From Candidatus Limnocylindrales bacterium (lineage in GTDB: Bacteria > Actinomycetota > Actinomycetes > Mycobacteriales > Micromonosporaceae), in assembly GCA_036377915.1 (NCBI GenBank), contig DASUXL010000186.1, positions 3,168-67,167 of the forward strand: a DNA stretch of 64,000 nucleotides. The letters run 5' to 3'. Both the position numbers and the translations under genes were made by a program. Within the stretch, counting starts at the first letter, position 1. Each line of letters opens with the position of its first letter. Below, in pieces: positions 1-64,000 of this stretch. Below the pieces are notes generated by a model that saw nothing but the letters and a program-made list of their open reading frames with translations, was not told the DNA's origin and ran no database searches.

Positions 1-608
1 GCGCCCTGGTTGCGGTTGACCACACCGGATCCGCCGCAGTGCGGGCAGGTGCGCGGCTTGGTGCCCGGCTTGGCACCGGTGCCGTGGCAGGTGTCGCAGA
101 CCCCCGGCGCGCGCAGCGTCACCGGGACATCGACGCCCCTGACCGCGTCGAGGAAGTCGAGCACGATCTCAGCCTCGACGTCACGCCCTCGCACGGGGGC
201 GGTCCGGTACGTCGCCGGCCCACCCCCGCCCGAGAAGATCGAGCCGAACAGGTCGGAGAAGCTCGCCCCGCTGAACCGCTGGTCCCGCCCGGCGCCCTGG
301 CCGAACAGGTCGGACATGTCGAAGGGCTGACCGGCTCCCCCGGCACGGGCCCCACGCCGGAACGCGCCCGACTCGAACAGCGAGCGCATCTCGTCGTACT
401 CGGCCCGCTTGCGGTCGTCGGAGAGCACGTCATACGCCTCCGAGACCGCCTTGAAGCGGTTCTCCGCCGACGAGTTGCCGGGGTTGTGGTCCGGATGAAG
501 CTCCCGGGCCAGCTTGCGGTAGGCCTTCTTGACCTCGGTCGCGGTGGCGTTCTTGGACACGCCGAGCACCGAGTAGAAGTCCTTCTCCAACCAGTCCTTC
601 GAGCTCAC
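1..608 (-). CDS. dnaJ: Chaperone DnaJ, 5' part (runs off window)
   Basis: Manual translation from GTG at 608: MSSKDWLEKDFY..., J-domain HPD motif (ELHPDHN), CxxCxGxG repeats (CDTCHGTG, CPHCGGSG); follows grpE. Confidence 0.95.
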   Translation of the reverse strand, partial: MSSKDWLEKDFYSVLGVSKNATATEVKKAYRKLARELHPDHNPGNSSAENRFKAVSEAYDVLSDDRKRAEYDEMRSLFESGAFRRGARAGGAGQPFDMSDLFGQGAGRDQRFSGASFSDLFGSIFSGGGGPATYRTAPVRGRDVEAEIVLDFLDAVRGVDVPVTLRAPGVCDTCHGTGAKPGTKPRTCPHCGGSGVVNRNQG

Positions 609-615
609 CTAACGC

Positions 616-1370
616 CTACTCAGACTCAGGATCGGCCACCGCGACCATCGCCGGGCGCAGCAGGCGCTCGCCCAGCAGGTAGCCGCGGCGCATGACATCA
701 ATACACGTCGGCTCGGTCACCTCGGAAGAGGTCAGGTGAGCCACCGCCTCGTGCCGGTTGGGGTCGAACGAGTCGCCCTTGGCGCCGAAGGCGGTCAGGC
801 CGAACTTCGTCGTCACCGTGGTGAGCTGCTCGGCCACTGACGCGAACGGGCCGTTGAGGTCGCCGTGGTCGCGGGCGCGGTCGATGTCGTCGAGCACCGG
901 CAGCAGCGCGGTCAGCACCATGCCCACCGCCAGCTCCGCGGCCTGTGTCCGATCCCGCTCGACCCGCTTGCGATAGTTGGCATACTCGGCCGTCACCCGC
1001 TGCAGGTCGGCGGTGCGCTCGTCGAGCACCGTCCGCAGCTCGCCCAGTTCGGCGGAGTCCGTCTTGGCCTCGCCCTCGGGCTCGGCCGCCTCGGGCGGCA
1101 CGATCGCCTCCGGCTCCTGCTCCGCCGGCTTGCCCGCCTCCGGCTTGGCCGGTTCGGGCTCACCGGTGGGCGGGGCCTTGGCGTCCGCCTTCACCGCCTC
1201 CGCCGGGGTGTCCTTGGCGGCCGGTTCCGAGGTCTTTGCCTCGGAACCGTTGGCCTCCTTGGACTCCGGGGCCTTGCCCGCGGTACCCCCCAGAGAGATC
1301 TTCCTTTTGTCGCGAATCACAATGCGCTCTCCGGCCGCCGGGGCGTCGGTCGAGGCATCTGATTTATCCG

Positions 1371-1374
<4 letters not shown>
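616..1374 (-). CDS. grpE: Nucleotide exchange factor GrpE
   Basis: [33 protein letters not shown]; between dnaK and dnaJ. Confidence 0.95.
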
Positions 1375-3212
<1,838 letters not shown>

Positions 3213-3234
3213 GTCTTGCCTCCAGAAGCAACAA

Positions 3235-3283
3235 CTTGAGTGGACCAGACTCAAGGTACAAGGTTGAGTCCCTAGACTGCAAG
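3235..3283. promoter_or_regulatory. HAIR operators (HspR binding): one perfect, one degenerate
   Basis: CTTGAGT-N7-ACTCAAG at 3235-3255 matches the consensus exactly; GTTGAGT-N7-CTGCAAG at 3263-3283; directly upstream of dnaK. Confidence 0.92.
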
Positions 3284-3331
3284 TTTGGTTGGGGTCTGTG
3301 GTAACGGGCCTGGGCAAGTTAAATTTCCAGT

Positions 3332-3949
3332 GTGATTGACCATGCGGCTCCATTGCTCGCCGTGATCGGGGGACCGACCGGAGCGGGCAAGTCGACGCTG
3401 GTCAACAGCCTGGTCCGGGCGCCGGTCAGCGTGACCGGCATCCTGCGCCCGACCACCCGCACACCCGTGCTCGTGTGCCATCCGCGCAGCTGGGCCAGGG
3501 TGCACCGGCACGGGCTGACGCCGATCTCCGCACCGGCGCTGCCGGCCAACGTGGCGCTCATCGACGCACCGGACATCAACTCTGTCGATCAGGCGAATCG
3601 GGACCTGTCGAACGAGCTCTTCGATGACGCAGACTTGTGGCTGTTCGTCACCACCGCCGCCCGCTACGCTGACGCCGAGGCTTGGCGGCACCTGCGCGCG
3701 GCGCAGCAACGCAAGGTTGACCTTGCGGTGGTGCTCGATCGGGTGCCGCCGCAGGCGGTCGACGAGATCGTGCCTCACCTGACCGAGCTGCTGGGCGAGC
3801 CGGTGCCGCTGTTCGTGGTCCCGGACTCCCAACTCGATCGGCAGGGAATGCTCCCCGAACGGGTTGTCACCCCGATCTGGGAATTCCTCCAGAAGTGCGC
3901 AGCAAGCAAAATAGCCGATATGTCCAGCCAGACCGAGGGAGGGGATTAG
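3332..3949 (+). CDS. Short P-loop GTPase (dynamin-like/Era-like family), essentially G-domain only
   Basis: G1 GPTGAGKS, G2 RPTT, G3 [18 protein letters not shown]. Confidence 0.75.
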
Positions 3950-5221
3950 GTGGACGCCCGCACCCCCGAGTCCAAGCTGGACGTGCTGCAGAGCTTCCTC
4001 GACGCGGCCGGCGTCTGCCTGCCCGACTCGCCACAACTGAACCGGGCCAAGGCGGTCGCCGAGCGCGCCGCCGACCGGCTGCGCTTCCCCCAGCGCTTCA
4101 CCACGATCGCCCTCGCCGGCACCACCGGCAGCGGCAAATCGAGCATGTTCAACGCGTTCACCACGATCGATCGCTCGCCGGCCGGCATCCTGCGCCCCAC
4201 CACCTCAGAGCCGTATGCGTGCGTCTGGGGCAGCCTCGGCCAGGCCGACGAGCTGCTCGACTGGCTGGGAGTGGCCCCGCGGCGGCGCTTCACCCGCGAG
4301 TCCCCGCTCGACGCCGAGGACGAGGCGAGCCTGCGCGGCATGATCCTGCTCGACCTGCCCGACGTCGACTCGGTCGAGCCCAAGCACCGCGTCGAGGTGG
4401 ACAGGCTGCTGCACCTTGTCGACGTGGTGGTCTGGATCTGCGACCCGCAGAAATATGCCGACCAGCTCGTCCACGAGGGATACCTGCGCCAGCTCGCCGG
4501 CCAGCGCTCCGGCCTGATCGTCGCGCTCAACCAGACCGACAAGCTGCTCCCCGCGCACCTGCCCAAGGTCGGCGCGGACCTGCGCCAGCTGCTCGACGAA
4601 GGCGGCCTGGCCAACGTGCCGCTCGCCGCCACCTCCGCCACCTCAGAGGTGCCTGAGCAGCCGGCCACCAAGCGGGCGCCGATCAAGCCCAAACCCGGCC
4701 CGTTCTCGACCGAGCGGTCGTCAAGGGGGTACCAGGGAGTGCGCACGCTGCGCGCCCTGCTGGAGCCGATCATCGCCAGCGGCACGGCCGGCGTGGACAC
4801 GGTTGACCGGGATGTGACGGCGACATTGAAGGAGCTGGCGGTTTTTGCCGGCGGTCCGGCCTCCACACCGTCGACGGCGCCGCTGGTCGACGCCTTGACA
4901 AAAGATCAAATCGATCAGGGGGTACGGGACTACGCGGCCAGCGCCGCCCAAGGGTTGCCCGAGCCGTGGCAGGAGGCGGTCTCCATCGCGGCCAAGTCCC
5001 ACGTGTCCGAGCTGCCGGAGGCGCTTGACGGGGCGGCGAGGCGCGCCGCCGCCAACCGCCCGCGCCGGGTCTGGCTGCCCGGCGGCAAGCGGCGGCTTGA
5101 GGCACGCACCGACGCCCTGCTCCAGCAGGAGATCGAGAAGGTCGCCCTGCGCCACGTGATCGAGCCCGTGCGCCGGGTCCTCGCCAACTACGAGCGCGGC
5201 CGCTCGGCCCTGTCCAGGTAG
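3950..5221 (+). CDS. P-loop GTPase with C-terminal helical region
   Basis: G1 GTTGSGKS, RPTT, DLPD, DPQKYAD, G4-like NQTD; start abuts upstream stop. Confidence 0.8.
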   Translation: MDARTPESKLDVLQSFLDAAGVCLPDSPQLNRAKAVAERAADRLRFPQRFTTIALAGTTGSGKSSMFNAFTTIDRSPAGILRPTTSEPYACVWGSLGQADELLDWLGVAPRRRFTRESPLDAEDEASLRGMILLDLPDVDSVEPKHRVEVDRLLHLVDVVVWICDPQKYADQLVHEGYLRQLAGQRSGLIVALNQTDKLLPAHLPKVGADLRQLLDEGGLANVPLAATSATSEVPEQPATKRAPIKPKPGPFSTERSSRGYQGVRTLRALLEPIIASGTAGVDTVDRDVTATLKELAVFAGGPASTPSTAPLVDALTKDQIDQGVRDYAASAAQGLPEPWQEAVSIAAKSHVSELPEALDGAARRAAANRPRRVWLPGGKRRLEARTDALLQQEIEKVALRHVIEPVRRVLANYERGRSALSR

Positions 5222-5844
5222 GGCAGGTAGGGAGGTTCCGGCAGCTCGATCTCGGGCATGTCAATCTCGGGCATCTCGATGTCAGGCATGTCAATCTCAG
5301 GCATGTCGATGTCGGGGAAGTCGATGTCCGGCAGGTCGGGCGGCTCGACCCAGGGGCGCTCCACGCTTGGCTTCTTGGACTTCTTGTTCTTCTTGGACTT
5401 CGACGTGTTCGGCTCGCGCTTCGGCTCCTCCGATTTGGACTGTCCCGGCTCGGCGGGCTTGTGCTTGTGGACCGGGCGCGGGGACGTGTCAACCACGGCC
5501 TTGCGTTCAAGGACAGGTTCCCGTTGCGGCTCAACGGGTTGCGGTGGAAGCACGGGCAGGGACCAACCCTGCTGCTGCCCGGCCACGGGCGGTTTCTTGT
5601 TTGGTTGCGGCGGTGGTTCGGGTACCCCCAAAACAATCGGACGGACCGGAGCGGCCGCCGTGGACCGGAGTTCCTCGGTGCCCGCCCGGATCATGATGAA
5701 GGTTGGGACAGCGGTCAGGCCGACCATGAGGATGAGCAGGATGGCGAAGCGTTTTCCGGAGCCGGACAGCCCGTCACCGGCACGGCGTGCAGGCGGGTGC
5801 TTGGTGTCCTGCGCACCCAGCACCGCCTCCAAGAAATTGGGCAT
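5188..5844 (-). CDS. Membrane-anchored hypothetical protein with Pro-rich linker, Lys-rich patch and acidic pentapeptide repeats
   Basis: One hydrophobic segment (FAILLILMVGLTAVPTFIMI); C-terminal P[DE]I[DE][MFL] repeats; start uncertain. Confidence 0.6.
   Translation of the reverse strand: MPNFLEAVLGAQDTKHPPARRAGDGLSGSGKRFAILLILMVGLTAVPTFIMIRAGTEELRSTAAAPVRPIVLGVPEPPPQPNKKPPVAGQQQGWSLPVLPPQPVEPQREPVLERKAVVDTSPRPVHKHKPAEPGQSKSEEPKREPNTSKSKKNKKSKKPSVERPWVEPPDLPDIDFPDIDMPEIDMPDIEMPEIDMPEIELPEPPYLPYLDRAERPRS
5242..5340 (-). repeat. Imperfect 15-bp tandem repeat (about 6 copies) encoding P[DE]I[DE][MFL]
   Basis: Units such as gggcatgtcaatctc / aggcatgtcgatgtc on the + strand. Confidence 0.8.
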
Positions 5845-6163
5845 ACGTGACCTCTTCAGAAAAACCGGGGAAGACAGTTGTATAACGCCCATTAGTTTTG
5901 ATCGTTAGGGCTGGCTGTGACGACGGGCACGGATACGGCAATATTGAGCCCGTCGGCAATGACGAATCGCGGCAGACCGCCCACACTGCGGATCCGCCAA
6001 GCGATACGTCAAAGCCGCCAAGGCAGCGCCGCCGGCTCAGCCACGGTTATGCCACGCCTCGAAGATGGCGTGCCATCTTCGCCACGCGAGACTCCCACCG
6101 GGGCAGCGTGGATTAGCCCGGTGGCACACCCCGCTGCCGGGGACCTGAAATGGGAGACACGGA

Positions 6164-7291
6164 ATGACCAGAGCCTCCTCGAAGCGCGCGGCGCCGGCAA
6201 CGGCCGCCGATACCGACTTCGTGCAGTTACTGACCCCGGACGGCGAAAGGGTGACGCACCCCGACTACTCCGTCGACTTCAACCCTGACGAGCTGCGCGG
6301 GCTCTACCGCGATCTCGTCACCGTTCGCAAACTCGACGCCGAGGCCACCGCTCTGCAGCGCCAGGGAGAGCTCGGCATCTGGGCAAGCCTGCTCGGCCAG
6401 GAGGCCGCCCAGGTCGGCTCCGGCCGCGCGCTGCGCGAGCAGGACATGGCCTTCCCCACCTACCGCGAGCACGGTGTGCTGTACTGCCGCGGCATCGACC
6501 CGATCATGCCGCTGGGCCTGTTCCGCGGCGTCGACCAGGGCGGATGGGACCCGATCGCCAACAAGTTCGGCATCTACACCATCGTGATCGGGGCGCAGAC
6601 CCTGCACGCCACCGGCTACGCCATGGGGGTCGCCAAGGACGGCAAGGTCGGCGGCGACGACGGCGAGGCGGTGATCGCCTACTTCGGCGACGGCGCGACC
6701 AGCCAGGGCGACGTCAACGAGTCGTTCATCTTCGCCAGCGTCTACAACGCGCCGATCGTCTTCTTCTGCCAGAACAACCAGTACGCCATCTCCGAGCCAC
6801 TGCAGCGCCAGACCCGGGTTCCGCTCTACCAGCGGGCGTCGGGCTTCGGCTTCCACGGCGTGCGGGTCGACGGCAACGACGTCCTGGCCACCTACGCGGT
6901 GACCCGGGCGGCCCTCGACAACGCCCGCCACGGCAACGGCCCGATGCTGATCGAGGCGTACACGTACCGGATGGGCGCCCACACCACCTCCGATGACCCG
7001 ACGCGCTACCGCGTCGCCAGTGAGGTCGAGGAGTGGCAGGCAAAGGACCCGGTCGCCCGCGTCCGCAAGCTCCTTGAGCGCGAAGGCATCGGCGACGACG
7101 CCTTCTTCGCCGAGGTCGACCAGGAGGCCAAGGTGGAGGCGGTCAAGCTGCGCGAGCGGGTGCTCGCCATGCCCGACCCGGACCCCACCCAGATCTTCGA
7201 CCACGTCTACCCCAACGGCTCGGCCGAGGTGGACGAGGAGCGCGAGCAGTTCAAGGCCTACCACGCGTCGTTCGAGGGAGCGCACCGATGA
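6164..7291 (+). CDS. pdhA: 2-oxoacid (pyruvate or branched-chain) dehydrogenase E1 alpha
   Basis: GQEAAQVG, TPP motif GDGATSQG...NNQYAIS, YRMGAHTTSDDP; substrate specificity not determinable (could be bkd type). Confidence 0.9.
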   Translation: MTRASSKRAAPATAADTDFVQLLTPDGERVTHPDYSVDFNPDELRGLYRDLVTVRKLDAEATALQRQGELGIWASLLGQEAAQVGSGRALREQDMAFPTYREHGVLYCRGIDPIMPLGLFRGVDQGGWDPIANKFGIYTIVIGAQTLHATGYAMGVAKDGKVGGDDGEAVIAYFGDGATSQGDVNESFIFASVYNAPIVFFCQNNQYAISEPLQRQTRVPLYQRASGFGFHGVRVDGNDVLATYAVTRAALDNARHGNGPMLIEAYTYRMGAHTTSDDPTRYRVASEVEEWQAKDPVARVRKLLEREGIGDDAFFAEVDQEAKVEAVKLRERVLAMPDPDPTQIFDHVYPNGSAEVDEEREQFKAYHASFEGAHR

Positions 7292-8265
7292 CTGAGACCC
7301 TGACTCTCGGCAAAGCGCTCAACCTGGGCCTTCGCCGGGCCATGGAGGACGATCCCAAGGTTGTGCTGATGGGTGAGGACATCGGCAAGCTGGGCGGCGT
7401 CTTCCGGATCACCGATGGGCTGCAGAAGGACTTCGGCGAGGACCGCGTGATCGACACGCCGCTCGCCGAGTCCGGCATCGTCGGCACCGCGGTCGGTCTG
7501 GCCCTGCGCGGGTACCGGCCGGTCGTCGAGATCCAGTTCGACGGGTTTGTGTACCCGGCGTACGACCAGATCGTCTGCCAGGTCGCCAAGATGCACTACC
7601 GGTCAAAGGGCAAGGTGCGCCTGCCGATGGTCATCCGCATCCCGTTCGGCGGCGGCATCGGCGCGGTCGAGCACCACTCCGAGTCGCCCGAGGCGTATTT
7701 CGCCCACACCGCCGGCCTCAAGGTGGTGGCCTGCTCCAACCCGGCCGACGCCTACTGGATGATCCAGCAGGCCATCGCCTCCGACGACCCGATCATCTTC
7801 CTGGAGCCCAAGCGGCGCTACTGGGAGAAGGGCGAGGTCTCCAGGGACAGCGCCACGATCGACCTGCACACCGCCAAGGTGGTGCGGGAGGGCACGGACG
7901 CGACAGTGCTCGCCTACGGCCCGATGGTGCGCACCGCGCTCGACGCGGCGACCGCGGCCGAGGAGGACGGGCGCTCGCTCGAGGTGATCGACCTGCGCAC
8001 GCTGTCCCCGCTGGACATGGAGCCGGTGTATGCGTCGGTGCGCAAGACGGGACGCGCGGTGGTGGTGCACGAGGCGCCGGGCAACCTGGGCCTCGGATCC
8101 GAGCTGGCCGCGCGCATCACCGAGCAGTGCTTCTACTCCCTTGAGGCGCCGGTGCTCCGGGTGACCGGCTACGACACGCCGTACCCGGCCGCCCGCCTGG
8201 AGGAGGAGTACCTGCCCGACCTGGACCGTGTCCTCGACGGCGTCGACCGCACGTTCGGGTGGTGA
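7288..8265 (+). CDS. pdhB: 2-oxoacid dehydrogenase E1 beta
   Basis: GEDIGKLGGVFR, DTPLAESGI, EHHSES, IDLRTLSPLD; ATGA-coupled. Confidence 0.9.
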   Translation: MTETLTLGKALNLGLRRAMEDDPKVVLMGEDIGKLGGVFRITDGLQKDFGEDRVIDTPLAESGIVGTAVGLALRGYRPVVEIQFDGFVYPAYDQIVCQVAKMHYRSKGKVRLPMVIRIPFGGGIGAVEHHSESPEAYFAHTAGLKVVACSNPADAYWMIQQAIASDDPIIFLEPKRRYWEKGEVSRDSATIDLHTAKVVREGTDATVLAYGPMVRTALDAATAAEEDGRSLEVIDLRTLSPLDMEPVYASVRKTGRAVVVHEAPGNLGLGSELAARITEQCFYSLEAPVLRVTGYDTPYPAARLEEEYLPDLDRVLDGVDRTFGW

Positions 8266-8273
8266 GGAAAAGC

Positions 8274-9599
8274 ATGGCTATCAACGAGTTCCCGCTTCCC
8301 GACCTGGGTGAGGGCCTGACCGAGGGCGAGATCCTCAAGTGGCTCGTCGCCGAGGGCGACGTCATCGAGCTGAACCAGCCCATCGTCGAGGTCGAGACCG
8401 CCAAGGCGGCGGTGGAGATCCCGGCGAAGTGGGCCGGGCGGGTCGTGAAGATCTTCCAGCCGGAGGGGGCGGTGGTGGAGGTCGGCGCGCCGATCATCTC
8501 CATCGACACCGGAGGCGAAGCCGCTCAGGCTCAGGAAGGCGGCCTGATCGGGGAGACCACGGCCAACGGCCGGACCGCGGTGCTGGTCGGGTACGGGCCC
8601 AAGAGCGGCCCGGCCAAGCGGCGCGTCCGTGCCGGGGCGCAGCCTGCACCCGTCGCGACACCCGTGCCGGAAGTGGTGCCCGAGCCCGAGCCGGAGCCGG
8701 AGCCCGTGGCAGCTACGGCAGTGGGAGGGAAGGCGCTGGCGAAGCCGCCGGTACGCAAGCTCGCCCGCGACCTCGGGGTGGACCTGACGACGATCGCCGG
8801 GACAGGGCCGCAGGGCTCGATCACGCGCGAGGACCTGCAGGCCGCGGTGGACGGCAAGGCCGAGGCGCCGGCCCCCGCCCCGGCAGTCTTGGGTTCACGT
8901 GAAACCAGGATTCCGATCAAGGGTGTGCGCAAGCTGACCGCCGCCAACATGGTGGCGTCCGCGTTCACCGCGCCGCACGTCACCGAGTTCCTGACCGTGG
9001 ACATGACCCGCTCGATGCGGGCGCTGGAACGGCTCAAGGGGCAACGGGACTGGCGCGAGGTGCGGGTCTCGCCGCTCCTGCTGGTGGCGAAGGCCGTGCT
9101 GCTGGGCATCAAGCGGTACCCAATGATCAATTCGACCTGGTCCGGCGCCACCGAAGAGATCATCATCAAGGAGTACGTGAACCTCGGCATCGCCGCCGCG
9201 ACCGAGCGTGGCCTGATCGTCCCCAACATCAAGGACGCCGGCACGCTGACCCTGCGGCAGCTCGCCGACGGCATGACCGAGCTGGTCAACGTCGCCAAGA
9301 CGGGCAAGACCCCACCGGCCGACATGACCGGCGGCACCTTCACGATCACCAATGTGGGGGTGTTCGGGGTGGACACCGGCACGCCGATCCTGCCCCCGGG
9401 CGAGGCCGCGATCCTGGCCTTCGGCGCGGTGCGGGAGCAGCCGTGGGCGCACAAGGGCAAGGTGAAGCTGCGCCAGGTGAGCACGCTGGGGCTGTCGTTC
9501 GACCACCGGATCATCGACGGCGAGCTGGGCTCGAAGTTCCTGCGCGACGTGGGCGAGTTCCTCACCGACCCGGAAGCCGCCCTGCTCGCGTGGACGTGA
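8274..9599 (+). CDS. pdhC: Dihydrolipoamide acyltransferase E2
   Basis: Lipoyl domain VETAKA, E3-binding PVRKLARDLGVDL..GTGPQG, catalytic DHRIIDG. Confidence 0.9.
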   Translation: MAINEFPLPDLGEGLTEGEILKWLVAEGDVIELNQPIVEVETAKAAVEIPAKWAGRVVKIFQPEGAVVEVGAPIISIDTGGEAAQAQEGGLIGETTANGRTAVLVGYGPKSGPAKRRVRAGAQPAPVATPVPEVVPEPEPEPEPVAATAVGGKALAKPPVRKLARDLGVDLTTIAGTGPQGSITREDLQAAVDGKAEAPAPAPAVLGSRETRIPIKGVRKLTAANMVASAFTAPHVTEFLTVDMTRSMRALERLKGQRDWREVRVSPLLLVAKAVLLGIKRYPMINSTWSGATEEIIIKEYVNLGIAAATERGLIVPNIKDAGTLTLRQLADGMTELVNVAKTGKTPPADMTGGTFTITNVGVFGVDTGTPILPPGEAAILAFGAVREQPWAHKGKVKLRQVSTLGLSFDHRIIDGELGSKFLRDVGEFLTDPEAALLAWT

Positions 9600-9600
9600 T

Positions 9601-9721
9601 GCAGCGCCGCCGCCGGCGTGCGGGGCTGTCGATCTTGCAAACACGCTCCACCGTTTGCAAGATCGATCTGCCACGCTCGCCGGCTTCCTCGGCGGCGCTG
9701 CCCGCGACTTGCTTTAGCAGG
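9601..9721. repeat. Intergenic long-hairpin element, copy E1
   Basis: Outer stem gcagcgccgccg 9601-12 / 9690-701; inner 14-bp stem tcgatcttgcaaac 9629-42 / 9653-66; alignable to 29996-30180. Confidence 0.75.
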
Positions 9722-9734
9722 AGCAATAGTCACA

Positions 9735-10241
9735 GTGATTCACGGTAGTGATCCGTTCGCGACCCCGGAGTCGGCGCGCTCGCAGGTGCGCCGGCTCCGG
9801 GGCCGTTTCGCGCAGACGGTCACCCTGTGGACGGCGCCCGGCCCGGCGGGCCTGACCGTCTCGTCCAGCCTTGTCGCAGACGGCGAGCCGGGCACGATGC
9901 TGGGGCTCATCGACGAGGAGTCGGACCTGTGGGCCGCCGCATCCGGGGCCGGGGTCTTCGCCGTATCGCTGCTCGCCCCGCCGGACAGGCAGCTGGCGGA
10001 CCGGTTCGCCGGGCTGGCACCCGCGCCGGGCGGGCTGTTCAAGCAGGGGGAGAGCTGGCTCGAGACCGGGTTCGGGCCGGTGCCGGCGGACCGGCCGTGG
10101 GTGGGCTGCCGGCTTCAGGCATCCCGGCCGGTGGGCTGGAGTTTGCTGGTCGAGGGCGCGATCGCCGAGATGCACCTGCCTGAGGGCTCGGAGTTGTTGC
10201 TGCATCATAGGGGTACGTATCGGAGTCTCGATGAAAGCTAA
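9735..10241 (+). CDS. Flavin reductase-like protein
   Basis: RRLRGRFAQTVTLWT, GLTVSS, FAVSLL...LADRFAG; start trimmed to GTG 9735. Confidence 0.75.
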   Translation: MIHGSDPFATPESARSQVRRLRGRFAQTVTLWTAPGPAGLTVSSSLVADGEPGTMLGLIDEESDLWAAASGAGVFAVSLLAPPDRQLADRFAGLAPAPGGLFKQGESWLETGFGPVPADRPWVGCRLQASRPVGWSLLVEGAIAEMHLPEGSELLLHHRGTYRSLDES

Positions 10242-10251
10242 GCTAGGCGGC

Positions 10252-11220
10252 ATGTCAGTCACCCCACGCTTCGGCGAAGGTCATCGTGTGCTCGTGTCCG
10301 GCGGCGCGGGGTTCGTTCCCTCCCATCTGGTTGACCTGCTGATCTCGCGCGGGTGCCAGGTGGTCGCGATCGATAACTTCGTGACCGGCGCCGAGTCCAA
10401 TGTCGCGCACCTCGCCGACAACCCGCTGTTCACCCTTGTCAAGGCGGACATCTCCGACGGCCTGCCGGCCGAGCCCGCGTTGATGGGCCGCTTCGATGCC
10501 ATCCTGCACATGGCGTCGCCGGCCAGTCCGGTCGATTTCGGCACGCTGCCGGTGGAGATCCTGCGCGTGGGGTCGCTCGCCACCTTCCACCTGCTTGACC
10601 GCGCCCGCGAGGACGAGGCCAGGTTCCTGCTCGCCTCGACCTCGGAGGCGTATGGGGATCCGCTGGTGCACCCGCAGCCCGAGACGTACTGGGGCAACGT
10701 CAACCCGGTGGGTGTGCGCAGCGTCTATGACGAGTCCAAGCGGTTCGCCGAGGCCACGACGATGGCGTACAGGCGCACGTATGGTGTCGACACCGCGATC
10801 GTTCGGATCTTCAACACCTACGGTCCGCGGATGCGCGCCAACGACGGCCGCTTCATCCCGACGTTCATCTCGCAGGCGCTGCGCGGCGAGCCGGTGACCG
10901 TGCACGGCACGGGCGACCAGACCCGCTCCATCTGCTTCGTGGACGATCTGGTCCGCGGCATCCTGCTGCTGCTCGACTCGCACGAGCACGGGCCGGTCAA
11001 CTGCGGCACCGAGTACGAGATGAGCGTGCTCGACCTGGCCAAAAAGATCATCGAGCTGAGCGGGTCGAGTTCAGAGATCGTGCTGCTGCCGCGCACGCCC
11101 GACGATCCCGAGCGCCGCCGGCCTGACCTGACGCTTGCCAAGTCGAAACTCGGCTACGAGCCCACGGTCGGTCCGGACGAGGGTCTGCGCGCCACGATCG
11201 ATTACTTCCGGTCGTTGTAG
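10252..11220 (+). CDS. NAD-dependent epimerase/dehydratase, UDP-glucuronate decarboxylase-like
   Basis: GGAGFVPSH, HMASPASP, STSEAYGDP, YDESKR, RIFNTYGPRM, DDPERRRPD. Confidence 0.85.
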   Translation: MSVTPRFGEGHRVLVSGGAGFVPSHLVDLLISRGCQVVAIDNFVTGAESNVAHLADNPLFTLVKADISDGLPAEPALMGRFDAILHMASPASPVDFGTLPVEILRVGSLATFHLLDRAREDEARFLLASTSEAYGDPLVHPQPETYWGNVNPVGVRSVYDESKRFAEATTMAYRRTYGVDTAIVRIFNTYGPRMRANDGRFIPTFISQALRGEPVTVHGTGDQTRSICFVDDLVRGILLLLDSHEHGPVNCGTEYEMSVLDLAKKIIELSGSSSEIVLLPRTPDDPERRRPDLTLAKSKLGYEPTVGPDEGLRATIDYFRSL

Positions 11221-11244
11221 CTCGAAGCTCTTACCCTGGACTTC

Positions 11245-12435
11245 ATGTCCTCACCGAACCAGCGGCGGCCCTCGGGTCGCGCCTCTGTTCCCGGTCGCTC
11301 GGCTCCGTCGTCCCGGGAAGCGGCTCCCGGTCCCCGGACGACCGGCACCTATGGCACGCCCCGCAAGGGTCCCAAGCCGAGGTGGGACAGGATCGCCCTG
11401 GTGGTGGTGCTGGCGCTTGCCCTGTGTGCCGGCGTCGGCGGCATCGGTCTCTGGCTATACGGCAAGAGCATCGAGGGCGATCTGGAGCGCACAGACCCGT
11501 TCTCGTCGCTGACGAAGGGGCGCCCGCCGGAGACGGCGCAGGGCGTGCAGAACATCCTGCTGGTCGGGACCGACCTGGCCGATCCGGATTCGCCGGCCGA
11601 CGATCCGGGGCAGGCGCGGACGGACACCATCATCCTGATGCACATCCCGTCCACCCAGGATCGCGCCTACCTGGTGTCGATGCCGCGTGACCTGTGGGTT
11701 TCGGTGCCGCAGAAGGCGACCGACACGGAGTGTGGCAGCCGCCGAGCAAAGATCAACGCCGCCTACGCGTGGGGTGACCTGCCGCTGCTGGTCAAGACGG
11801 TGGAGTGTTTCACGTCGGTGCGCATCAACCACGTGGTGCAGATCGACTTCGGTGGTTTCAAGCAGGTGGTGGACGCGCTCGGCGGGATCGACATGCCGAT
11901 CGAGCGGGACATCACCTCGATCCACCCGCCGTACCGGGAGTTCAAGAAGGGCACCATGCACCTCAACGGTGCCGAGGCCCTCGACTACACGCGCCAGCGC
12001 AAGCAGTTCCCGGACGGGGATTTCGCCCGCATGCGCCACCAGCAGCAGCTCCTCAAGATCATGCTGGACAAGGCGGCGAGCACCGAGACGCTGACCAACC
12101 CGGTGAAGTTCAACAAGTTCGTCCAGGCGGTGACCAAGGCGGTGAAGGTCAACAAGGAGTTCAAGCTGATCGATATGGCAATCCAGTTCCGCGGGCTGCG
12201 CAGCGACGACCTGACGTTCATGACGAGCCCGTTCACAGGAACCGACGAGATCGACGGCCAGAGCGTGGTGCTCTCCGACCGGCCCAAGGCGATCGCCCTC
12301 TACAACGCGATCGCGGCGGACAAGATGGCCGAGTGGGTGGGGGCGAACGTCTCACCCTCACCGACCGCCAAGGCCGCGAGTGCGCCGCGGCACCGATCGG
12401 GCATCGCTCTGGTCTCGCCCATAGATCGACAATAG
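11245..12435 (+). CDS. LCP (LytR-CpsA-Psr) family wall polymer ligase
   Basis: TM then NILLVGTD, RTDTIIL, SMPRDLWV, KINAAY, DFARMRHQQ. Confidence 0.9.
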   Translation: MSSPNQRRPSGRASVPGRSAPSSREAAPGPRTTGTYGTPRKGPKPRWDRIALVVVLALALCAGVGGIGLWLYGKSIEGDLERTDPFSSLTKGRPPETAQGVQNILLVGTDLADPDSPADDPGQARTDTIILMHIPSTQDRAYLVSMPRDLWVSVPQKATDTECGSRRAKINAAYAWGDLPLLVKTVECFTSVRINHVVQIDFGGFKQVVDALGGIDMPIERDITSIHPPYREFKKGTMHLNGAEALDYTRQRKQFPDGDFARMRHQQQLLKIMLDKAASTETLTNPVKFNKFVQAVTKAVKVNKEFKLIDMAIQFRGLRSDDLTFMTSPFTGTDEIDGQSVVLSDRPKAIALYNAIAADKMAEWVGANVSPSPTAKAASAPRHRSGIALVSPIDRQ

Positions 12436-12481
12436 GCGAAATAGCCCATTTTGTGCATGATCGCTCAATAAGCTGGGGGTC

Positions 12482-13507
12482 ATGCAGGTGACCCGCTCAT
12501 GGCGGTGGCCAAAAGTGCTGCTTGTCCTTGGTTTGTCGCTCGTCGTGCTCTCAGGGGCAAGCTTGATCGCCCTAAAGTTGCTGCTCCATCGGTATGAGAC
12601 CAGCCTGGGCCACGAGGTGCTGCTGGCACCCGGCGCCCGCGGCGCGAGCCCGGAGCACGTGGGGGCGTGGCGTCGTGACGGGCAGCCGCTGAACTTCCTG
12701 TTGCTCGGCTCCGACCTGCGGGCAGGCGACCCGGAGGACGGCCAGCGCTCCGACACGATCATCGTTGTCCAGATCAACCCCGAGCGCAACGGCGCCTATC
12801 TCGTATCGATCCCACGCGACCTGCTCGTGGACATACCGGAGTTCGCTCCGACCGAGTTCTACGGCAGCCGCGAAAAGATCAACGCCGCGTTCCACTTCGG
12901 CGGCGGCAGTATCGGCGGGGTCCAGCTGCTCTCGGCCACACTCGCGCAGCTCACCGGCGTCAAGTTCGACGGCGCCGCGGTGATCGACTTCAAGGGCTTC
13001 GAGCGGGTGATCGACATGCTGGGCGGCGTGCGGCTGTGCGTCGACACCGAGGTCACCTCGATCCACACCGGCCGGGTCTTCCCGCTGGGCTGCCAGGTCT
13101 TCGACGGCTCCGAGGCGCTCGACTACTCGCGGCAGCGCTACGGGCTGGAGAACGGTGACTACGACCGGCAGCGGCATAATCAGCAATTGATCAAAGCCAT
13201 ATTTGGTACCGCGCTAAGCAAGGGCATCGCGTATAACCCCGTCAAGCTCGACCAGTTCATCCGCGCCCTGGGGGACTCGATCACCGTGGACACGGGCGGC
13301 GCCTCGCTGGGCGACGCGGTGCTGGCGCTGCGCAGCCTGCGGCCGGAGGCGCTGCTCGGGATCACGGTCCCCTCGTACCCGGAAATGATCGGGGATGAGT
13401 CGTTCATCCTGATGAACGAGGAGACCCCGGCCCTGTTCGATGCCCTGCGCACCGCCCAGCTCAGCGAGTGGGCTTCGGTCAACCCGCAGTGGACTCACCA
13501 GTTGTAG
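12482..13507 (+). CDS. LCP family protein, second copy
   Basis: NFLLLGSD, RSDTII, SIPRDLLV, KINAAF, DYDRQRHNQ. Confidence 0.9.
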   Translation: MQVTRSWRWPKVLLVLGLSLVVLSGASLIALKLLLHRYETSLGHEVLLAPGARGASPEHVGAWRRDGQPLNFLLLGSDLRAGDPEDGQRSDTIIVVQINPERNGAYLVSIPRDLLVDIPEFAPTEFYGSREKINAAFHFGGGSIGGVQLLSATLAQLTGVKFDGAAVIDFKGFERVIDMLGGVRLCVDTEVTSIHTGRVFPLGCQVFDGSEALDYSRQRYGLENGDYDRQRHNQQLIKAIFGTALSKGIAYNPVKLDQFIRALGDSITVDTGGASLGDAVLALRSLRPEALLGITVPSYPEMIGDESFILMNEETPALFDALRTAQLSEWASVNPQWTHQL

Positions 13508-13568
13508 GCACTGTTGTAAGCGCAGCGCCGCTTTAGCAGGTGCTGGACAGCACAGTCACAATGGTGGT

Positions 13569-13895
13569 GTGCTGATTCCGACCGTTTCCGTCGATGATGT
13601 GGATGCCGCCGCCTATCTGCTGGATGTCCGTGAGGACGACGAGTGGGCCGCCGGCCACGCGCCCGGCGCCGCTCACCTGCCGATGATGGAGATCCCGGCG
13701 CGGCTGCGGGACGTACCGAAGGACCGTGACGTGGTTGTTGTCTGCCGGGTGGGCGGGCGCTCCGGCCAGGTCGTGGCGTACCTGTTGCAGCAGGGCTTCC
13801 AGAACGTGGCAAACCTTGACGGCGGGATGATCCGCTGGGCTGCCTCGGGCAAGCCCATGGTCGCCGAGAGTGGCCATGATCCCCACGTCCTCTGA
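13569..13895 (+). CDS. Rhodanese-like domain protein
   Basis: LLDVREDDEWAAGHAPGA, active loop CRVGGRS, NLDGGM. Confidence 0.85.
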   Translation: MLIPTVSVDDVDAAAYLLDVREDDEWAAGHAPGAAHLPMMEIPARLRDVPKDRDVVVVCRVGGRSGQVVAYLLQQGFQNVANLDGGMIRWAASGKPMVAESGHDPHVL

Positions 13896-14643
13896 AGAGC
13901 CTTTAGTCTTCGCGCACCGCGGCGCCTCGGCCGAACTGCCCGAGCACACCCTCGCCGCGTACCGCTCCGCGATCGAGGCCGGCGTGGACGGCGTCGAGTG
14001 CGATGTGCGGCTCACCCGCGACGGTCACCTCGTCTGCTTCCACGACCGGCGGCTTGACCGCACCAGCAACGGCACCGGCCCGCTGTCGCAGTTCACGCTG
14101 GACCAGCTGCGCGAGCTGGATTACGGGTCGTGGCATTCAAGCGGCGCCACGGCGACCCTGCTCACCCTCGACGACCTGCTCGACGAGTGCCGCAAGGCGG
14201 GGCGGCCGATCCGCGTGCTGGTGGAGACGAAGCACCCCAACCGGTTCGGGGGTGCGGTGGAGCACCGGCTGCGCCTTGCCCTGTACCGGCACGGCCTGCT
14301 CGACGGCGACTCCAACGTCAAGGTCACGATGATGTCGTTCTCGCCGCTGGCCGTGCGGCGTGGCCGCGACCTCATGCCGCGCGTCCCGACCGTGATGCTG
14401 CTCGATCGCCTTCCGCCGGGGGTGCGGGTGCGGCGGCTGCCGTTCGGCACGCGCATCGCCGGGCCGGGCCTGGAGTTGATCCGCAAGCGGCCGGGGCTGG
14501 TGCGCGGGCTCAAGGTCGCCGGGCAGCAGGTCTACGTGTGGACGGTCAACGAACCCGAAGATGTGGAACTTGTTGTCTCCCTTGGGGTTGACGGCATAAT
14601 CACGGATCGGCCAAAAGAGGTTCTGGCCCTCCTTGGCCGATAG
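13870..14643 (+). CDS. glpQ: Glycerophosphodiester phosphodiesterase
   Basis: AHRGAS..PEHT, ECDVRLTRDG, HD..LDRT, ETKHP, VWTVN, GIITDRP. Confidence 0.88.
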   Translation: MAMIPTSSEEPLVFAHRGASAELPEHTLAAYRSAIEAGVDGVECDVRLTRDGHLVCFHDRRLDRTSNGTGPLSQFTLDQLRELDYGSWHSSGATATLLTLDDLLDECRKAGRPIRVLVETKHPNRFGGAVEHRLRLALYRHGLLDGDSNVKVTMMSFSPLAVRRGRDLMPRVPTVMLLDRLPPGVRVRRLPFGTRIAGPGLELIRKRPGLVRGLKVAGQQVYVWTVNEPEDVELVVSLGVDGIITDRPKEVLALLGR

Positions 14644-14661
14644 GTGTAAGACTTCCGGACT

Positions 14662-15864
14662 GTGAGTGTCGCCTACCGTGAGCTGATCTTCAGTCTCACC
14701 GCGCTGATCGATGACGCTCACCGCGATCACGCCGTGCTCGACCGGCTGCTGCGGCTGGGCCAGCGGGCGCTCGGCGCCACCGGCATGGGCGTGTGCGAGC
14801 TGGACGGGCGGGCCAAGCCGGGTGGGCGCATCATCGCCGCCAGCGGCGTGCAGGATTGGGCGCTGGGCAAGCCGGTGCTGCCCGAGCACGTCAGCGCCGT
14901 GACGCCGCCGCTGGCACCGCCGTACCGGCTGGAGCTGGGTGTGCTCGACCCGATGGCGGCCGGGCAGCTCGAAGCCCGCTCCACCCGCTGGCTGCTGGTC
15001 CATCCGGTCTATGTGGACGGCCGGCTCGCCGTGCTCGTCGGCGCCTACTTCGACCATGATCGCGACCTGGATGAGGATCAGACCGCGGTGATGAAGCTGA
15101 TCGCGGCGGCGGTCGGCTTCCTTTACCGGGTCCCTGGGCTGCCGCGCCTGGCGCAGGTCGGGGGCTCCAGCGAGGACGCCGAGCTTTTCATGGCGGTGAC
15201 AAGCCATGAGCTGCGAACGCCGGTCACTGTCATCAAGGGGTACGCGGACACACTGCGCGATCACTGGGATCAGCTCGACGATCATCAGCGCCGGGACTCC
15301 GCCCGCGTGATCGGCCAGCGCGCCGGCGAGCTTGCCCGGATGGTCGACCGGCTGCTTGACGCGAGCGTCACCAGCTCCTCCGTCAGGGTCGCTCTCGCCC
15401 CGTTCGATCTGCTCGAGACGCTTCGCCGGGCATCGACCGAGCTGCCGCTCGAACTGCGCAAGCGGCTGTGCCTGGAGCTGCCCACGCGCCTGCCGGCGGC
15501 GCTGGGCCATCGCGCCGGGATCGGCAGCGTGCTGATCGAGCTGGTAACGAACGCTCACAAGTACTCGCCCGGGGCCGCGCCGGTGATCCTGACCGCCGGA
15601 TCGGACCGTTACACAGTGTTATTCCAAGTTGCAGACCGTGGCATCGGGATCTCTCCGGATCACACGCCTCACACGTTCGAGCGGTTCTGGCAGGGCGAGG
15701 CGGGGGATGATCGGCGGTACGGAGGTGCCGGGCTGGGTCTTTTCCTCGTCCGAAAGACTATTGAGCGACAAAACGGTTGGGTGTCCTTACGTCCCCGGGA
15801 TGGGGGAGGTACCGTCGCAGAGGTACGCCTGCCACGCGGAGACATGGGTGTCGGGGAGGCTTGA
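14662..15864 (+). CDS. Cytoplasmic sensor histidine kinase (GAF-like, HisKA, HATPase)
   Basis: H-box SHELRTPVT, N-box NAHKYS, DRGIGI, FERF, GAGLGL; no obvious TM. Confidence 0.88.
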   Translation: MSVAYRELIFSLTALIDDAHRDHAVLDRLLRLGQRALGATGMGVCELDGRAKPGGRIIAASGVQDWALGKPVLPEHVSAVTPPLAPPYRLELGVLDPMAAGQLEARSTRWLLVHPVYVDGRLAVLVGAYFDHDRDLDEDQTAVMKLIAAAVGFLYRVPGLPRLAQVGGSSEDAELFMAVTSHELRTPVTVIKGYADTLRDHWDQLDDHQRRDSARVIGQRAGELARMVDRLLDASVTSSSVRVALAPFDLLETLRRASTELPLELRKRLCLELPTRLPAALGHRAGIGSVLIELVTNAHKYSPGAAPVILTAGSDRYTVLFQVADRGIGISPDHTPHTFERFWQGEAGDDRRYGGAGLGLFLVRKTIERQNGWVSLRPRDGGGTVAEVRLPRGDMGVGEA

Positions 15865-15866
15865 GG

Positions 15867-16277
15867 GTGTCGACGGCTGTCGCAGAGAGCGCCTGGTGCG
15901 TCGTGGTTCCGCACCACGCGCGCGGCGCACGGCAGGCACGCCATCGGCTGACCGCGGCGCTGACCGGCAACATCCCGCCCGCCCTGCTCGCCGATGTGAT
16001 TTCCGTCGCAGCTGAGTTGATCGCCAACGCCGTGCGGCATGCCGAGCCGTTGCCCGGCGGGGTGGTCCGGCTGGCCTGGCGGCTGCGGACCTCCGAGGAC
16101 ACGCGGATGATCGAGGTGCGGGTGACCGACGGCGGTTCGGCGCAGCTGCCCCGGCCAAGGTCCGCGTCGGGCGAGGAGGCCGACGGGCGCGGTCTCACGA
16201 TCGTGGAGGCGCTCGCCGATCGATGGGGTGTCGATAAGGACGGCTTGGGTCAATCGGTTTGGGCTGAACTAAGCTGA
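15867..16277 (+). CDS. Anti-sigma-factor-like ATP-binding protein (HATPase_c_2)
   Basis: AELIANAVRH, VRVTDGG, GRGLTIVEALADRWG, VWAEL. Confidence 0.85.
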   Translation: MSTAVAESAWCVVVPHHARGARQARHRLTAALTGNIPPALLADVISVAAELIANAVRHAEPLPGGVVRLAWRLRTSEDTRMIEVRVTDGGSAQLPRPRSASGEEADGRGLTIVEALADRWGVDKDGLGQSVWAELS

Positions 16278-16283
16278 GCGGCC

Positions 16284-17156
16284 GTGAGCAAAAAATCCGG
16301 CAAGAAGCCGCCGAAGGTCCGTGACGTCAAGGTCCGTGACGTCTTCGTCGCCCGCCCATTCGAGGGCCTGGCCGACGAGGCCGAGTGGGTCGCGCTGCGT
16401 GAGCTGGTGCCGGCGGCCACGGCCGTGCTGAGGCTGGCGCCGGAGTATGCCGAAAAGTATGGCGAGCGTGAGGTCACGCTGGCGACCGTGCTGCCGATGG
16501 CGTGGCCCGCACTGACCAAGCCGGACGGCCGGATTTTCCTTGGGCTGCAACGCAATGACCGGTCCGGCGATATAAACCGGGATATGGCCGCCGCCCTGCT
16601 GAAGGCGCTCGAGACCGAGCCCGGCAACTCCGTGTCAATGCCGGTGCTCCCCGGTCCGGGCCCGCGCCTCGCCGACGTCATCGTGAATGAACCGCTGGCG
16701 ATCGAGATGAAGGACGGCTTCGAGTTCTGGCTCGACGCCGATCAGGAGCGCGACGAGAACGTCAGCGCCTCGCTGGAAGCGGCGAATGCGTCGATCTTCC
16801 CGACGTCCAAGCTGGCCGCGGCCCCGGCCGCGTACTGGTGCCGGGTACCGGGCAAGTCGCACGTGCGCTGGGTGATGCCGCAGCCGGAGGACAAGGCGCT
16901 CAACGCGCTTGCGCGCCTGGGCGCCGCGGGCGAGCTGAAGCTGGGCGAGGAGACGAAGTTCGCGGGGATGTTCCGCGCGCACAGTTTGCTGGTGCCCGTG
17001 TGGGACCTGCCGGAGGAGTCCTCGGCGCAGGAGTGGGAGGAGCCGGTCGCCGCCTTCGCCACCCGCTATGCCGCGGCGCTGCGCGACGACCCGCTGACCT
17101 CCGACGAGCGCCGGGCTAAGCAGGGCCTGCTGGGCCGGCAGCTAAGTATCCGCTGA
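16284..17156 (+). CDS. Conserved actinobacterial protein (DUF5926-like)
   Basis: FVARPFEGL..E.EWVALRELVPAATA, ATVLP, FRAHSLLVPVWDL; family call from recall. Confidence 0.7.
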   Translation: MSKKSGKKPPKVRDVKVRDVFVARPFEGLADEAEWVALRELVPAATAVLRLAPEYAEKYGEREVTLATVLPMAWPALTKPDGRIFLGLQRNDRSGDINRDMAAALLKALETEPGNSVSMPVLPGPGPRLADVIVNEPLAIEMKDGFEFWLDADQERDENVSASLEAANASIFPTSKLAAAPAAYWCRVPGKSHVRWVMPQPEDKALNALARLGAAGELKLGEETKFAGMFRAHSLLVPVWDLPEESSAQEWEEPVAAFATRYAAALRDDPLTSDERRAKQGLLGRQLSIR

Positions 17157-17685
17157 GTTTGCCGAGCGAGCCGCCCAGTTCCTTTGCCGTGGGCGCGGTC
17201 GCCGGGTCGATCAGCCACTGCATCAGCACCCCGCTGAGCAGAACCTGGTAGAGCGCGCCCAGTTCGGCGTCGCTGTCGAACAGTTCGGCCAGGCCGCGCC
17301 GCCCGGCCTCGACCCCGGCGGCAAGCGTCTTGCGCAGCTCGGGCACGTGTTCGGCCTGCGCCACCATCTCGAACTGCATCAGCCAGAACGGGCGGTGCCG
17401 CCCGAAGGAGTCGATCACGCGGCGCCAGCGTGCCTCGAAGCGCTCGGCCGGGGTGGCGTCGGGGTCGATGTCGGTGGCGAAGGCGCGGCCGAGGTCCTCG
17501 CCCCACTCCTGCATCGCCTCGAAGAGGGCCGCCTGTAGCAGTGCGTCTTTGGAGCCGAAGTGGTACCCGATGGCGGCGAGGCTGACCCCGGAGGCGGTGG
17601 CGACGTCGCGTGCCGTGGTGCGGGTGTAGCCCTTCTCGTTCAGGCACTTTTTCGCCCCGTCGATGAGGGCCTCCCTGTTTCCCAT
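17116..17685 (-). CDS. TetR family regulator
   Basis: N-terminal HTH GYTRTTARDVA..SGVSLAAIGYHFGSKDAL; divergent from monooxygenase. Confidence 0.9.
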   Translation of the reverse strand: MGNREALIDGAKKCLNEKGYTRTTARDVATASGVSLAAIGYHFGSKDALLQAALFEAMQEWGEDLGRAFATDIDPDATPAERFEARWRRVIDSFGRHRPFWLMQFEMVAQAEHVPELRKTLAAGVEAGRRGLAELFDSDAELGALYQVLLSGVLMQWLIDPATAPTAKELGGSLGKLSGYLAAGPAGPA

Positions 17686-17697
17686 GGATGGACCCTA

Positions 17698-17744
17698 ACA
17701 CACGTCTTAGACACCCGTCTTGCACAAACGTCTAAGACGTGTGT
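17698..17744. promoter_or_regulatory. Probable TetR operator
   Basis: Perfect 15-bp inverted repeat acacacgtcttagac (17698-712) / gtctaagacgtgtgt (17730-744) between the divergent genes; third partial half-site gtcttgcac in the spacer. Confidence 0.8.
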
Positions 17745-17757
17745 ACCGTCCCATCCC

Positions 17758-18942
17758 ATGGAGATTTTGATTTCTGGGGCAAGCATCGCCGGGCCGGCAC
17801 TGGCCTTCTGGCTTTCCAAGGACGGGCACAAGGTCACGATCGTCGAGCGCGCACCCGAGCTGCGTGACGGCGGCTACAAGGTGGACATCAGGGGCGCGGC
17901 GATCGAGGTGGCCCGGCGCATGGGCATTCTTGAGGAGATCCGCGCGGCGAGCACCAACATGCGCGAGGCGCGCTGGGTGGACCGGGACAACCGGACCCTC
18001 GCCGTCCTGCCCGCCGACTTCTTCGAGGGCCGCACCGGCGACGATGAGGAGATCATGCGCGGCGACCTGGCCCGCATCCTCTACGACCGCACCAAAGACG
18101 TTGTGGAGTATGTCTTCGGCGACTCGATCGCGGCGCTTGACGAGGGGCCAGACGGCGTGCTCGTGAGCTTCGAGCGCGGCCCGGACCGCCGCTTCGACCT
18201 GGTGATCGGGGCCGACGGGCTGCACTCCCGGGTGCGGGCGCTGACCTTCGGCGACGAGGCGCAGTTCGTCAAGCACCTTGGCGCCTACGTCTCCATCTAC
18301 ACCACGCCGAACTACCTGAACCTCGACTACGCCGAGCTTTTCTACGGCTCGGTCGACCGCCTCGTCTCGGTCTACAGCGCCCGCGACAACAGCGAGGCCC
18401 GAAGCCTGTTCATCTTCAACTCCCCCCGCCTCGACTTCGACCGGCGCGACGCCAAATCCGTTCTGGCGCAGCACTTTGACGGGGAGAGCTGGGAGACGCC
18501 GCGGCTGCTGGAGTTCATGCGGGACGCGAACGACTTCTACTTCGACTCCGTGAGCCTGGTGGAGATGCCGGGCTGGTCGCGCGGCCGGGTGACGCTCGTG
18601 GGCGACGCCGCGAGTTGCCCCTCGCCCGCGTCGGGGCAGGGGACCGGGCTGGCTCTGGTCGGCGCCTATGTGCTCGCCGGTGAGCTTGCCGCGGCGGGTG
18701 GCGACCACGTCGCCGCGTTCGCTTGCTACGAGCGGATAATGCGCCCTTACGCTCAGGCCAACCAGAAGTTCGCGCGCCGGGCGGTCAAGGCGTTCACTGC
18801 CACCACTCCGGGGCAGGTGCGGGTGCGCAACGCGATGATGCGGGTGCTGCACTACATGCCCTGGAAGGGGGCTCTCGCCGCGCCGACGACTCGGCTGCTG
18901 CAGCGTGCCGCCAATGATGTCGAGCTGAAAAGCTACCAATGA
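17758..18942 (+). CDS. FAD-dependent monooxygenase
   Basis: GASIAG, DLVIGADGLHSRVR, LVGDAA...GQGT. Confidence 0.88.
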   Translation: MEILISGASIAGPALAFWLSKDGHKVTIVERAPELRDGGYKVDIRGAAIEVARRMGILEEIRAASTNMREARWVDRDNRTLAVLPADFFEGRTGDDEEIMRGDLARILYDRTKDVVEYVFGDSIAALDEGPDGVLVSFERGPDRRFDLVIGADGLHSRVRALTFGDEAQFVKHLGAYVSIYTTPNYLNLDYAELFYGSVDRLVSVYSARDNSEARSLFIFNSPRLDFDRRDAKSVLAQHFDGESWETPRLLEFMRDANDFYFDSVSLVEMPGWSRGRVTLVGDAASCPSPASGQGTGLALVGAYVLAGELAAAGGDHVAAFACYERIMRPYAQANQKFARRAVKAFTATTPGQVRVRNAMMRVLHYMPWKGALAAPTTRLLQRAANDVELKSYQ

Positions 18943-19050
18943 AATGGACATTCATCCATTCATTCATGGCGACTCCGCTATTCAGGCCTACCCAACCTAT
19001 AGGAGTGAGATAGGAGGCTCACGTACGGTAAGGGATACCTAACTCAGTGC

Positions 19051-19719
19051 GTGGCACCGCCGGAGGCAGGCATGACCGCATACCCCGTCCGACCTCAGTT
19101 CGGCGCAGCCCCCAGGCTCCAGCCCACACAATGGGCCCGCCGCCTGCGGGAAGAACAAGTGATCAAGCGCATGGCGGCCGCGGAAGACAGAACCGCGGAC
19201 CGGCTCTCGAGAGAGTGGCACGTCATCGAATGGCCAACCGCCAGACCCGTCGTCGTGGAGGGAAAGACCAAGCCGCTAGCCGGCTTCCTCGCGATCGGCC
19301 CGGGCGGCATCTTCAGCGTCTCGGTCGCACAGCACGGGCGAAGCCGCGTGCTGATCGCCGGGGACGTGGTGCAGATCAACGGCCGACGGCCGTCCTATGT
19401 GTCCCAGGCAAGGCGAGACGCCAAGCGGGCGCAGAAGGCGCTGTCGACGGCGATAGGGCAGGACATCAAGGTCTTTCCGGTGCTGGCGTTCGTGGGCAAC
19501 GGTCCCATCAGCGTCAACGGGCTCCCGAAGGACTGCGTTGTCACCACCTATCGCGAGCTTGACAAGGTGCTGGCCGCAACCGGCCGCCGGCTCTCCCCGG
19601 AGACGGCGGACAAGTTGTCACAGGTAGCGCGAACCCCATCCATATGGCCGGATGCCAAGCCCTACCAGTGGTACCCGGAGGGAGCAACAGCCGGTGACAA
19701 GGACACCACACGCGGGTAA
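19051..19719 (+). CDS. Hypothetical protein, degenerate NERD-like fold
   Basis: FLAIGPGGIFSV and ARRDAKRA...VFPVLAFV resemble NERD, but the usual acidic/Lys catalytic residues are not evident. Confidence 0.55.
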   Translation: MAPPEAGMTAYPVRPQFGAAPRLQPTQWARRLREEQVIKRMAAAEDRTADRLSREWHVIEWPTARPVVVEGKTKPLAGFLAIGPGGIFSVSVAQHGRSRVLIAGDVVQINGRRPSYVSQARRDAKRAQKALSTAIGQDIKVFPVLAFVGNGPISVNGLPKDCVVTTYRELDKVLAATGRRLSPETADKLSQVARTPSIWPDAKPYQWYPEGATAGDKDTTRG

Positions 19720-19731
19720 CGTTGGCGGGCG

Positions 19732-20175
19732 ATGACCCACATCGAGCTCTCGTTGTCCCCCTCGGCTCACCCGTCACCGGAGGCGACGGTGACCGACCCG
19801 CTCGAGCAGTGGGCCGCGTCCGTCACCGCCGCTGAGGAGTCCTGTCTGGTGATCGACGCCAGCGGTGTCATCCTCGCGGCCTCCGGGCCGTGTGCCCGGA
19901 TGCTGCGGCAGAAGCAGCCGCTGGAGTTCATGGGCCGGCACCTGCTCGACCGAGAGGTCCTTGCGCTTATCGACTTCACGGCCGCCGGCAATGAGCTTGC
20001 CGAAACGGAGCGCGAGCAGATCCCACCTCTGCTCGCGCTGTCCTCCGGCCGCCTTGCGCGCAGCCTGCTGCGGGTGCGCAACTCCGCCGGCATCCACACC
20101 CTCGACGCGATCGCGACTCCGTTGCGCCGCAACGATTCAGTGGTCGGTTCGTTGACCTTCTTCGCCGCGGTCTGA
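19732..20175 (+). CDS. Small PAS-like protein
   Basis: CLVIDASGVILAASGPCARML...MGR, C-terminal ATPL...VVGSLTFF. Confidence 0.55.
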   Translation: MTHIELSLSPSAHPSPEATVTDPLEQWAASVTAAEESCLVIDASGVILAASGPCARMLRQKQPLEFMGRHLLDREVLALIDFTAAGNELAETEREQIPPLLALSSGRLARSLLRVRNSAGIHTLDAIATPLRRNDSVVGSLTFFAAV

Positions 20176-20196
20176 CGGCGTGGTATAAAGCCCCAT

Positions 20197-20694
20197 ATGC
20201 GGCCGTTCACCCCCGCCGCCGGCCTGGTCCTGCTGATGCTCGTGACCTCGGCCTGCGGGACTCCCCCCGATCTCGCCTCCCGTGGCGATCGGGTTCCGGC
20301 TCCGCCGTCGGCGCCGAGTCAAACACCGGAGTTCCCGCCCGGGTTCACGCCCGCGCCGACCTCGTCGCCGAGCCGCAACATCAGCCCGACCCCGACGCTG
20401 TCGCCGTTCCCGGAGTACACGGCGGTGCCGTGCGCGGGGCGGGTCACCGCCAACCAGGTGATCGATCTGGTGAGGAGCGCGTCGTCGATCAGTCCGTCGG
20501 GGGCGGTCGCCGGCTATCCGCTGTGCGCGGGGAGCTGGCAGCTGACCGAGCTTCAGGTGCCGGGCCGGGACTCGGTGCTGGCCGTGACGATCACCCAAAA
20601 CGGGCTCAAGCTTGTCGCCGCGGGGACGGATGTCTGCACGGCCGAGGTGAAGTTGCTGGCGCCGTCGGGCATCAAGCTTGCCGCGGGCTGCTGA
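20197..20694 (+). CDS. Putative lipoprotein
   Basis: Lipobox VTSAC, Pro-rich linker, four Cys in mature domain. Confidence 0.7.
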   Translation: MRPFTPAAGLVLLMLVTSACGTPPDLASRGDRVPAPPSAPSQTPEFPPGFTPAPTSSPSRNISPTPTLSPFPEYTAVPCAGRVTANQVIDLVRSASSISPSGAVAGYPLCAGSWQLTELQVPGRDSVLAVTITQNGLKLVAAGTDVCTAEVKLLAPSGIKLAAGC

Positions 20695-20708
20695 TGTAGC
20701 GTCGGCGT

Positions 20709-21665
20709 ATGCCAGGAGTGCCACCGACGCGTTTCGTATACCTGGGGCCGGAGAGCACCTTCACCGAGCAGGCCCTGCTGACGATCCCGGCCGCGGTGCG
20801 CGGCATCAGGACCCCGGCGCGCAGCGTGCCGGAGGCGCTTGACGCGGTGCGCGCCGGCGACGCCGATGCCGCGCTTGTGCCGTGGGAGAACTCGGTGGGC
20901 GGTGCGGTGGGGGTGAGCCTCGACGAGCTTGTCGACGGCGACCCCCTGGTGATCACGCGAGACGTGGTGATCCCGGTGGATTTCGTGCTTGCGGCGCACG
21001 CTCAGCAGAACCTGCAAGGGGTACGGACGATCGCGGCCCACCCACAGGCGTCTATCCAATGTAGAGGGTGGTTGCGGGCCAACCTGCCCGACGCGACCAT
21101 AATCGACGTGCTGTCCAACGGGGCGGCGGCGGCGAGCGCCGCGGACCGGGTCAACGACGCGGCGATCTGCGCGCCCATCGCCATCGAGCGGTTCGGGCTC
21201 AAGGTGCTCGCCGAGAAGATCGCCGACCATCCGGACGCGGTGACGCGTTTCGTGCTGCTGTCGCGGCCCGGCACGCCCCCGCCCGATCCCACCGGCGACG
21301 ACGTCACGTCGCTGGCGGTGTGGATTTCGCATGACCAGGTCGGGGCGTTGCTGGCGGTGCTGACCGAGCTGGCGGTCCGCGGGGTGAACCTCACCCGCAT
21401 CGAGTCGCGGCCGACCGGCGAACGCCTGGGGCGCTATGTGTTCTTCCTCGAGTGCACCGGCCACGTCGCCGAGGCGCGGGTCGGGGAAGCGTTGCAGGGC
21501 TTGCGGAGGATCTGTGCCGAGGTGCGCTTCCTCGGCTCCTACCCGCGTGCCACCCCGCCCGGCACGCCGGAAACGCCGGTACCGCCGCCGGCCGGTCTGT
21601 CCGATGTGGACTATGCCGACTCCGCCGCGTGGCTGGCTCGCCTGCGCCGCGGCCAGCTCACCTGA
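20709..21665 (+). CDS. pheA: Prephenate dehydratase
   Basis: YLGPESTFTE, VPWENS, TRF motif, ACT domain NLTRIESRP, FLGSYP. Confidence 0.95.
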   Translation: MPGVPPTRFVYLGPESTFTEQALLTIPAAVRGIRTPARSVPEALDAVRAGDADAALVPWENSVGGAVGVSLDELVDGDPLVITRDVVIPVDFVLAAHAQQNLQGVRTIAAHPQASIQCRGWLRANLPDATIIDVLSNGAAAASAADRVNDAAICAPIAIERFGLKVLAEKIADHPDAVTRFVLLSRPGTPPPDPTGDDVTSLAVWISHDQVGALLAVLTELAVRGVNLTRIESRPTGERLGRYVFFLECTGHVAEARVGEALQGLRRICAEVRFLGSYPRATPPGTPETPVPPPAGLSDVDYADSAAWLARLRRGQLT

Positions 21666-21677
21666 CGGGGGTGCGGA

Positions 21678-22031
21678 ATGCCGGTGGATATGAGCCCCGA
21701 ACGGTTTGAAGAGTTGGTCGGCGAAGCGCTCGACGAGGTACCCCCGGAATTAATGAAATTGATGTCAAATGTCGTCATCCTTGTCGAGGCGGAATCGCCG
21801 CCCGGCGACACCGAACTCCTTGGGCTGTATGAAGGTCACGCGCTGACCGAGCGAGGCTGGGACTACGCCGGGGTGTTGCCAGACCGGATAACAATTTTCA
21901 GAAAACCCATCCTCAGGCTCTGCGAGAACGAAGAAGAGGTGATCGAGGAGGTGGCTATAACTGTCGTACATGAGATAGCACACCACTTCGGGATATCCGA
22001 TGATCGCTTGCACGAACTGGGCTGGGACTGA
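21678..22031 (+). CDS. Zincin-like small metallopeptidase
   Basis: LLGLYEG, PDRITIFR, VVHEIAHHFG. Confidence 0.85.
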   Translation: MPVDMSPERFEELVGEALDEVPPELMKLMSNVVILVEAESPPGDTELLGLYEGHALTERGWDYAGVLPDRITIFRKPILRLCENEEEVIEEVAITVVHEIAHHFGISDDRLHELGWD

Positions 22032-22053
22032 GACCGACCGGAGGACACCCCTT

Positions 22054-22785
22054 ATGCAAAGCGCGCTTTTCGCCGCCGAAAACCTCGAAAAACAAACGAC
22101 CACCCCCGGGATGACCCTGCAAAACTCCAAGATGCTGAAGATTCAGCTCAACGGAGACTGCATGGCCCGCACCGGAGCCATGGTCGCGTACCAGGGCAAC
22201 GTGCAGTTCCAGGCGCTCGGCTCCGGCGGGGCGGCAAAATGGATCAAGAGCAAGCTCACCGGCGAGGGCGTGCCGTTGATGAAGCTGAGCGGCCAGGGCG
22301 ACGTGTTCCTCGCCGAACGCGCCTCCGACGTCCACCTGATCGACCTCGCCGCCGGGGATGCCTTGAGCGTCAACGGTTCCAACGTGCTCGCGTTCGAGTC
22401 GTCGCTCAACTACGACATCAAGATGGTCCAGGGCGTGGGCATGCTCTCCAGCGCCGGCCTGTTCAACTGCGTGTTCACCGGGCAGGGGCGGATCGCGATC
22501 ACGACGCAGGGCACGCCGGTGGTGCTCACCGTGGACCAGCCGACCTACGCCGACCCGCAGGCGGCGATCTGCTGGTCGGCGGGGCTGCAGACCGGGTACC
22601 ACCGGGCCGAGCAGCTGGGCATCGGCACGCTGCTGGGCCGCTCGACCGGTGAGGCGTTCACGATGAGCTTCTCCGGCCAGGGTTTCGTGGTGGTGCAGCC
22701 GTCGGAGGAGCCGCCCCACGGCATCGCCGGAGGCCAGCAACAGCAGCAGTCCGGCGGGATGCTGGGCGGCCTGCTCGGCGGCTGA
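22054..22785 (+). CDS. AIM24 family protein
   Basis: GAMVAYQG, GEGVPLM, NVLAFES, GEAFTMSFSGQGFVVVQPSE. Confidence 0.85.
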   Translation: MQSALFAAENLEKQTTTPGMTLQNSKMLKIQLNGDCMARTGAMVAYQGNVQFQALGSGGAAKWIKSKLTGEGVPLMKLSGQGDVFLAERASDVHLIDLAAGDALSVNGSNVLAFESSLNYDIKMVQGVGMLSSAGLFNCVFTGQGRIAITTQGTPVVLTVDQPTYADPQAAICWSAGLQTGYHRAEQLGIGTLLGRSTGEAFTMSFSGQGFVVVQPSEEPPHGIAGGQQQQQSGGMLGGLLGG

Positions 22786-22847
22786 TTCTCCCCACAAGTG
22801 GGGTGCAACTACTACGATGCTTGCACCCCACGCGTTTTGGAGCGCCC

Positions 22848-23558
22848 ATGTCCGAGGACCTCGTCGAGTTCGGCTCGTCCCCCACCCCCAAGCCAAAGCC
22901 CAAGGTGGCGCGCACGCGCATCAGCTGGGCCAGGCCGCCGTGGCTGACCCGACACCCGCTGCTGCCCACGGCCGCCCTTGGCGTAACCCTGGCCGCGGCC
23001 TCGCTGTTCGGCCCGTGGCAGAAGGTCATGCCGAGTGCGGAGCAGCTGCGCAACCAGCCCGACTTCCAGCAGCAACAGCAGCAGGTCCTGGTGGGCTCGC
23101 TGGTGAGTTTGGGAACGTATGGTTCTGCATTCCTGCTCACCCTGTTCGCGGCGGTCACCGCGGTCGCCCTTCTTTTTTATGGAAATCAGGGGGTACGGGC
23201 AACCGCGCGCCTGATCGGGATGGTGCTCTGCGCCGCCAATACGATCCTGCTCGCCTCCACCGCCCAGGCGCTGAGCAAGGGTGCCGGCATCGACAACACG
23301 TTCTTCTACTTCGACGCGATCAACCGGGAACAGCTGATCATCTCCCTTGAGTGGGGGGTCTACGCGGCCTTCGGTGGTGTCATCGCTCTGGGCGTGGTGC
23401 TGATCCTGGCCAAGCCCGACCGGGCGACGGTCGAACAGGAGGACGAAACCGTTGGCGAGCAAGGGGATCTCGGCGGTGAACCGGACGGCGACGATGACGG
23501 CGTCATCGACCTGAGCGTCAGTGTCCACCCGGTAGGGAAACAGGTTGCGGCCGGTTGA
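22848..23558 (+). CDS. Membrane protein, about 4 TM, acidic C-terminus
   Basis: Hydrophobic segments; no recognised motif. Confidence 0.65.
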   Translation: MSEDLVEFGSSPTPKPKPKVARTRISWARPPWLTRHPLLPTAALGVTLAAASLFGPWQKVMPSAEQLRNQPDFQQQQQQVLVGSLVSLGTYGSAFLLTLFAAVTAVALLFYGNQGVRATARLIGMVLCAANTILLASTAQALSKGAGIDNTFFYFDAINREQLIISLEWGVYAAFGGVIALGVVLILAKPDRATVEQEDETVGEQGDLGGEPDGDDDGVIDLSVSVHPVGKQVAAG

Positions 23559-23582
23559 ACCCGAGCCGGTACGCTTCAATGC

Positions 23583-24839
23583 GTGATTGATCTGCGCCTG
23601 CTCCGTGAGGATCCCGACCTGGTTAGAACCAGCCAGCGGATGCGCGGCGAGTCCGTCGACGCCGTCGACGAACTGCTGCGCGCCGACGAGGCGAGGCGGT
23701 CGGCTGTCTCCTCCTTCGAGGCGCTGCGCGCCGAGCAGAAGCAGCTGGGCAAGCGCATGCCCAAGGCCACCGGCGAGGAAAAGGTGGCCCTGCTGGCGCA
23801 GACCAAAGAACTCTCGGACAGGGTCAAGGCGGCCGAGGCGGCGGTGAGCGCCGCCGAGGCGCGGCTGCGCGAGGCGCACCTGGCCGTGCCCAACGTGGTC
23901 GAGGAGGGCGCCCCGGCCGGCGGCGAGGACGACTATGTCGTGCTGCGCGAGGTCGGCGACCTGCCCGTGATCGACAACCCGAAGGATCACCTGGCGATCG
24001 GCGAAGGGCTGCGCGCCATCGATGTCGAGCGCGGCGCGAAGGTTTCCGGAGCCCGCTTCTACTACCTGACCGGCCAGGGCGCGCTGCTCCAGCTCGCGAT
24101 GCTGCAGCTTGGGCTCGCGCACGCCATCGAGCACGGCCTCACCCCGATGATCCCGCCGGTGCTGGTCAAGCAGGAGGCGATGGAGGGCACCGGTTTCCTC
24201 GGGGCGCATTCGAGCGAGGTCTACTACCTGCCGGCAGACGAGCTTTATCTGGTGGGCACGAGCGAGGTGAGCCTCGCGGGGTACCACATGAACGAGATCC
24301 TGAATATCGACGCCCCGCTGCGCTACGCCGGATGGTCGAGCTGCTTCCGCCGCGAGGCGGGCAGCTACGGCAAGGACACCCGCGGCATCATCCGCGTGCA
24401 CCAGTTCGACAAGGTGGAGATGTTCGCGTTCAGCCCGCCGGACCAGGCGCACGAGGAGCACAAGCGGCTGCTGGCGGTCGAGGAGGGGTTCCTCGGCAAG
24501 CTGGAGCTGGCGTACAGGGTGATCGATGTGGCGGCCGGGGATCTGGGTTCGTCGGCGGCCCGCAAGTACGACTGCGAGGCGTGGCTGCCGTCGCAGGGCA
24601 GGTATCGCGAGGTCACCTCGGCCTCCAACTGCACCACGTTCCAGGCGAGGCGGCTCAACGTGCGTCACCGAGACGCCGAAGGCAAGCCCCAGCACGTGGC
24701 CACGCTCAACGGCACCCTGTCGACGACCCGCATGATGGTCCCGCTGCTCGAACAGCACCAGCAGCCCGACGGTTCGGTGCGCGTGCCCAAGGCCCTTCAG
24801 TCGTACCTCGGTGGACGTGACGTACTTGAACCTGCCTAA
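23583..24839 (+). CDS. serS: Serine--tRNA ligase
   Basis: N-terminal coiled coil, [33 protein letters not shown]. Confidence 0.97.
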
Positions 24840-25650
24840 ATTGGTGGCGACCGATCTCGACGGCACCATCGTCAGGTCGGACGAGACGGTCAGCGGCTTC
24901 ACCCACGCGGTTTTCGACCGGGTCCGCGCGGCGGGCATCCCCATCGTGGGCTGCACCGGGCGCGGACCCCGGCTGGAGGCGTTGAGCCGCGGCGACCTTC
25001 CCCACGCCGACATGCTGGTGCTGGGTCAGGGCAGCCGGGTGGTGGACCTGCGCGACCCGGGTTCGCCGCGAGTCCTTCGGGACGCCCGCGTCCCCGGTTC
25101 GGTGATCGCCGCGCTGGTCGACCGGCTGGAGCGGCGGCTGGGCCCGATCAAGGTGCTGGTCGAGGCGCTCGATGGGGAGCGGGATCCGCTGTGGGGCGAC
25201 GGCGGCGTGGCGGACTGGCCGTACCCGGACGATCTCGTGGTCCAGGATCGGGCGATCTCCCTGCGGCACGATGTGATCAAGGCTTTTCTGCGCGCGCCCG
25301 ACGGTGATCTGGACGCGCTGCTCGCCGTCGCGGACGAGCTGATCCCCACCGATGTGGTGGCCCTGACCCACTCCGGTCTGGGTTGGATCGAGGTCTCCCC
25401 GCCCGACGTGGACAAGGGGACGGGCCTGGCGATCGTCGCCGCCGAGCTGGGGATCGACGCGGCCGAGGTACTCGTCTTTGGCGACATGCCCAACGACATC
25501 CCGATGTTCAAGTGGGCGGGCTGGCGCCGGGTCGCCGTCGAAAACGCCCACCCGGCCCTGATGGCCCTCGCCGACGAGGTCACGCTCTCGGTCGAGCGCG
25601 ACGGCGTCGCCGTCTATCTCGACTCTCTCCTCAAATCGGAACGCGCATAG
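24811..25650 (+). CDS. Cof-type HAD hydrolase
   Basis: DLDGT, TGR, VDKGTG, FGDMPND. Confidence 0.88.
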
Positions 25651-25657
25651 AATTGCC

Positions 25658-25770
25658 GCGATCGCCCGGCGGTGACATCCTGACGATCTTTGATCCACGA
25701 AGTGGTCAAGATCGGGCTTGGATGTCAGCGCCTTTCAGGGGCGATCGCACGCGCGTTGCTTCGCACGCGC
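25658..25770. repeat. Intergenic long-hairpin element, copy E3, plus terminal 20-nt hairpin; likely also a bidirectional terminator
   Basis: Stems gcgatcgccc 25658-67/25739-48, tgacatcc 25673-80/25720-27, cgatctt 25684-90/25708-14; gcgcgttgcttcgcacgcgc at 25751-70. Confidence 0.7.
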
Positions 25771-26301
25771 TCAGAGGTACTGCCCCGGGGTCTTGCCGCC
25801 GTCTTGCGGGGAGACCGGTCCGGCAAGGCCGGGCGGGAGGGCGCGGTGGCCGCCGCGCATCTGCTCAAGCTGCATCCGGGCCGCCATCTGCTGCGCCACC
25901 AGCGCCGCCTGGATGCCGTGGAACAGGCCCTCCAGCCAGCCGACCAGCTGGGCCTGCGCGACCCGCAGCTCCGCCTCGCTCGGGGTCGAGCCCTCGGTGA
26001 ACTCGGTGGAGATCCGCTCCAGCTCCTGGCGCAGCTCGGGCGCGAGGCCGTCCTCCAACTCGACGATCGACTTGCGGTGGATCTCGACGAGCCGCTCCCG
26101 GCCGGCCTCGTCCAGCGGCGCCGAGCGCACCTCCTCGAGCAGCTGTTTGATCATGGTGCCGATGCGCATCACCTTTGCCGGCTGCTCGATCAGGCGGGAT
26201 GGGTCGTCGTCGCGTTCGCTTACCGCGCCGATCGGTGCGCCGTCCGGCCCCACTACGACGACGGTCTTCTCCTCGGGCTGCTGCTCTGTCACGTTGGCCA
26301 T
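25771..26301 (-). CDS. bpa: Bacterial proteasome activator Bpa/PafE
   Basis: EQPAKVMRIGTMIKQLLEEV, ELRVAQAQLVGWLEGLFHGIQ, C-terminal GQYL; true start may be GTG 26292 (TAGGAT-N7-GTG). Confidence 0.93.
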   Translation of the reverse strand: MANVTEQQPEEKTVVVVGPDGAPIGAVSERDDDPSRLIEQPAKVMRIGTMIKQLLEEVRSAPLDEAGRERLVEIHRKSIVELEDGLAPELRQELERISTEFTEGSTPSEAELRVAQAQLVGWLEGLFHGIQAALVAQQMAARMQLEQMRGGHRALPPGLAGPVSPQDGGKTPGQYL

Positions 26302-26430
26302 CCTACTGAGCCGATCTAAGATCATCCCAAGAAGCGGGTTGCCCTACTTCCGCCATTGACGCGTGCGGCCGGTACAGGGTAGAACGCCTCAGTGGCCATA
26401 TCTCGGCCACATTGCCCTGGGAGGGACACA

Positions 26431-27597
26431 ATGGACCCGCTCGACAGACGCAAGCTGCTCCGGCTGGTGGGAGGCCTCGGTGCCGCCGGGGTCAGCGCAA
26501 GCCTGTCCGCTTGCGTCTCGGCCGCCACCTCTGATCCCAAGAGCTCTGTCCGGATTGGACTCCTGGTCCCCGCGACCGGTGCCAACAAGGCGATCGGTGG
26601 CGACCTCGAGAACGGGTTCAAGCTGTACCTGGAGACCCACGCCAACCAGCTCGCCGGGCACCGGGTGGATCTGGTGATCGAGGACGAGGGGGACTCGGTC
26701 GCCCAGGGCACCGAGGCCCTCAAACGCCTGCACGGGCAAAACGTCGTCGCCGTCGCCGGCGTCGCCAACGCCGAACTGCTGCGCGACACCCGGGACCTGG
26801 TGGAAAAGAGCCAGATCCCGCTGCTCGCCGCCCACGGCACCCTGTCGGAGATGGCAAGTGCCGTGTACATCTGGCGCACGGCGTACCTCAACAACGAGCC
26901 CGGCCGCGCCGTCGGCCAGTACCTCAAGGACAAAGGCAGGACGGCCCTGGTCGGCCTGCAGGACGCCGTCGGCGCCGACATCGCCAGCGGCTTCAGCAAC
27001 GACAACCCCAACGCCGTCGGCCCGATCTGGGTTCCGGCCACCAACACCCCCAACGAGAACCACCTCTCCAACGCGGTCGACCGGGTGCTCTCCTCGTCGG
27101 CGGTGAACATCTTCAGCTGGCTGCCCGCCAACTACCTGATCCCGTTCATCAAGCAGCTGCCGGCCAGGAAGTACCCCATCTACGCGCCCGGCCTGGTCTC
27201 CGAGGGAGCGGCGATCGACCAGCTCGGCGCGGCAAACGGGCTGTTCACGGCGATGCAGTACTCGGCGGACCTGAACAACGCGGCCAACCGGGCCTTCTCG
27301 TCGCTGTTCCAGACGCGGTACCAGCGCTCCCCCACCGCGTTCGCGGTCTCCGCCTACGACGCGGCCGCCGTGCTCGACAGCGCCATCGCGCTGATCGTCG
27401 ACGGTGCGGTCACGTCGCAACGGCTCAACCTGGAGATCGCCAACGTCGGTCAGGTCGTAAGCCCGCGCGGCAACTGGCAGTTCACGCAGGCCCGTGCCCC
27501 GCAGCAGAAGTGGTACCTGCGCCAGATCCGCCCCGACGGCCCGATCCTGGCCAACGTTCTGGTCAGTGAGCTGTCGACACTCGCCTCGATCGGTTAG
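26431..27597 (+). CDS. Branched-chain amino acid-type substrate-binding lipoprotein (Tat signal)
   Basis: DRRKLL twin-Arg signal, lipobox LSAC, IGLLVPATG, AYDAA, SPRG.W. Confidence 0.85.
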   Translation: MDPLDRRKLLRLVGGLGAAGVSASLSACVSAATSDPKSSVRIGLLVPATGANKAIGGDLENGFKLYLETHANQLAGHRVDLVIEDEGDSVAQGTEALKRLHGQNVVAVAGVANAELLRDTRDLVEKSQIPLLAAHGTLSEMASAVYIWRTAYLNNEPGRAVGQYLKDKGRTALVGLQDAVGADIASGFSNDNPNAVGPIWVPATNTPNENHLSNAVDRVLSSSAVNIFSWLPANYLIPFIKQLPARKYPIYAPGLVSEGAAIDQLGAANGLFTAMQYSADLNNAANRAFSSLFQTRYQRSPTAFAVSAYDAAAVLDSAIALIVDGAVTSQRLNLEIANVGQVVSPRGNWQFTQARAPQQKWYLRQIRPDGPILANVLVSELSTLASIG

Positions 27598-27643
27598 GCG
27601 AACCGCTGTGCCGGCCGTGAAGAGCTGCGCTTAAGCTCGGCTG

Positions 27644-28075
27644 GTGCAGCTCGACGGCGTTGACCAACAGATCATCGCGGCTCTGGTGAGTGACGCGCGC
27701 ACGACCTATGCCGAGATCGGCCAGGAGGTGTCGCTGTCGGCACCGGCCGTGAAGCGGCGCGTGGACCGGCTCCGGTCCCTCGGCGTGATCAAGGGCTTTA
27801 CCGCGGTTGTCGACCCGAAGGCGGTCGGCTGGACGACGGAGGCTTTCGTCGAACTGTTCTGCACCGGGCGGACAACGCCGGCGCAGATCGACGTGGCGAC
27901 CAGGCGTCACCCGGAGGTGGTCGGCGCGTACACGGTTTCGGGCGAGGCGGACGCGCTGGTGCACCTGCGGGCGGCGGACATCCAGCATCTGGAGCAGGTG
28001 CTGGAGCGGCTGCGCGCGGAGCCGTTCATCACCTCCACCCGCAGCATGATCGTTCTCTCACGGCTAGGGAACTGA
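27644..28075 (+). CDS. Lrp/AsnC family regulator
   Basis: DARTTYAEIG..VSLSAPAVKRRV..L...GVI.GF. Confidence 0.9.
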   Translation: MQLDGVDQQIIAALVSDARTTYAEIGQEVSLSAPAVKRRVDRLRSLGVIKGFTAVVDPKAVGWTTEAFVELFCTGRTTPAQIDVATRRHPEVVGAYTVSGEADALVHLRAADIQHLEQVLERLRAEPFITSTRSMIVLSRLGN

Positions 28076-28093
28076 AGCCGGGGTGCGGGCGTC
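28068..28093 (+). promoter_or_regulatory. Candidate ECF-sigma promoter
   Basis: GGAAC-N17-CGTC ending 9 nt before the ATG at 28103. Confidence 0.45.
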
Positions 28094-28102
28094 CAACCGC
28101 GC

Positions 28103-29992
28103 ATGAGACGTGCCTTAGCCATCCTCACCGCGTTCGCGCTGGTGGGTTGCACGAATATCGCGGACAAGGAGGGCGACGTCAACCGTCCGGCGCCGGCCTT
28201 CAAGCTGGTTTCGTACCAGTCCTGTGACGAGTTGCTCGCCTCGCTGAAGGCGGCCGCCAAGCGCAGCGTCGGCCCCAACGGGTTCGGCGCCGGCGGCGAC
28301 GGGGTGCTCCAGTTCTCCGCCCCGGAGGCGGCGACCGGCGCCCGGGCCGCTGACAGCGCACCGGGCGCGGCCAAGGCGCCCGAGCCGGTACAGGGTCAGG
28401 ACTTCTCCGGCACCAACACGCACGAGGTCGGCGTGGACGAGCCCGACATGGTCAAGACCGATGGCAAGCGCATCGTCATCGCCATCAACAACTGGCTGCA
28501 CGTGCTCGACGCGGACACCAAGCGCGAGATCGGCCGGTTGCAACTGGAGGCGGGCGCGCAGAACGTGCTGATGCACCGCGACCGGGTGCTGGTGATCGGC
28601 CCCGAGCAGTACATGAAGCCGCAGGACACCATCGACACCGCCAAGCGGTACAGCCCGAGCACGCTCCTGCAGCTGATCGACATCAAGGGTGAGCCGAAGG
28701 TGGTCAGCGAGACCTCCATCGAGGGGTATTTCGTTGACGCGCGCCAGATCGGCGGCGTGGTCCGGGCGGTGGTTCGCAGTACGCCCGAGATCCAGTTCCC
28801 GCGCGGCACGCAGCGCCGCAACCCGACCACCGCCGACCGGGTCGCCGACAACCGCAGCGCCATCGACGCCGCGACGATCGACGCGTGGCTTCCGCAGATC
28901 ACGGTCGACGGCAAGTCCAAGCGGGTCGACTGCTCCGACCTGAACCTGCCCGAGGAGTACAGCGCCGCCTCACTGGTGACCCTTGCCAGCTTCGACCTCG
29001 GCGCGTCGACGCTGTCCGACGGCGACCCGATCACGGTGGCGGCCGACGGCAACACGGTCTACGGCAGCGGTGCCAACCTTTACCTGGCGCACGACCAGAG
29101 CTGGCGAGGCTGGAACCTGGAAGGCTGGAACCAGGGGCGCGACACCGCGCCGCGCACCGACCTGTTCCAGTTCGACATCACCAAACCCAAGCCGGTGTAT
29201 GTCGCCGCCGGCCGGGTGCCGGGCTGGCTGCTCAACCAGTACTCGCTCAGCGAGCACGACAAGGTGCTGCGGGTTGCGACGACCCAGTCGCCGCCGTGGC
29301 GCACCAACGAGAAGTCCTCGTCGTCGGTGTACACGCTGCGCCAGGAAGGCGGGACGCTCAAGCAGATCGGTGAGGTGGGCGGCCTGGGCAAGGGCGAGCG
29401 CATCTATGCGGTGCGGTTCGTGGGGACGGTGGGTTACGTCGTGACCTTCCGCCGGACCGACCCGCTTTACACGCTTGACCTGGGCGATCCGGCCAAACCG
29501 AAGGTGCTGGGCGAGCTGAAGATCCCCGGCTACAGCGCCTATCTGCATCCGGTCGGCCAGAGCAGGCTGGTGGGTGTGGGTCAGGATGCCGATGATCGGG
29601 GGCGTGTATCCGGTACCCAGATAAGCCTCTTCGATGTCGGAAACCTCGCGGATCCGCAGCGTCTCGACCAACATAAGATCGCCCGGTCGTACAGCGAGGC
29701 GGAGAACGACCCGCACGCGTTCCTGTACTGGCCGGCGACCAAGCTGCTCGTGGTGCCGGTGACCGGCTACCGCTCGTCGCAGTACGGCGCGCTGCTGCTG
29801 CGCGTGGACGATCGCAAGCTGACCGAGCTGGGCATGGTCAGCCACGACGACGGGAAGCGGTCGTATCTGGGCCAGATCCGGCGCAGCCTGATCATCGGCG
29901 ACGTGCTGTGGACCATCTCCCACGGGGCCGCGAAGGCGTCCACTTTGGACGGCTCCCGCGACCTAGCCACCCTGGAACTACAAGACCTGTAA
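28103..29992 (+). CDS. Beta-propeller domain lipoprotein
   Basis: Lipobox LVGC; FSGTNTHEVGVDEPDMVKTDG, LLNQYSLSE, GERIYAVRF, DPLYTLDL, GELKIPGYSAYLHP. Confidence 0.85.
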   Translation: MRRALAILTAFALVGCTNIADKEGDVNRPAPAFKLVSYQSCDELLASLKAAAKRSVGPNGFGAGGDGVLQFSAPEAATGARAADSAPGAAKAPEPVQGQDFSGTNTHEVGVDEPDMVKTDGKRIVIAINNWLHVLDADTKREIGRLQLEAGAQNVLMHRDRVLVIGPEQYMKPQDTIDTAKRYSPSTLLQLIDIKGEPKVVSETSIEGYFVDARQIGGVVRAVVRSTPEIQFPRGTQRRNPTTADRVADNRSAIDAATIDAWLPQITVDGKSKRVDCSDLNLPEEYSAASLVTLASFDLGASTLSDGDPITVAADGNTVYGSGANLYLAHDQSWRGWNLEGWNQGRDTAPRTDLFQFDITKPKPVYVAAGRVPGWLLNQYSLSEHDKVLRVATTQSPPWRTNEKSSSSVYTLRQEGGTLKQIGEVGGLGKGERIYAVRFVGTVGYVVTFRRTDPLYTLDLGDPAKPKVLGELKIPGYSAYLHPVGQSRLVGVGQDADDRGRVSGTQISLFDVGNLADPQRLDQHKIARSYSEAENDPHAFLYWPATKLLVVPVTGYRSSQYGALLLRVDDRKLTELGMVSHDDGKRSYLGQIRRSLIIGDVLWTISHGAAKASTLDGSRDLATLELQDL

Positions 29993-29995
29993 AAA

Positions 29996-30180
29996 GCATT
30001 GCCGCCGCCGGCCGATGGTGCGTAATCGCGTGTGGCGGGCCGCAGGCCCGACATCTCCGATTGCGCACTTTCGGCGTTCGGGATCTGATCATCTGGCAAA
30101 CACGCTTTTTCGTTTGCCAGATGATCAGGCACGATCGTCGGCTCCCCAGGCGGCAATGCCGCGCGTTGCTTTGCACGCGC
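29996..30180. repeat. Intergenic long-hairpin element, copy E2 (extra arm), plus terminal 20-nt hairpin
   Basis: Outer stem gcattgccgcc 29996-30006/30149-59; 17-bp stem 30085-101/30112-128; arm 30011-75; gcgcgttgctttgcacgcgc at 30161-80. Confidence 0.75.
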
Positions 30181-30185
30181 CAGAA

Positions 30186-31214
30186 TTACAGATACTGCCC
30201 GATCCGTTCGTCGCCTTCGGGGGACCGGCCACCCGGCTTGTCCCCCTCGACGAAGAAGCGCTTGCCGCCGAACTCGCCGTGCAGCCGGTCGTCGAGTTCG
30301 TCGGCGAGGCCGGTCATGACCTGGATCGCCAGGGACAGGTGGGTGGCCTGGAAGTCACGGCCAAAGACCGGCACCGACGCCCACACCGTGCCGGAGGTGC
30401 AGTAGAGCCGGCCGATGGGCATGCGGTTGGTCAGTTCGGAGAGCTTGACGAACAGCTTCTCGCTCGGTTCGATCTCGGTGAGGACCGGGGAGAAGACGTC
30501 GATGAGCGGGGGATTGTCGCGGACCCGGACGAAGACCATGGCGGATCCGGCGCGGATGCCGATGTCGCCGTCGCCGTCGACGGCAAGCTCGTCGGGGTCG
30601 GTCTTGGTGAGGGCGGCGACCACGATGCGGACCCGTTCGGCGAGGTCGAGGCCTGCCAGCGAGACCGATTCGATGGTGGGGATGGCGCTGTCCAATGAGG
30701 ACTCGTGCCGGGCGGAGGCGAGCTGGGTCACGGTGAGCGCGTTGTCCTCGCCGTCGCGCGTGGCGTAGACGAGGAAGGCGGGGTGCGGCGCGCCGTAGAC
30801 GTCGCGCAGCGTCCGCGTGACGATCGTCGCGACGGCATCGCTGTCGTCTTCGCTGCTTGCCAGGCCGAAGCTGTCACCGGAGCCGGCCAGCACTCCAGGC
30901 GGCGACCAGCCCAGCGCCACCATCCGCGCGACCGAGGCGCGGTCGAGCCGGAAACCCTCCGGCAGGCTGGCGTTCCCGACCGCGAGGGCCGTGGTGCCGG
31001 CGTCGGTCTTTCGCACGCTGACCCCGTAGACCGCGTCCCCGGTGCCCGAAGCCGTCGGGTCCAGCGTGACCTCAAGGCGCGATCCGGCGGGCAACGTCGG
31101 CAGCGCACCCTGCAGCGCACGCGCGAAATCGCGCCAGGCCTCGGTCACCTTGGCACCTAGATCGGCCGTTGTCGGCTCGTCCAACAACTCCGCCTCCGGC
31201 AGATCTGATGGCAT
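30186..31214 (-). CDS. Two-domain T3SS/YbjN peptide-binding chaperone-like (TY-Chap) protein with C-terminal GQYL
   Basis: N-domain W..F...L, MVALGWSPP, TLRDVYGAPHPAFL; C-domain DGDGDI.IRAGSAMVFV, ADELDDRL...FGG; last codons GGG CAG TAT CTG TAA. Domain call from recall. Confidence 0.7.
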   Translation of the reverse strand: MPSDLPEAELLDEPTTADLGAKVTEAWRDFARALQGALPTLPAGSRLEVTLDPTASGTGDAVYGVSVRKTDAGTTALAVGNASLPEGFRLDRASVARMVALGWSPPGVLAGSGDSFGLASSEDDSDAVATIVTRTLRDVYGAPHPAFLVYATRDGEDNALTVTQLASARHESSLDSAIPTIESVSLAGLDLAERVRIVVAALTKTDPDELAVDGDGDIGIRAGSAMVFVRVRDNPPLIDVFSPVLTEIEPSEKLFVKLSELTNRMPIGRLYCTSGTVWASVPVFGRDFQATHLSLAIQVMTGLADELDDRLHGEFGGKRFFVEGDKPGGRSPEGDERIGQYL

Positions 31215-31252
31215 GGGTTGCCCTCCGTGTTCCGTATGTCCAGGCGACGCTT

Positions 31253-31474
31253 TCAGGCGCGCACCAGCGCTGTCAATCGGTTGGCCAGCTCGTGCGGATC
31301 TCCGCCCCGCCCGACAGCCAATCCCAGCAGATATGTGCTGATGGGGGCAGCGGGTCGGGCGGCGTTGTGCGCCACCTCACGGGCGAGGTCGAGCACCAGC
31401 TCGGTGTCGACGTCGGCGGCGGTGAGCCCGAGCTCGGCCGTTGCCGACGCGATGAACTCCTCAAGCTTGTTCAT
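31253..31474 (-). CDS. Small Moco-associated protein (DUF6457-like)
   Basis: VLDLAREVAHNAARPAAPISTYLLG; coupled to mobA. Confidence 0.75.
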   Translation of the reverse strand: MNKLEEFIASATAELGLTAADVDTELVLDLAREVAHNAARPAAPISTYLLGLAVGRGGDPHELANRLTALVRA

Positions 31475-32031
31475 AACAGCCTTTCAGCTAGTTCCAGGTC
31501 CTGCGGCGTGTCGCAGTCGAACCACGGCGGGGGTTCTTTGCCGGTCCACCGGATTGCGCGGACGTTGCCCGTTCCTTTCAAAAGATCTTTCATTTTCACG
31601 GGTACCGATTCAAGCGCCCCGGACAGGGCGGGCGCTCGCCACAGGGAAACCATCGACTGCCATCTTCCTTCATCATCCACATACAGCACCGCCGCGCCCG
31701 AGTGCTGTCGCAATGTCGCCAATGCCGTTGTCGTCAGGAACGGCAGATCCGCCGCGACCACCGCGATCTCGTCCGCGCCCGCGCATTGGGCCATCCCGGC
31801 CGCCAGCCCCACCACCGGACCTCCGCCCGGCGGCTGCTCGCGGGTCAGCTCCACCCCGTCGGGCAGTTCCGGCCGCAGCTGCGGCGGGCCGACCACGACG
31901 ATGCGGTCCGCGTCGGCGACCGCCGCGATCACGCGGGAAAGGATGGTGCGGCCCTTGATGCGCAGCAGCGGCTTGAGCACGCCGCCCATGCGGCTCGCCT
32001 CGCCCCCGGCCAGCACAATCGCGGCGTACAT
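31471..32031 (-). CDS. mobA: Molybdenum cofactor guanylyltransferase MobA-like
   Basis: IVLAGGEASRMGG..K, GGGP..G, AADLP, DCDTPQDL. Confidence 0.8.
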   Translation of the reverse strand: MYAAIVLAGGEASRMGGVLKPLLRIKGRTILSRVIAAVADADRIVVVGPPQLRPELPDGVELTREQPPGGGPVVGLAAGMAQCAGADEIAVVAADLPFLTTTALATLRQHSGAAVLYVDDEGRWQSMVSLWRAPALSGALESVPVKMKDLLKGTGNVRAIRWTGKEPPPWFDCDTPQDLELAERLL

Positions 32032-32043
32032 GATCCAGCTCCC

Positions 32044-32070
32044 TGTGGATAAGTCGGCGTGTCATCCACA
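32044..32070. promoter_or_regulatory. Inverted pair of DnaA boxes
   Basis: TGTGGATAA (32044-52, perfect) and TCATCCACA (32062-70, one mismatch) between divergent mobA and DUF4192. Confidence 0.65.
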
Positions 32071-32121
32071 GGTTAGCGATCATGCCTACCCGTCGATGCC
32101 TCGGGTGACAAAGCTCGGCCC

Positions 32122-33081
32122 ATGAGCCTGCAGGTGTCGCTGCGAACCCGCGAGGACCTCCTCGCCATCACGCCCTATCAGCTCGGCTTCCACCCGGATG
32201 ACAGCGTAGTCGTGCTCGGGTTCAGCAGGCACCGGCTCAAGCTGGCGGCCCGCTGCGACGCCGATGCTCCCCCGCACGAGATGATCCGCCAGTTCAGCAC
32301 CGCCCTGGTGCGGGTGCGCGGCGTCAGAGCCGTGGCCCTGCTCGCCTACGGCAAGGAGTGGGTGGCCGAGCCCACCAAGCTGGTCTCCGAGGGATTGCGC
32401 AAGCGCGGCTTCCAGATCGTCCAGACCCTTCGGATCACCGGCACGCGCTATTTCTGCCTGGCGTGTGAGGACTGCACCCCCGCCTCGGGCGTCCCGTTCG
32501 ACCCGTCCGCCAGCGCCGCCGCGGCGAGCTGCACCTTCGCCGGCCTGGTGGCCCGCCCCGATCGCGACTCGGTGGAGCGGCTGGTGCGCCCGATCGGCGG
32601 CCTCGCCGGGGTCGCCATGGCCCAGGCCGTCGACCGGGCCGAGCAGCGCCTGGCCGGCCTGCGCGACAACGCCGAGCTTGTCGCCGAGGGCCGGCTCGCC
32701 GTCGACGCCGCTTTCGAGCTCACCGGGGCCGGCGAGCGCCTCGACGACGACCGGGTCGCCTGGCTCAGCGTCCTGATCGCCGACACCGAGGTGCGTGACC
32801 ACGCCTGGGCGCGCACCGACAGCGAGGACTGGCAGCTTGACCTGTGGCTCGACCTGACCCGCCGGGCCGAGCCGATCCTCGCCACCCCCTTCGCCGCCCT
32901 GCTCGGCTGGTGCGCCTGGCGCCGCGGCGACGGCGTGCTCGCCTGGGCCGCGCTTGAGCGGGCGCACCGCATCGACCCCACCTACGCCCTCACCAACGTC
33001 CTTCTCGGCGCGCTCCGTGCCGCACAGCCACCCTCCACCATCGGCCAGTGGCCCCCGCCCAAGTCCCGCCCGTCCCGGTAG
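32122..33081 (+). CDS. DUF4192-like protein
   Basis: DLLAITPYQLGFHPDDSVVV, VRD.AW, LW.DLTRR, AWRRGDG..A. Confidence 0.75.
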   Translation: MSLQVSLRTREDLLAITPYQLGFHPDDSVVVLGFSRHRLKLAARCDADAPPHEMIRQFSTALVRVRGVRAVALLAYGKEWVAEPTKLVSEGLRKRGFQIVQTLRITGTRYFCLACEDCTPASGVPFDPSASAAAASCTFAGLVARPDRDSVERLVRPIGGLAGVAMAQAVDRAEQRLAGLRDNAELVAEGRLAVDAAFELTGAGERLDDDRVAWLSVLIADTEVRDHAWARTDSEDWQLDLWLDLTRRAEPILATPFAALLGWCAWRRGDGVLAWAALERAHRIDPTYALTNVLLGALRAAQPPSTIGQWPPPKSRPSR

Positions 33082-33105
33082 CCTGACGGGAGGAAGGAGG
33101 TTTCG

Positions 33106-33630
33106 ATGACCGTGATGGAGATACGGATACCGCCCGACCTCACCGTTGACGACCTGGACGAGCTTCACCTGGACGGCCGCTACGAGCTGCACGAAGGAAA
33201 CCTCGTCATCATGTCCCCCGCATTGCCCTGGCATTACGACTTCGGCTGGCGCCTGGTGAATTACTTCCGGCGCAGGGGCCGCCACGCCAACGGTGAAGTC
33301 GGCCTCAAACTTGGCGAGAGCGAACTGCGCGTCCCCGATGTTGCCGTGTTCCATGGCCCATTCGATCGGCGCAGGACCAACTTCAAACCGTCCGACATCG
33401 CCATCGCCATCGAAGTGGTTTCGCCCTCGTCGGAAATCCAGGACAGCATCACCAAGCCATGGCAGTACGCACATGCGGGCATCCCTGAGTACTGGCGGGT
33501 GGAGTCGACCGAGGACACCGACGACGCGACCATCCACCAGTTCGTGCTGGGGCAGGACGCCGACGGCGAGCCGGCGTACCGCAAGTCCGGCGAGACGCGG
33601 CTGAGCGAGCTGGAGAAGGGCGCCGGATAA
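33106..33630 (+). CDS. Uma2 family endonuclease-like protein
   Basis: RYELHEG.L..SP, VPDVAV, IEVVSPSS...D...K...YA.AGIPEYW.V. Confidence 0.88.
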   Translation: MTVMEIRIPPDLTVDDLDELHLDGRYELHEGNLVIMSPALPWHYDFGWRLVNYFRRRGRHANGEVGLKLGESELRVPDVAVFHGPFDRRRTNFKPSDIAIAIEVVSPSSEIQDSITKPWQYAHAGIPEYWRVESTEDTDDATIHQFVLGQDADGEPAYRKSGETRLSELEKGAG

Positions 33631-33635
33631 AGCAC

Positions 33636-34520
33636 GTGGACTTGGCCTACCTGCGCGAGCACCCGCAGCACCTGCGCACTTTCCTGACACATCAACGCAT
33701 CCGTGAGACGCCGGTCGAGGGCGGGTCGATCTGCCGCGCCTCGCGCCTGACCTTCGACAGCGGGGAGTCAATCTTCGTCAAGGAGTGGCCCAAAGGCGAA
33801 GCGCCGCAAGGGTTTTTCCACGCCGAGGCGAGCGGCCTGCGGTGGCTGGCCGAGACGCGGAGCGTGGCCGTGCCCGAGGTACTGGTCGAGACGAGCGACC
33901 TGCTGGGGCTGGAGTGGGTGGAGCACGGCGAGCCGACCCGGGCCGCGGCCGAGCGGTTTGGACGGTCGCTGGCGGCGATGCATCGTGCCGGCGCCGGCGG
34001 TTTCGGCGCGGGGTGGGCCGGGTTTCACGGTTCGGCGCCGATGGACAACACACCGAGCGGCGATCCTTGGCACGTTTGGTATTCGCGGCGGCGGCTGATC
34101 CCGTACCTCAAAATGTCGAGGGAGCGAAAGGCACTCACCGCAACCGACGGGGCTTTGGTGGAGCGCGTCATCGGCAAGCTCGACGGCGCGGGTGACGAGC
34201 CTCCCGCTCGCATCCACGGCGACCTGTGGAGCGGCAACCTGCTGTGGGGTGCGGACGGCCGGTGCTGGCTGGTCGATCCGGCGGCGCAGGGCGGGCATCG
34301 CGAGACGGATCTGGCCTATCTCATGCTGTGGGGCGGTGCGCCGCATCTTGGCACCATCCTCGCCGCGTATCAGGAGGTCTGGCCGCTTGCCGACGGCTGG
34401 CGGGAAAGGGTTCCGATCCACCAGCTTTCGATGTATCTGCTCCACACCGCACTTTTCGGCGAGGCTTTCGCCCCCGGCGTACGCGAAACGGCGGAGGCAT
34501 GTGAGCGCCAAAGCGGATAA
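33636..34520 (+). CDS. Fructosamine kinase family protein
   Basis: EASGLRWL, IHGDLWSGN, DPAAQGGHRETDLA. Confidence 0.88.
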   Translation: MDLAYLREHPQHLRTFLTHQRIRETPVEGGSICRASRLTFDSGESIFVKEWPKGEAPQGFFHAEASGLRWLAETRSVAVPEVLVETSDLLGLEWVEHGEPTRAAAERFGRSLAAMHRAGAGGFGAGWAGFHGSAPMDNTPSGDPWHVWYSRRRLIPYLKMSRERKALTATDGALVERVIGKLDGAGDEPPARIHGDLWSGNLLWGADGRCWLVDPAAQGGHRETDLAYLMLWGGAPHLGTILAAYQEVWPLADGWRERVPIHQLSMYLLHTALFGEAFAPGVRETAEACERQSG

Positions 34521-34530
34521 CGTCGAACCC

Positions 34531-35532
34531 ATGACTGGTGATCCGGGACTGCTCGACAGGTATGGGCGGCGAGCCACCGATCTGCGGGTCTCCCTCACCG
34601 ACCGGTGCAACCTGCGGTGCAGCTACTGCATGCCCCCCGAGGGCCTGCCCTGGCTGCCCAAAGAGGAGATCCTCACCGACGCCGAGATCATCCGTTTGAT
34701 CGGCGTCGCCGCTCGGGACCTCGGCGTGACCGAGGTGCGTTTCACCGGCGGGGAGCCGCTGCTGCGCCCCGGCCTGGTGGAGATCGTCGCGGCGTGTGCC
34801 AAGTTGCTCTCCCGCCCCAGGCTGTCGCTGACCACCAACGCGATCGGCCTTGACCGGCTCGCGCTGGCGCTCAAGGATGCCGGGCTGGACAGGGTGAATG
34901 TGTCGCTGGACACACTCCACCCGGATCGCTTCGAGACCCTGGCGCACCGGCGCCGCTTCGACGACACGATCCGCGGGCTGCACACCGCGGCCAAGGTCGG
35001 GCTGACCCCGGTCAAAATCAACACCGTGCTGCTGCGCGGCATCAACGATGACGAGGCTCCAGCGTTGCTCCGGTTCGCCCTGGAACATGGTTATGAGCTG
35101 CGTTTCATCGAGCAGATGCCGCTCGACGCGCAGCACGGCTGGACCCGGGAAAATATGATCACCGCGGAGGAGATCCTGGCTTCATTGACGCCGCACTTCG
35201 ACCTGTCGCCGGATCCGGCGGCCCGCGGTGGCGCGCCCGCCGAGACCTGGCTGATCAACGGCGGCCCGGCCAAGGTCGGGGTGATCGGCTCGGTGACCCG
35301 CCCGTTCTGCGGCGACTGCGACCGGACCCGCCTGACCGCCGACGGCCAGGTGCGCAACTGCCTGTTCGCCCGCGGCGAGACGGACCTGCGGGGGCTGCTT
35401 CGCGGCGGCGCGGGTGACGACGCGATCGCCGCGACGTGGCGGGAGGCGATGTGGTCCAAGCTTCCCGGCCACGGCATCAACAATCCAGCTTTCCTCCAGC
35501 CTGCCCGTCCCATGTCCGCGATCGGTGGATAG
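34531..35532 (+). CDS. moaA: GTP 3',8-cyclase
   Basis: LRVSLTDRCNLRCSYCMP, FTGGEP, FCGDCDRTRLTADG..RNCL, C-terminal MSAIGG. Confidence 0.96.
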   Translation: MTGDPGLLDRYGRRATDLRVSLTDRCNLRCSYCMPPEGLPWLPKEEILTDAEIIRLIGVAARDLGVTEVRFTGGEPLLRPGLVEIVAACAKLLSRPRLSLTTNAIGLDRLALALKDAGLDRVNVSLDTLHPDRFETLAHRRRFDDTIRGLHTAAKVGLTPVKINTVLLRGINDDEAPALLRFALEHGYELRFIEQMPLDAQHGWTRENMITAEEILASLTPHFDLSPDPAARGGAPAETWLINGGPAKVGVIGSVTRPFCGDCDRTRLTADGQVRNCLFARGETDLRGLLRGGAGDDAIAATWREAMWSKLPGHGINNPAFLQPARPMSAIGG

Positions 35533-35763
35533 ATGATCACTGTTCGTTATTTCGCCGGTGCCCGCGCCGCCGCAGGGGTGGCCGAGGAGTCGCTGCCCGC
35601 CGGCATCACCCTTGCCGACATCGGGCAGGACAGGGGCGAGCGGCTGCAGAAGGTGCTGCTTTCAGCCAGTTTTCTGGTGAACGGGTTAGCGTGGCATGAT
35701 CGCGCGGCGCCTTTGCCGGCCGGTGCGACCGTGGACGTGCTACCGCCCTTTGCCGGAGGATGA
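35533..35763 (+). CDS. moaD: Molybdopterin synthase sulfur carrier
   Basis: VRYFA..RAAAG, C-terminal PPFAGG. Confidence 0.9.
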   Translation: MITVRYFAGARAAAGVAEESLPAGITLADIGQDRGERLQKVLLSASFLVNGLAWHDRAAPLPAGATVDVLPPFAGG

Positions 35764-36944
35764 CTTTGCTGCAAGGCCTGATTTTCCTGGGTCTGGTCCT
35801 GATCGTGATCGGGCCGATCCACTGGTACCTGTGGCGGCGCCTGGTCAAGGACACCACCCGCCCCGGTCGGTGGCGCAAGATCGGCACCATCGTGTTCCTT
35901 GCCCTCGTCGCCAGCCTGCTGGGCGGGTTCATCATCGAGAACCTCGTGTTCTCGCTGGTCGGCTACATGTGGCTGGCGGTCCTGTTCTACCTGCTGCTCG
36001 CCCTGCTCGCGCTGGAGATCCCGCGTCAGATCCTGCTGCGGACAAAGGCGCCCAAGGGCGAGGCCGTCCAGCAGTCCGCGGGCGCGATCGCCCCGGTGCT
36101 CGCCGACACCGAGGTCAAGGGGGTCGAGCGGCGGCTGGTGCTCTCCCGCGGCGCGGCGATCTTTGCCGGGTTGACCGCGACCGGGCTTGTCGGCTTCGGC
36201 ACCCGGACCGCGCTCGGGCCTCCCGTCCTCAAACGCATCCAGATCCCGCTGGCCAAGCTCCCGTCGAGCATGGACGGGTACAAGATCGCCCTGGTGAGCG
36301 ACATCCACCTCGGCCCGCTGACCGGCGTCGACCACTCGCGCCGCATCGTCGAAGCGATCAACGGCATGAACGCCGATCTCGTCGCCGTCGTCGGTGACCT
36401 CGTCGACGGCAGCGTCGAGGACCTGCGCGACGAGGCCGCTCCCCTGCGCGACCTGCGCAGCCGCGACGGCGCTTTCTTCGTCACCGGCAACCACGAGTAC
36501 TACTCGGGTGCCGAGCAGTGGCTTGCCGAGGTGACCCGCCTGGGCATGCGCCCGCTGCGCAACGAACGGCTGGAGATCGGCGGCTTCGACCTTGCCGGCG
36601 TCGACGACGTCACCGGTTCGCAGTTCGACCTCGGCGGCCCCGATTTCGGCAAGGCGCTGGGCGGGCGCGACCAGGCGCGCCCGGTGATCCTGCTCGCCCA
36701 CCAGCCCGTCGTGGCACGTGACGCGGCGCGGTACAAAGTGGATCTGCAGCTGTCCGGCCACACGCACGGCGGCCAGATGGTGCCGTTCAACTACATCGCC
36801 CGCCTCCAGCAGCCCGTCATCTCCGGATTGGGCGATGTGGACGGCGTGAAGGTGTATGTGACGAACGGCGCCGGTTTCTGGGGTCCACCCGTTCGGGTCG
36901 GCGCGCCCCCGGATATCACGCTCGTGGAGTTGCGCGCCGCGTAA
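35760..36944 (+). CDS. Membrane-anchored metallophosphoesterase
   Basis: N-terminal TMs; SDIH, GDLVD, GNHE, AHQP, SGHTHGGQ. Confidence 0.9.
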   Translation: MTLLQGLIFLGLVLIVIGPIHWYLWRRLVKDTTRPGRWRKIGTIVFLALVASLLGGFIIENLVFSLVGYMWLAVLFYLLLALLALEIPRQILLRTKAPKGEAVQQSAGAIAPVLADTEVKGVERRLVLSRGAAIFAGLTATGLVGFGTRTALGPPVLKRIQIPLAKLPSSMDGYKIALVSDIHLGPLTGVDHSRRIVEAINGMNADLVAVVGDLVDGSVEDLRDEAAPLRDLRSRDGAFFVTGNHEYYSGAEQWLAEVTRLGMRPLRNERLEIGGFDLAGVDDVTGSQFDLGGPDFGKALGGRDQARPVILLAHQPVVARDAARYKVDLQLSGHTHGGQMVPFNYIARLQQPVISGLGDVDGVKVYVTNGAGFWGPPVRVGAPPDITLVELRAA

Positions 36945-36954
36945 ACTCCCCGGC

Positions 36955-39903
36955 GTGCCCCGTGCCAGTTGGATAGCCGATCTGCACATCCACTCCAAGT
37001 ACTCCAGGGCATGCAGCAAGGATCTGGAGTTGCCCAACCTGGCCTACTGGGCACGCCGCAAAGGCATCTCCCTCTTGGGCACCGGCGACATCACCCACCC
37101 GGCGTGGCTGTCGCACCTGGAGGAGAGCCTCGAGGAGGCCGAGCCCGGCCTTTACCGGCTGCGGGAGAGCATCGACCACCGCCTGCCCTCGTCGCTGCGG
37201 GGCGAGCCGGCAAGGTTCATGCTCAGCGGCGAGATCTCGACCATCTACAAGCGGGACGATCGCACCCGCAAGGTCCATCACCTTGTGTACTTTCCGGACC
37301 TCGCCTCGGCGGGCCGGTTCCGGGAGGCGTTGCTGCGCGCCGGATGCAACCTGGGCAGCGATGGCCGGCCCATCATCGGCCTGGATTCGCGCGATCTGCT
37401 GGAGATGACTCTTGCGGCGCACGAGGATGCCTATTTGGTACCCGCCCACATCTGGACCCCATGGTTCAGCGCCCTCGGTTCCAAGTCCGGTTTCGACGCC
37501 ATCGCCGACTGCTATGCCGACCTCGCCTCTCACATCACGGCTGTCGAGACCGGCCTGTCCAGCGATCCGGAGATGAACCACCGGGTGTCCAGCCTTGACT
37601 CCTACCGCCTGGTGTCCAACTCGGACGCCCACTCGCCGCAGGCGCTTGGCCGCGAGGCGACCAGTTTCGACTGCGAGCTCGACTACTTCGCGGTCAAGCG
37701 GGCGCTGGCGAGCGGCGACGGGCTGGTGGGGACGATCGAGTTCTTTCCCGAGGAGGGCAAGTACCACGCCGACGGCCACCGCGACTGTGCCGTGAACTGG
37801 TCGCCGGGGCAGACGCGCGCGGCCAAGGGGGTCTGCCCGGTCTGCGGCCGCCAGCTGACCGTCGGGGTGCTTGCCCGGGTGGAGGATCTGGCCGACCGGC
37901 CCGCCGGGGTCCTGACGAGGGGTGCCAAGCAGGTCACGCATCTGATCCAGCTGCACGAGATCATCGGCGAGATCGAGGGTGTGGGGCCTAAGAGCAAGAC
38001 TGTCGAAGGCAGGATCCATTCGCTGGTGGCGGCGCTCGGTGCCGAACTGACCATCCTGATGCGCACGCCGCTGGTCGAGATCGAGGCGGCAGGGGGCGAG
38101 CTGCTCGCCGAGGGGGTGCGCAGGTTGCGCGCCGGCCGGGTGGATAGAGTTCCTGGCTTTGACGGTGAATACGGGGTGATCAAGCTGTTCCGGCCCGAGG
38201 AGCTGCGCTCGTCCGGCGACGCGCTGTTCGACCTGCCGGCTGCGCCGCCGGCGGCGCGCAAGCGAAGGCCGGCGGCGGAGAAGCCGCCGATGGCGCGCAA
38301 GCCGGTGAGCGCTCCCCCGCTGCCCAGCATCGCCTCCCCGCACGAGCCGTTCGAGCCGATGCTCGCCGGCATGGAGGAGGTCGGCACGGGGCTGCTCGAC
38401 CGGCTCGATGCCATGCAGCGGGTGGCGGCGTCGGCGCCCGGAGGTCCGTTGCTGATCGTGGCGGGTCCGGGGACGGGCAAGACCCGCACGCTGACGCATC
38501 GCCTTGCTTACCTGTGCGCGGAGATGAACGTGTACCCGGAGCAGTGCCTGGCGATCACGTTCACCCGGCGCGCCGCCGACGAGCTGCGCCACCGCTTGGG
38601 CAGCCTGCTCGGGCCGGTCGCCAAGGACGTGACGGTCTCGACCTTCCATGCGCTGGCGCTCTCGCTGCTGCGCGAGCAGGATCCGGGGCTGGAGGTAAGC
38701 GAGGAGACCCTTGACACGCTGGTGCCGGAGGCGGTGGCGTCGCTCAAGGCGCAGCCGTCGCTTGTGGACAAGCTGCGCGCCCGGTGGCCGTGGGTGTTCG
38801 TGGACGAGTACCAGGACGTCGACGAGCACCAATATGAGCTGCTGCGGCAGCTGGTGCCGGCGGAGGGCAACATCTGCGCCATCGGCGACCCGGACCAGGC
38901 GATCTACTCGTTCCGCGGTGCCGACGTACGCTTCTTCCTGCGCTTCTCGCAGGACTTCGTGGACGCCCGGGTGGTGCGGCTGACCCGCAACTACCGCTCC
39001 TCCGCCCCGATCATCGCGGCCGCGGTGCAGGCGATCGCGCCAAGCTCGCTGATCAAGGGGCGGCGGCTCGATCCGGCCAAAGTGGATCTGGAGGCGCCGC
39101 TGATCGGGCGCTTCCACGCGGCCGGTGCCGCCGACGAGGCCGCCTTCATCGCCAAGAAGATCGACGAGCTGGTGGGCGGCATGTCCCACCGCAGCAAGGC
39201 CGACGTGCGCGGGGTGACCGGCACGAGCGTCTCCTTCGGCGACATCGCGGTGCTTTACCGCACGGACGCGCAGGCGGCGAGCATCGTGGAGGCGCTGGCG
39301 AAGGCTTCGGTCCCGGTACAGAAGCGTTCGCACAACCGGCTTCGCGACCGCGCCGGAGTCGGTGCTCTCTTATCCGAGCTGCGCCTCGAAAGCGGGACGA
39401 CCGGTCCGGTGACCGCCCGTCTCAAGCAGCTCGCGCCCAAGGTGGAGGACGGGTACGCCGCCGTCGACCTGCTCCTGCCGCTGGCCCAGCGCTGCGGCCA
39501 GGACCTCGAACGGTTCCTCGCCGAGGTGGCGCTGGGCGCCGAGGTCGACTCGCTCGACCCGCGCGCCGAGGCGGTGACGCTGCTGACCCTGCACGCCGCG
39601 AAGGGCCTGGAGTTCCCGATCGTGTTCCTCGCCGGGTGTGAGGACGGGCTGCTGCCGCTGCGCATGCCGGGCAAGAACCCGACCGACGACGAGGTCGCCG
39701 AGGAGCGCAGGCTGTTCTTTGTCGGTCTCACCCGGGCGCAGCGCCGGCTTTTCCTGACCCACGCCGCCCGCCGCACCCGCTTCGGCAGCGAGCGGGACGT
39801 GCGGCCGACGCCGTTCCTGGCCGCGATCGACGACGGCCTGATCGAGCCGCTGGGCGAGTCGGCGCCACGCCGCCCCAGGGATTTGCAGCTGCGGCTAATC
39901 TGA
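36955..39903 (+). CDS. Endonuclease Q-like PHP domain fused to UvrD/Rep SF1 helicase
   Basis: ADLHIHSKYS, PAHIWTPW, ETGLSSD, SNSDAHS, GKYH...C..CPVCG; helicase AGPGTGKT, DEYQD, GDPDQAIYSFRGA, NYRS, TLHAAKGLEF, EERRLFFVGLTRA. Confidence 0.9.
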   Translation: MPRASWIADLHIHSKYSRACSKDLELPNLAYWARRKGISLLGTGDITHPAWLSHLEESLEEAEPGLYRLRESIDHRLPSSLRGEPARFMLSGEISTIYKRDDRTRKVHHLVYFPDLASAGRFREALLRAGCNLGSDGRPIIGLDSRDLLEMTLAAHEDAYLVPAHIWTPWFSALGSKSGFDAIADCYADLASHITAVETGLSSDPEMNHRVSSLDSYRLVSNSDAHSPQALGREATSFDCELDYFAVKRALASGDGLVGTIEFFPEEGKYHADGHRDCAVNWSPGQTRAAKGVCPVCGRQLTVGVLARVEDLADRPAGVLTRGAKQVTHLIQLHEIIGEIEGVGPKSKTVEGRIHSLVAALGAELTILMRTPLVEIEAAGGELLAEGVRRLRAGRVDRVPGFDGEYGVIKLFRPEELRSSGDALFDLPAAPPAARKRRPAAEKPPMARKPVSAPPLPSIASPHEPFEPMLAGMEEVGTGLLDRLDAMQRVAASAPGGPLLIVAGPGTGKTRTLTHRLAYLCAEMNVYPEQCLAITFTRRAADELRHRLGSLLGPVAKDVTVSTFHALALSLLREQDPGLEVSEETLDTLVPEAVASLKAQPSLVDKLRARWPWVFVDEYQDVDEHQYELLRQLVPAEGNICAIGDPDQAIYSFRGADVRFFLRFSQDFVDARVVRLTRNYRSSAPIIAAAVQAIAPSSLIKGRRLDPAKVDLEAPLIGRFHAAGAADEAAFIAKKIDELVGGMSHRSKADVRGVTGTSVSFGDIAVLYRTDAQAASIVEALAKASVPVQKRSHNRLRDRAGVGALLSELRLESGTTGPVTARLKQLAPKVEDGYAAVDLLLPLAQRCGQDLERFLAEVALGAEVDSLDPRAEAVTLLTLHAAKGLEFPIVFLAGCEDGLLPLRMPGKNPTDDEVAEERRLFFVGLTRAQRRLFLTHAARRTRFGSERDVRPTPFLAAIDDGLIEPLGESAPRRPRDLQLRLI

Positions 39904-39911
39904 ACCGCATC

Positions 39912-40352
39912 ATGGCTCCCACCCCCGAACCCCCGCCGCGGCCGCGTTTCGGCGGCCGCGCGCCCGCAGTGCTCGGTATCGCCGGGCTGCTCGGTGCGCT
40001 CGCGATCTTTGCCGTGGTTCTGGTCTCGGTCGACGCGCTACCCAATCCGCTGGCCCTGGGCGACGAGATGGTCGCGGAGAGTCCGATGCCGAGTGCCGGG
40101 CCGCTGCGGCCGTCAAAGTCGGCACGATTTGCCGACCAGGGTGACTGTGTCATCAATCGCGGGTCGGAGTCCGAGCCCGACATGTTGCTGGTGAACTGTG
40201 CCCCGGACACCTACGAGGTGCTCTCCCGGATCGAGGGCACGACCGATTACAGCGAGTGCGACAAGGTCGACGGCTACCGGTTCCACTACTTCTACAACAG
40301 CGAGCTGGGAGACAAGTTCGATTTCGTCCTGTGCATGCGCAAACGGTCTTGA
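39912..40352 (+). CDS. Membrane-anchored protein with 4-Cys extracellular domain (LppU-like)
   Basis: One TM; GDCV, VNC...YEVLSR, EC, VLC. Confidence 0.65.
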   Translation: MAPTPEPPPRPRFGGRAPAVLGIAGLLGALAIFAVVLVSVDALPNPLALGDEMVAESPMPSAGPLRPSKSARFADQGDCVINRGSESEPDMLLVNCAPDTYEVLSRIEGTTDYSECDKVDGYRFHYFYNSELGDKFDFVLCMRKRS

Positions 40353-40362
40353 TAATGGATGT

Positions 40363-40845
40363 ATGAGACCAGTACGTGGATTGGCACGCGCTCTCCTCGG
40401 TGGACTGTTCATCGCGGCCGGAAGCCAGGCGCTGCTGCGCCCGGGACGCTTTGAGGCGCAGGTCGCGCCGTTCGCCGACCAGTTGGCACCCCTGCTGAAG
40501 CGGATCGACGACCGCATCCCGACCGAGGCCAAGACCCTCGTACAGATCAACGGTGCCGTCCAGGTGGGCGCCGGTGTGCTGCTGGCCACCGGCACCGCTC
40601 CCCGCCCGGCCGCGGCCTTGCTGGCCGGCACGCTCATCCCGGCGACCGTTGTCGGCCATCCTTTTTGGAAGATCGAGAACAAGACCGTTCGCCACGCCGA
40701 GCAGGTCCAATTCGCCAAGAACCTGGGCTTGCTCGCCGGGCTGCTGCTGGCGGCGGCGGACACCGCCGGAAACCCGAGCCTGCGCTGGCGAACCGAACGG
40801 GCGGTGAAGAAAGCGCGCGAGAAAGTAACCAAGCGCGACGATTAA
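40363..40845 (+). CDS. DoxX family membrane protein
   Basis: ARALLGGLFI, GHPFW, FAKNLGLLAGLL. Confidence 0.85.
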   Translation: MRPVRGLARALLGGLFIAAGSQALLRPGRFEAQVAPFADQLAPLLKRIDDRIPTEAKTLVQINGAVQVGAGVLLATGTAPRPAAALLAGTLIPATVVGHPFWKIENKTVRHAEQVQFAKNLGLLAGLLLAAADTAGNPSLRWRTERAVKKAREKVTKRDD

Positions 40846-40993
40846 CCCGTTAACTATCTTGAAATGTCGCAAATCAGTGTGGGATCCGACACGGTTGGGT
40901 AACACGGGAGTAAACGGTGTCATGACCCCTTCTACGCTTGTCATACCACCTGACGCCCGGGTGCTTTCGGCTGCGCCGGGTTCGAGACTCTAG

Positions 40994-42469
40994 ATGGAGG
41001 TCGCGGCTGGCATGCCGGTGATCGGCGGGCACCAAACTTCCAGCCCCCTACGCGGGCTCAAAGCTTTAGGCCCTCTACGCATCCCTGTCCAGCTCGGCAT
41101 CGTCGCCGCCGTCTGCTACCTGTCCTGGCTGGCCATCCAGGCATGGGGGCGCCCGTATGACTTCTTCGACATGAAGATCTATCACGGCGCCATGGTCTGG
41201 TGGACGCAGGGCGGCGAGCTGTACGACTACATCTATCCGCACATCACGCTCGGTTACACATACCCGCCGTTCGCCGCGTTGACGATGCTGCCGATGGCCG
41301 GTCTCAACGCGGTCCAGGCCGCCTGGTTCAACGTCGCCTTTGGACTGATCGCGCTGACCTTCGTCTGCGCCGTCCTGATCAACCCGATCGCCCGCCGCCA
41401 GGGCTGGCCGCGCTGGTGGACGGTGGCGCTGGCGGTGCCGGCGTTCGCCGCGATCGAGCCGGTTCGCGAGAGCCTCGGCTATGGCCAGGTCAACCTGCTG
41501 CTGTTCGCCCTGGTGATCGCGGATCTGGTGGCGCTGCGCAAGGGCTGGCGCTGGGCGGGGGTCGGCATCGGGCTGGCCACCGCGATCAAGCTGACCCCGG
41601 CGCTGTTCATCATCTACCTGCTGACCAGCCGGCAGTGGCGCACGGCGATCACCGCCGCGGGCACGGCGCTTGCGGTCACGGTCGCGACCCATCTGGTGGT
41701 ACCGGAGGAGTCCGCCACCTATTGGGGCACGGTCATCTGGAACACCGAGCGGGTCGGGGCGGCCGACATGACGCCGAACCAGTCGCTGGCCGGCCTGGTG
41801 GCGAGGTTGCAGGACACGGCGCACGCGCCCGGCCTGCTGTGGGTGTCGTTCATGCTGGTCATGCTGATGATCGGCTTGTCCCGGGCGCGGACCTCGCACA
41901 CCGAGGGCGATGAGCTGACCGCGTTCACCATCGTCGGGTTGACCTCCAATGTGGTGAGTCCGATCTCGTGGTCGCACCATCTGCTGTGGGTGATTCCCGC
42001 GATCATCGCGCTGTCCGATCAGGCGCTGCGCCGCCGCACGGCGAGCCGCGGGATCGCCGCCCGCGGTGGCATGGCCGGGTTGCGGGAGCCGATCTGGTTC
42101 CCGGCGCTGACCGGTGCCCGCCACGCCGCAGCCGCGGCCGCGCTGTTAGTGCTGTTCCTGGTGTCGCCGATCTGGCCCTATGAGCATCAGCTTCCGGCGG
42201 TGTCGCACTGGGCGGACGGCGTGACCGGTGTGCTGTGGGAGAACTCGTTCGTGATCGCCCTGATCCTGCTGGTGGCGATGCTGCCGTTCCGGCCGGGTGC
42301 CGAGCCCGCCTTCGGCCCGGTCGCCGCCGTGATCGTGCCGCAACTGCGCCGCGTGCCGCGGCGGGAACCCACGACTCCGCGACAGGCGCCGGCGGCGACA
42401 TCGGCAGCGTCGGCTACATCGCAGCCAGCCGAGCCAAAGGACGTCCCCCCGGGCGTCAGGGGCAGTTGA
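40994..42469 (+). CDS. GT87-type polyprenol-phosphate-sugar glycosyltransferase
   Basis: FDMKIY, YTYPPFAAL, GQVN, AIKLTP, NQSL, SPISWSHH. Confidence 0.88.
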   Translation: MEVAAGMPVIGGHQTSSPLRGLKALGPLRIPVQLGIVAAVCYLSWLAIQAWGRPYDFFDMKIYHGAMVWWTQGGELYDYIYPHITLGYTYPPFAALTMLPMAGLNAVQAAWFNVAFGLIALTFVCAVLINPIARRQGWPRWWTVALAVPAFAAIEPVRESLGYGQVNLLLFALVIADLVALRKGWRWAGVGIGLATAIKLTPALFIIYLLTSRQWRTAITAAGTALAVTVATHLVVPEESATYWGTVIWNTERVGAADMTPNQSLAGLVARLQDTAHAPGLLWVSFMLVMLMIGLSRARTSHTEGDELTAFTIVGLTSNVVSPISWSHHLLWVIPAIIALSDQALRRRTASRGIAARGGMAGLREPIWFPALTGARHAAAAAALLVLFLVSPIWPYEHQLPAVSHWADGVTGVLWENSFVIALILLVAMLPFRPGAEPAFGPVAAVIVPQLRRVPRREPTTPRQAPAATSAASATSQPAEPKDVPPGVRGS

Positions 42470-42863
42470 CCCACTCTTCGGTGCCGTCGGCGAAGCGCTG
42501 GTGCTTCCAGATCGGGATGCGCTGCTTAACCACGTCCACCAGGCGGGCGCACGCGTTGAACGCGGCCGCCCGGTGCGCGGTGGAGACGGCGGCGGCAAGC
42601 GCGACCTCGCCGATGGCAAGCGGTCCGTGGCGGTGCGAGACCGCGATGGCGTAGACATCGGGGTCGGCGGCGATCTCGGCCGCGACCTCGCGCAGCACCT
42701 CCTCCGCGGACGGGTGCGCCTCGTAGGTCAGGGCGGTCACTGTCCGTCCGTGGTCGTGGTCGCGCACCACGCCGGTGAAGCTGACCACCGCGCCGGCGCG
42801 CGGGTCGGCGACCGCCTTCTCGTGCTCGGCGATGTCCAGCGGTTCGGTGGTAACTCTGATCAT
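42456..42863 (-). CDS. moaE: Molybdopterin synthase catalytic subunit
   Basis: GAVVSFTGVVR, L.YEAH, HR.G.L.IGE, K...PIWK. Confidence 0.93.
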   Translation of the reverse strand: MIRVTTEPLDIAEHEKAVADPRAGAVVSFTGVVRDHDHGRTVTALTYEAHPSAEEVLREVAAEIAADPDVYAIAVSHRHGPLAIGEVALAAAVSTAHRAAAFNACARLVDVVKQRIPIWKHQRFADGTEEWVNCP

Positions 42864-44029
42864 GGGAACTCCAGCAGCTCGACCCGCTGGGCGGGCAGGC
42901 CCTGCCCGTGCGGCGGGATCACGGCGAAGCCCTGCGAGCCGGCCAGGCCACGCAGCATCGCCGAACCAACGTGCGGCACCGGAACCCAGTGTGCGCCGTG
43001 CCGTCTGACCAGCGCCAGATGGGTGAAGTCGCCGCGCCCGGCGACCGGGCCGCCGAGTGTGCCGCTGCCCAGCTCGGGGTGTGGCGCGCCGGTCAGGCCG
43101 GCAAGCAGCGGGCTCACCAGGGACATGAGGGCAACCAGCGCGGACTGCGGGTTGCCGGGCAGGCCGGCGACGAAGGGGCCGCCGGGAATTTTCGCCATCA
43201 TCATCGGGTACCCGGGACGCACGGCAACGGTGTTGACCAGGTACTCGGCGCCGACGGTGCCAAGGGCCGGGTGCAGGTGGTCCACCGGCCCCCGCATCGT
43301 GCCACCGGTGGTGCAGATGACGTCGACGCCGGAGGCCAATGCCTGCCGCAGGGCGTCGACGTGCGCGTCAAGGGTGTCCTCGATCGGCCCGATCACGGAC
43401 ACGCACTCGGCACCGAGCCGCCGCAGGAACGCCGGCAGGGGTGGCCCGAGCGCGTCGCGGACCCGGCCGCCGCCGGGAGGTCCGGAGGTGAGCAGCTCGT
43501 CGCCGAAGATGAGCACGGCCGCCCGTGGCCGGCGGGCAACCTTGAGCGAGTCGTAACCGCAGGAGGCGGCGAGCCCGATGATGCCGGGGTTGACCCTGGT
43601 GCCGGCCGCGAGGAGCTCCTCGCCCGCGTGCGCCTCCTCGCCCGGTTCGCGCCACTCGGCGCTGGCCCGCGGCTGGCCGGCGACCTTGTCACCGTCGACC
43701 GTGGACTCCTCCACGCGCAGGATGGCGCCGGTGCCCGCGGGCACCATGGCACCGGTGGCGATCTCGATGGCGGTGCCGTCGGTGGCAAGCGGTGGGGCCT
43801 CGTGCCCGGCGAGCACCCGGCCGGGAACGATGCGCCACGGCCCGTCCCCGCGCACCGCCCAGCCGTCGATGCTCGAGGTCGGGAACGCGGGCAGGTCGGT
43901 CAGGGGCGCCACGGGTTGGGCAAGGACCATGCCGTCGGCCTCCGCCAGCGGCACGCTGACCGGCTCCAGCCGGGCCTGCAACCCGGCCTGGTACACCGTC
44001 TTGCGCGCCTGCACCCAGTCGATCGGCAT
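42860..44029 (-). CDS. moeA: Molybdopterin molybdenumtransferase
   Basis: P.FPTSSIDGWAV, IATGAMVP, GDEL, TTGG, LPGNP.SA. Confidence 0.9.
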   Translation of the reverse strand: MPIDWVQARKTVYQAGLQARLEPVSVPLAEADGMVLAQPVAPLTDLPAFPTSSIDGWAVRGDGPWRIVPGRVLAGHEAPPLATDGTAIEIATGAMVPAGTGAILRVEESTVDGDKVAGQPRASAEWREPGEEAHAGEELLAAGTRVNPGIIGLAASCGYDSLKVARRPRAAVLIFGDELLTSGPPGGGRVRDALGPPLPAFLRRLGAECVSVIGPIEDTLDAHVDALRQALASGVDVICTTGGTMRGPVDHLHPALGTVGAEYLVNTVAVRPGYPMMMAKIPGGPFVAGLPGNPQSALVALMSLVSPLLAGLTGAPHPELGSGTLGGPVAGRGDFTHLALVRRHGAHWVPVPHVGSAMLRGLAGSQGFAVIPPHGQGLPAQRVELLEFP

Positions 44030-45015
44030 CAGTGGTCACCACCTTTGAGCTGCTCCACGGTGTGGGCGAGCACGTCGCCGAGCACGGCGAGGCCGTCGCG
44101 CACACCGCCCGTGGATCCGGGCAGGTTCACGATAAGGGTCCGCCCTGACACTCCGGCCACTCCGCGCGACAGCGCGGCGAGCGGGGTCTTGCCACGGGTG
44201 CGGATGGCGTCGGCGATGCCGGGGACCTGGTAGTCGAGCACGCTCTCGGTCATCTCGGGGGTGCTGTCGTTGGGGTTGACGCCGGTGCCGCCCGTGGTCA
44301 CGACCACGTCCGGTTTGGACTCCAGCGCTGCGCGCAGCGCCTCGCGCACCGGCTCTCCGTCGACCACGACGTCCTTGCGCAAAACCTTGCAGCCCAAGCG
44401 TTCAAGGCCGGCGACGAGGAGCGGCCCGCCGGTGTCGGCGTAGACCCCGGTGGCCGCGCGGGTCGACGCCACGATCACGACGGCGGTCATCGATTTCTCG
44501 ACGGGCAGGTCTTCCGATGGCTCGTTCGTCCACAGCCCGGTCTTGCCGCCTTCCTTGCGCAGCACGCGGACGTTGTGGATTGACGCCGCCGGGTCTACCG
44601 CCTTGATCATGTCGATGAAGGCAAGCCCCGCAACGGTCACGCAGGTGAGCGCCTCCATCTCGACGCCGGTGCGATCGGCGGTGCGTACGGTCGCTTCAAT
44701 CCTGACTCCCGACTCAAATGGGGTCAGCTCAACGGTCACGCCGTGGATGGCGATCGGGTGACAAAGCGGGATGAGATCCGGAGTCCGCTTGGCCGCCATT
44801 ATTCCGGCGAGCCTCGCGACGCCGATCGCGTCGCCCTTCGGTACCCCCTGATTTAGCAGTTCAAGCACCTCAGGGGTGGTGTGCACTTCGCCTGCCGCTA
44901 CAGCGCGTCGAACACTTACCCCCTTATCTGTGACATCGACCATCCTCGCTGCGCCTTTATCATCAACGTGGGTTAGTTGTTTGCCGTTCGATCCATCTGG
45001 AGAAAGGTCAGCCAC
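44029..45015 (-). CDS. moaCB: Bifunctional MoaC-MoaB/Mog fusion
   Basis: MoaC ARMVDV, LIPLCHP, GVEMEAL, GGKTG; MoaB TTGGTG...D.TPE, NLPGS. Confidence 0.92.
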   Translation of the reverse strand: MADLSPDGSNGKQLTHVDDKGAARMVDVTDKGVSVRRAVAAGEVHTTPEVLELLNQGVPKGDAIGVARLAGIMAAKRTPDLIPLCHPIAIHGVTVELTPFESGVRIEATVRTADRTGVEMEALTCVTVAGLAFIDMIKAVDPAASIHNVRVLRKEGGKTGLWTNEPSEDLPVEKSMTAVVIVASTRAATGVYADTGGPLLVAGLERLGCKVLRKDVVVDGEPVREALRAALESKPDVVVTTGGTGVNPNDSTPEMTESVLDYQVPGIADAIRTRGKTPLAALSRGVAGVSGRTLIVNLPGSTGGVRDGLAVLGDVLAHTVEQLKGGDH

Positions 45016-45072
45016 TCCACGAGCCTATCGGTAAGGGCGGAGACTGAAGACTGCACAGTGCGTAGGCGAACG

Positions 45073-45087
45073 GTCACCAACCGTGAC
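45073..45087. promoter_or_regulatory. Candidate BldD-type operator
   Basis: GTCAC-CAACC-GTGAC fits TNAC-N5-GTNA; upstream of the GGDEF-EAL gene. Confidence 0.55.
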
Positions 45088-45191
45088 ATTTCGCCTTTCT
45101 CATATGCTATGTGAACTCTTCTATCCAAATCGGCCGTCGCGAAACTACGCTCCTTCCCAGAAGTTCGCAAGGGGGAGATGAGGAGGCAGAA

Positions 45192-45215
45192 ATGCGGCAG
45201 TGGGAATGGAAGTGA
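45192..45215 (+). CDS. Candidate 7-aa leader peptide MRQWEWK
   Basis: AGGAGG (45181-86), 5 nt, then ATG CGG CAG TGG GAA TGG AAG TGA. Confidence 0.45.
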   Translation: MRQWEWK

Positions 45216-45265
45216 CGATGGCCTAAGCTGGCGTGCGACTCGCCGTTGTCTATGGAGACGCCGCC

Positions 45266-47779
45266 ATGCAGAGGACGACCCCAGCTAGTGACGGGACCGA
45301 GACCGATCGAGCCTTATCGCGGCTTGTCGGTCTCGTCGTCGTTACGGCGCTGCTCGTCCTGGTCACAGCCCTAACCCTGGTGCGCGAGGAGCATTTCGAC
45401 ACCACCCCGCTGTGGAAGATAGCGGTCATCGCGGCCACCTGTGTCATCGCCAGCCTGACTCAGGTCAGCGTGCGACTGCGCTCCACCGTCTTCGGTTTCA
45501 GCTGGGGCGAGGTCTCAGCCTTCATCGCCGTCGTCTTCCTGCCGCCGCCGCTCGCCGTGCCGACCATCTGCGCCGCCGCGGTCATCAACAAGGTGATCCA
45601 GCGCCGCCCACCGATGCGGGTCGCGTTCGCCGCGGGCAAGGAGACGATCAGCGCGGGTGCCGGTGCCCTGGTCATCGCGTTGCTCGGCGCTCCGGCCATC
45701 ACGCATCCGCTGCACCTGCTGCCATACGCGGCCGCGTTCGCCGCCATCGTCGTGACGGACGAGACGATCTCCATTCCCGTGATCGCGCGGGCCACCCGGG
45801 CGCCGCTGAGAGAGCTGTTCCGGCACAACCTCGACATCCGCTGGGGCTTCAACACGCTGCGCTTCTTCGTCGCACTGCTCGCCGTCTTCGTGCTCCAGCA
45901 GGCGCAGATGCCGCTGCTGGTCGCCGTCCCAGCGATCGTGCTGAGCCTGCACCTGACCCACCAGGGCCGCCTGCGGGCAAGGGCCGAGCGCCAGGCCTGG
46001 CAGAAGCTGGCCGAGGCGACCGACGCGTTCAACGCCATCCAGATGGATCACGTGCTGCAGACAGCGGTGCGCAACGGCGCCGCTCTCTTCTCCGTCGACC
46101 AGGTCGAGGTCGAGACCTGGCTGGAGGAGCCGTACCTGCTGATCCGCGGCAACGCCGACGAGATCGTCTACTTTGGACAGCCCGATCGCAAGGGCTACGA
46201 CCCGACCACGACGGCGATCGTGCCGCTCATCGCCGACTCCGACGGCGCACGCATCGGCGAGCTGCGCCTGCGCTTCCGCGCCCCGGTCAACCTCTCCGAG
46301 CGCGAGCACTTCACGCTGCGCGCCTTCGCCGGCGCCCTGTGCACCGCGATCCGCAACGCGGCCTCGTATACGCAGCTGGAGCAGCTGGCCGGCAAGCACG
46401 CGCACGACGCCACCCACGACCCGCTGACCGGCCTGCCCAACCGGCGCATGCTCGCCATCGAGGGCGCCGCCGCGATCGACGCCCGCGAGGGGACGCCGGG
46501 CGTACCGGCGCTGCTCCTGCTGGACCTCAACCACTTCAAGGACATCAACGACGCGCTCGGCCACTCCGCCGGAGACCAGGTGCTGGTCGCGATCGCCCAG
46601 CGGCTCACCGCCGCCGCCGGTCCCGAGGCGCTGGTGACAAGGCTCGGAGGCGACGAGTTCGCGGTGCTCTACCGTTCGCTGCCGGCACCGGCACTCGCCC
46701 TGCACCGCGCGACCGCGCTCATGTCGGTGCTGCGCGAACCGGTCGAGGTCGACGGCATGCCGCTGACCGTATCGGCAAGCGCGGGCGTGGCGATCGCGCC
46801 CAACATCGGCGGCTTCGTCGAGCTGCTGCGCCGCGCCGACATCGCGATGTACCAAGCCAAGCGGACCAACAGCGCGGTGACGGCGTACGAGCCGGAGAGC
46901 GACACCGCCGACCATGCCGGGCTGGTCGTCGGCGGCATGCTCCCGCGGGCCGTCGCCGAGAAGGAGTTCACCCTCGAGTTCCAGCCCATCGTCGACCTGC
47001 TCACCGCCGAGACCATCGCCGCCGAGGCGCTCGCCCGCTGGCACCACCCGGACCGCGGCAAGGTCGACCCGGGCAGCTTCCTCGAGCCGATCGAGCGCTC
47101 CGGACTGCTGACGGCGTTCACCGATGCCGTGCTCGACCAGGCCCTCGACGCCGCCAAGCAGTGGCGCAAGGAGGGCAAGCCGTGGCCGGTCGCGGTGAAC
47201 CTGTCCCCGCGCAGCCTGCTCGACCGGCGCCTGCCCCTGCTCATCGCGGCCCGCCTTGGCGACCACGGGCTCAAGGGCGCCGACCTGATCCTGGAGCTGA
47301 CCGAGTCGCGCAACCTCAGCCAGCTGGACATCGTCGACAAGGTGCTGGCGGAATTGCGTGAACTTGGCTGCACCATCGCCCTCGACGACTTCGGGACAGG
47401 CTTCTCGTCGCTTTCGGTGCTTCCGCGGGTACCCATCCAGGAGCTGAAGATCGACAGGTCCTTCGTCGCGGAGATGGAGCACACCCCGAAGTCCGCCGCG
47501 GTGGTCAAGTCGACCGTCGAGCTTGCCCGCGGGCTCGACCTGCTCGTCGTCGCCGAGGGCGTCGAGCGTGAAAGCCAGCGCAAGATGCTGTGGGAGCTCG
47601 GGTGCACCGCCGGGCAGGGCCACCTGTTCGCCCGGCCCATGCCGTTCGCCGAAATCATGAAGCTGCCGCCGACGCTTGCCGAACCGCTGCACGACCCCGG
47701 ATCGGTGGTGCCGATGACCTCGCAGCGCAGGCCCGGCCGGGTCACCCGCCCTGGCAAGGTGTCAGACTCAAACGCGTGA
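45266..47779 (+). CDS. Membrane-bound diguanylate cyclase/phosphodiesterase (TM, GAF-like, GGDEF, EAL)
   Basis: HDPLTGLPNR, DLNHFK.IND..GH, RLGGDEF, FQP, EAL, DDFGTGFSSL, KIDRSFV, AEGVE; start 45266 (GGAG RBS) or 45233. Confidence 0.92.
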   Translation: MQRTTPASDGTETDRALSRLVGLVVVTALLVLVTALTLVREEHFDTTPLWKIAVIAATCVIASLTQVSVRLRSTVFGFSWGEVSAFIAVVFLPPPLAVPTICAAAVINKVIQRRPPMRVAFAAGKETISAGAGALVIALLGAPAITHPLHLLPYAAAFAAIVVTDETISIPVIARATRAPLRELFRHNLDIRWGFNTLRFFVALLAVFVLQQAQMPLLVAVPAIVLSLHLTHQGRLRARAERQAWQKLAEATDAFNAIQMDHVLQTAVRNGAALFSVDQVEVETWLEEPYLLIRGNADEIVYFGQPDRKGYDPTTTAIVPLIADSDGARIGELRLRFRAPVNLSEREHFTLRAFAGALCTAIRNAASYTQLEQLAGKHAHDATHDPLTGLPNRRMLAIEGAAAIDAREGTPGVPALLLLDLNHFKDINDALGHSAGDQVLVAIAQRLTAAAGPEALVTRLGGDEFAVLYRSLPAPALALHRATALMSVLREPVEVDGMPLTVSASAGVAIAPNIGGFVELLRRADIAMYQAKRTNSAVTAYEPESDTADHAGLVVGGMLPRAVAEKEFTLEFQPIVDLLTAETIAAEALARWHHPDRGKVDPGSFLEPIERSGLLTAFTDAVLDQALDAAKQWRKEGKPWPVAVNLSPRSLLDRRLPLLIAARLGDHGLKGADLILELTESRNLSQLDIVDKVLAELRELGCTIALDDFGTGFSSLSVLPRVPIQELKIDRSFVAEMEHTPKSAAVVKSTVELARGLDLLVVAEGVERESQRKMLWELGCTAGQGHLFARPMPFAEIMKLPPTLAEPLHDPGSVVPMTSQRRPGRVTRPGKVSDSNA

Positions 47780-48951
47780 TCCCACTACTGATCGACTTAG
47801 CGCTCTACGGGCTGTCGGCCGCGTTCGCCGGGATCACCGCGGCCACCTCCAACCTTGGGCCGCACCGCACCTGGGGTTCGATCGCGGTCTGGGGATACCT
47901 GGGCGCCGCCGCGCTGGTGTTCGTGTGGCGGCGGCGCACGCTGCTGACCGTGATCGCGTGGGGCGCGGTCGCCTGGCTGCCGATGATCTGGCTGGCGTGG
48001 GCCGACCGGGCGCAGGAGGAGGTTTTCGTCGTCGAAGGCTCGGCCGGCCGGCTGATCGAGACCGGCACGCCGTACCTCGGCCGCGAGGAGCTTTCCGGCC
48101 TCACCGAGCCGTTGCTGGGCTACACGCCGTACCAGCCGGGCATGTCCGTGTTCGGGCTGCCGCACGCGCTCTTCGGCGACTACTGGTGGACCGACGCCAG
48201 GATCTACTTTGGACTCGTCACGGCCGCGGCGCTCGGCTACGCGGCCTCGCTGCTGCGGCACGACGGGCGGCTCGTGCGGGCGATCCAGGCCGCCACCGTC
48301 CTGCCGGTGTGCGCGCTGACCCTGGCGACGGGCGGCGACGACATCCCGGTGCTGGCGCTGTGCCTGCTCGCGATGGTGCTCGCGGCGCGCGGGCGGCTCG
48401 GGTGGGCGGGTGTCGCGATCGGGGCGGCGGCCGCGATGAAACTTTTCGCCTGGCCGGTCCTGGTGGTTTTGGGGATTTTCGCTTGGCGGCGGACTTTTTG
48501 GGTACCCGCGATATTGATCCCGGTGTTGGCAATGCTTCCCAGCGTCATCCTTGATGCGCGGGCGGTGGTGGAGAACGTCGTCTCGTTCCCGACCGGTCAC
48601 GGGCTTGTCACCAGCCCCGCGGCGTCGCCCCTGATCGGCTATCTGCTGGCGCAGAACGTGCCGAGCGGCAGGACGATCGCCTTGGTGCTGCTGGGTTTGG
48701 CGGCCCTGGCGATCGGGGTCTACGTGCTGGCGCGGCGGCCACGCGACGTCGCCGCGGTCGCCAACATCTGCGCGGTCGGCCTGCTCGTGGCGATCCTGCT
48801 CATCCCGGCGACCCGCTTCGGGTACCTGCTCTATCCCGTGGCGTTCGCGTTCTGGGCGCCGTGCCTAAGAGACCGCACCGGCGATGGCGAGCCCGAGGTA
48901 GGCAGCGCCCAGCCCGGCGGCGATGCTGGCGAACGCGTTGAGCAGGGCTAG
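47776..48951 (+). CDS. GT-C fold (GT87-like) membrane glycosyltransferase
   Basis: Multiple TMs, YTPYQPG, GGDD, AAAMKLFAWP; GTGA-coupled to the upstream gene. Confidence 0.7.
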   Translation: MIPLLIDLALYGLSAAFAGITAATSNLGPHRTWGSIAVWGYLGAAALVFVWRRRTLLTVIAWGAVAWLPMIWLAWADRAQEEVFVVEGSAGRLIETGTPYLGREELSGLTEPLLGYTPYQPGMSVFGLPHALFGDYWWTDARIYFGLVTAAALGYAASLLRHDGRLVRAIQAATVLPVCALTLATGGDDIPVLALCLLAMVLAARGRLGWAGVAIGAAAAMKLFAWPVLVVLGIFAWRRTFWVPAILIPVLAMLPSVILDARAVVENVVSFPTGHGLVTSPAASPLIGYLLAQNVPSGRTIALVLLGLAALAIGVYVLARRPRDVAAVANICAVGLLVAILLIPATRFGYLLYPVAFAFWAPCLRDRTGDGEPEVGSAQPGGDAGERVEQG

Positions 48952-49224
48952 CGGCCGGGCGCCGTGCTGCGCCAGCCGCACCGTCTCGTAGCCGAATGTG
49001 GAGTACGTGGTGAGCGCGCCGCAAAACCCCGTCCCCACAAGGTGAGTGACTGTCTCGTTAATGGACACTCCCACGAGCAGTCCCAGGATGAACGAACCCG
49101 CCACGTTCACGGCGAACGTGCCCCAAGGGAACACCGACCCGTGGCGGGCCTGCACCGCCCGGTCCACCAGGTACCGCACCGGTGCCCCGATCGCCGCCCC
49201 GATCAGTACCGCCAGGATCGTCAT
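48865..49224 (-). CDS. crcB: Fluoride channel FluC/CrcB, copy 2
   Basis: GA..RY, FPWGTFAVN, TGFCGALTTYSTF. Confidence 0.92.
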   Translation of the reverse strand: MTILAVLIGAAIGAPVRYLVDRAVQARHGSVFPWGTFAVNVAGSFILGLLVGVSINETVTHLVGTGFCGALTTYSTFGYETVRLAQHGARPLALLNAFASIAAGLGAAYLGLAIAGAVS

Positions 49225-49634
49225 CGCACGACCCGCTCGGTGGCGGCCATGCCGATCCACACCGCCGCGACGGCGGCGACCAGCGTGCCGGCCAGGTACA
49301 GCAGCGCGATCCCCGGCCGCCCCGCGGCGATCGTCGTCCTGATGTCGAGCGCGTAGGTCGAGAAGGTGGTGAAACCGCCAAGGATTCCCACCCCGGTGAA
49401 CGGCCGCAGCAGCCTCACATCGGCGAACCGGCGCGTGACCAGAACCATGAGCACCCCGATGAGCAGGCAGCCGGAGACGTTGATCGTGAATGTCGACCAC
49501 GGGAACCCGCCCGGATGGAACGGAAACGCGACGCTGATTCCGTAGCGCGTCAGCGCCCCCAGCGCCCCGCCCGCTGAGATCGCGGCGAGCACCGGCAGGT
49601 CCACATCGGAATAAGCCGCTGGATCATCTGTCAC
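49221..49634 (-). CDS. crcB: Fluoride channel FluC/CrcB, copy 1
   Basis: GGALGALTRY, FPWSTFTIN, GILGGFTTFSTY. Confidence 0.92.
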   Translation of the reverse strand: MTDDPAAYSDVDLPVLAAISAGGALGALTRYGISVAFPFHPGGFPWSTFTINVSGCLLIGVLMVLVTRRFADVRLLRPFTGVGILGGFTTFSTYALDIRTTIAAGRPGIALLYLAGTLVAAVAAVWIGMAATERVVR

Positions 49635-49654
49635 CCGGCCATTATCGTTCGGGC

Positions 49655-50020
49655 ATGTCCTGGTCTTGGCGCGTGGTTGTGCTGTGGTGGCTGGTCTGGT
49701 CCGCCGCGGGTGTGGTACTCATCGTCCTGCCCGACTCCGGTCCGCGGCTGCTCACCTTCAGCGGCGCCCACGGTCCGGGCCTCGTCGACGCCATCGGGGT
49801 CGTCCTGCTGCTGGTCGGCAACGCCGCGCTGTGGCGGCACCTGTGGCGGGCAAGGGCGGCCTTCACCCCGCTGCGTCCACTGTGGACATTCCTGGCCGGG
49901 CTCGGCGCGGGCCTGGTGCTCGCCTCCGTCACCGCCGACTTCGGCGCATGGTGGGCCGTCGGCGCCACCCTCCTGCTCGCCGTGCAGGCCGCCCTGTTCC
50001 TTCGCACGACCCGTGCGTGA
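49655..50020 (+). CDS. Small membrane protein, about 4 TM
   Basis: Hydrophobic ORF, no recognised motif. Confidence 0.6.
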   Translation: MSWSWRVVVLWWLVWSAAGVVLIVLPDSGPRLLTFSGAHGPGLVDAIGVVLLLVGNAALWRHLWRARAAFTPLRPLWTFLAGLGAGLVLASVTADFGAWWAVGATLLLAVQAALFLRTTRA

Positions 50021-50072
50021 TGCCCGCGCGCCGCTATGGGCCGCGCTGTCCTTTCGCACGACCCGTGCGTGA
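50001..50072. repeat. Exact 20-bp direct repeat, each copy a mini-hairpin
   Basis: ttcgcacgacccgtgcgtga at 50001-20 and 50053-72. Confidence 0.85.
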
Positions 50073-50085
50073 CGCCGGCCTTTAC

Positions 50086-53000
50086 TCAGCCGATCGCCAT
50101 GTCTACGAAGCGCGAGAGGTGCAGCTGCGCCGCCACCGTGATGGTGTCGGTCGGCCCGTTGCGGTGCTTGGCGATGATGAAGTCCGCCTCCCCCGCCCTC
50201 GGCGACTCCTTGTCGTAGTAGTCATCACGGTGCAGCAATATGACGACGTCGGCATCTTGCTCGATGCTGTTGTGGACCGCGACGCCGTTCGCGATGAAGT
50301 TGTGCTGTCCCAGCACGGTGGCGTCGAAGACGTCCTGCGGGCCGAGTGACTCAATGCCCACCACCTCGTCCCAGAACACGTCGTTGGTGGCGTGCAGTTC
50401 GAGGTCGGCCGAGTCGAGCACGTCAGCGATCCGCGCCAGGCGCTGACGGCTCGAGGGGGACCAGGTTCTGCGGCAGCACGCTATTGAAGCATCGGAGATG
50501 CCCTGTCCGGTCAGGATGGAGCGGACACGGCCCCAAACCTCGCGTGGAACCGTGCCGACATTCGTGTTGACCGCGGTGTCACGCAAGACAGCTTCCAGCG
50601 CCGTGCACCGCTCCTGCCGCTTGCCGTGCACGCCGATCTCGCGAACAAACCGAAGCTGGTCATCCCGCCCAGAGACGTCCAGCGCGTACTCCGGCCGGTG
50701 CCCGTTTGTCTTTACCTCCCGAAGACGCCCTGTGATCCCGAACCTGAGCAGCAACCGGCTGATGTCCTCCAGGAGGCGTCCGCTTGTCGAACTAAAGCAG
50801 ATCCGGCCACTCCGGCCGTTTTCGTCGACCGTGACCGAGCCGTCGGTTGCCCAAAGGTGATGAAGGAAGAGCTTCACCTGCTCCTTCGGCAGCCTGAATA
50901 TTTGGTGCGGCACGAACTTCTCGTGCGACCCGCGCCCGAACAACCCAATGCCGTCAAGCCATGCAGCGATGGGATTCCGACCGCCACGCGCCAGGCTGTC
51001 CGGCGCCGGTAGCCGGAGCGAAGTCACACCAGCCGCCGCATGCTCGTCGCGGATCGCGGTGATACCCCAGTGCTTCGCCGCCCGCGTCACGGCCTCAAGG
51101 TTTTGCTCATCCGCGCTGGCATAGCGAATCGGTTGCCCAGGCACAAACGAGCCATCGCCCAGAAGGTGCGCCAGCATGACGACCTCATCCTCCGGCCAGC
51201 GGCAAGTGGCCAGCGGCGGCGGAACATGTCGGGGCGTGGCCACCCGGGATCCGGTGGCCAGACGAGACAACGGAGTCCACCCGTCGAACGTCAGGAACGG
51301 GTGGTTGCCGGTCGCGGCGATGGTCTTTCCTGAAGCAAGGCGCAGCCGGAACACCTCACGGTTTCCACTCGGAAACACGTGCGTCAGTGTGGAGGCCGTG
51401 TATTGAAGCCGCTCGTTGAGCGCCCAGACCGGAACGTCGCGTGCGCCGGACTCCAGCAACTCGCCAAGGGTGACCTCCGCGTTGGTGTCGGCCCTGAGGA
51501 TGCGACTGTCGGCGGTGAGGCACCCCGACTCACGCAGGTCGGACAGCTGAGGTCGCTTGTCGGTGCGTTGCTCCGGGCCACGGTTTAGCTGGCTTACCGC
51601 GATGACCGGGCACTCCACCTCCTTGGCAAGCAACTTGAGCCCACGCGACAGCTCGGCCACCTCTTGCTGGCGGCTCTCCACCCGCTTGGGCGCGCTCATC
51701 AGCTGGAGATAGTCGACGACGATCAGCTTGAGATCGTGGCGCTGCTTGAGACGGCGCGCCTTGGCCCGGATCTCCATCAAAGTCATGTTGGGCGTGTCGT
51801 CGACGAAGATTGGCGCCTCGGAAATCTCTCCCATGCGCCGCGCGAGCTTGGTCCAGTCGTCGTCGGAGAGCTGGCCGGAGCGCAGCACATGCAGCGGAAC
51901 ACGAGCCTCCGCCGACAGCAGGCGCATCACAATCTCTACTTTGGACATTTCAAGGGAGAAGATGGCACTGGCCAGATTCGCGCGCACCGCGGCGTTGCGA
52001 GCGAAGTCCATCGAGACGGTCGAGTTGTGCGTCGGAATCATCGAGCGGCCGGCCAGGTAAAGGTGGCTCTCGTTGTCCACCTGCACGCACCGCACGGGCA
52101 CGCTGGCCACCGGCCGGACGTCGACGATGAACCGCGACCCGCACCGGGCAAGGCTGACGGTCCGCGACCTTTCCTTGTGCACCAGGCGCTTGCGCTCAAG
52201 CTTGAACACATCGTCCACGGTGCTGAAGGTGATGGTGTAGGCAACGGACGACTCCGCTGATCGTCCCTTGACTTGTTTGCTTGCTACCTGGCACCGGTAC
52301 CCCAGGCTGACGATCAGCTCGTAGACGTCGCCGATAAGTCGCTTGTTTGTCCCCGCGTATTGGACAGCACCGTCACGATGCACCCAGCCGTCCGTATCAA
52401 GCAGACCGGCCAGCAGATCACGGCGCTGGCGCTCAGATGCCCGCAGATACTGGGCCGGAATATGCTTATTGTTGAGTACGCCAAGGTCACGCAGGAGTGC
52501 CGTGACCGATCCCGAACGCTTCCGACACCTCAGGCACAACCTCGGCCCCGGCCCGGCACCGGTGGCGGGGGCACCGCATTGCGCACAGGAAGGATCTCCG
52601 ACCGGCGCCGAGACGAACCGTGCTTTGCCGCCGCAAGAACGACCGCAAGTCCGCACGTTGCTCGCCTTCGGGTGGAAGGCGGCTCCACACACGACACACT
52701 CGCGGGTAGCCGGTGCATCCTCGTCCCTGACCAGCTTCAGGGAATACAGCATCCTGCCGCGGGGAACGACGGCCAGACCCTCAGCCTCGACGTGGCTAGC
52801 AATCTCGGGATCGGCGGAGGTGAACCTGCTGCCGGCGGCGTGCCCGTCGCCCAGCCAGACCCCGAAGGCATAGGGCGGAAGTGGGAGCTGCCTGCCGGGA
52901 AGACTGATGGCGTCAGCGTTGTCGATGCAGTGGTTGAGCCGTCGGTCGGCGGTCGCGCACCTGACCGTCCCGGCAAGCTCGCGCGTCGTCCTCGCCTGTG

Positions 53001-53925
53001 GCGCATCGCCCCGCCTGCGCTCCGATCGCGTCCGCGTCAGCCACGAGTGCGAGGCATCGGCAACGATGACGGTACCGTCGGAGAATTCGACCTCGAAGCA
53101 CGGACGGCCCCGCATCACCTCTGTCGCTGCCACCACCCGAGTCGGGTAGCCGTCCGCCCCGATCAGGTGATCACCCACTGCCACGTCACCCATGGTCGTC
53201 CATCCGGTGGGCGTCGGCAGCGGCGTGTCCAGGGCGAGCGCCTTCCCCAAGCCGGGCCGGCCGGCGACGATGATGAGCTGGCCGGGCTGCAGGCCGTTGA
53301 GGAGGCGGTCGAGGTCGGTGAAGCCGGTGGGCACGCCGGTCATGAGACCGCCCGAGGCGCCGACCGCCTCGATCTCGTCGAGGGTGGGCTGGAGCATGTC
53401 GGCGAGGATCGCGAAGTCCTCGCTCACGCGCCGCTCGGTCACGTCATAGATCGCTTGCTGGGCGAGGTCGACGATGTCGTCGACGTCTCGGCCGGCGCCG
53501 GCGGCGGCGCCGTAACCCAACTGCACGATCTTGGTGCCGGCCTCGACGAGGCGGCGCAGGACGGCCCGCTCGCTGACGATGCGGGCGTAGTAGGAGGCGT
53601 TGGCGGCGGTGGGGACCGTCGAGATGAGAGTGTGCAGATAGGGCGCCCCGCCGACGCGCATCAGCTCGCCCGCGCTCTCGAGGGCGGCGGCGACGGTGAC
53701 CGCGTCGGCCGGCTCACCCCGGCCGTAGAGGTTGAGGATCATGTCGAAGACGGTGGCGTGGGCCGGGCGGTAAAAGTCGTTGACGCGCAATATTTCCACC
53801 ACGTCGGCGATGGCGTCCTTGGACAGCATCATGCCGCCGAGCACGCACTGCTCCGCCGCCACGTCCTGCGGGGGTGTCTTCTCGAACGCGGGCGGAGCCG
53901 TGCCGACCTCCTCGACAGTCATCAC
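50086..53925 (-). CDS. dnaB: Replicative DNA helicase precursor with two inteins (about 455 aa after splicing)
   Basis: AEQCVLG, GRPGLGK|S, FSLEMS, VDYLQLM, SQLNR, DLRESG|SIEQDAD, KHRNGP. Confidence 0.97.
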   Translation of the reverse strand: MMTVEEVGTAPPAFEKTPPQDVAAEQCVLGGMMLSKDAIADVVEILRVNDFYRPAHATVFDMILNLYGRGEPADAVTVAAALESAGELMRVGGAPYLHTLISTVPTAANASYYARIVSERAVLRRLVEAGTKIVQLGYGAAAGAGRDVDDIVDLAQQAIYDVTERRVSEDFAILADMLQPTLDEIEAVGASGGLMTGVPTGFTDLDRLLNGLQPGQLIIVAGRPGLGKALALDTPLPTPTGWTTMGDVAVGDHLIGADGYPTRVVAATEVMRGRPCFEVEFSDGTVIVADASHSWLTRTRSERRRGDAPQARTTRELAGTVRCATADRRLNHCIDNADAISLPGRQLPLPPYAFGVWLGDGHAAGSRFTSADPEIASHVEAEGLAVVPRGRMLYSLKLVRDEDAPATRECVVCGAAFHPKASNVRTCGRSCGGKARFVSAPVGDPSCAQCGAPATGAGPGPRLCLRCRKRSGSVTALLRDLGVLNNKHIPAQYLRASERQRRDLLAGLLDTDGWVHRDGAVQYAGTNKRLIGDVYELIVSLGYRCQVASKQVKGRSAESSVAYTITFSTVDDVFKLERKRLVHKERSRTVSLARCGSRFIVDVRPVASVPVRCVQVDNESHLYLAGRSMIPTHNSTVSMDFARNAAVRANLASAIFSLEMSKVEIVMRLLSAEARVPLHVLRSGQLSDDDWTKLARRMGEISEAPIFVDDTPNMTLMEIRAKARRLKQRHDLKLIVVDYLQLMSAPKRVESRQQEVAELSRGLKLLAKEVECPVIAVSQLNRGPEQRTDKRPQLSDLRESGCLTADSRILRADTNAEVTLGELLESGARDVPVWALNERLQYTASTLTHVFPSGNREVFRLRLASGKTIAATGNHPFLTFDGWTPLSRLATGSRVATPRHVPPPLATCRWPEDEVVMLAHLLGDGSFVPGQPIRYASADEQNLEAVTRAAKHWGITAIRDEHAAAGVTSLRLPAPDSLARGGRNPIAAWLDGIGLFGRGSHEKFVPHQIFRLPKEQVKLFLHHLWATDGSVTVDENGRSGRICFSSTSGRLLEDISRLLLRFGITGRLREVKTNGHRPEYALDVSGRDDQLRFVREIGVHGKRQERCTALEAVLRDTAVNTNVGTVPREVWGRVRSILTGQGISDASIACCRRTWSPSSRQRLARIADVLDSADLELHATNDVFWDEVVGIESLGPQDVFDATVLGQHNFIANGVAVHNSIEQDADVVILLHRDDYYDKESPRAGEADFIIAKHRNGPTDTITVAAQLHLSRFVDMAIG
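50269..51522 (-). mobile_element. DnaB intein 2 (class 1, 418 aa) with LAGLIDADG endonuclease
   Basis: Starts CLTADS after LRESG, ends VAVHN before Ser; TGNHPF block B; LAHLLGDG and LHHLWATDG. Confidence 0.93.
52024..53241 (-). mobile_element. DnaB intein 1 (class 3, Ala-start, 406 aa) in the P-loop, with LAGLIDADG endonuclease
   Basis: Starts ALALDTPL after GK, ends PTHN before Ser; WCT triad (HSW, VRCV, PTHN); GVWLGDG and LAGLLDTDG. Confidence 0.93.
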
Positions 53926-54023
53926 GCCCCCTCTCGATCTCGACCCCGTCCACCACTATCCCGCAGGGGTACGACAACAGAACGATGACGCTACGAGCCG
54001 GTCGTGCCTCGCACAAATTCCTC

Positions 54024-54164
54024 GGTGGACAAGCCTTGGGACAACCTGTGGAGAACCGGCCCGAAGCTGTGGGCAAGCCTGTGCACGGCCTGTGGAAAAC
54101 CTCTGTCCACACCCTGTGGATAACGCTCTGACCTGCATGAATTCAATCCACAGGGTGTGGATAG
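54024..54164. promoter_or_regulatory. Cluster of about 10 DnaA boxes upstream of dnaB
   Basis: GGTGGACAA 54024, TTGGGACAA 54036, TGTGGAGAA 54047, TGTGGGCAA 54068, TGTGCACGG 54080, TGTGGAAAA 54091, CTGTCCACA 54103, TGTGGATAA 54115, CAATCCACA 54144, TGTGGATAG 54156. Confidence 0.88.
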
Positions 54165-54287
54165 AAGATTCTCAGCAGATTTCTTTCATCAGCGGGTGGC
54201 CATTCTCATCGGTTTGGAGGATTGCGCCTGCTGGCGAGTCGCGGAGACGCTCCCACCGTGGAGTATCCGGAGCGGCAACGCCCGTCG

Positions 54288-54764
54288 ATGCCTAATGACT
54301 CCGCGAGCCGTTACGGGCCCGTGGACGACTCCACGTACCAGGGCTTCCACACCTACGCCACGAGCGACCTCTACGACACCAACGGCGGGTCGGAGCGCTG
54401 GCCGGACAACTGGGCCTCGTCGGGCCCGCCCGACTCCCCATCCGATGACGCCGAAGGCGAGGAGCCACCGGCCAAACGCGACTACTGGTCGCCTTTGCTG
54501 TGGACGATGGCCTGGTACGGGGTGCCGGCGGTGGTGCTCGTGCTGCGCGCGCTGCTCCGGCCGACCCGGTCGGAGCAGACCCGATCGGGAGCCATGGGCG
54601 ACCTGATCGTCAACGCCCCGCTGTGGGTCCTGGCGCTCGTGGGCGGGCTGGTCCTCGCGCTCGTGCTGCGGTGGGCGAGCGAGACCTGGCGGGCCGCGAC
54701 GATCGGCTTCTGCGCCGCGGTCGTCTCGGGCGGCGCGGTCACGGTTCTGTATCGAATCTGGTAA
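54288..54764 (+). CDS. Membrane protein, about 3 TM, acidic N-terminus
   Basis: Hydrophobic C-terminal half; start uncertain. Confidence 0.6.
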   Translation: MPNDSASRYGPVDDSTYQGFHTYATSDLYDTNGGSERWPDNWASSGPPDSPSDDAEGEEPPAKRDYWSPLLWTMAWYGVPAVVLVLRALLRPTRSEQTRSGAMGDLIVNAPLWVLALVGGLVLALVLRWASETWRAATIGFCAAVVSGGAVTVLYRIW

Positions 54765-54876
54765 GATTCGCTACTTCGATCACGAGCGTAAAACGCTGTG
54801 GTCACAAGCAATTCCCGTTCGGTCTCAGGACGGCAACGACCGCATCTTCTGTCACCCTTACCGCGTCGCTGAGGTT

Positions 54877-56313
54877 ATGAGACGGAAGACACCGATAGTC
54901 ATCGTGGCGCTGGCGTTGGCACTGGCCGGATGTAGCAAGGCGTCGGACCGGTCAGACGGGGGCAACGACGCGCCGGGGCTGCCCGGCAGGCCCCAGGCCA
55001 CCACGGACACCAGCGAGGACAACGCTTCCACGTTCGCCCTCGACGTGGACACGGCCTCCTACACCTACGCGGCAAGGCGTATCAACGACGGCTCAGCGCC
55101 TGAGGCGAGGTCGATCCGGCCCGAGGAGTTCATAAACTACTTCAATTATCGGTACCCACAACCGGGCGGCAACGGCTTCACCGTCAATGTGGACGGTGCC
55201 CACCTGCCCGGCGTGCACAAAGCTTCGCCGGACATGCGGCTGGTCCGGGTCGGGCTGCAGACCCGCGCCGAGGACGAGGAACAGCGGCGCGACGCATCTT
55301 TGACGTTCGTCATCGACGTCTCGGGATCCATGGCAGAACGGGGGCGGCTCGACCTGGTCCAGGATGCACTGCATTACCTGGTGGATCAGTTGCGGCCGGC
55401 GGACTCCGTGGCGATCGTGGCGTTCAACGACAAGGCGCAGGTGCTCCGCGAGATGACCCGCGTCGGCGACAAGGAACGGCTGCACAGCGCGGTCGACCAG
55501 CTTGAGTCCGGCGGCAGCACCAACCTCGGCGACGGCATCGTCACCGGCTACCGGGTCGCCCGGGACAGCTTCCGTCCAAACGCGAACAACCGCGTCATCC
55601 TGCTCTCCGACGGCCTGGCCAACACCGGCGACACCTCCGCCTCCTCGCTTCTGGAGAAGATCCGTGCCGAGGCGGACAAGGAGATCTCGCTCATGGGTGT
55701 GGGTGTCGGCAGCGACTACGGCGACAAGCTGATGGAGAAGCTGGCCGACCGTGGCGACGGCTTCGTGGTCTACATCTCCGAGCAGCGCCAGGCGCGTGAG
55801 GTGTTCGTGCGCAAGCTTCCGGCGAACCTGTCCGTGCGCGCTTACGACGCCAAGGCGCAGGTCATCTTCAACCGGTCCAACGTGGAGTCCTACCGTCTCG
55901 TGGGCTACGACAACCGGCAGCTGGCCGACGACCAGTTCCGTGACGACACCGTCGACGGGGGCGAGGTCGGGCCCGGTCACTCGGTCACCGCGCTGTACGT
56001 GGTGCACCTGCGCCCGTCCGCCGAGGGTGAGATCGCCAAGGTCCGGGTGCGCTGGCTCGACCCGCAGACCCGGGAGGCGACGGAGATCTCCCGGCCGGTC
56101 CAGGCCACTCAGCTGCGCGACGACTTCGACGACGCCGGCGCCGGTCTCAAGACCTGCTACACGGCGGCGTTCTTTGCCGAGTCGTTGCGGCGCAACGAGG
56201 CTCCCCCACTGCCCGACCTCGCCGTAATCATCGAGTCGGTCGGCGACGAGGTGAACGACCCCAAGGTCGACGAGCTCACGGCGCTGATCAACCGCGCCGA
56301 GCGGATGCGCTGA
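54877..56313 (+). CDS. vWA-domain lipoprotein (YfbK-like)
   Basis: Lipobox LAGC; STFALDVDTASY, EEFINYF.Y, MIDAS DVSGSM, LLSDG, GHSVTALY. Confidence 0.88.
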   Translation: MRRKTPIVIVALALALAGCSKASDRSDGGNDAPGLPGRPQATTDTSEDNASTFALDVDTASYTYAARRINDGSAPEARSIRPEEFINYFNYRYPQPGGNGFTVNVDGAHLPGVHKASPDMRLVRVGLQTRAEDEEQRRDASLTFVIDVSGSMAERGRLDLVQDALHYLVDQLRPADSVAIVAFNDKAQVLREMTRVGDKERLHSAVDQLESGGSTNLGDGIVTGYRVARDSFRPNANNRVILLSDGLANTGDTSASSLLEKIRAEADKEISLMGVGVGSDYGDKLMEKLADRGDGFVVYISEQRQAREVFVRKLPANLSVRAYDAKAQVIFNRSNVESYRLVGYDNRQLADDQFRDDTVDGGEVGPGHSVTALYVVHLRPSAEGEIAKVRVRWLDPQTREATEISRPVQATQLRDDFDDAGAGLKTCYTAAFFAESLRRNEAPPLPDLAVIIESVGDEVNDPKVDELTALINRAERMR

Positions 56314-56320
56314 GACGATT

Positions 56321-56353
56321 CGGGGCCCGCAGCGGCGTGCGCTGCGGGCCCCG
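56321..56353. terminator. Bidirectional terminator hairpin
   Basis: 14-bp perfect stem cggggcccgcagcg/cgctgcgggccccg between convergent genes. Confidence 0.8.
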
Positions 56354-56365
56354 GTGAACCTCGCC

Positions 56366-56815
56366 CTACTTGGCGGCGACGACGTTCAGGTTGAACTTCG
56401 CCACGACCTCCGGGTGCAGCTTGACCTGCAGCTGGTACCCCCCGGTGGTCTTGATCGGGCCCGGGAGCTCGACCTTTCGCTTGTCCAGCACCGGACCGCC
56501 GGCCGACTTCACGGCGTCGACGATCTCGGTGGCCGTGACCGAGCCGAACAGGCGGCCACCCTGGCCGGCGCGCGCCGACAGCGTGACCTTCAGGCCCTCG
56601 AGCTTGGCCTTGACCTCGTTGGCGTGGCCGAGGTCGCGGATCTCACGGGACGCACGCGCCCGCTTGATCGTGTCGACCTGCTTCTCCGCGCCCTTTGTCC
56701 AGGCGATGGCGAACCCTTGCGGCAGGAGGTAATTGCGGCCGTAGCCGTCCTTGACCTCGACGATGTCGCCGGGGGCACCGAGGTTGGGCACCTCGTTGGT
56801 CAGAATGATCTTCAT
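56366..56815 (-). CDS. rplI: 50S ribosomal protein L9
   Basis: [27 protein letters not shown]. Confidence 0.97.
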
Positions 56816-56829
56816 CGGTGTGCCCCCTC

Positions 56830-57069
56830 TCAGCGGCCGGTGGTCGTGTACGGCAGGAGCGCCATCTCGCGGGCGTTCTTGACCGCACGGGCGATCTGCC
56901 GCTGCTGCTGCGTGGTCACGCCGGTCACCCGCCGAGCGCGGATCTTGCCGCGGTCGGAGATGAACTTGCGCAGCAGCGCGGTGTCCTTGTAGTCGATGTA
57001 GCCAATCCCCTCCTTCTCAAGGGGATTCACCTTCTTCTTCGGTTTGCGCAGGGCCGGAGCCTTTGCCAT
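56830..57069 (-). CDS. rpsR: 30S ribosomal protein S18 (no Cys)
   Basis: [35 protein letters not shown]. Confidence 0.97.
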
Positions 57070-57091
57070 TGCTATCTACCTCAACGTTTTT

Positions 57092-57628
57092 CTAGAAAGG
57101 TGGTTCTTCGTCGAAATTGGAGCCACTCCCACCACCCGGGCCGCCGACCGGAGCCGCGGTCGCCCACGGGTCATCCCCGTAGCCGCCGCCACCGCCACCG
57201 CCGGAGCTGGCACCCTGGTTGGGCGCGTTGCCGCCGGAGCCGAAGCCACCGCCACCGCCGGAGCGCGACATCTTCTGCACCTTTGCCGTCGCATAGCGCA
57301 GCGAAGGGCCGATCTCGTCCACCTCCAGCTCGATGACCGTGCGCTTCTCACCCTCGCGGGTCTCGTACGACCGCTGCTTGAGCCGGCCCGAGACGATCAC
57401 GCGGGCGCCGCGCTGGAGCGACTCCGCGACGTTTTCCGCCGCCTGCCGCCACACGGTGCAGGAAAGGAACAGCGGCTCGCCGTCCTTCCACTCGCCGGAG
57501 GTGCGGTCCAGCGTCCGTGGGGTCGAGGCCACGCGAAACTTCGCGACCGCGGCACCCGAGGGGGTGAAGCGCAGCTCTGGGTCGTCGGTCAGGTTGCCCA
57601 CGACCGTGATTACGGTTTCTCCAGCCAT
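57092..57628 (-). CDS. ssb: Single-stranded DNA-binding protein
   Basis: [15 protein letters not shown], Gly-rich tail, DEEPPF. Confidence 0.97.
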
Positions 57629-57719
57629 GATCTACTCCTCGGACCTTCACCAATGTCGCCCAACTTTCCCATAGGGATGCGACACAAATGCCGGAAGCTG
57701 GTGGGTGTGTGGCGGGACG

Positions 57720-58010
57720 TCAGCGGACGTCCGGACGGATGACCTTGGTCCGCAGCACCGACTCGTTCAGCTTGAGCTGGCGGTCCAGCTCGGCCACTGC
57801 CGCAGGCGTGGCCTGCAGATCGATGACGGCGTAGATGCCCTCGGCCTTCTTGTTGATCTCGAATGAGAGCCGGCGACGGCCCCACACGTCGAGCTTTTCG
57901 ACCGAACCACCCGACGTCCGGATCACGTTGAGATACGTGTCGAGCGACGGGGCAACGGTGCGCTCCTCGAGACTGGGGTCGAGGATCACCATAACTTCGT
58001 AATGACGCAA
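57720..58010 (-). CDS. rpsF: 30S ribosomal protein S6 (TTG start)
   Basis: [18 protein letters not shown]...I.K. Confidence 0.97.
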
Positions 58011-58019
58011 GACTTTCTC

Positions 58020-58064
58020 ACCTCCTGTGGGCTATGCGGCCACGGTCTTTCCGTGGCAGGAGGT
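58020..58064 (-). promoter_or_regulatory. S6:S18-binding autoregulatory mRNA leader
   Basis: Minus strand acctcctg-ccacgg-aaaga-ccgtgg-CCG...caggaggt: stem sequesters the SD, with the conserved CCG internal loop. Confidence 0.75.
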
Positions 58065-58139
58065 CTGGCGTCGATTCCAGATGCCCACGCTCCCGGTGGG
58101 GAGCACAAGCCGGTCCATAGTACAGGCTGCGAAGAACGC

Positions 58140-58229
58140 AAAACCGCGGAGCGCTCTTTTTCCGACTGCTGGGTGGGACCTGGGGAGGAACGACCACACC
58201 GACGAGGTTGGAAGAGAAACGCTCCGCGG
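58140..58229 (-). terminator. Long irregular hairpin with U-tract (terminator, possibly a 3'-derived sRNA)
   Basis: ccgcggagcg/cgctccgcgg basal stem extended by tctcttccaac/gtcggaaaaaga, followed by TTTT on the minus strand. Confidence 0.65.
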
Positions 58230-58244
58230 AGACTATGGTTTTGT

Positions 58245-59060
58245 CTAGGCGAACTCTGCCCGAGTTGCCCGCTGTGTGATGATAGCGCGAATAGCACCAA
58301 CTGACACGCCTACGACACAGACTGTCGCAATAATTGCCAAAAGCCCTATCGGTCCCTTATCTACCGGACCGGTGCTTCCCGCGAGCTTCTGCCCCTGTGG
58401 GCTTCGACCAGCGTGAACCACGGTTGCCGGCGATTCCAGGTTAACTCCCGCCGACGGATCCACGCCAGGCACAGCGGGCTCCGAGAACAAAGGATCACCC
58501 GGTGCGGGCGGGACCGGAGGCGAGCCATCCTGCCCACCCCGGGCGGACCCGGCCGCCGCGGCCGCACCCGCCGCCGAAGGCTTGGACGGGCTCGGGCGGG
58601 GCGCGGCCGCCGCCGAGGTGCTGCGCGCCGGAGCCGGCGCAGCCGCGGCGGGGGTGGAGACCTCCACCGTGAGCTGCTCGAACTTCGGGTTGAGGTTGAG
58701 CGCGCAGTCCGGGACCATGCCGATCGCCACCGGGCCCCGGTGGAACTGCACCTCAACGGTCTCGCCGTTGGCCACCGTCGAGTTGGCCGAACCGTCGATG
58801 TTGAGCGTGGCGTTCAGACCAAGGTTATTGGTCAGCCGTACCCTCTGCTCGGCCGGAACGGTGATCCGGGAAGTGTCCGGCTTTGACCCGCACAGCAGCA
58901 GGCCCAGACCGCCGCCACTGAACGTGACGCTCGCCGGGTCGGTCGCCGAGGCGGGCAGCGCCGCAAGCGGCAGCCCCACGAGGGCGCCGAGCGCGGCGAC
59001 AGTGGCCAGGCGGCGCAGGGTTCGAGCCGGACCGGTTCCGGACGGACGTGTGGACGACAT
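58245..59060 (-). CDS. Secreted protein with Pro/Ala linker and C-terminal TM anchor
   Basis: Signal peptide (...ALPASA), small beta domain with 2 Cys, GLLAIIATVCVVGVSVGAI. Confidence 0.7.
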   Translation of the reverse strand: MSSTRPSGTGPARTLRRLATVAALGALVGLPLAALPASATDPASVTFSGGGLGLLLCGSKPDTSRITVPAEQRVRLTNNLGLNATLNIDGSANSTVANGETVEVQFHRGPVAIGMVPDCALNLNPKFEQLTVEVSTPAAAAPAPARSTSAAAAPRPSPSKPSAAGAAAAAGSARGGQDGSPPVPPAPGDPLFSEPAVPGVDPSAGVNLESPATVVHAGRSPQGQKLAGSTGPVDKGPIGLLAIIATVCVVGVSVGAIRAIITQRATRAEFA

Positions 59061-59145
59061 TCAATACTCCCAAACTCTTCGTGGAAGTGGTTGAGGCGCG
59101 CTGGGAGACGCGGCACTTTGTTCAACGGAGTACTACGCTGGCGAG

Positions 59146-59958
59146 ATGCGCATCGGAGCACACGTCGAGTCGGGCGACCCACTGGCCGAGGCAGCGGCAC
59201 GCAAAGCCGATGTCGTGCAGTTCTTCCTCACCGACCCGCAGGGATTCAAGGCGCCCAAGCCACGCGAGGACGCCAAAGAGCTTCTCGCCAGCGACGTCCA
59301 GATCTTCATTCACTCGCCCTATCTGGTGAACGTCGCGACCACGAACAACCGGGTGCGCATCCCGAGCCGCAAGCTCATGCAGCAGCATGCGGAGGCGGCC
59401 GCGGCGATCGGCGCCACCGGCCTGATCGTGCACGGCGGCCACCTCGACGACGGCGAGGACCTCGCGATCGGCATAGACAACTGGCGCAAGGCCCTCCAGC
59501 AGCACAAGGACACCGGGGTCCAGATCCTGATCGAGAACACGGCCGGCGGAAACAACGCGGTGGTACGGCGCTTCGAGGATCTGGCCCGCCTGTGGGACGT
59601 GGTGGGGGAGTTCGGTGTGGGCTTCTGCCTCGACACCTGCCACGCCTACGCGGGCGGCGAGGAGCTGCTCAACATCGTGGACAGGGTCAAGGCGATCACC
59701 GGGCGGATCGATCTGGTGCATGCGAATGGTTCTCGGGATCCATTCGACTCCAGGCGCGACAGGCATGACAATTTAATCCCCGCCCACCGTCCCCCCAACC
59801 CACAACCCCAACTTCTAGGCAAGGACGAGCCCGGGATGATCGATCCCAAGCTGGTTGCCGCCGTGGTGCGCGCCGCGGAGGCGCCCGCGGTGGTCGAGAC
59901 TCCCGGCGGTGCCGAAGGCCAAGCCGCTGACATCGCCTATCTGCGCGAAAACCTGTGA
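59146..59958 (+). CDS. nfo: Endonuclease IV
   Basis: IGAHV, HSPYLVN, VHGG, ENTAG, CLDTCH, HAN.S, DRH, VETP. Confidence 0.9.
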   Translation: MRIGAHVESGDPLAEAAARKADVVQFFLTDPQGFKAPKPREDAKELLASDVQIFIHSPYLVNVATTNNRVRIPSRKLMQQHAEAAAAIGATGLIVHGGHLDDGEDLAIGIDNWRKALQQHKDTGVQILIENTAGGNNAVVRRFEDLARLWDVVGEFGVGFCLDTCHAYAGGEELLNIVDRVKAITGRIDLVHANGSRDPFDSRRDRHDNLIPAHRPPNPQPQLLGKDEPGMIDPKLVAAVVRAAEAPAVVETPGGAEGQAADIAYLRENL

Positions 59959-59964
59959 GGGCCC

Positions 59965-61938
59965 GTGACCGCCGTAGCAAAAGACGAAGACCCGAAAAAG
60001 CCCGGCCCCGAGGTCGAGTCAGACGTCAAGGTTGACTCGGAGGAGTCCAAGGTAGGGGAGTCCGGGGCGGAGGGGTCCGGGGCAGTGATCATCGCCCAGC
60101 GGGAGCCTGAAACCGACGACGACGGCGCGGAGCGCGAGCCCGACGACGCGTTTGCGAAGTTTGCCCCGGCGGGGGAGGAGGTCCCCACCCGGTGGACCCG
60201 CTACCGGCTCATGGTCGGCGGGTTCTTCGCCCACGAGTGGACCCTGGCCGCGCTCGCCTCACTCGCCCTCGCCGCGATCATGACCTGGCCGACGCTGAAG
60301 TACCCGGCCTACACGATCCCGCAGGACGTCTGGGACCCGACGCTTGAGGCCTGGATGATGTCGTGGGCGGGCCACGCCGTGCTCACCGACATCTCCCAGC
60401 TGTGGAACGCCAACAGCTTCTTCCCCGAGCAGCTGAGCTACGCCTTCACCGACACCCTGCTGGGCTACTTCCCCGCCGGCATGGTCGGCACCGGCTTCAC
60501 GGCCGCGCTGGTCCGCTACAACATCATTTATGTCCTGCTGCACGCGCTCGCCTTCTTCGGCGCCTACGTGCTGGCGCGGCAGCTGGGCGCGGGCAAGACC
60601 GGCGCGGCGGTCGCCGGTGCCGCCTTCGCTTACGCGCCATGGCGCCTGGCCCAGGCCGGCCACATGCATGTGCTTTCCACCGGCGGGATAGCCCTGGCTT
60701 TGGCGATGCTCGCCCGGGGTCACGGTTTTTCACTGCTTCATGGGTACCGTCCCGAGAAGAAAAAACCGCTCTGGGCGCTCGCCGGATGGCTGGTTGCCGC
60801 GTGGCAGATCAGCCTCGGGTTCGGCATCGGGCTTCCGTTCGCGTACATCATGGCCGCGATCGTGGTGGTCAGCGCGATCATGCTGGCGGTCAAGCTGTTC
60901 CGGCAGGGACGCTACTCGTTCGGCGGCAAGCTTCTCATCGCCGACCTGTTCGGCGGGCTCACCTTCGCCGCGGTCGGGGTGCTGATGGCCCTGCCGTACC
61001 TGCGCGTCAAGGAGCTGCACCCGTATGCGGTGCGCAGCCCGGACGAGGTGGCGCTCTACTCGCCGCCCCTGCTCGGGTTCTTCGTGAGCCCGGCCGAGTC
61101 GGCGATCTGGGGCCAGTCGCACGCCGCCGCCCGCGAGTCACTGCCGTGGCATCCGGAGATGACGCTGCTGCCGGGATTTGTCCTTTATGGACTCGCCGCC
61201 GCCGGGCTGATCATGTCGATCTGGACCATCCGCCAGCGCATCCTGCTGTTCGCCGGCGTGGTACTCAGCGTGTTCCTGGCGATGGGCACCGCCGTCTTCA
61301 AGGGCGGCCGCCCCGGCTACATGACCCTCTACGACACCCTGCTGGGCTGGGAGGCGCTGCGGACCCCGGGCCGGCTGGTCATCTGGACCACGCTGCTGCT
61401 GGCGATACTCGCGGCCGGCGCGGTGAGCGCGCTCGTCAAGCAAGCCACCGAGGTCTCCGTCGAACGCGTGCCGGCGCGCCCGCATCCGCTGCTGCGCCTG
61501 GCGACGCTGATCCCGGTACTGCTGGTGCTCTTCGAAGGGCTGAACAACACGCCGCACCCGACCGTGCCCACCCCGCCGCCGTCGCTGGCACAGGTGAACG
61601 GGCCGCTGCTGGTGCTGCCGAGCGACCAGTTGCGCGACGAGCACGTGATGCTGTGGCTGACCGAGGACTTCAAGCCGATGGTCAACGGCGGCAGCGGGTT
61701 CACCCCTCAGCGCACCCAGGAGGTCCGGGAGGTCACCAAGACCTTCCCGGACGCGGCAAGCGTCACCCACCTCCGCGAAATGGGCGTCAAAACCGTTGTA
61801 GTGCTTAAGGATTACGTACGCGGAACGCCCTACGAGGGTGCGCTCACCGCGTCCGTCGACGGTCTTGACGTGAAGCGCGAGGAGAGGGAGGACGCCGTCA
61901 TCTTCATCCTCGGCGGCGAGTCCGGATCACCGTTGTAG
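59965..61938 (+). CDS. Large multi-TM protein, GT-C/YfhO-like
   Basis: GDP-like WDP, FFPE...AF.D, AFAYAPWR, LRTPGR, VNGGSGF; about 10 TMs. Confidence 0.65.
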   Translation: MTAVAKDEDPKKPGPEVESDVKVDSEESKVGESGAEGSGAVIIAQREPETDDDGAEREPDDAFAKFAPAGEEVPTRWTRYRLMVGGFFAHEWTLAALASLALAAIMTWPTLKYPAYTIPQDVWDPTLEAWMMSWAGHAVLTDISQLWNANSFFPEQLSYAFTDTLLGYFPAGMVGTGFTAALVRYNIIYVLLHALAFFGAYVLARQLGAGKTGAAVAGAAFAYAPWRLAQAGHMHVLSTGGIALALAMLARGHGFSLLHGYRPEKKKPLWALAGWLVAAWQISLGFGIGLPFAYIMAAIVVVSAIMLAVKLFRQGRYSFGGKLLIADLFGGLTFAAVGVLMALPYLRVKELHPYAVRSPDEVALYSPPLLGFFVSPAESAIWGQSHAAARESLPWHPEMTLLPGFVLYGLAAAGLIMSIWTIRQRILLFAGVVLSVFLAMGTAVFKGGRPGYMTLYDTLLGWEALRTPGRLVIWTTLLLAILAAGAVSALVKQATEVSVERVPARPHPLLRLATLIPVLLVLFEGLNNTPHPTVPTPPPSLAQVNGPLLVLPSDQLRDEHVMLWLTEDFKPMVNGGSGFTPQRTQEVREVTKTFPDAASVTHLREMGVKTVVVLKDYVRGTPYEGALTASVDGLDVKREEREDAVIFILGGESGSPL

Positions 61939-63314
61939 GTCGTGCGCACCACGTCCAGCTCCGGGCGCATGATCTCGCGCACGACCAGCGCCATGAGCAG
62001 CACCACCGAGGCCAGGCGCATGAACGAGGCGAACACGAAGGTGCCCTCCGGGATGACCTGCTGCCCGGAGGCGCCCATCAGCTCGGCGTAGAAGGCAAGG
62101 AAGTACCCCACCTCGGCCAGCTGCCAGAACAGGAACGCGCCCCACTTCGGCCGGGCCAGCACGATCAGCGGCAGCAGCCACAGGTTGAACTGCTGCGACC
62201 ACACCTTGCTGGTCACCAGGAACAGCGCGATGATCAGGAAGGCGAGCTGGGCGACGCGCGGCGTGACCGGCGCCCGCAACCCGAGCGCGAGGATGCCGAG
62301 GCAGCCCAGCGCGAACAGGACAAGCGCCAGGTTGGTCACGAGCGGGATGTCGCCGTAGAACGATGCCCCCGCGCTGCCGAAGTAGTCGGTGTCAAGGAAA
62401 CGCCCGATGTACCAGAGCGTGCCCCAGTCGATCGCCCGCTCCTGGTTCAGCTCCAGGAACCGAGACCAGTCCTTGTAACTGAGCGCCATCACGGGAACGT
62501 TGGCCACCAGCCACGCCCCGGCCGTACCCACGACCGCCAGCGCCATCGGCAGGTAGTCGCGGCGGCGGACCGTCACCACGATGATCGCCCCGAGCAGGAA
62601 AATCGGCCAGAGCTTCGCCGCTCCGCCCAGCCCCAGCATGATGCCGGCAAGCAGCGGGTGGCGGCGCGCCCAGAACCATATGCCCGCGACGGCGAGCACG
62701 ATTGCTAAGAAGTCCCAGTTGACGGTCGCGGTGACCAGCAGGGCGGGGGACAGGGCGAACATCGCCACGTCCCAAGGCCGTCTTCGTCGCAGCGAGAGCA
62801 TCATCGCCACGGACGCGACCGCGAACGCCATCAGGGCCAGGGCGGTGACGTCGTAGAAGGCCTGCCCCTGGTTCAACGTCGGGTTGCTGTTCTTGGCTAT
62901 GGAGTGGATGGGCAGGCCGATGACGCCCATCATCACGCCGGTCAGGACCGGGTACTCGACCTGGTGGTCGTCGGCGTCGGGAACGTAGGGCACCTTGCCC
63001 TCGGCGAGCCCCTCGAAGTAGTACAGGGCCAGCACGTCGGTGTAGCAGAACCGCTTGTACTGCTCCAGGTTCTCCCACGCCCCGTCGCGGCAGGGCGACT
63101 TCTGGATCCAGTGCAGCGCAAGGATCAGGCAGGTGAGCGCGAGGACGATGCGTGCGGCGGTCCAGAACCGTCCGCCCCGGCCCGAGGTCTCCGGCACCGA
63201 GTGCTCGCCGGGAGCCCCGCCGATCACCTCGCTCAGGCCACCGACGAAGGGATCCTCGCGCGCGGGCGAGACGACCCGCTCTCGTTCGCGCTTTAGCCGC
63301 TCACCAAGCTCCAT
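61830..63314 (-). CDS. GT87 (DUF2029-type) glycosyltransferase
   Basis: CYTDV..LY, VEYPVLTG, NWD, AAKLWP, KVWSQQF.LWL; start trimmed to MELGERL. Confidence 0.85.
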   Translation of the reverse strand: MELGERLKRERERVVSPAREDPFVGGLSEVIGGAPGEHSVPETSGRGGRFWTAARIVLALTCLILALHWIQKSPCRDGAWENLEQYKRFCYTDVLALYYFEGLAEGKVPYVPDADDHQVEYPVLTGVMMGVIGLPIHSIAKNSNPTLNQGQAFYDVTALALMAFAVASVAMMLSLRRRRPWDVAMFALSPALLVTATVNWDFLAIVLAVAGIWFWARRHPLLAGIMLGLGGAAKLWPIFLLGAIIVVTVRRRDYLPMALAVVGTAGAWLVANVPVMALSYKDWSRFLELNQERAIDWGTLWYIGRFLDTDYFGSAGASFYGDIPLVTNLALVLFALGCLGILALGLRAPVTPRVAQLAFLIIALFLVTSKVWSQQFNLWLLPLIVLARPKWGAFLFWQLAEVGYFLAFYAELMGASGQQVIPEGTFVFASFMRLASVVLLMALVVREIMRPELDVVRTTYNGDPDSPPRMKMTASSLSSRFTSRPSTDAVSAPS

Positions 63315-63325
63315 AGACCGACATC

Positions 63326-64000
63326 CTAAGGCCGCCTGGTAGGAGAGGCGGAAGGCGTCGGAGTCCTTGACGCGCTCGGTGTCGGGCTCGGGCTCGGGGA
63401 AGGGGAAGGCGACGGCGTGGGCGAGACCGAAGGGGTGGGGGAGATGCCCGTCCCGCGCTCGACGTCGCCGAGCGTGCCGCCCGACCCGGTCGCGAGCTTG
63501 GTCGGTGGCAGCTTGAGCTCGCGGTGCGCGGTGTCCATCACCCGCTTCCACATGCTCTTCGGGAAACCCGAACCCATCGGGGAGCCCTGCGCCGTCTTGA
63601 GCGGTGTGGTGTTGATGTCCTTGCTGCCCACCCAGATCGTCGTCGCGATCTGCGTGGTGTAGCCGGTGAACCAGACGTGCCCGCTCTGCTTCTTGTCGAT
63701 GGCGTTCTCCCACGTGCCCGTCTTGCCGGCGGACTCGCGCCCGGTACCCTCGACCGCCTCGGTGCCCGGGATCCGCTTGAGCACCGAGGTCACCTCGTCG
63801 GCGACGGCGGCCGGCATCGCGACGACGCCGTTGAGCTTCTCGTCGCCGATCGAGAGGTGCTCCCACTTGCCGGTCTTGCGGTTCTGGCGCTCGACCTTCA
63901 TCACGAAGTGGGCCTGGTGCCGCACGCCGTGGTTGGCGATGGTGGCGGTGCCCGCGGCATGGTCGAACACCGTGATCGGGTACTGGCCCATGCCCACCCA
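63326..64000 (-). CDS. Penicillin-binding protein, C-terminal part (5' end beyond window)
   Basis: Transpeptidase KTG motif (SAGKTGT), WFTGYT......WVG, Pro/Ser tail. Confidence 0.85.
   Translation of the reverse strand, partial: WVGMGQYPITVFDHAAGTATIANHGVRHQAHFVMKVERQNRKTGKWEHLSIGDEKLNGVVAMPAAVADEVTSVLKRIPGTEAVEGTGRESAGKTGTWENAIDKKQSGHVWFTGYTTQIATTIWVGSKDINTTPLKTAQGSPMGSGFPKSMWKRVMDTAHRELKLPPTKLATGSGGTLGDVERGTGISPTPSVSPTPSPSPSPSPSPTPSASRTPTPSASPTRRP

Follow-up and report, generated by a model that had tools for sequence, protein, structure and literature searches.

A chaperone-fold protein with a conserved GQYL-type C-terminus, encoded near bpa, as a candidate 20S proteasome partner in Actinomycetota

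The window (the whole stretch of DNA analysed, 64,000 nucleotides of a Micromonosporaceae genome assembly) was found to possess an ORF on the minus strand at 30186-31214, the 342-aa translation of which ends in GDKPGGRSPEGDERIGQYL directly before the stop codon. This gene, its parts and the neighbouring genes referred to below are as follows:

30186..31214, minus strand: TY-Chap3 + TY-Chap1 protein with C-terminal GQYL (P0001, 342 aa; translation, Pfam)
30771..31142, minus strand: TY-Chap3 domain (PF22552), residues 25-148 (Pfam E 1.5e-26; pLDDT mostly >90)
30249..30647, minus strand: TY-Chap1 domain (PF22551), residues 190-322, YbjN / class I T3SS-chaperone fold (Pfam E 3.2e-41)
30201..30248, minus strand: variable linker, predicted to be disordered, residues 323-338 (pLDDT 42-54 in the last three blocks)
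30186..30200, minus strand: G-Q-Y-L-stop, candidate 20S alpha-pocket docking motif (translation, homologue ends)
31221..31226, minus strand: GGAGGG, ribosome-binding-site-like, 6 nt 5' of the ATG (direct reading)
31253..31474, minus strand: 73-aa ORF resembling DUF6457, co-oriented and directly upstream (the matching ORF of locus L142 matches PF20058)
31471..32031, minus strand: MobA-like NTP transferase, co-oriented, upstream (domain scan)
25771..26325, minus strand: bpa, bacterial proteasome activator (PF10759, E 3e-71), ending DGGKTPGQYL

By score and fold, the 342-aa protein belongs to PF22551/PF22552; it belongs to neither the Bpa nor the ARC family. Its TY-Chap1 and TY-Chap3 domains score 140.5 and 93.8 bits, respectively, against a curated cut-off of 27, the NCBIfam scan gave no match, and no AAA, OB or BPA domain was detected by Pfam, NCBIfam or the structural model. 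The predicted structure (64 sequences; mean pLDDT 88.7, pTM 0.66) consists of two confident domains and a low-confidence C-terminal stretch from about residue 323, in agreement with the original prediction of a GQYL end behind a flexible linker. The TY-Chap1 part has the T3SS-chaperone fold (a beta meander with flanking helices); the fold search barely probed the N-terminal (TY-Chap3) domain, and the Z values therefore concern the TY-Chap1 part, which matched SicP, 2plg, STM2138, YscB, ExsC, AmyR and DR1245 at Z 11.3-12.7. For residues 189-320, Z was 12.7 against SicP (1jyo; rmsd 2.5, 123 aligned; VIA-align) and 12.7 against 2plg (rmsd 3.1, 124 aligned), with 11.6 against AmyR (5fr7). The FP domain of PI31/Fbxo7 type (4l9c) reached Z 5.2 (rmsd 3.5, 92 aligned), within the range that the tool calls common, and no PAC entry was present among the 50 matches listed. 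TY-Chap3 has been described as a circularly permuted TY-chaperone fold (PMC9503650). The Pfam domains and fold matches thus bear out the earlier description of the body as of T3SS-chaperone/YbjN type and not an ATPase or Bpa bundle. No phage match was found among 50,697 records, and PADLOC returned no match for the 3 proteins checked. A short hairpin at 30150-30162, just 3' of the stop, is terminator-like on the plus strand and was graded as weak, since 5 terminator-like sites were found against 2.6 expected.

The GQYL end is beyond chance, because among the 4771 coding-like ORFs of the source genome (coding-like by a GC-skew proxy, not by annotation) GQYL-stop was expected 0.016 times and seen twice, in the TY-Chap ORF and in Bpa. 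The looser pattern GxYL-stop was expected 0.47 times and seen five times in the same set. All 217 close homologues of the protein end in G-[QM]-Y-[LI] (GMYL 189, GQYL 27, GMYI 1). Within them, positions -1, -2 and -4 hardly vary and 99% have Arg at -6, whereas linker positions -10 to -14 reach a conservation of only 18-35%; the 18-26 residues that follow FGG[KR]RF are poorly conserved and variable in length. The close homologues with names belong to Micromonosporaceae, the only family among the named matches of the profile search.

Distant homologues from the genomes sampled, with 26-43% identity over the matched part, end in GAYL, GGYL, SGYL, PGYL, TGYL, GLYL or SPYL, many of them having Gly at -3 and not at -4. 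Ends of the form GxYL, xGYL or SPYL were found in distant homologues from at least 12 of the sampled Actinomycetota families, and the tail recurs down to approximately 25% domain identity. A TY-Chap1-domain tree retained 205 of 261 sequences, those left out lacking 80% of the domain or its end, and in this tree 100 rows are tailed, 35 carry a long extension and 70 have short ends, the metagenomic representatives among the sequences including fragments and frameshifts. The tail label changes 19 times on the tree, and branches with strong support demand at least 4 of these changes; on a midpoint-rooted tree of only 132 columns, one old gain followed by many losses and several gains are indistinguishable. 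Alignment A3 shows an invariant Y and L by construction, its rows having been picked for the tail, and this was not taken as evidence. A G-x-Y-[LIF]-stop pattern, counted in the DNA of 31 genomes, did not clearly exceed a reversed-pattern control, and the counts were left unused. The tailed TY-Chap feature is real and conserved, and the conservation among orthologues that had been proposed as a check of the original prediction was found in all the close homologues and in 100 of the 205 domain-complete tree rows.

The second proposed check was whether the tail occurs only together with the proteasome, for which prcA alone was searched as the marker. Pooled per genome, tail and prcA occurred together in 44 genomes, the tail without prcA in 0, prcA without the tail in 41 and neither in 7 (Fisher P 0.013, with kin not independent; the prcA-negative set of 7 includes several weak or partial TY-Chap1 matches). 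All tailed genomes therefore had prcA and none of the prcA-negative genomes was tailed, as the original prediction required. Two rows were dropped from this count, the incomplete source genome (G000) and G340, where the frame leaves the contig; removal of the unpublished genomes G001 and G048 lowers the tailed, prcA-positive class to 42 and leaves P unchanged. The source assembly itself, which is 71% complete, contains no prcA and no arc, and prcA was present in 30/30 relatives, including both of the same genus and the unpublished G424.

The TY-Chap domain is distributed more widely than the tail. In a 400-genome phylum sample prcA was found in 186 genomes and a PF22551 match in 40, of which 35 had prcA, and a 400-genome class sample added 53 further genomes with the domain (prcA in 50/53). 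Among the 85 prcA-positive genomes with a TY-Chap1 match, 41 carry tail-less copies only, which makes the tail an optional feature of the family; in its place, these copies have Chap-C (PF22554) or a short C-terminus. Taken together, the TY-Chap proteins are not a dedicated proteasome family, and the restriction to prcA genomes holds for the tail and not for the domain. Sampling of families f2 and f4 yielded no tailed copies, and PF22551 matched 0/11 and 0/33 sampled genomes of f4, though prcA was present in 11/11 (phylum sample).

Outside Actinomycetota, 16 Chloroflexota homologues (L208-L223) end in [LP][VL]N and none is tailed; no PF00227 match was found in the 15 Chloroflexota genomes searched, a set that represents one clade of bins of unstated completeness. 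Three of these homologues have genes for an aldehyde dehydrogenase and a primary-type sigma-70 factor nearby. The one plasmid match, a homologue on a gammaproteobacterial Methylocalor plasmid, ends in AYKH, and a 100-genome sample from the phylum of G803 gave 4/101 matches with 0 tailed. At L234, on a contig titled Rokubacteria, frameshifts interrupt the TY-Chap homologue, in a genome with PF00227 matches. For the metagenomic GGYL-tailed representatives, 0 of the 20 clusters looked up carried an organism name, and the hosts could include proteasome-less taxa.

The gene lies 3.9 kb from bpa on the same strand with three plus-strand genes between, which rules out a shared operon. The original prediction was right about the distance, strand and GQYL end of bpa, and its boundary at 26301 corresponds to the second ATG of the gene. 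Recent copying of the tail from bpa was also rejected, as the codons of the two tails differ and the proteins have no significant similarity. A TY-Chap gene less than 7 kb from bpa was also seen in G297, G402, G412, G416, G417, G609, G667 and G721, with the two genes on different contigs in G401, and this nearness is confined to Micromonosporaceae. Other neighbours scanned in the window were a beta-propeller protein, Lrp, a solute-binding protein, DUF4192 and HAD proteins, besides the MobA-like protein and Bpa. Across loci, the neighbours are mostly lineage-specific housekeeping genes, such as an ArsA-type ATPase in f16 and Lgt in f10. The only linkage to a proteasome locus among the loci examined was seen in G051 (L131, G051:C63:2167-3267, minus strand), where the tailed TY-Chap gene is divergent from ttuA-trmI-arc-(Pup ligase family)-prcB-prcA.

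Iyer et al. (2022, PMC9503650) described TY-Chap proteins as having a chaperone role in ARG-centred anti-ADP-ribosylation systems, and the main text of that paper has 0 occurrences of "proteasome" or "Pup". The neighbours typical of such systems are ARG, a phosphatase and a Nudix/WYL regulator; the protein described here differs in having no ARG neighbour and a conserved candidate docking tail. The scanned neighbours of the window gene include no ARG gene, and none was present among the candidate ORFs scanned at other loci (72 of 121 and 31 of 57); membership of an ARG system was rejected on these neighbours. The likeness to TY-Chap1/TY-Chap3 and to the YbjN/AmyR/DR1245/T3SS class I chaperones is that of Pfam scores above the cut-off and fold Z values of 11-12.7.

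Among known proteasome partners, Bpa/PafE (PF10759; Rv3780) is similar in having no ATPase domain, in ending with GQYL behind an unstructured stretch of some 20 linker residues, and in being restricted to proteasome-bearing genomes (for TY-Chap, the tail only) and usually encoded away from the prc locus (PMC4254994). The linker of 18-26 residues matches the 21-residue unstructured tail of Bpa, which forms a dodecameric ring with 12 tails (bioRxiv 10.1101/249060). In contrast, the TY-Chap protein has no BPA domain and no sequence similarity to Bpa, would by analogy with solved relatives of its YbjN/T3SS-chaperone fold be dimeric, and belongs to a family in which the tail is optional. Bpa ends read at 24 loci were GQYL (13), GPYL (7), GMYL (2), GTYL (1) and STYL (1). 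Both GMYL, the majority end of the TY-Chap proteins, and a non-Gly residue at -4 thus occur within a known 20S activator family, while xGYL ends, with Gly at -3, have no precedent among the Bpa and ARC ends read here. Mpa/ARC (TIGR03689) shares the GQYL end (19/19 ARC loci); unlike it, the TY-Chap protein lacks AAA and OB domains and shows no sign of using ATP or binding Pup.

A direct search detected Bpa in 19 of the 41 tail-bearing genomes, and G297 has it too, which leaves 21 in which it was not found. In family f16 only one of the 17 tail-bearing genomes gave Bpa, those in which it was not found being G007, G052, G067, G095, G123, G136, G149, G230, G241, G274, G296, G307, G329, G351, G362 and G383. 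The state of this family, with prcA present, ARC ending in GQYL where read, and Bpa mostly not found, runs against a review claim of Bpa in every proteasome-bearing actinobacterium.

The domain make-up, fold, predicted disorder and tail conservation computed here, together with the restriction of the tail to prcA genomes, make the tailed TY-Chap protein a strong candidate, on sequence grounds, for a new kind of 20S partner. That the GQYL tail enters the pocket between alpha subunits, for docking of some kind, is in our view probable, and at this step the protein may work like Bpa. By analogy with Bpa and Mpa, the penultimate Tyr would stack on a PrcA Arg and the terminal carboxylate would pair with a PrcA Lys, between two alpha subunits. 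The corresponding mycobacterial contacts are those of the Tyr with PrcA R26 and of the terminal carboxylate with K52 (bioRxiv 10.1101/249060), and R24 and K50 of alignment A2, taken as their equivalents by spacing without alignment to the mycobacterial protein, are invariant in 48 PrcA sequences of relatives. The Gln of GQYL has been reported to be dispensable (PMC12288473).

That the docked protein acts as an ATP-independent 20S adaptor is likely, if not by much, and again rests on analogy. Its chaperone domains would bind a client chain that is extended or partly unfolded, the protein probably being dimeric, since the YbjN and class I T3SS chaperones with solved structures form dimers that bind client peptides (PMC5398634). 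In the weakest step of the proposal, the protein, having one tail or only a few, would keep its client tethered at the gate without opening the gate fully, and would work beside Bpa or ARC, or replace Bpa in the lineages where Bpa was not found. Tethering is more likely than sole gate opening because such folds form dimers and a Bpa ring with six tails is inactive. The original prediction had allowed for either an adaptor or a gate opener; its adaptor part is partly supported here and its gate-opener part is weaker.

The tail could also dock on the alpha ring with a regulatory outcome, the protein either competing with ARC or Bpa and so blocking them or serving assembly as a chaperone like PAC1-PAC2 (Pba1-Pba2); we regard this as unlikely. 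A dimer would offer few tails, and the comparison is with small two-chain, non-ATPase 20S partners: PAC1-2 docks by HbYX and blocks regulators, while PI31 combines a dimeric alpha/beta domain with an unstructured tail and does not use the alpha pockets (PMC13022661). Tail conservation and co-occurrence with prcA fit a regulator as well as they fit an adaptor, and the fold resemblance to the FP domain, the only one to PAC1-PAC2 or PI31 among the matches listed, leans weakly in the same direction, its Z value being in the common range. However, the body is a client-binding chaperone fold and the gene is not routinely in the prc locus, and the patchy distribution, with about half of the prcA genomes that have the domain being tail-less, argues against a general assembly factor.

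It is likewise unlikely that the GxYL/xGYL end merely resembles the 20S motif and serves another actinobacterial partner or as a degradation tag. The C-terminal ends of the family swap (tail; Chap-C, often with a QLxLF-like motif; short LVN), as modular docking sites would, and the tail is present on several unrelated folds. Both the tail and the proteasome are concentrated in Actinomycetota, and shared ancestry could explain part of their co-occurrence. Against this, the PrcA pocket reads a Tyr-Leu pair (bioRxiv 10.1101/249060), the tail spectrum overlaps that of Bpa, and no tail was present in any prcA-negative genome examined, Actinomycetota included. A stand-alone gate opener like Bpa, assembled as a ring or higher oligomer with many tails, is improbable: the tail is identical to that of Bpa, the linker is of similar length and Bpa was not found in many tail-bearing genomes (16/17 in f16), but YbjN and class I T3SS chaperones are dimeric (PMC5398634) and the six-tail Bpa ring failed to drive degradation (bioRxiv 10.1101/249060). 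Short motifs do arise randomly and 12 of the 4771 coding-like ORFs end in YL, yet a chance or functionless relic is very improbable given that G, Y and L/I are kept in all 217 homologues despite a varying linker and that the end recurs at about 25% domain identity.

Two further proteins of the source genome carry a similar end. A GroES/Cpn10 paralogue (PF00166; L205, G000:C55:22752-23087, minus strand) ends in STGLYL, and another at locus L036 of G297 ends in NTGLYL; GroES is a heptamer, and a sevenfold ring would match the symmetry of the alpha ring. A DUF5925 + AAA ATPase (L206, G000:C78:20723-22174, plus strand) also ends in STGLYL, with GLYL, GYYL or GMYL ends at 5/5 other DUF5925 loci (L235-L239; present in 5/25 genomes searched). 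From its sequence, the tailed DUF5925 protein is a candidate further proteasomal ATPase.

The bacterial 20S activators listed to date are Mpa/ARC, Bpa/PafE and Cpa (PMC8223512; PMC12288473, 2025), and the more recent of these sources states that additional factors must exist. In the literature searched, most subscription papers being outside its scope, no description of the tailed TY-Chap family as a proteasome partner was found, in line with the first reading of the DNA, which knew of no description but allowed for one; the same literature yielded nothing on YbjN together with the proteasome. ProEnd reports 982 actinobacterial HbYX proteins and may list GMYL-ending members, the TY-Chap family being unnamed in its main text (PMC11475706). 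The family may have been missed because families f2 and f4 yielded no tailed copies and because the motif search by which Bpa was discovered used a single genome, that of M. tuberculosis (PMC4254994). If the proposal is true, a chaperone-fold 20S partner would be a fourth, structurally unrelated kind, would show how particular clients might be selected without Pup or ATP, and would give a concrete job to the YbjN-type fold, the cellular role of which is poorly understood (PMC5398634). More speculatively, and in our estimation rather doubtful, Actinomycetota might possess a so far hidden set of proteasome adaptors that use the T3SS-chaperone fold, are specific to their clients and need neither ATP nor Pup, in which the last residues are swapped to route the body (GxYL to the 20S; Chap-C with a QLxLF-like motif possibly to the sliding clamp) and Bpa is replaced in some classes. 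With the tailed GroES paralogues and DUF5925 ATPases, these would form an alpha-ring docking network beyond Mpa, Bpa and Cpa.

A QLxLF-like end (13 of 154 non-YL rows; QQSLFDDPS in Rhodococcus) is often seen in TY-Chap proteins without the tail, most of which have Chap-C, the loci and proteins being L154, L155, L159, L160, L174, L182, L185, L188, L189, L224-L233, P0192, P0252, P0253 and P0268. QL[SD]LF is a sliding-clamp motif, and the QLxLF-like ends resemble it. A three-domain form (P0163, P0166, P0172, P0194, L150, L151, L244-L247) has an extra N-terminal domain of about 115 aa that starts MPRYRFRWE and has no Pfam match, and it occurs with either a GGYL tail or Chap-C. In the metagenome scan this form was found at 6 loci, of which 3 were read to the stop (1 tailed, 1 Chap-C, 1 short). 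The L244 copy sits 5' of a PD-(D/E)XK nuclease and a UvrD helicase-nuclease.
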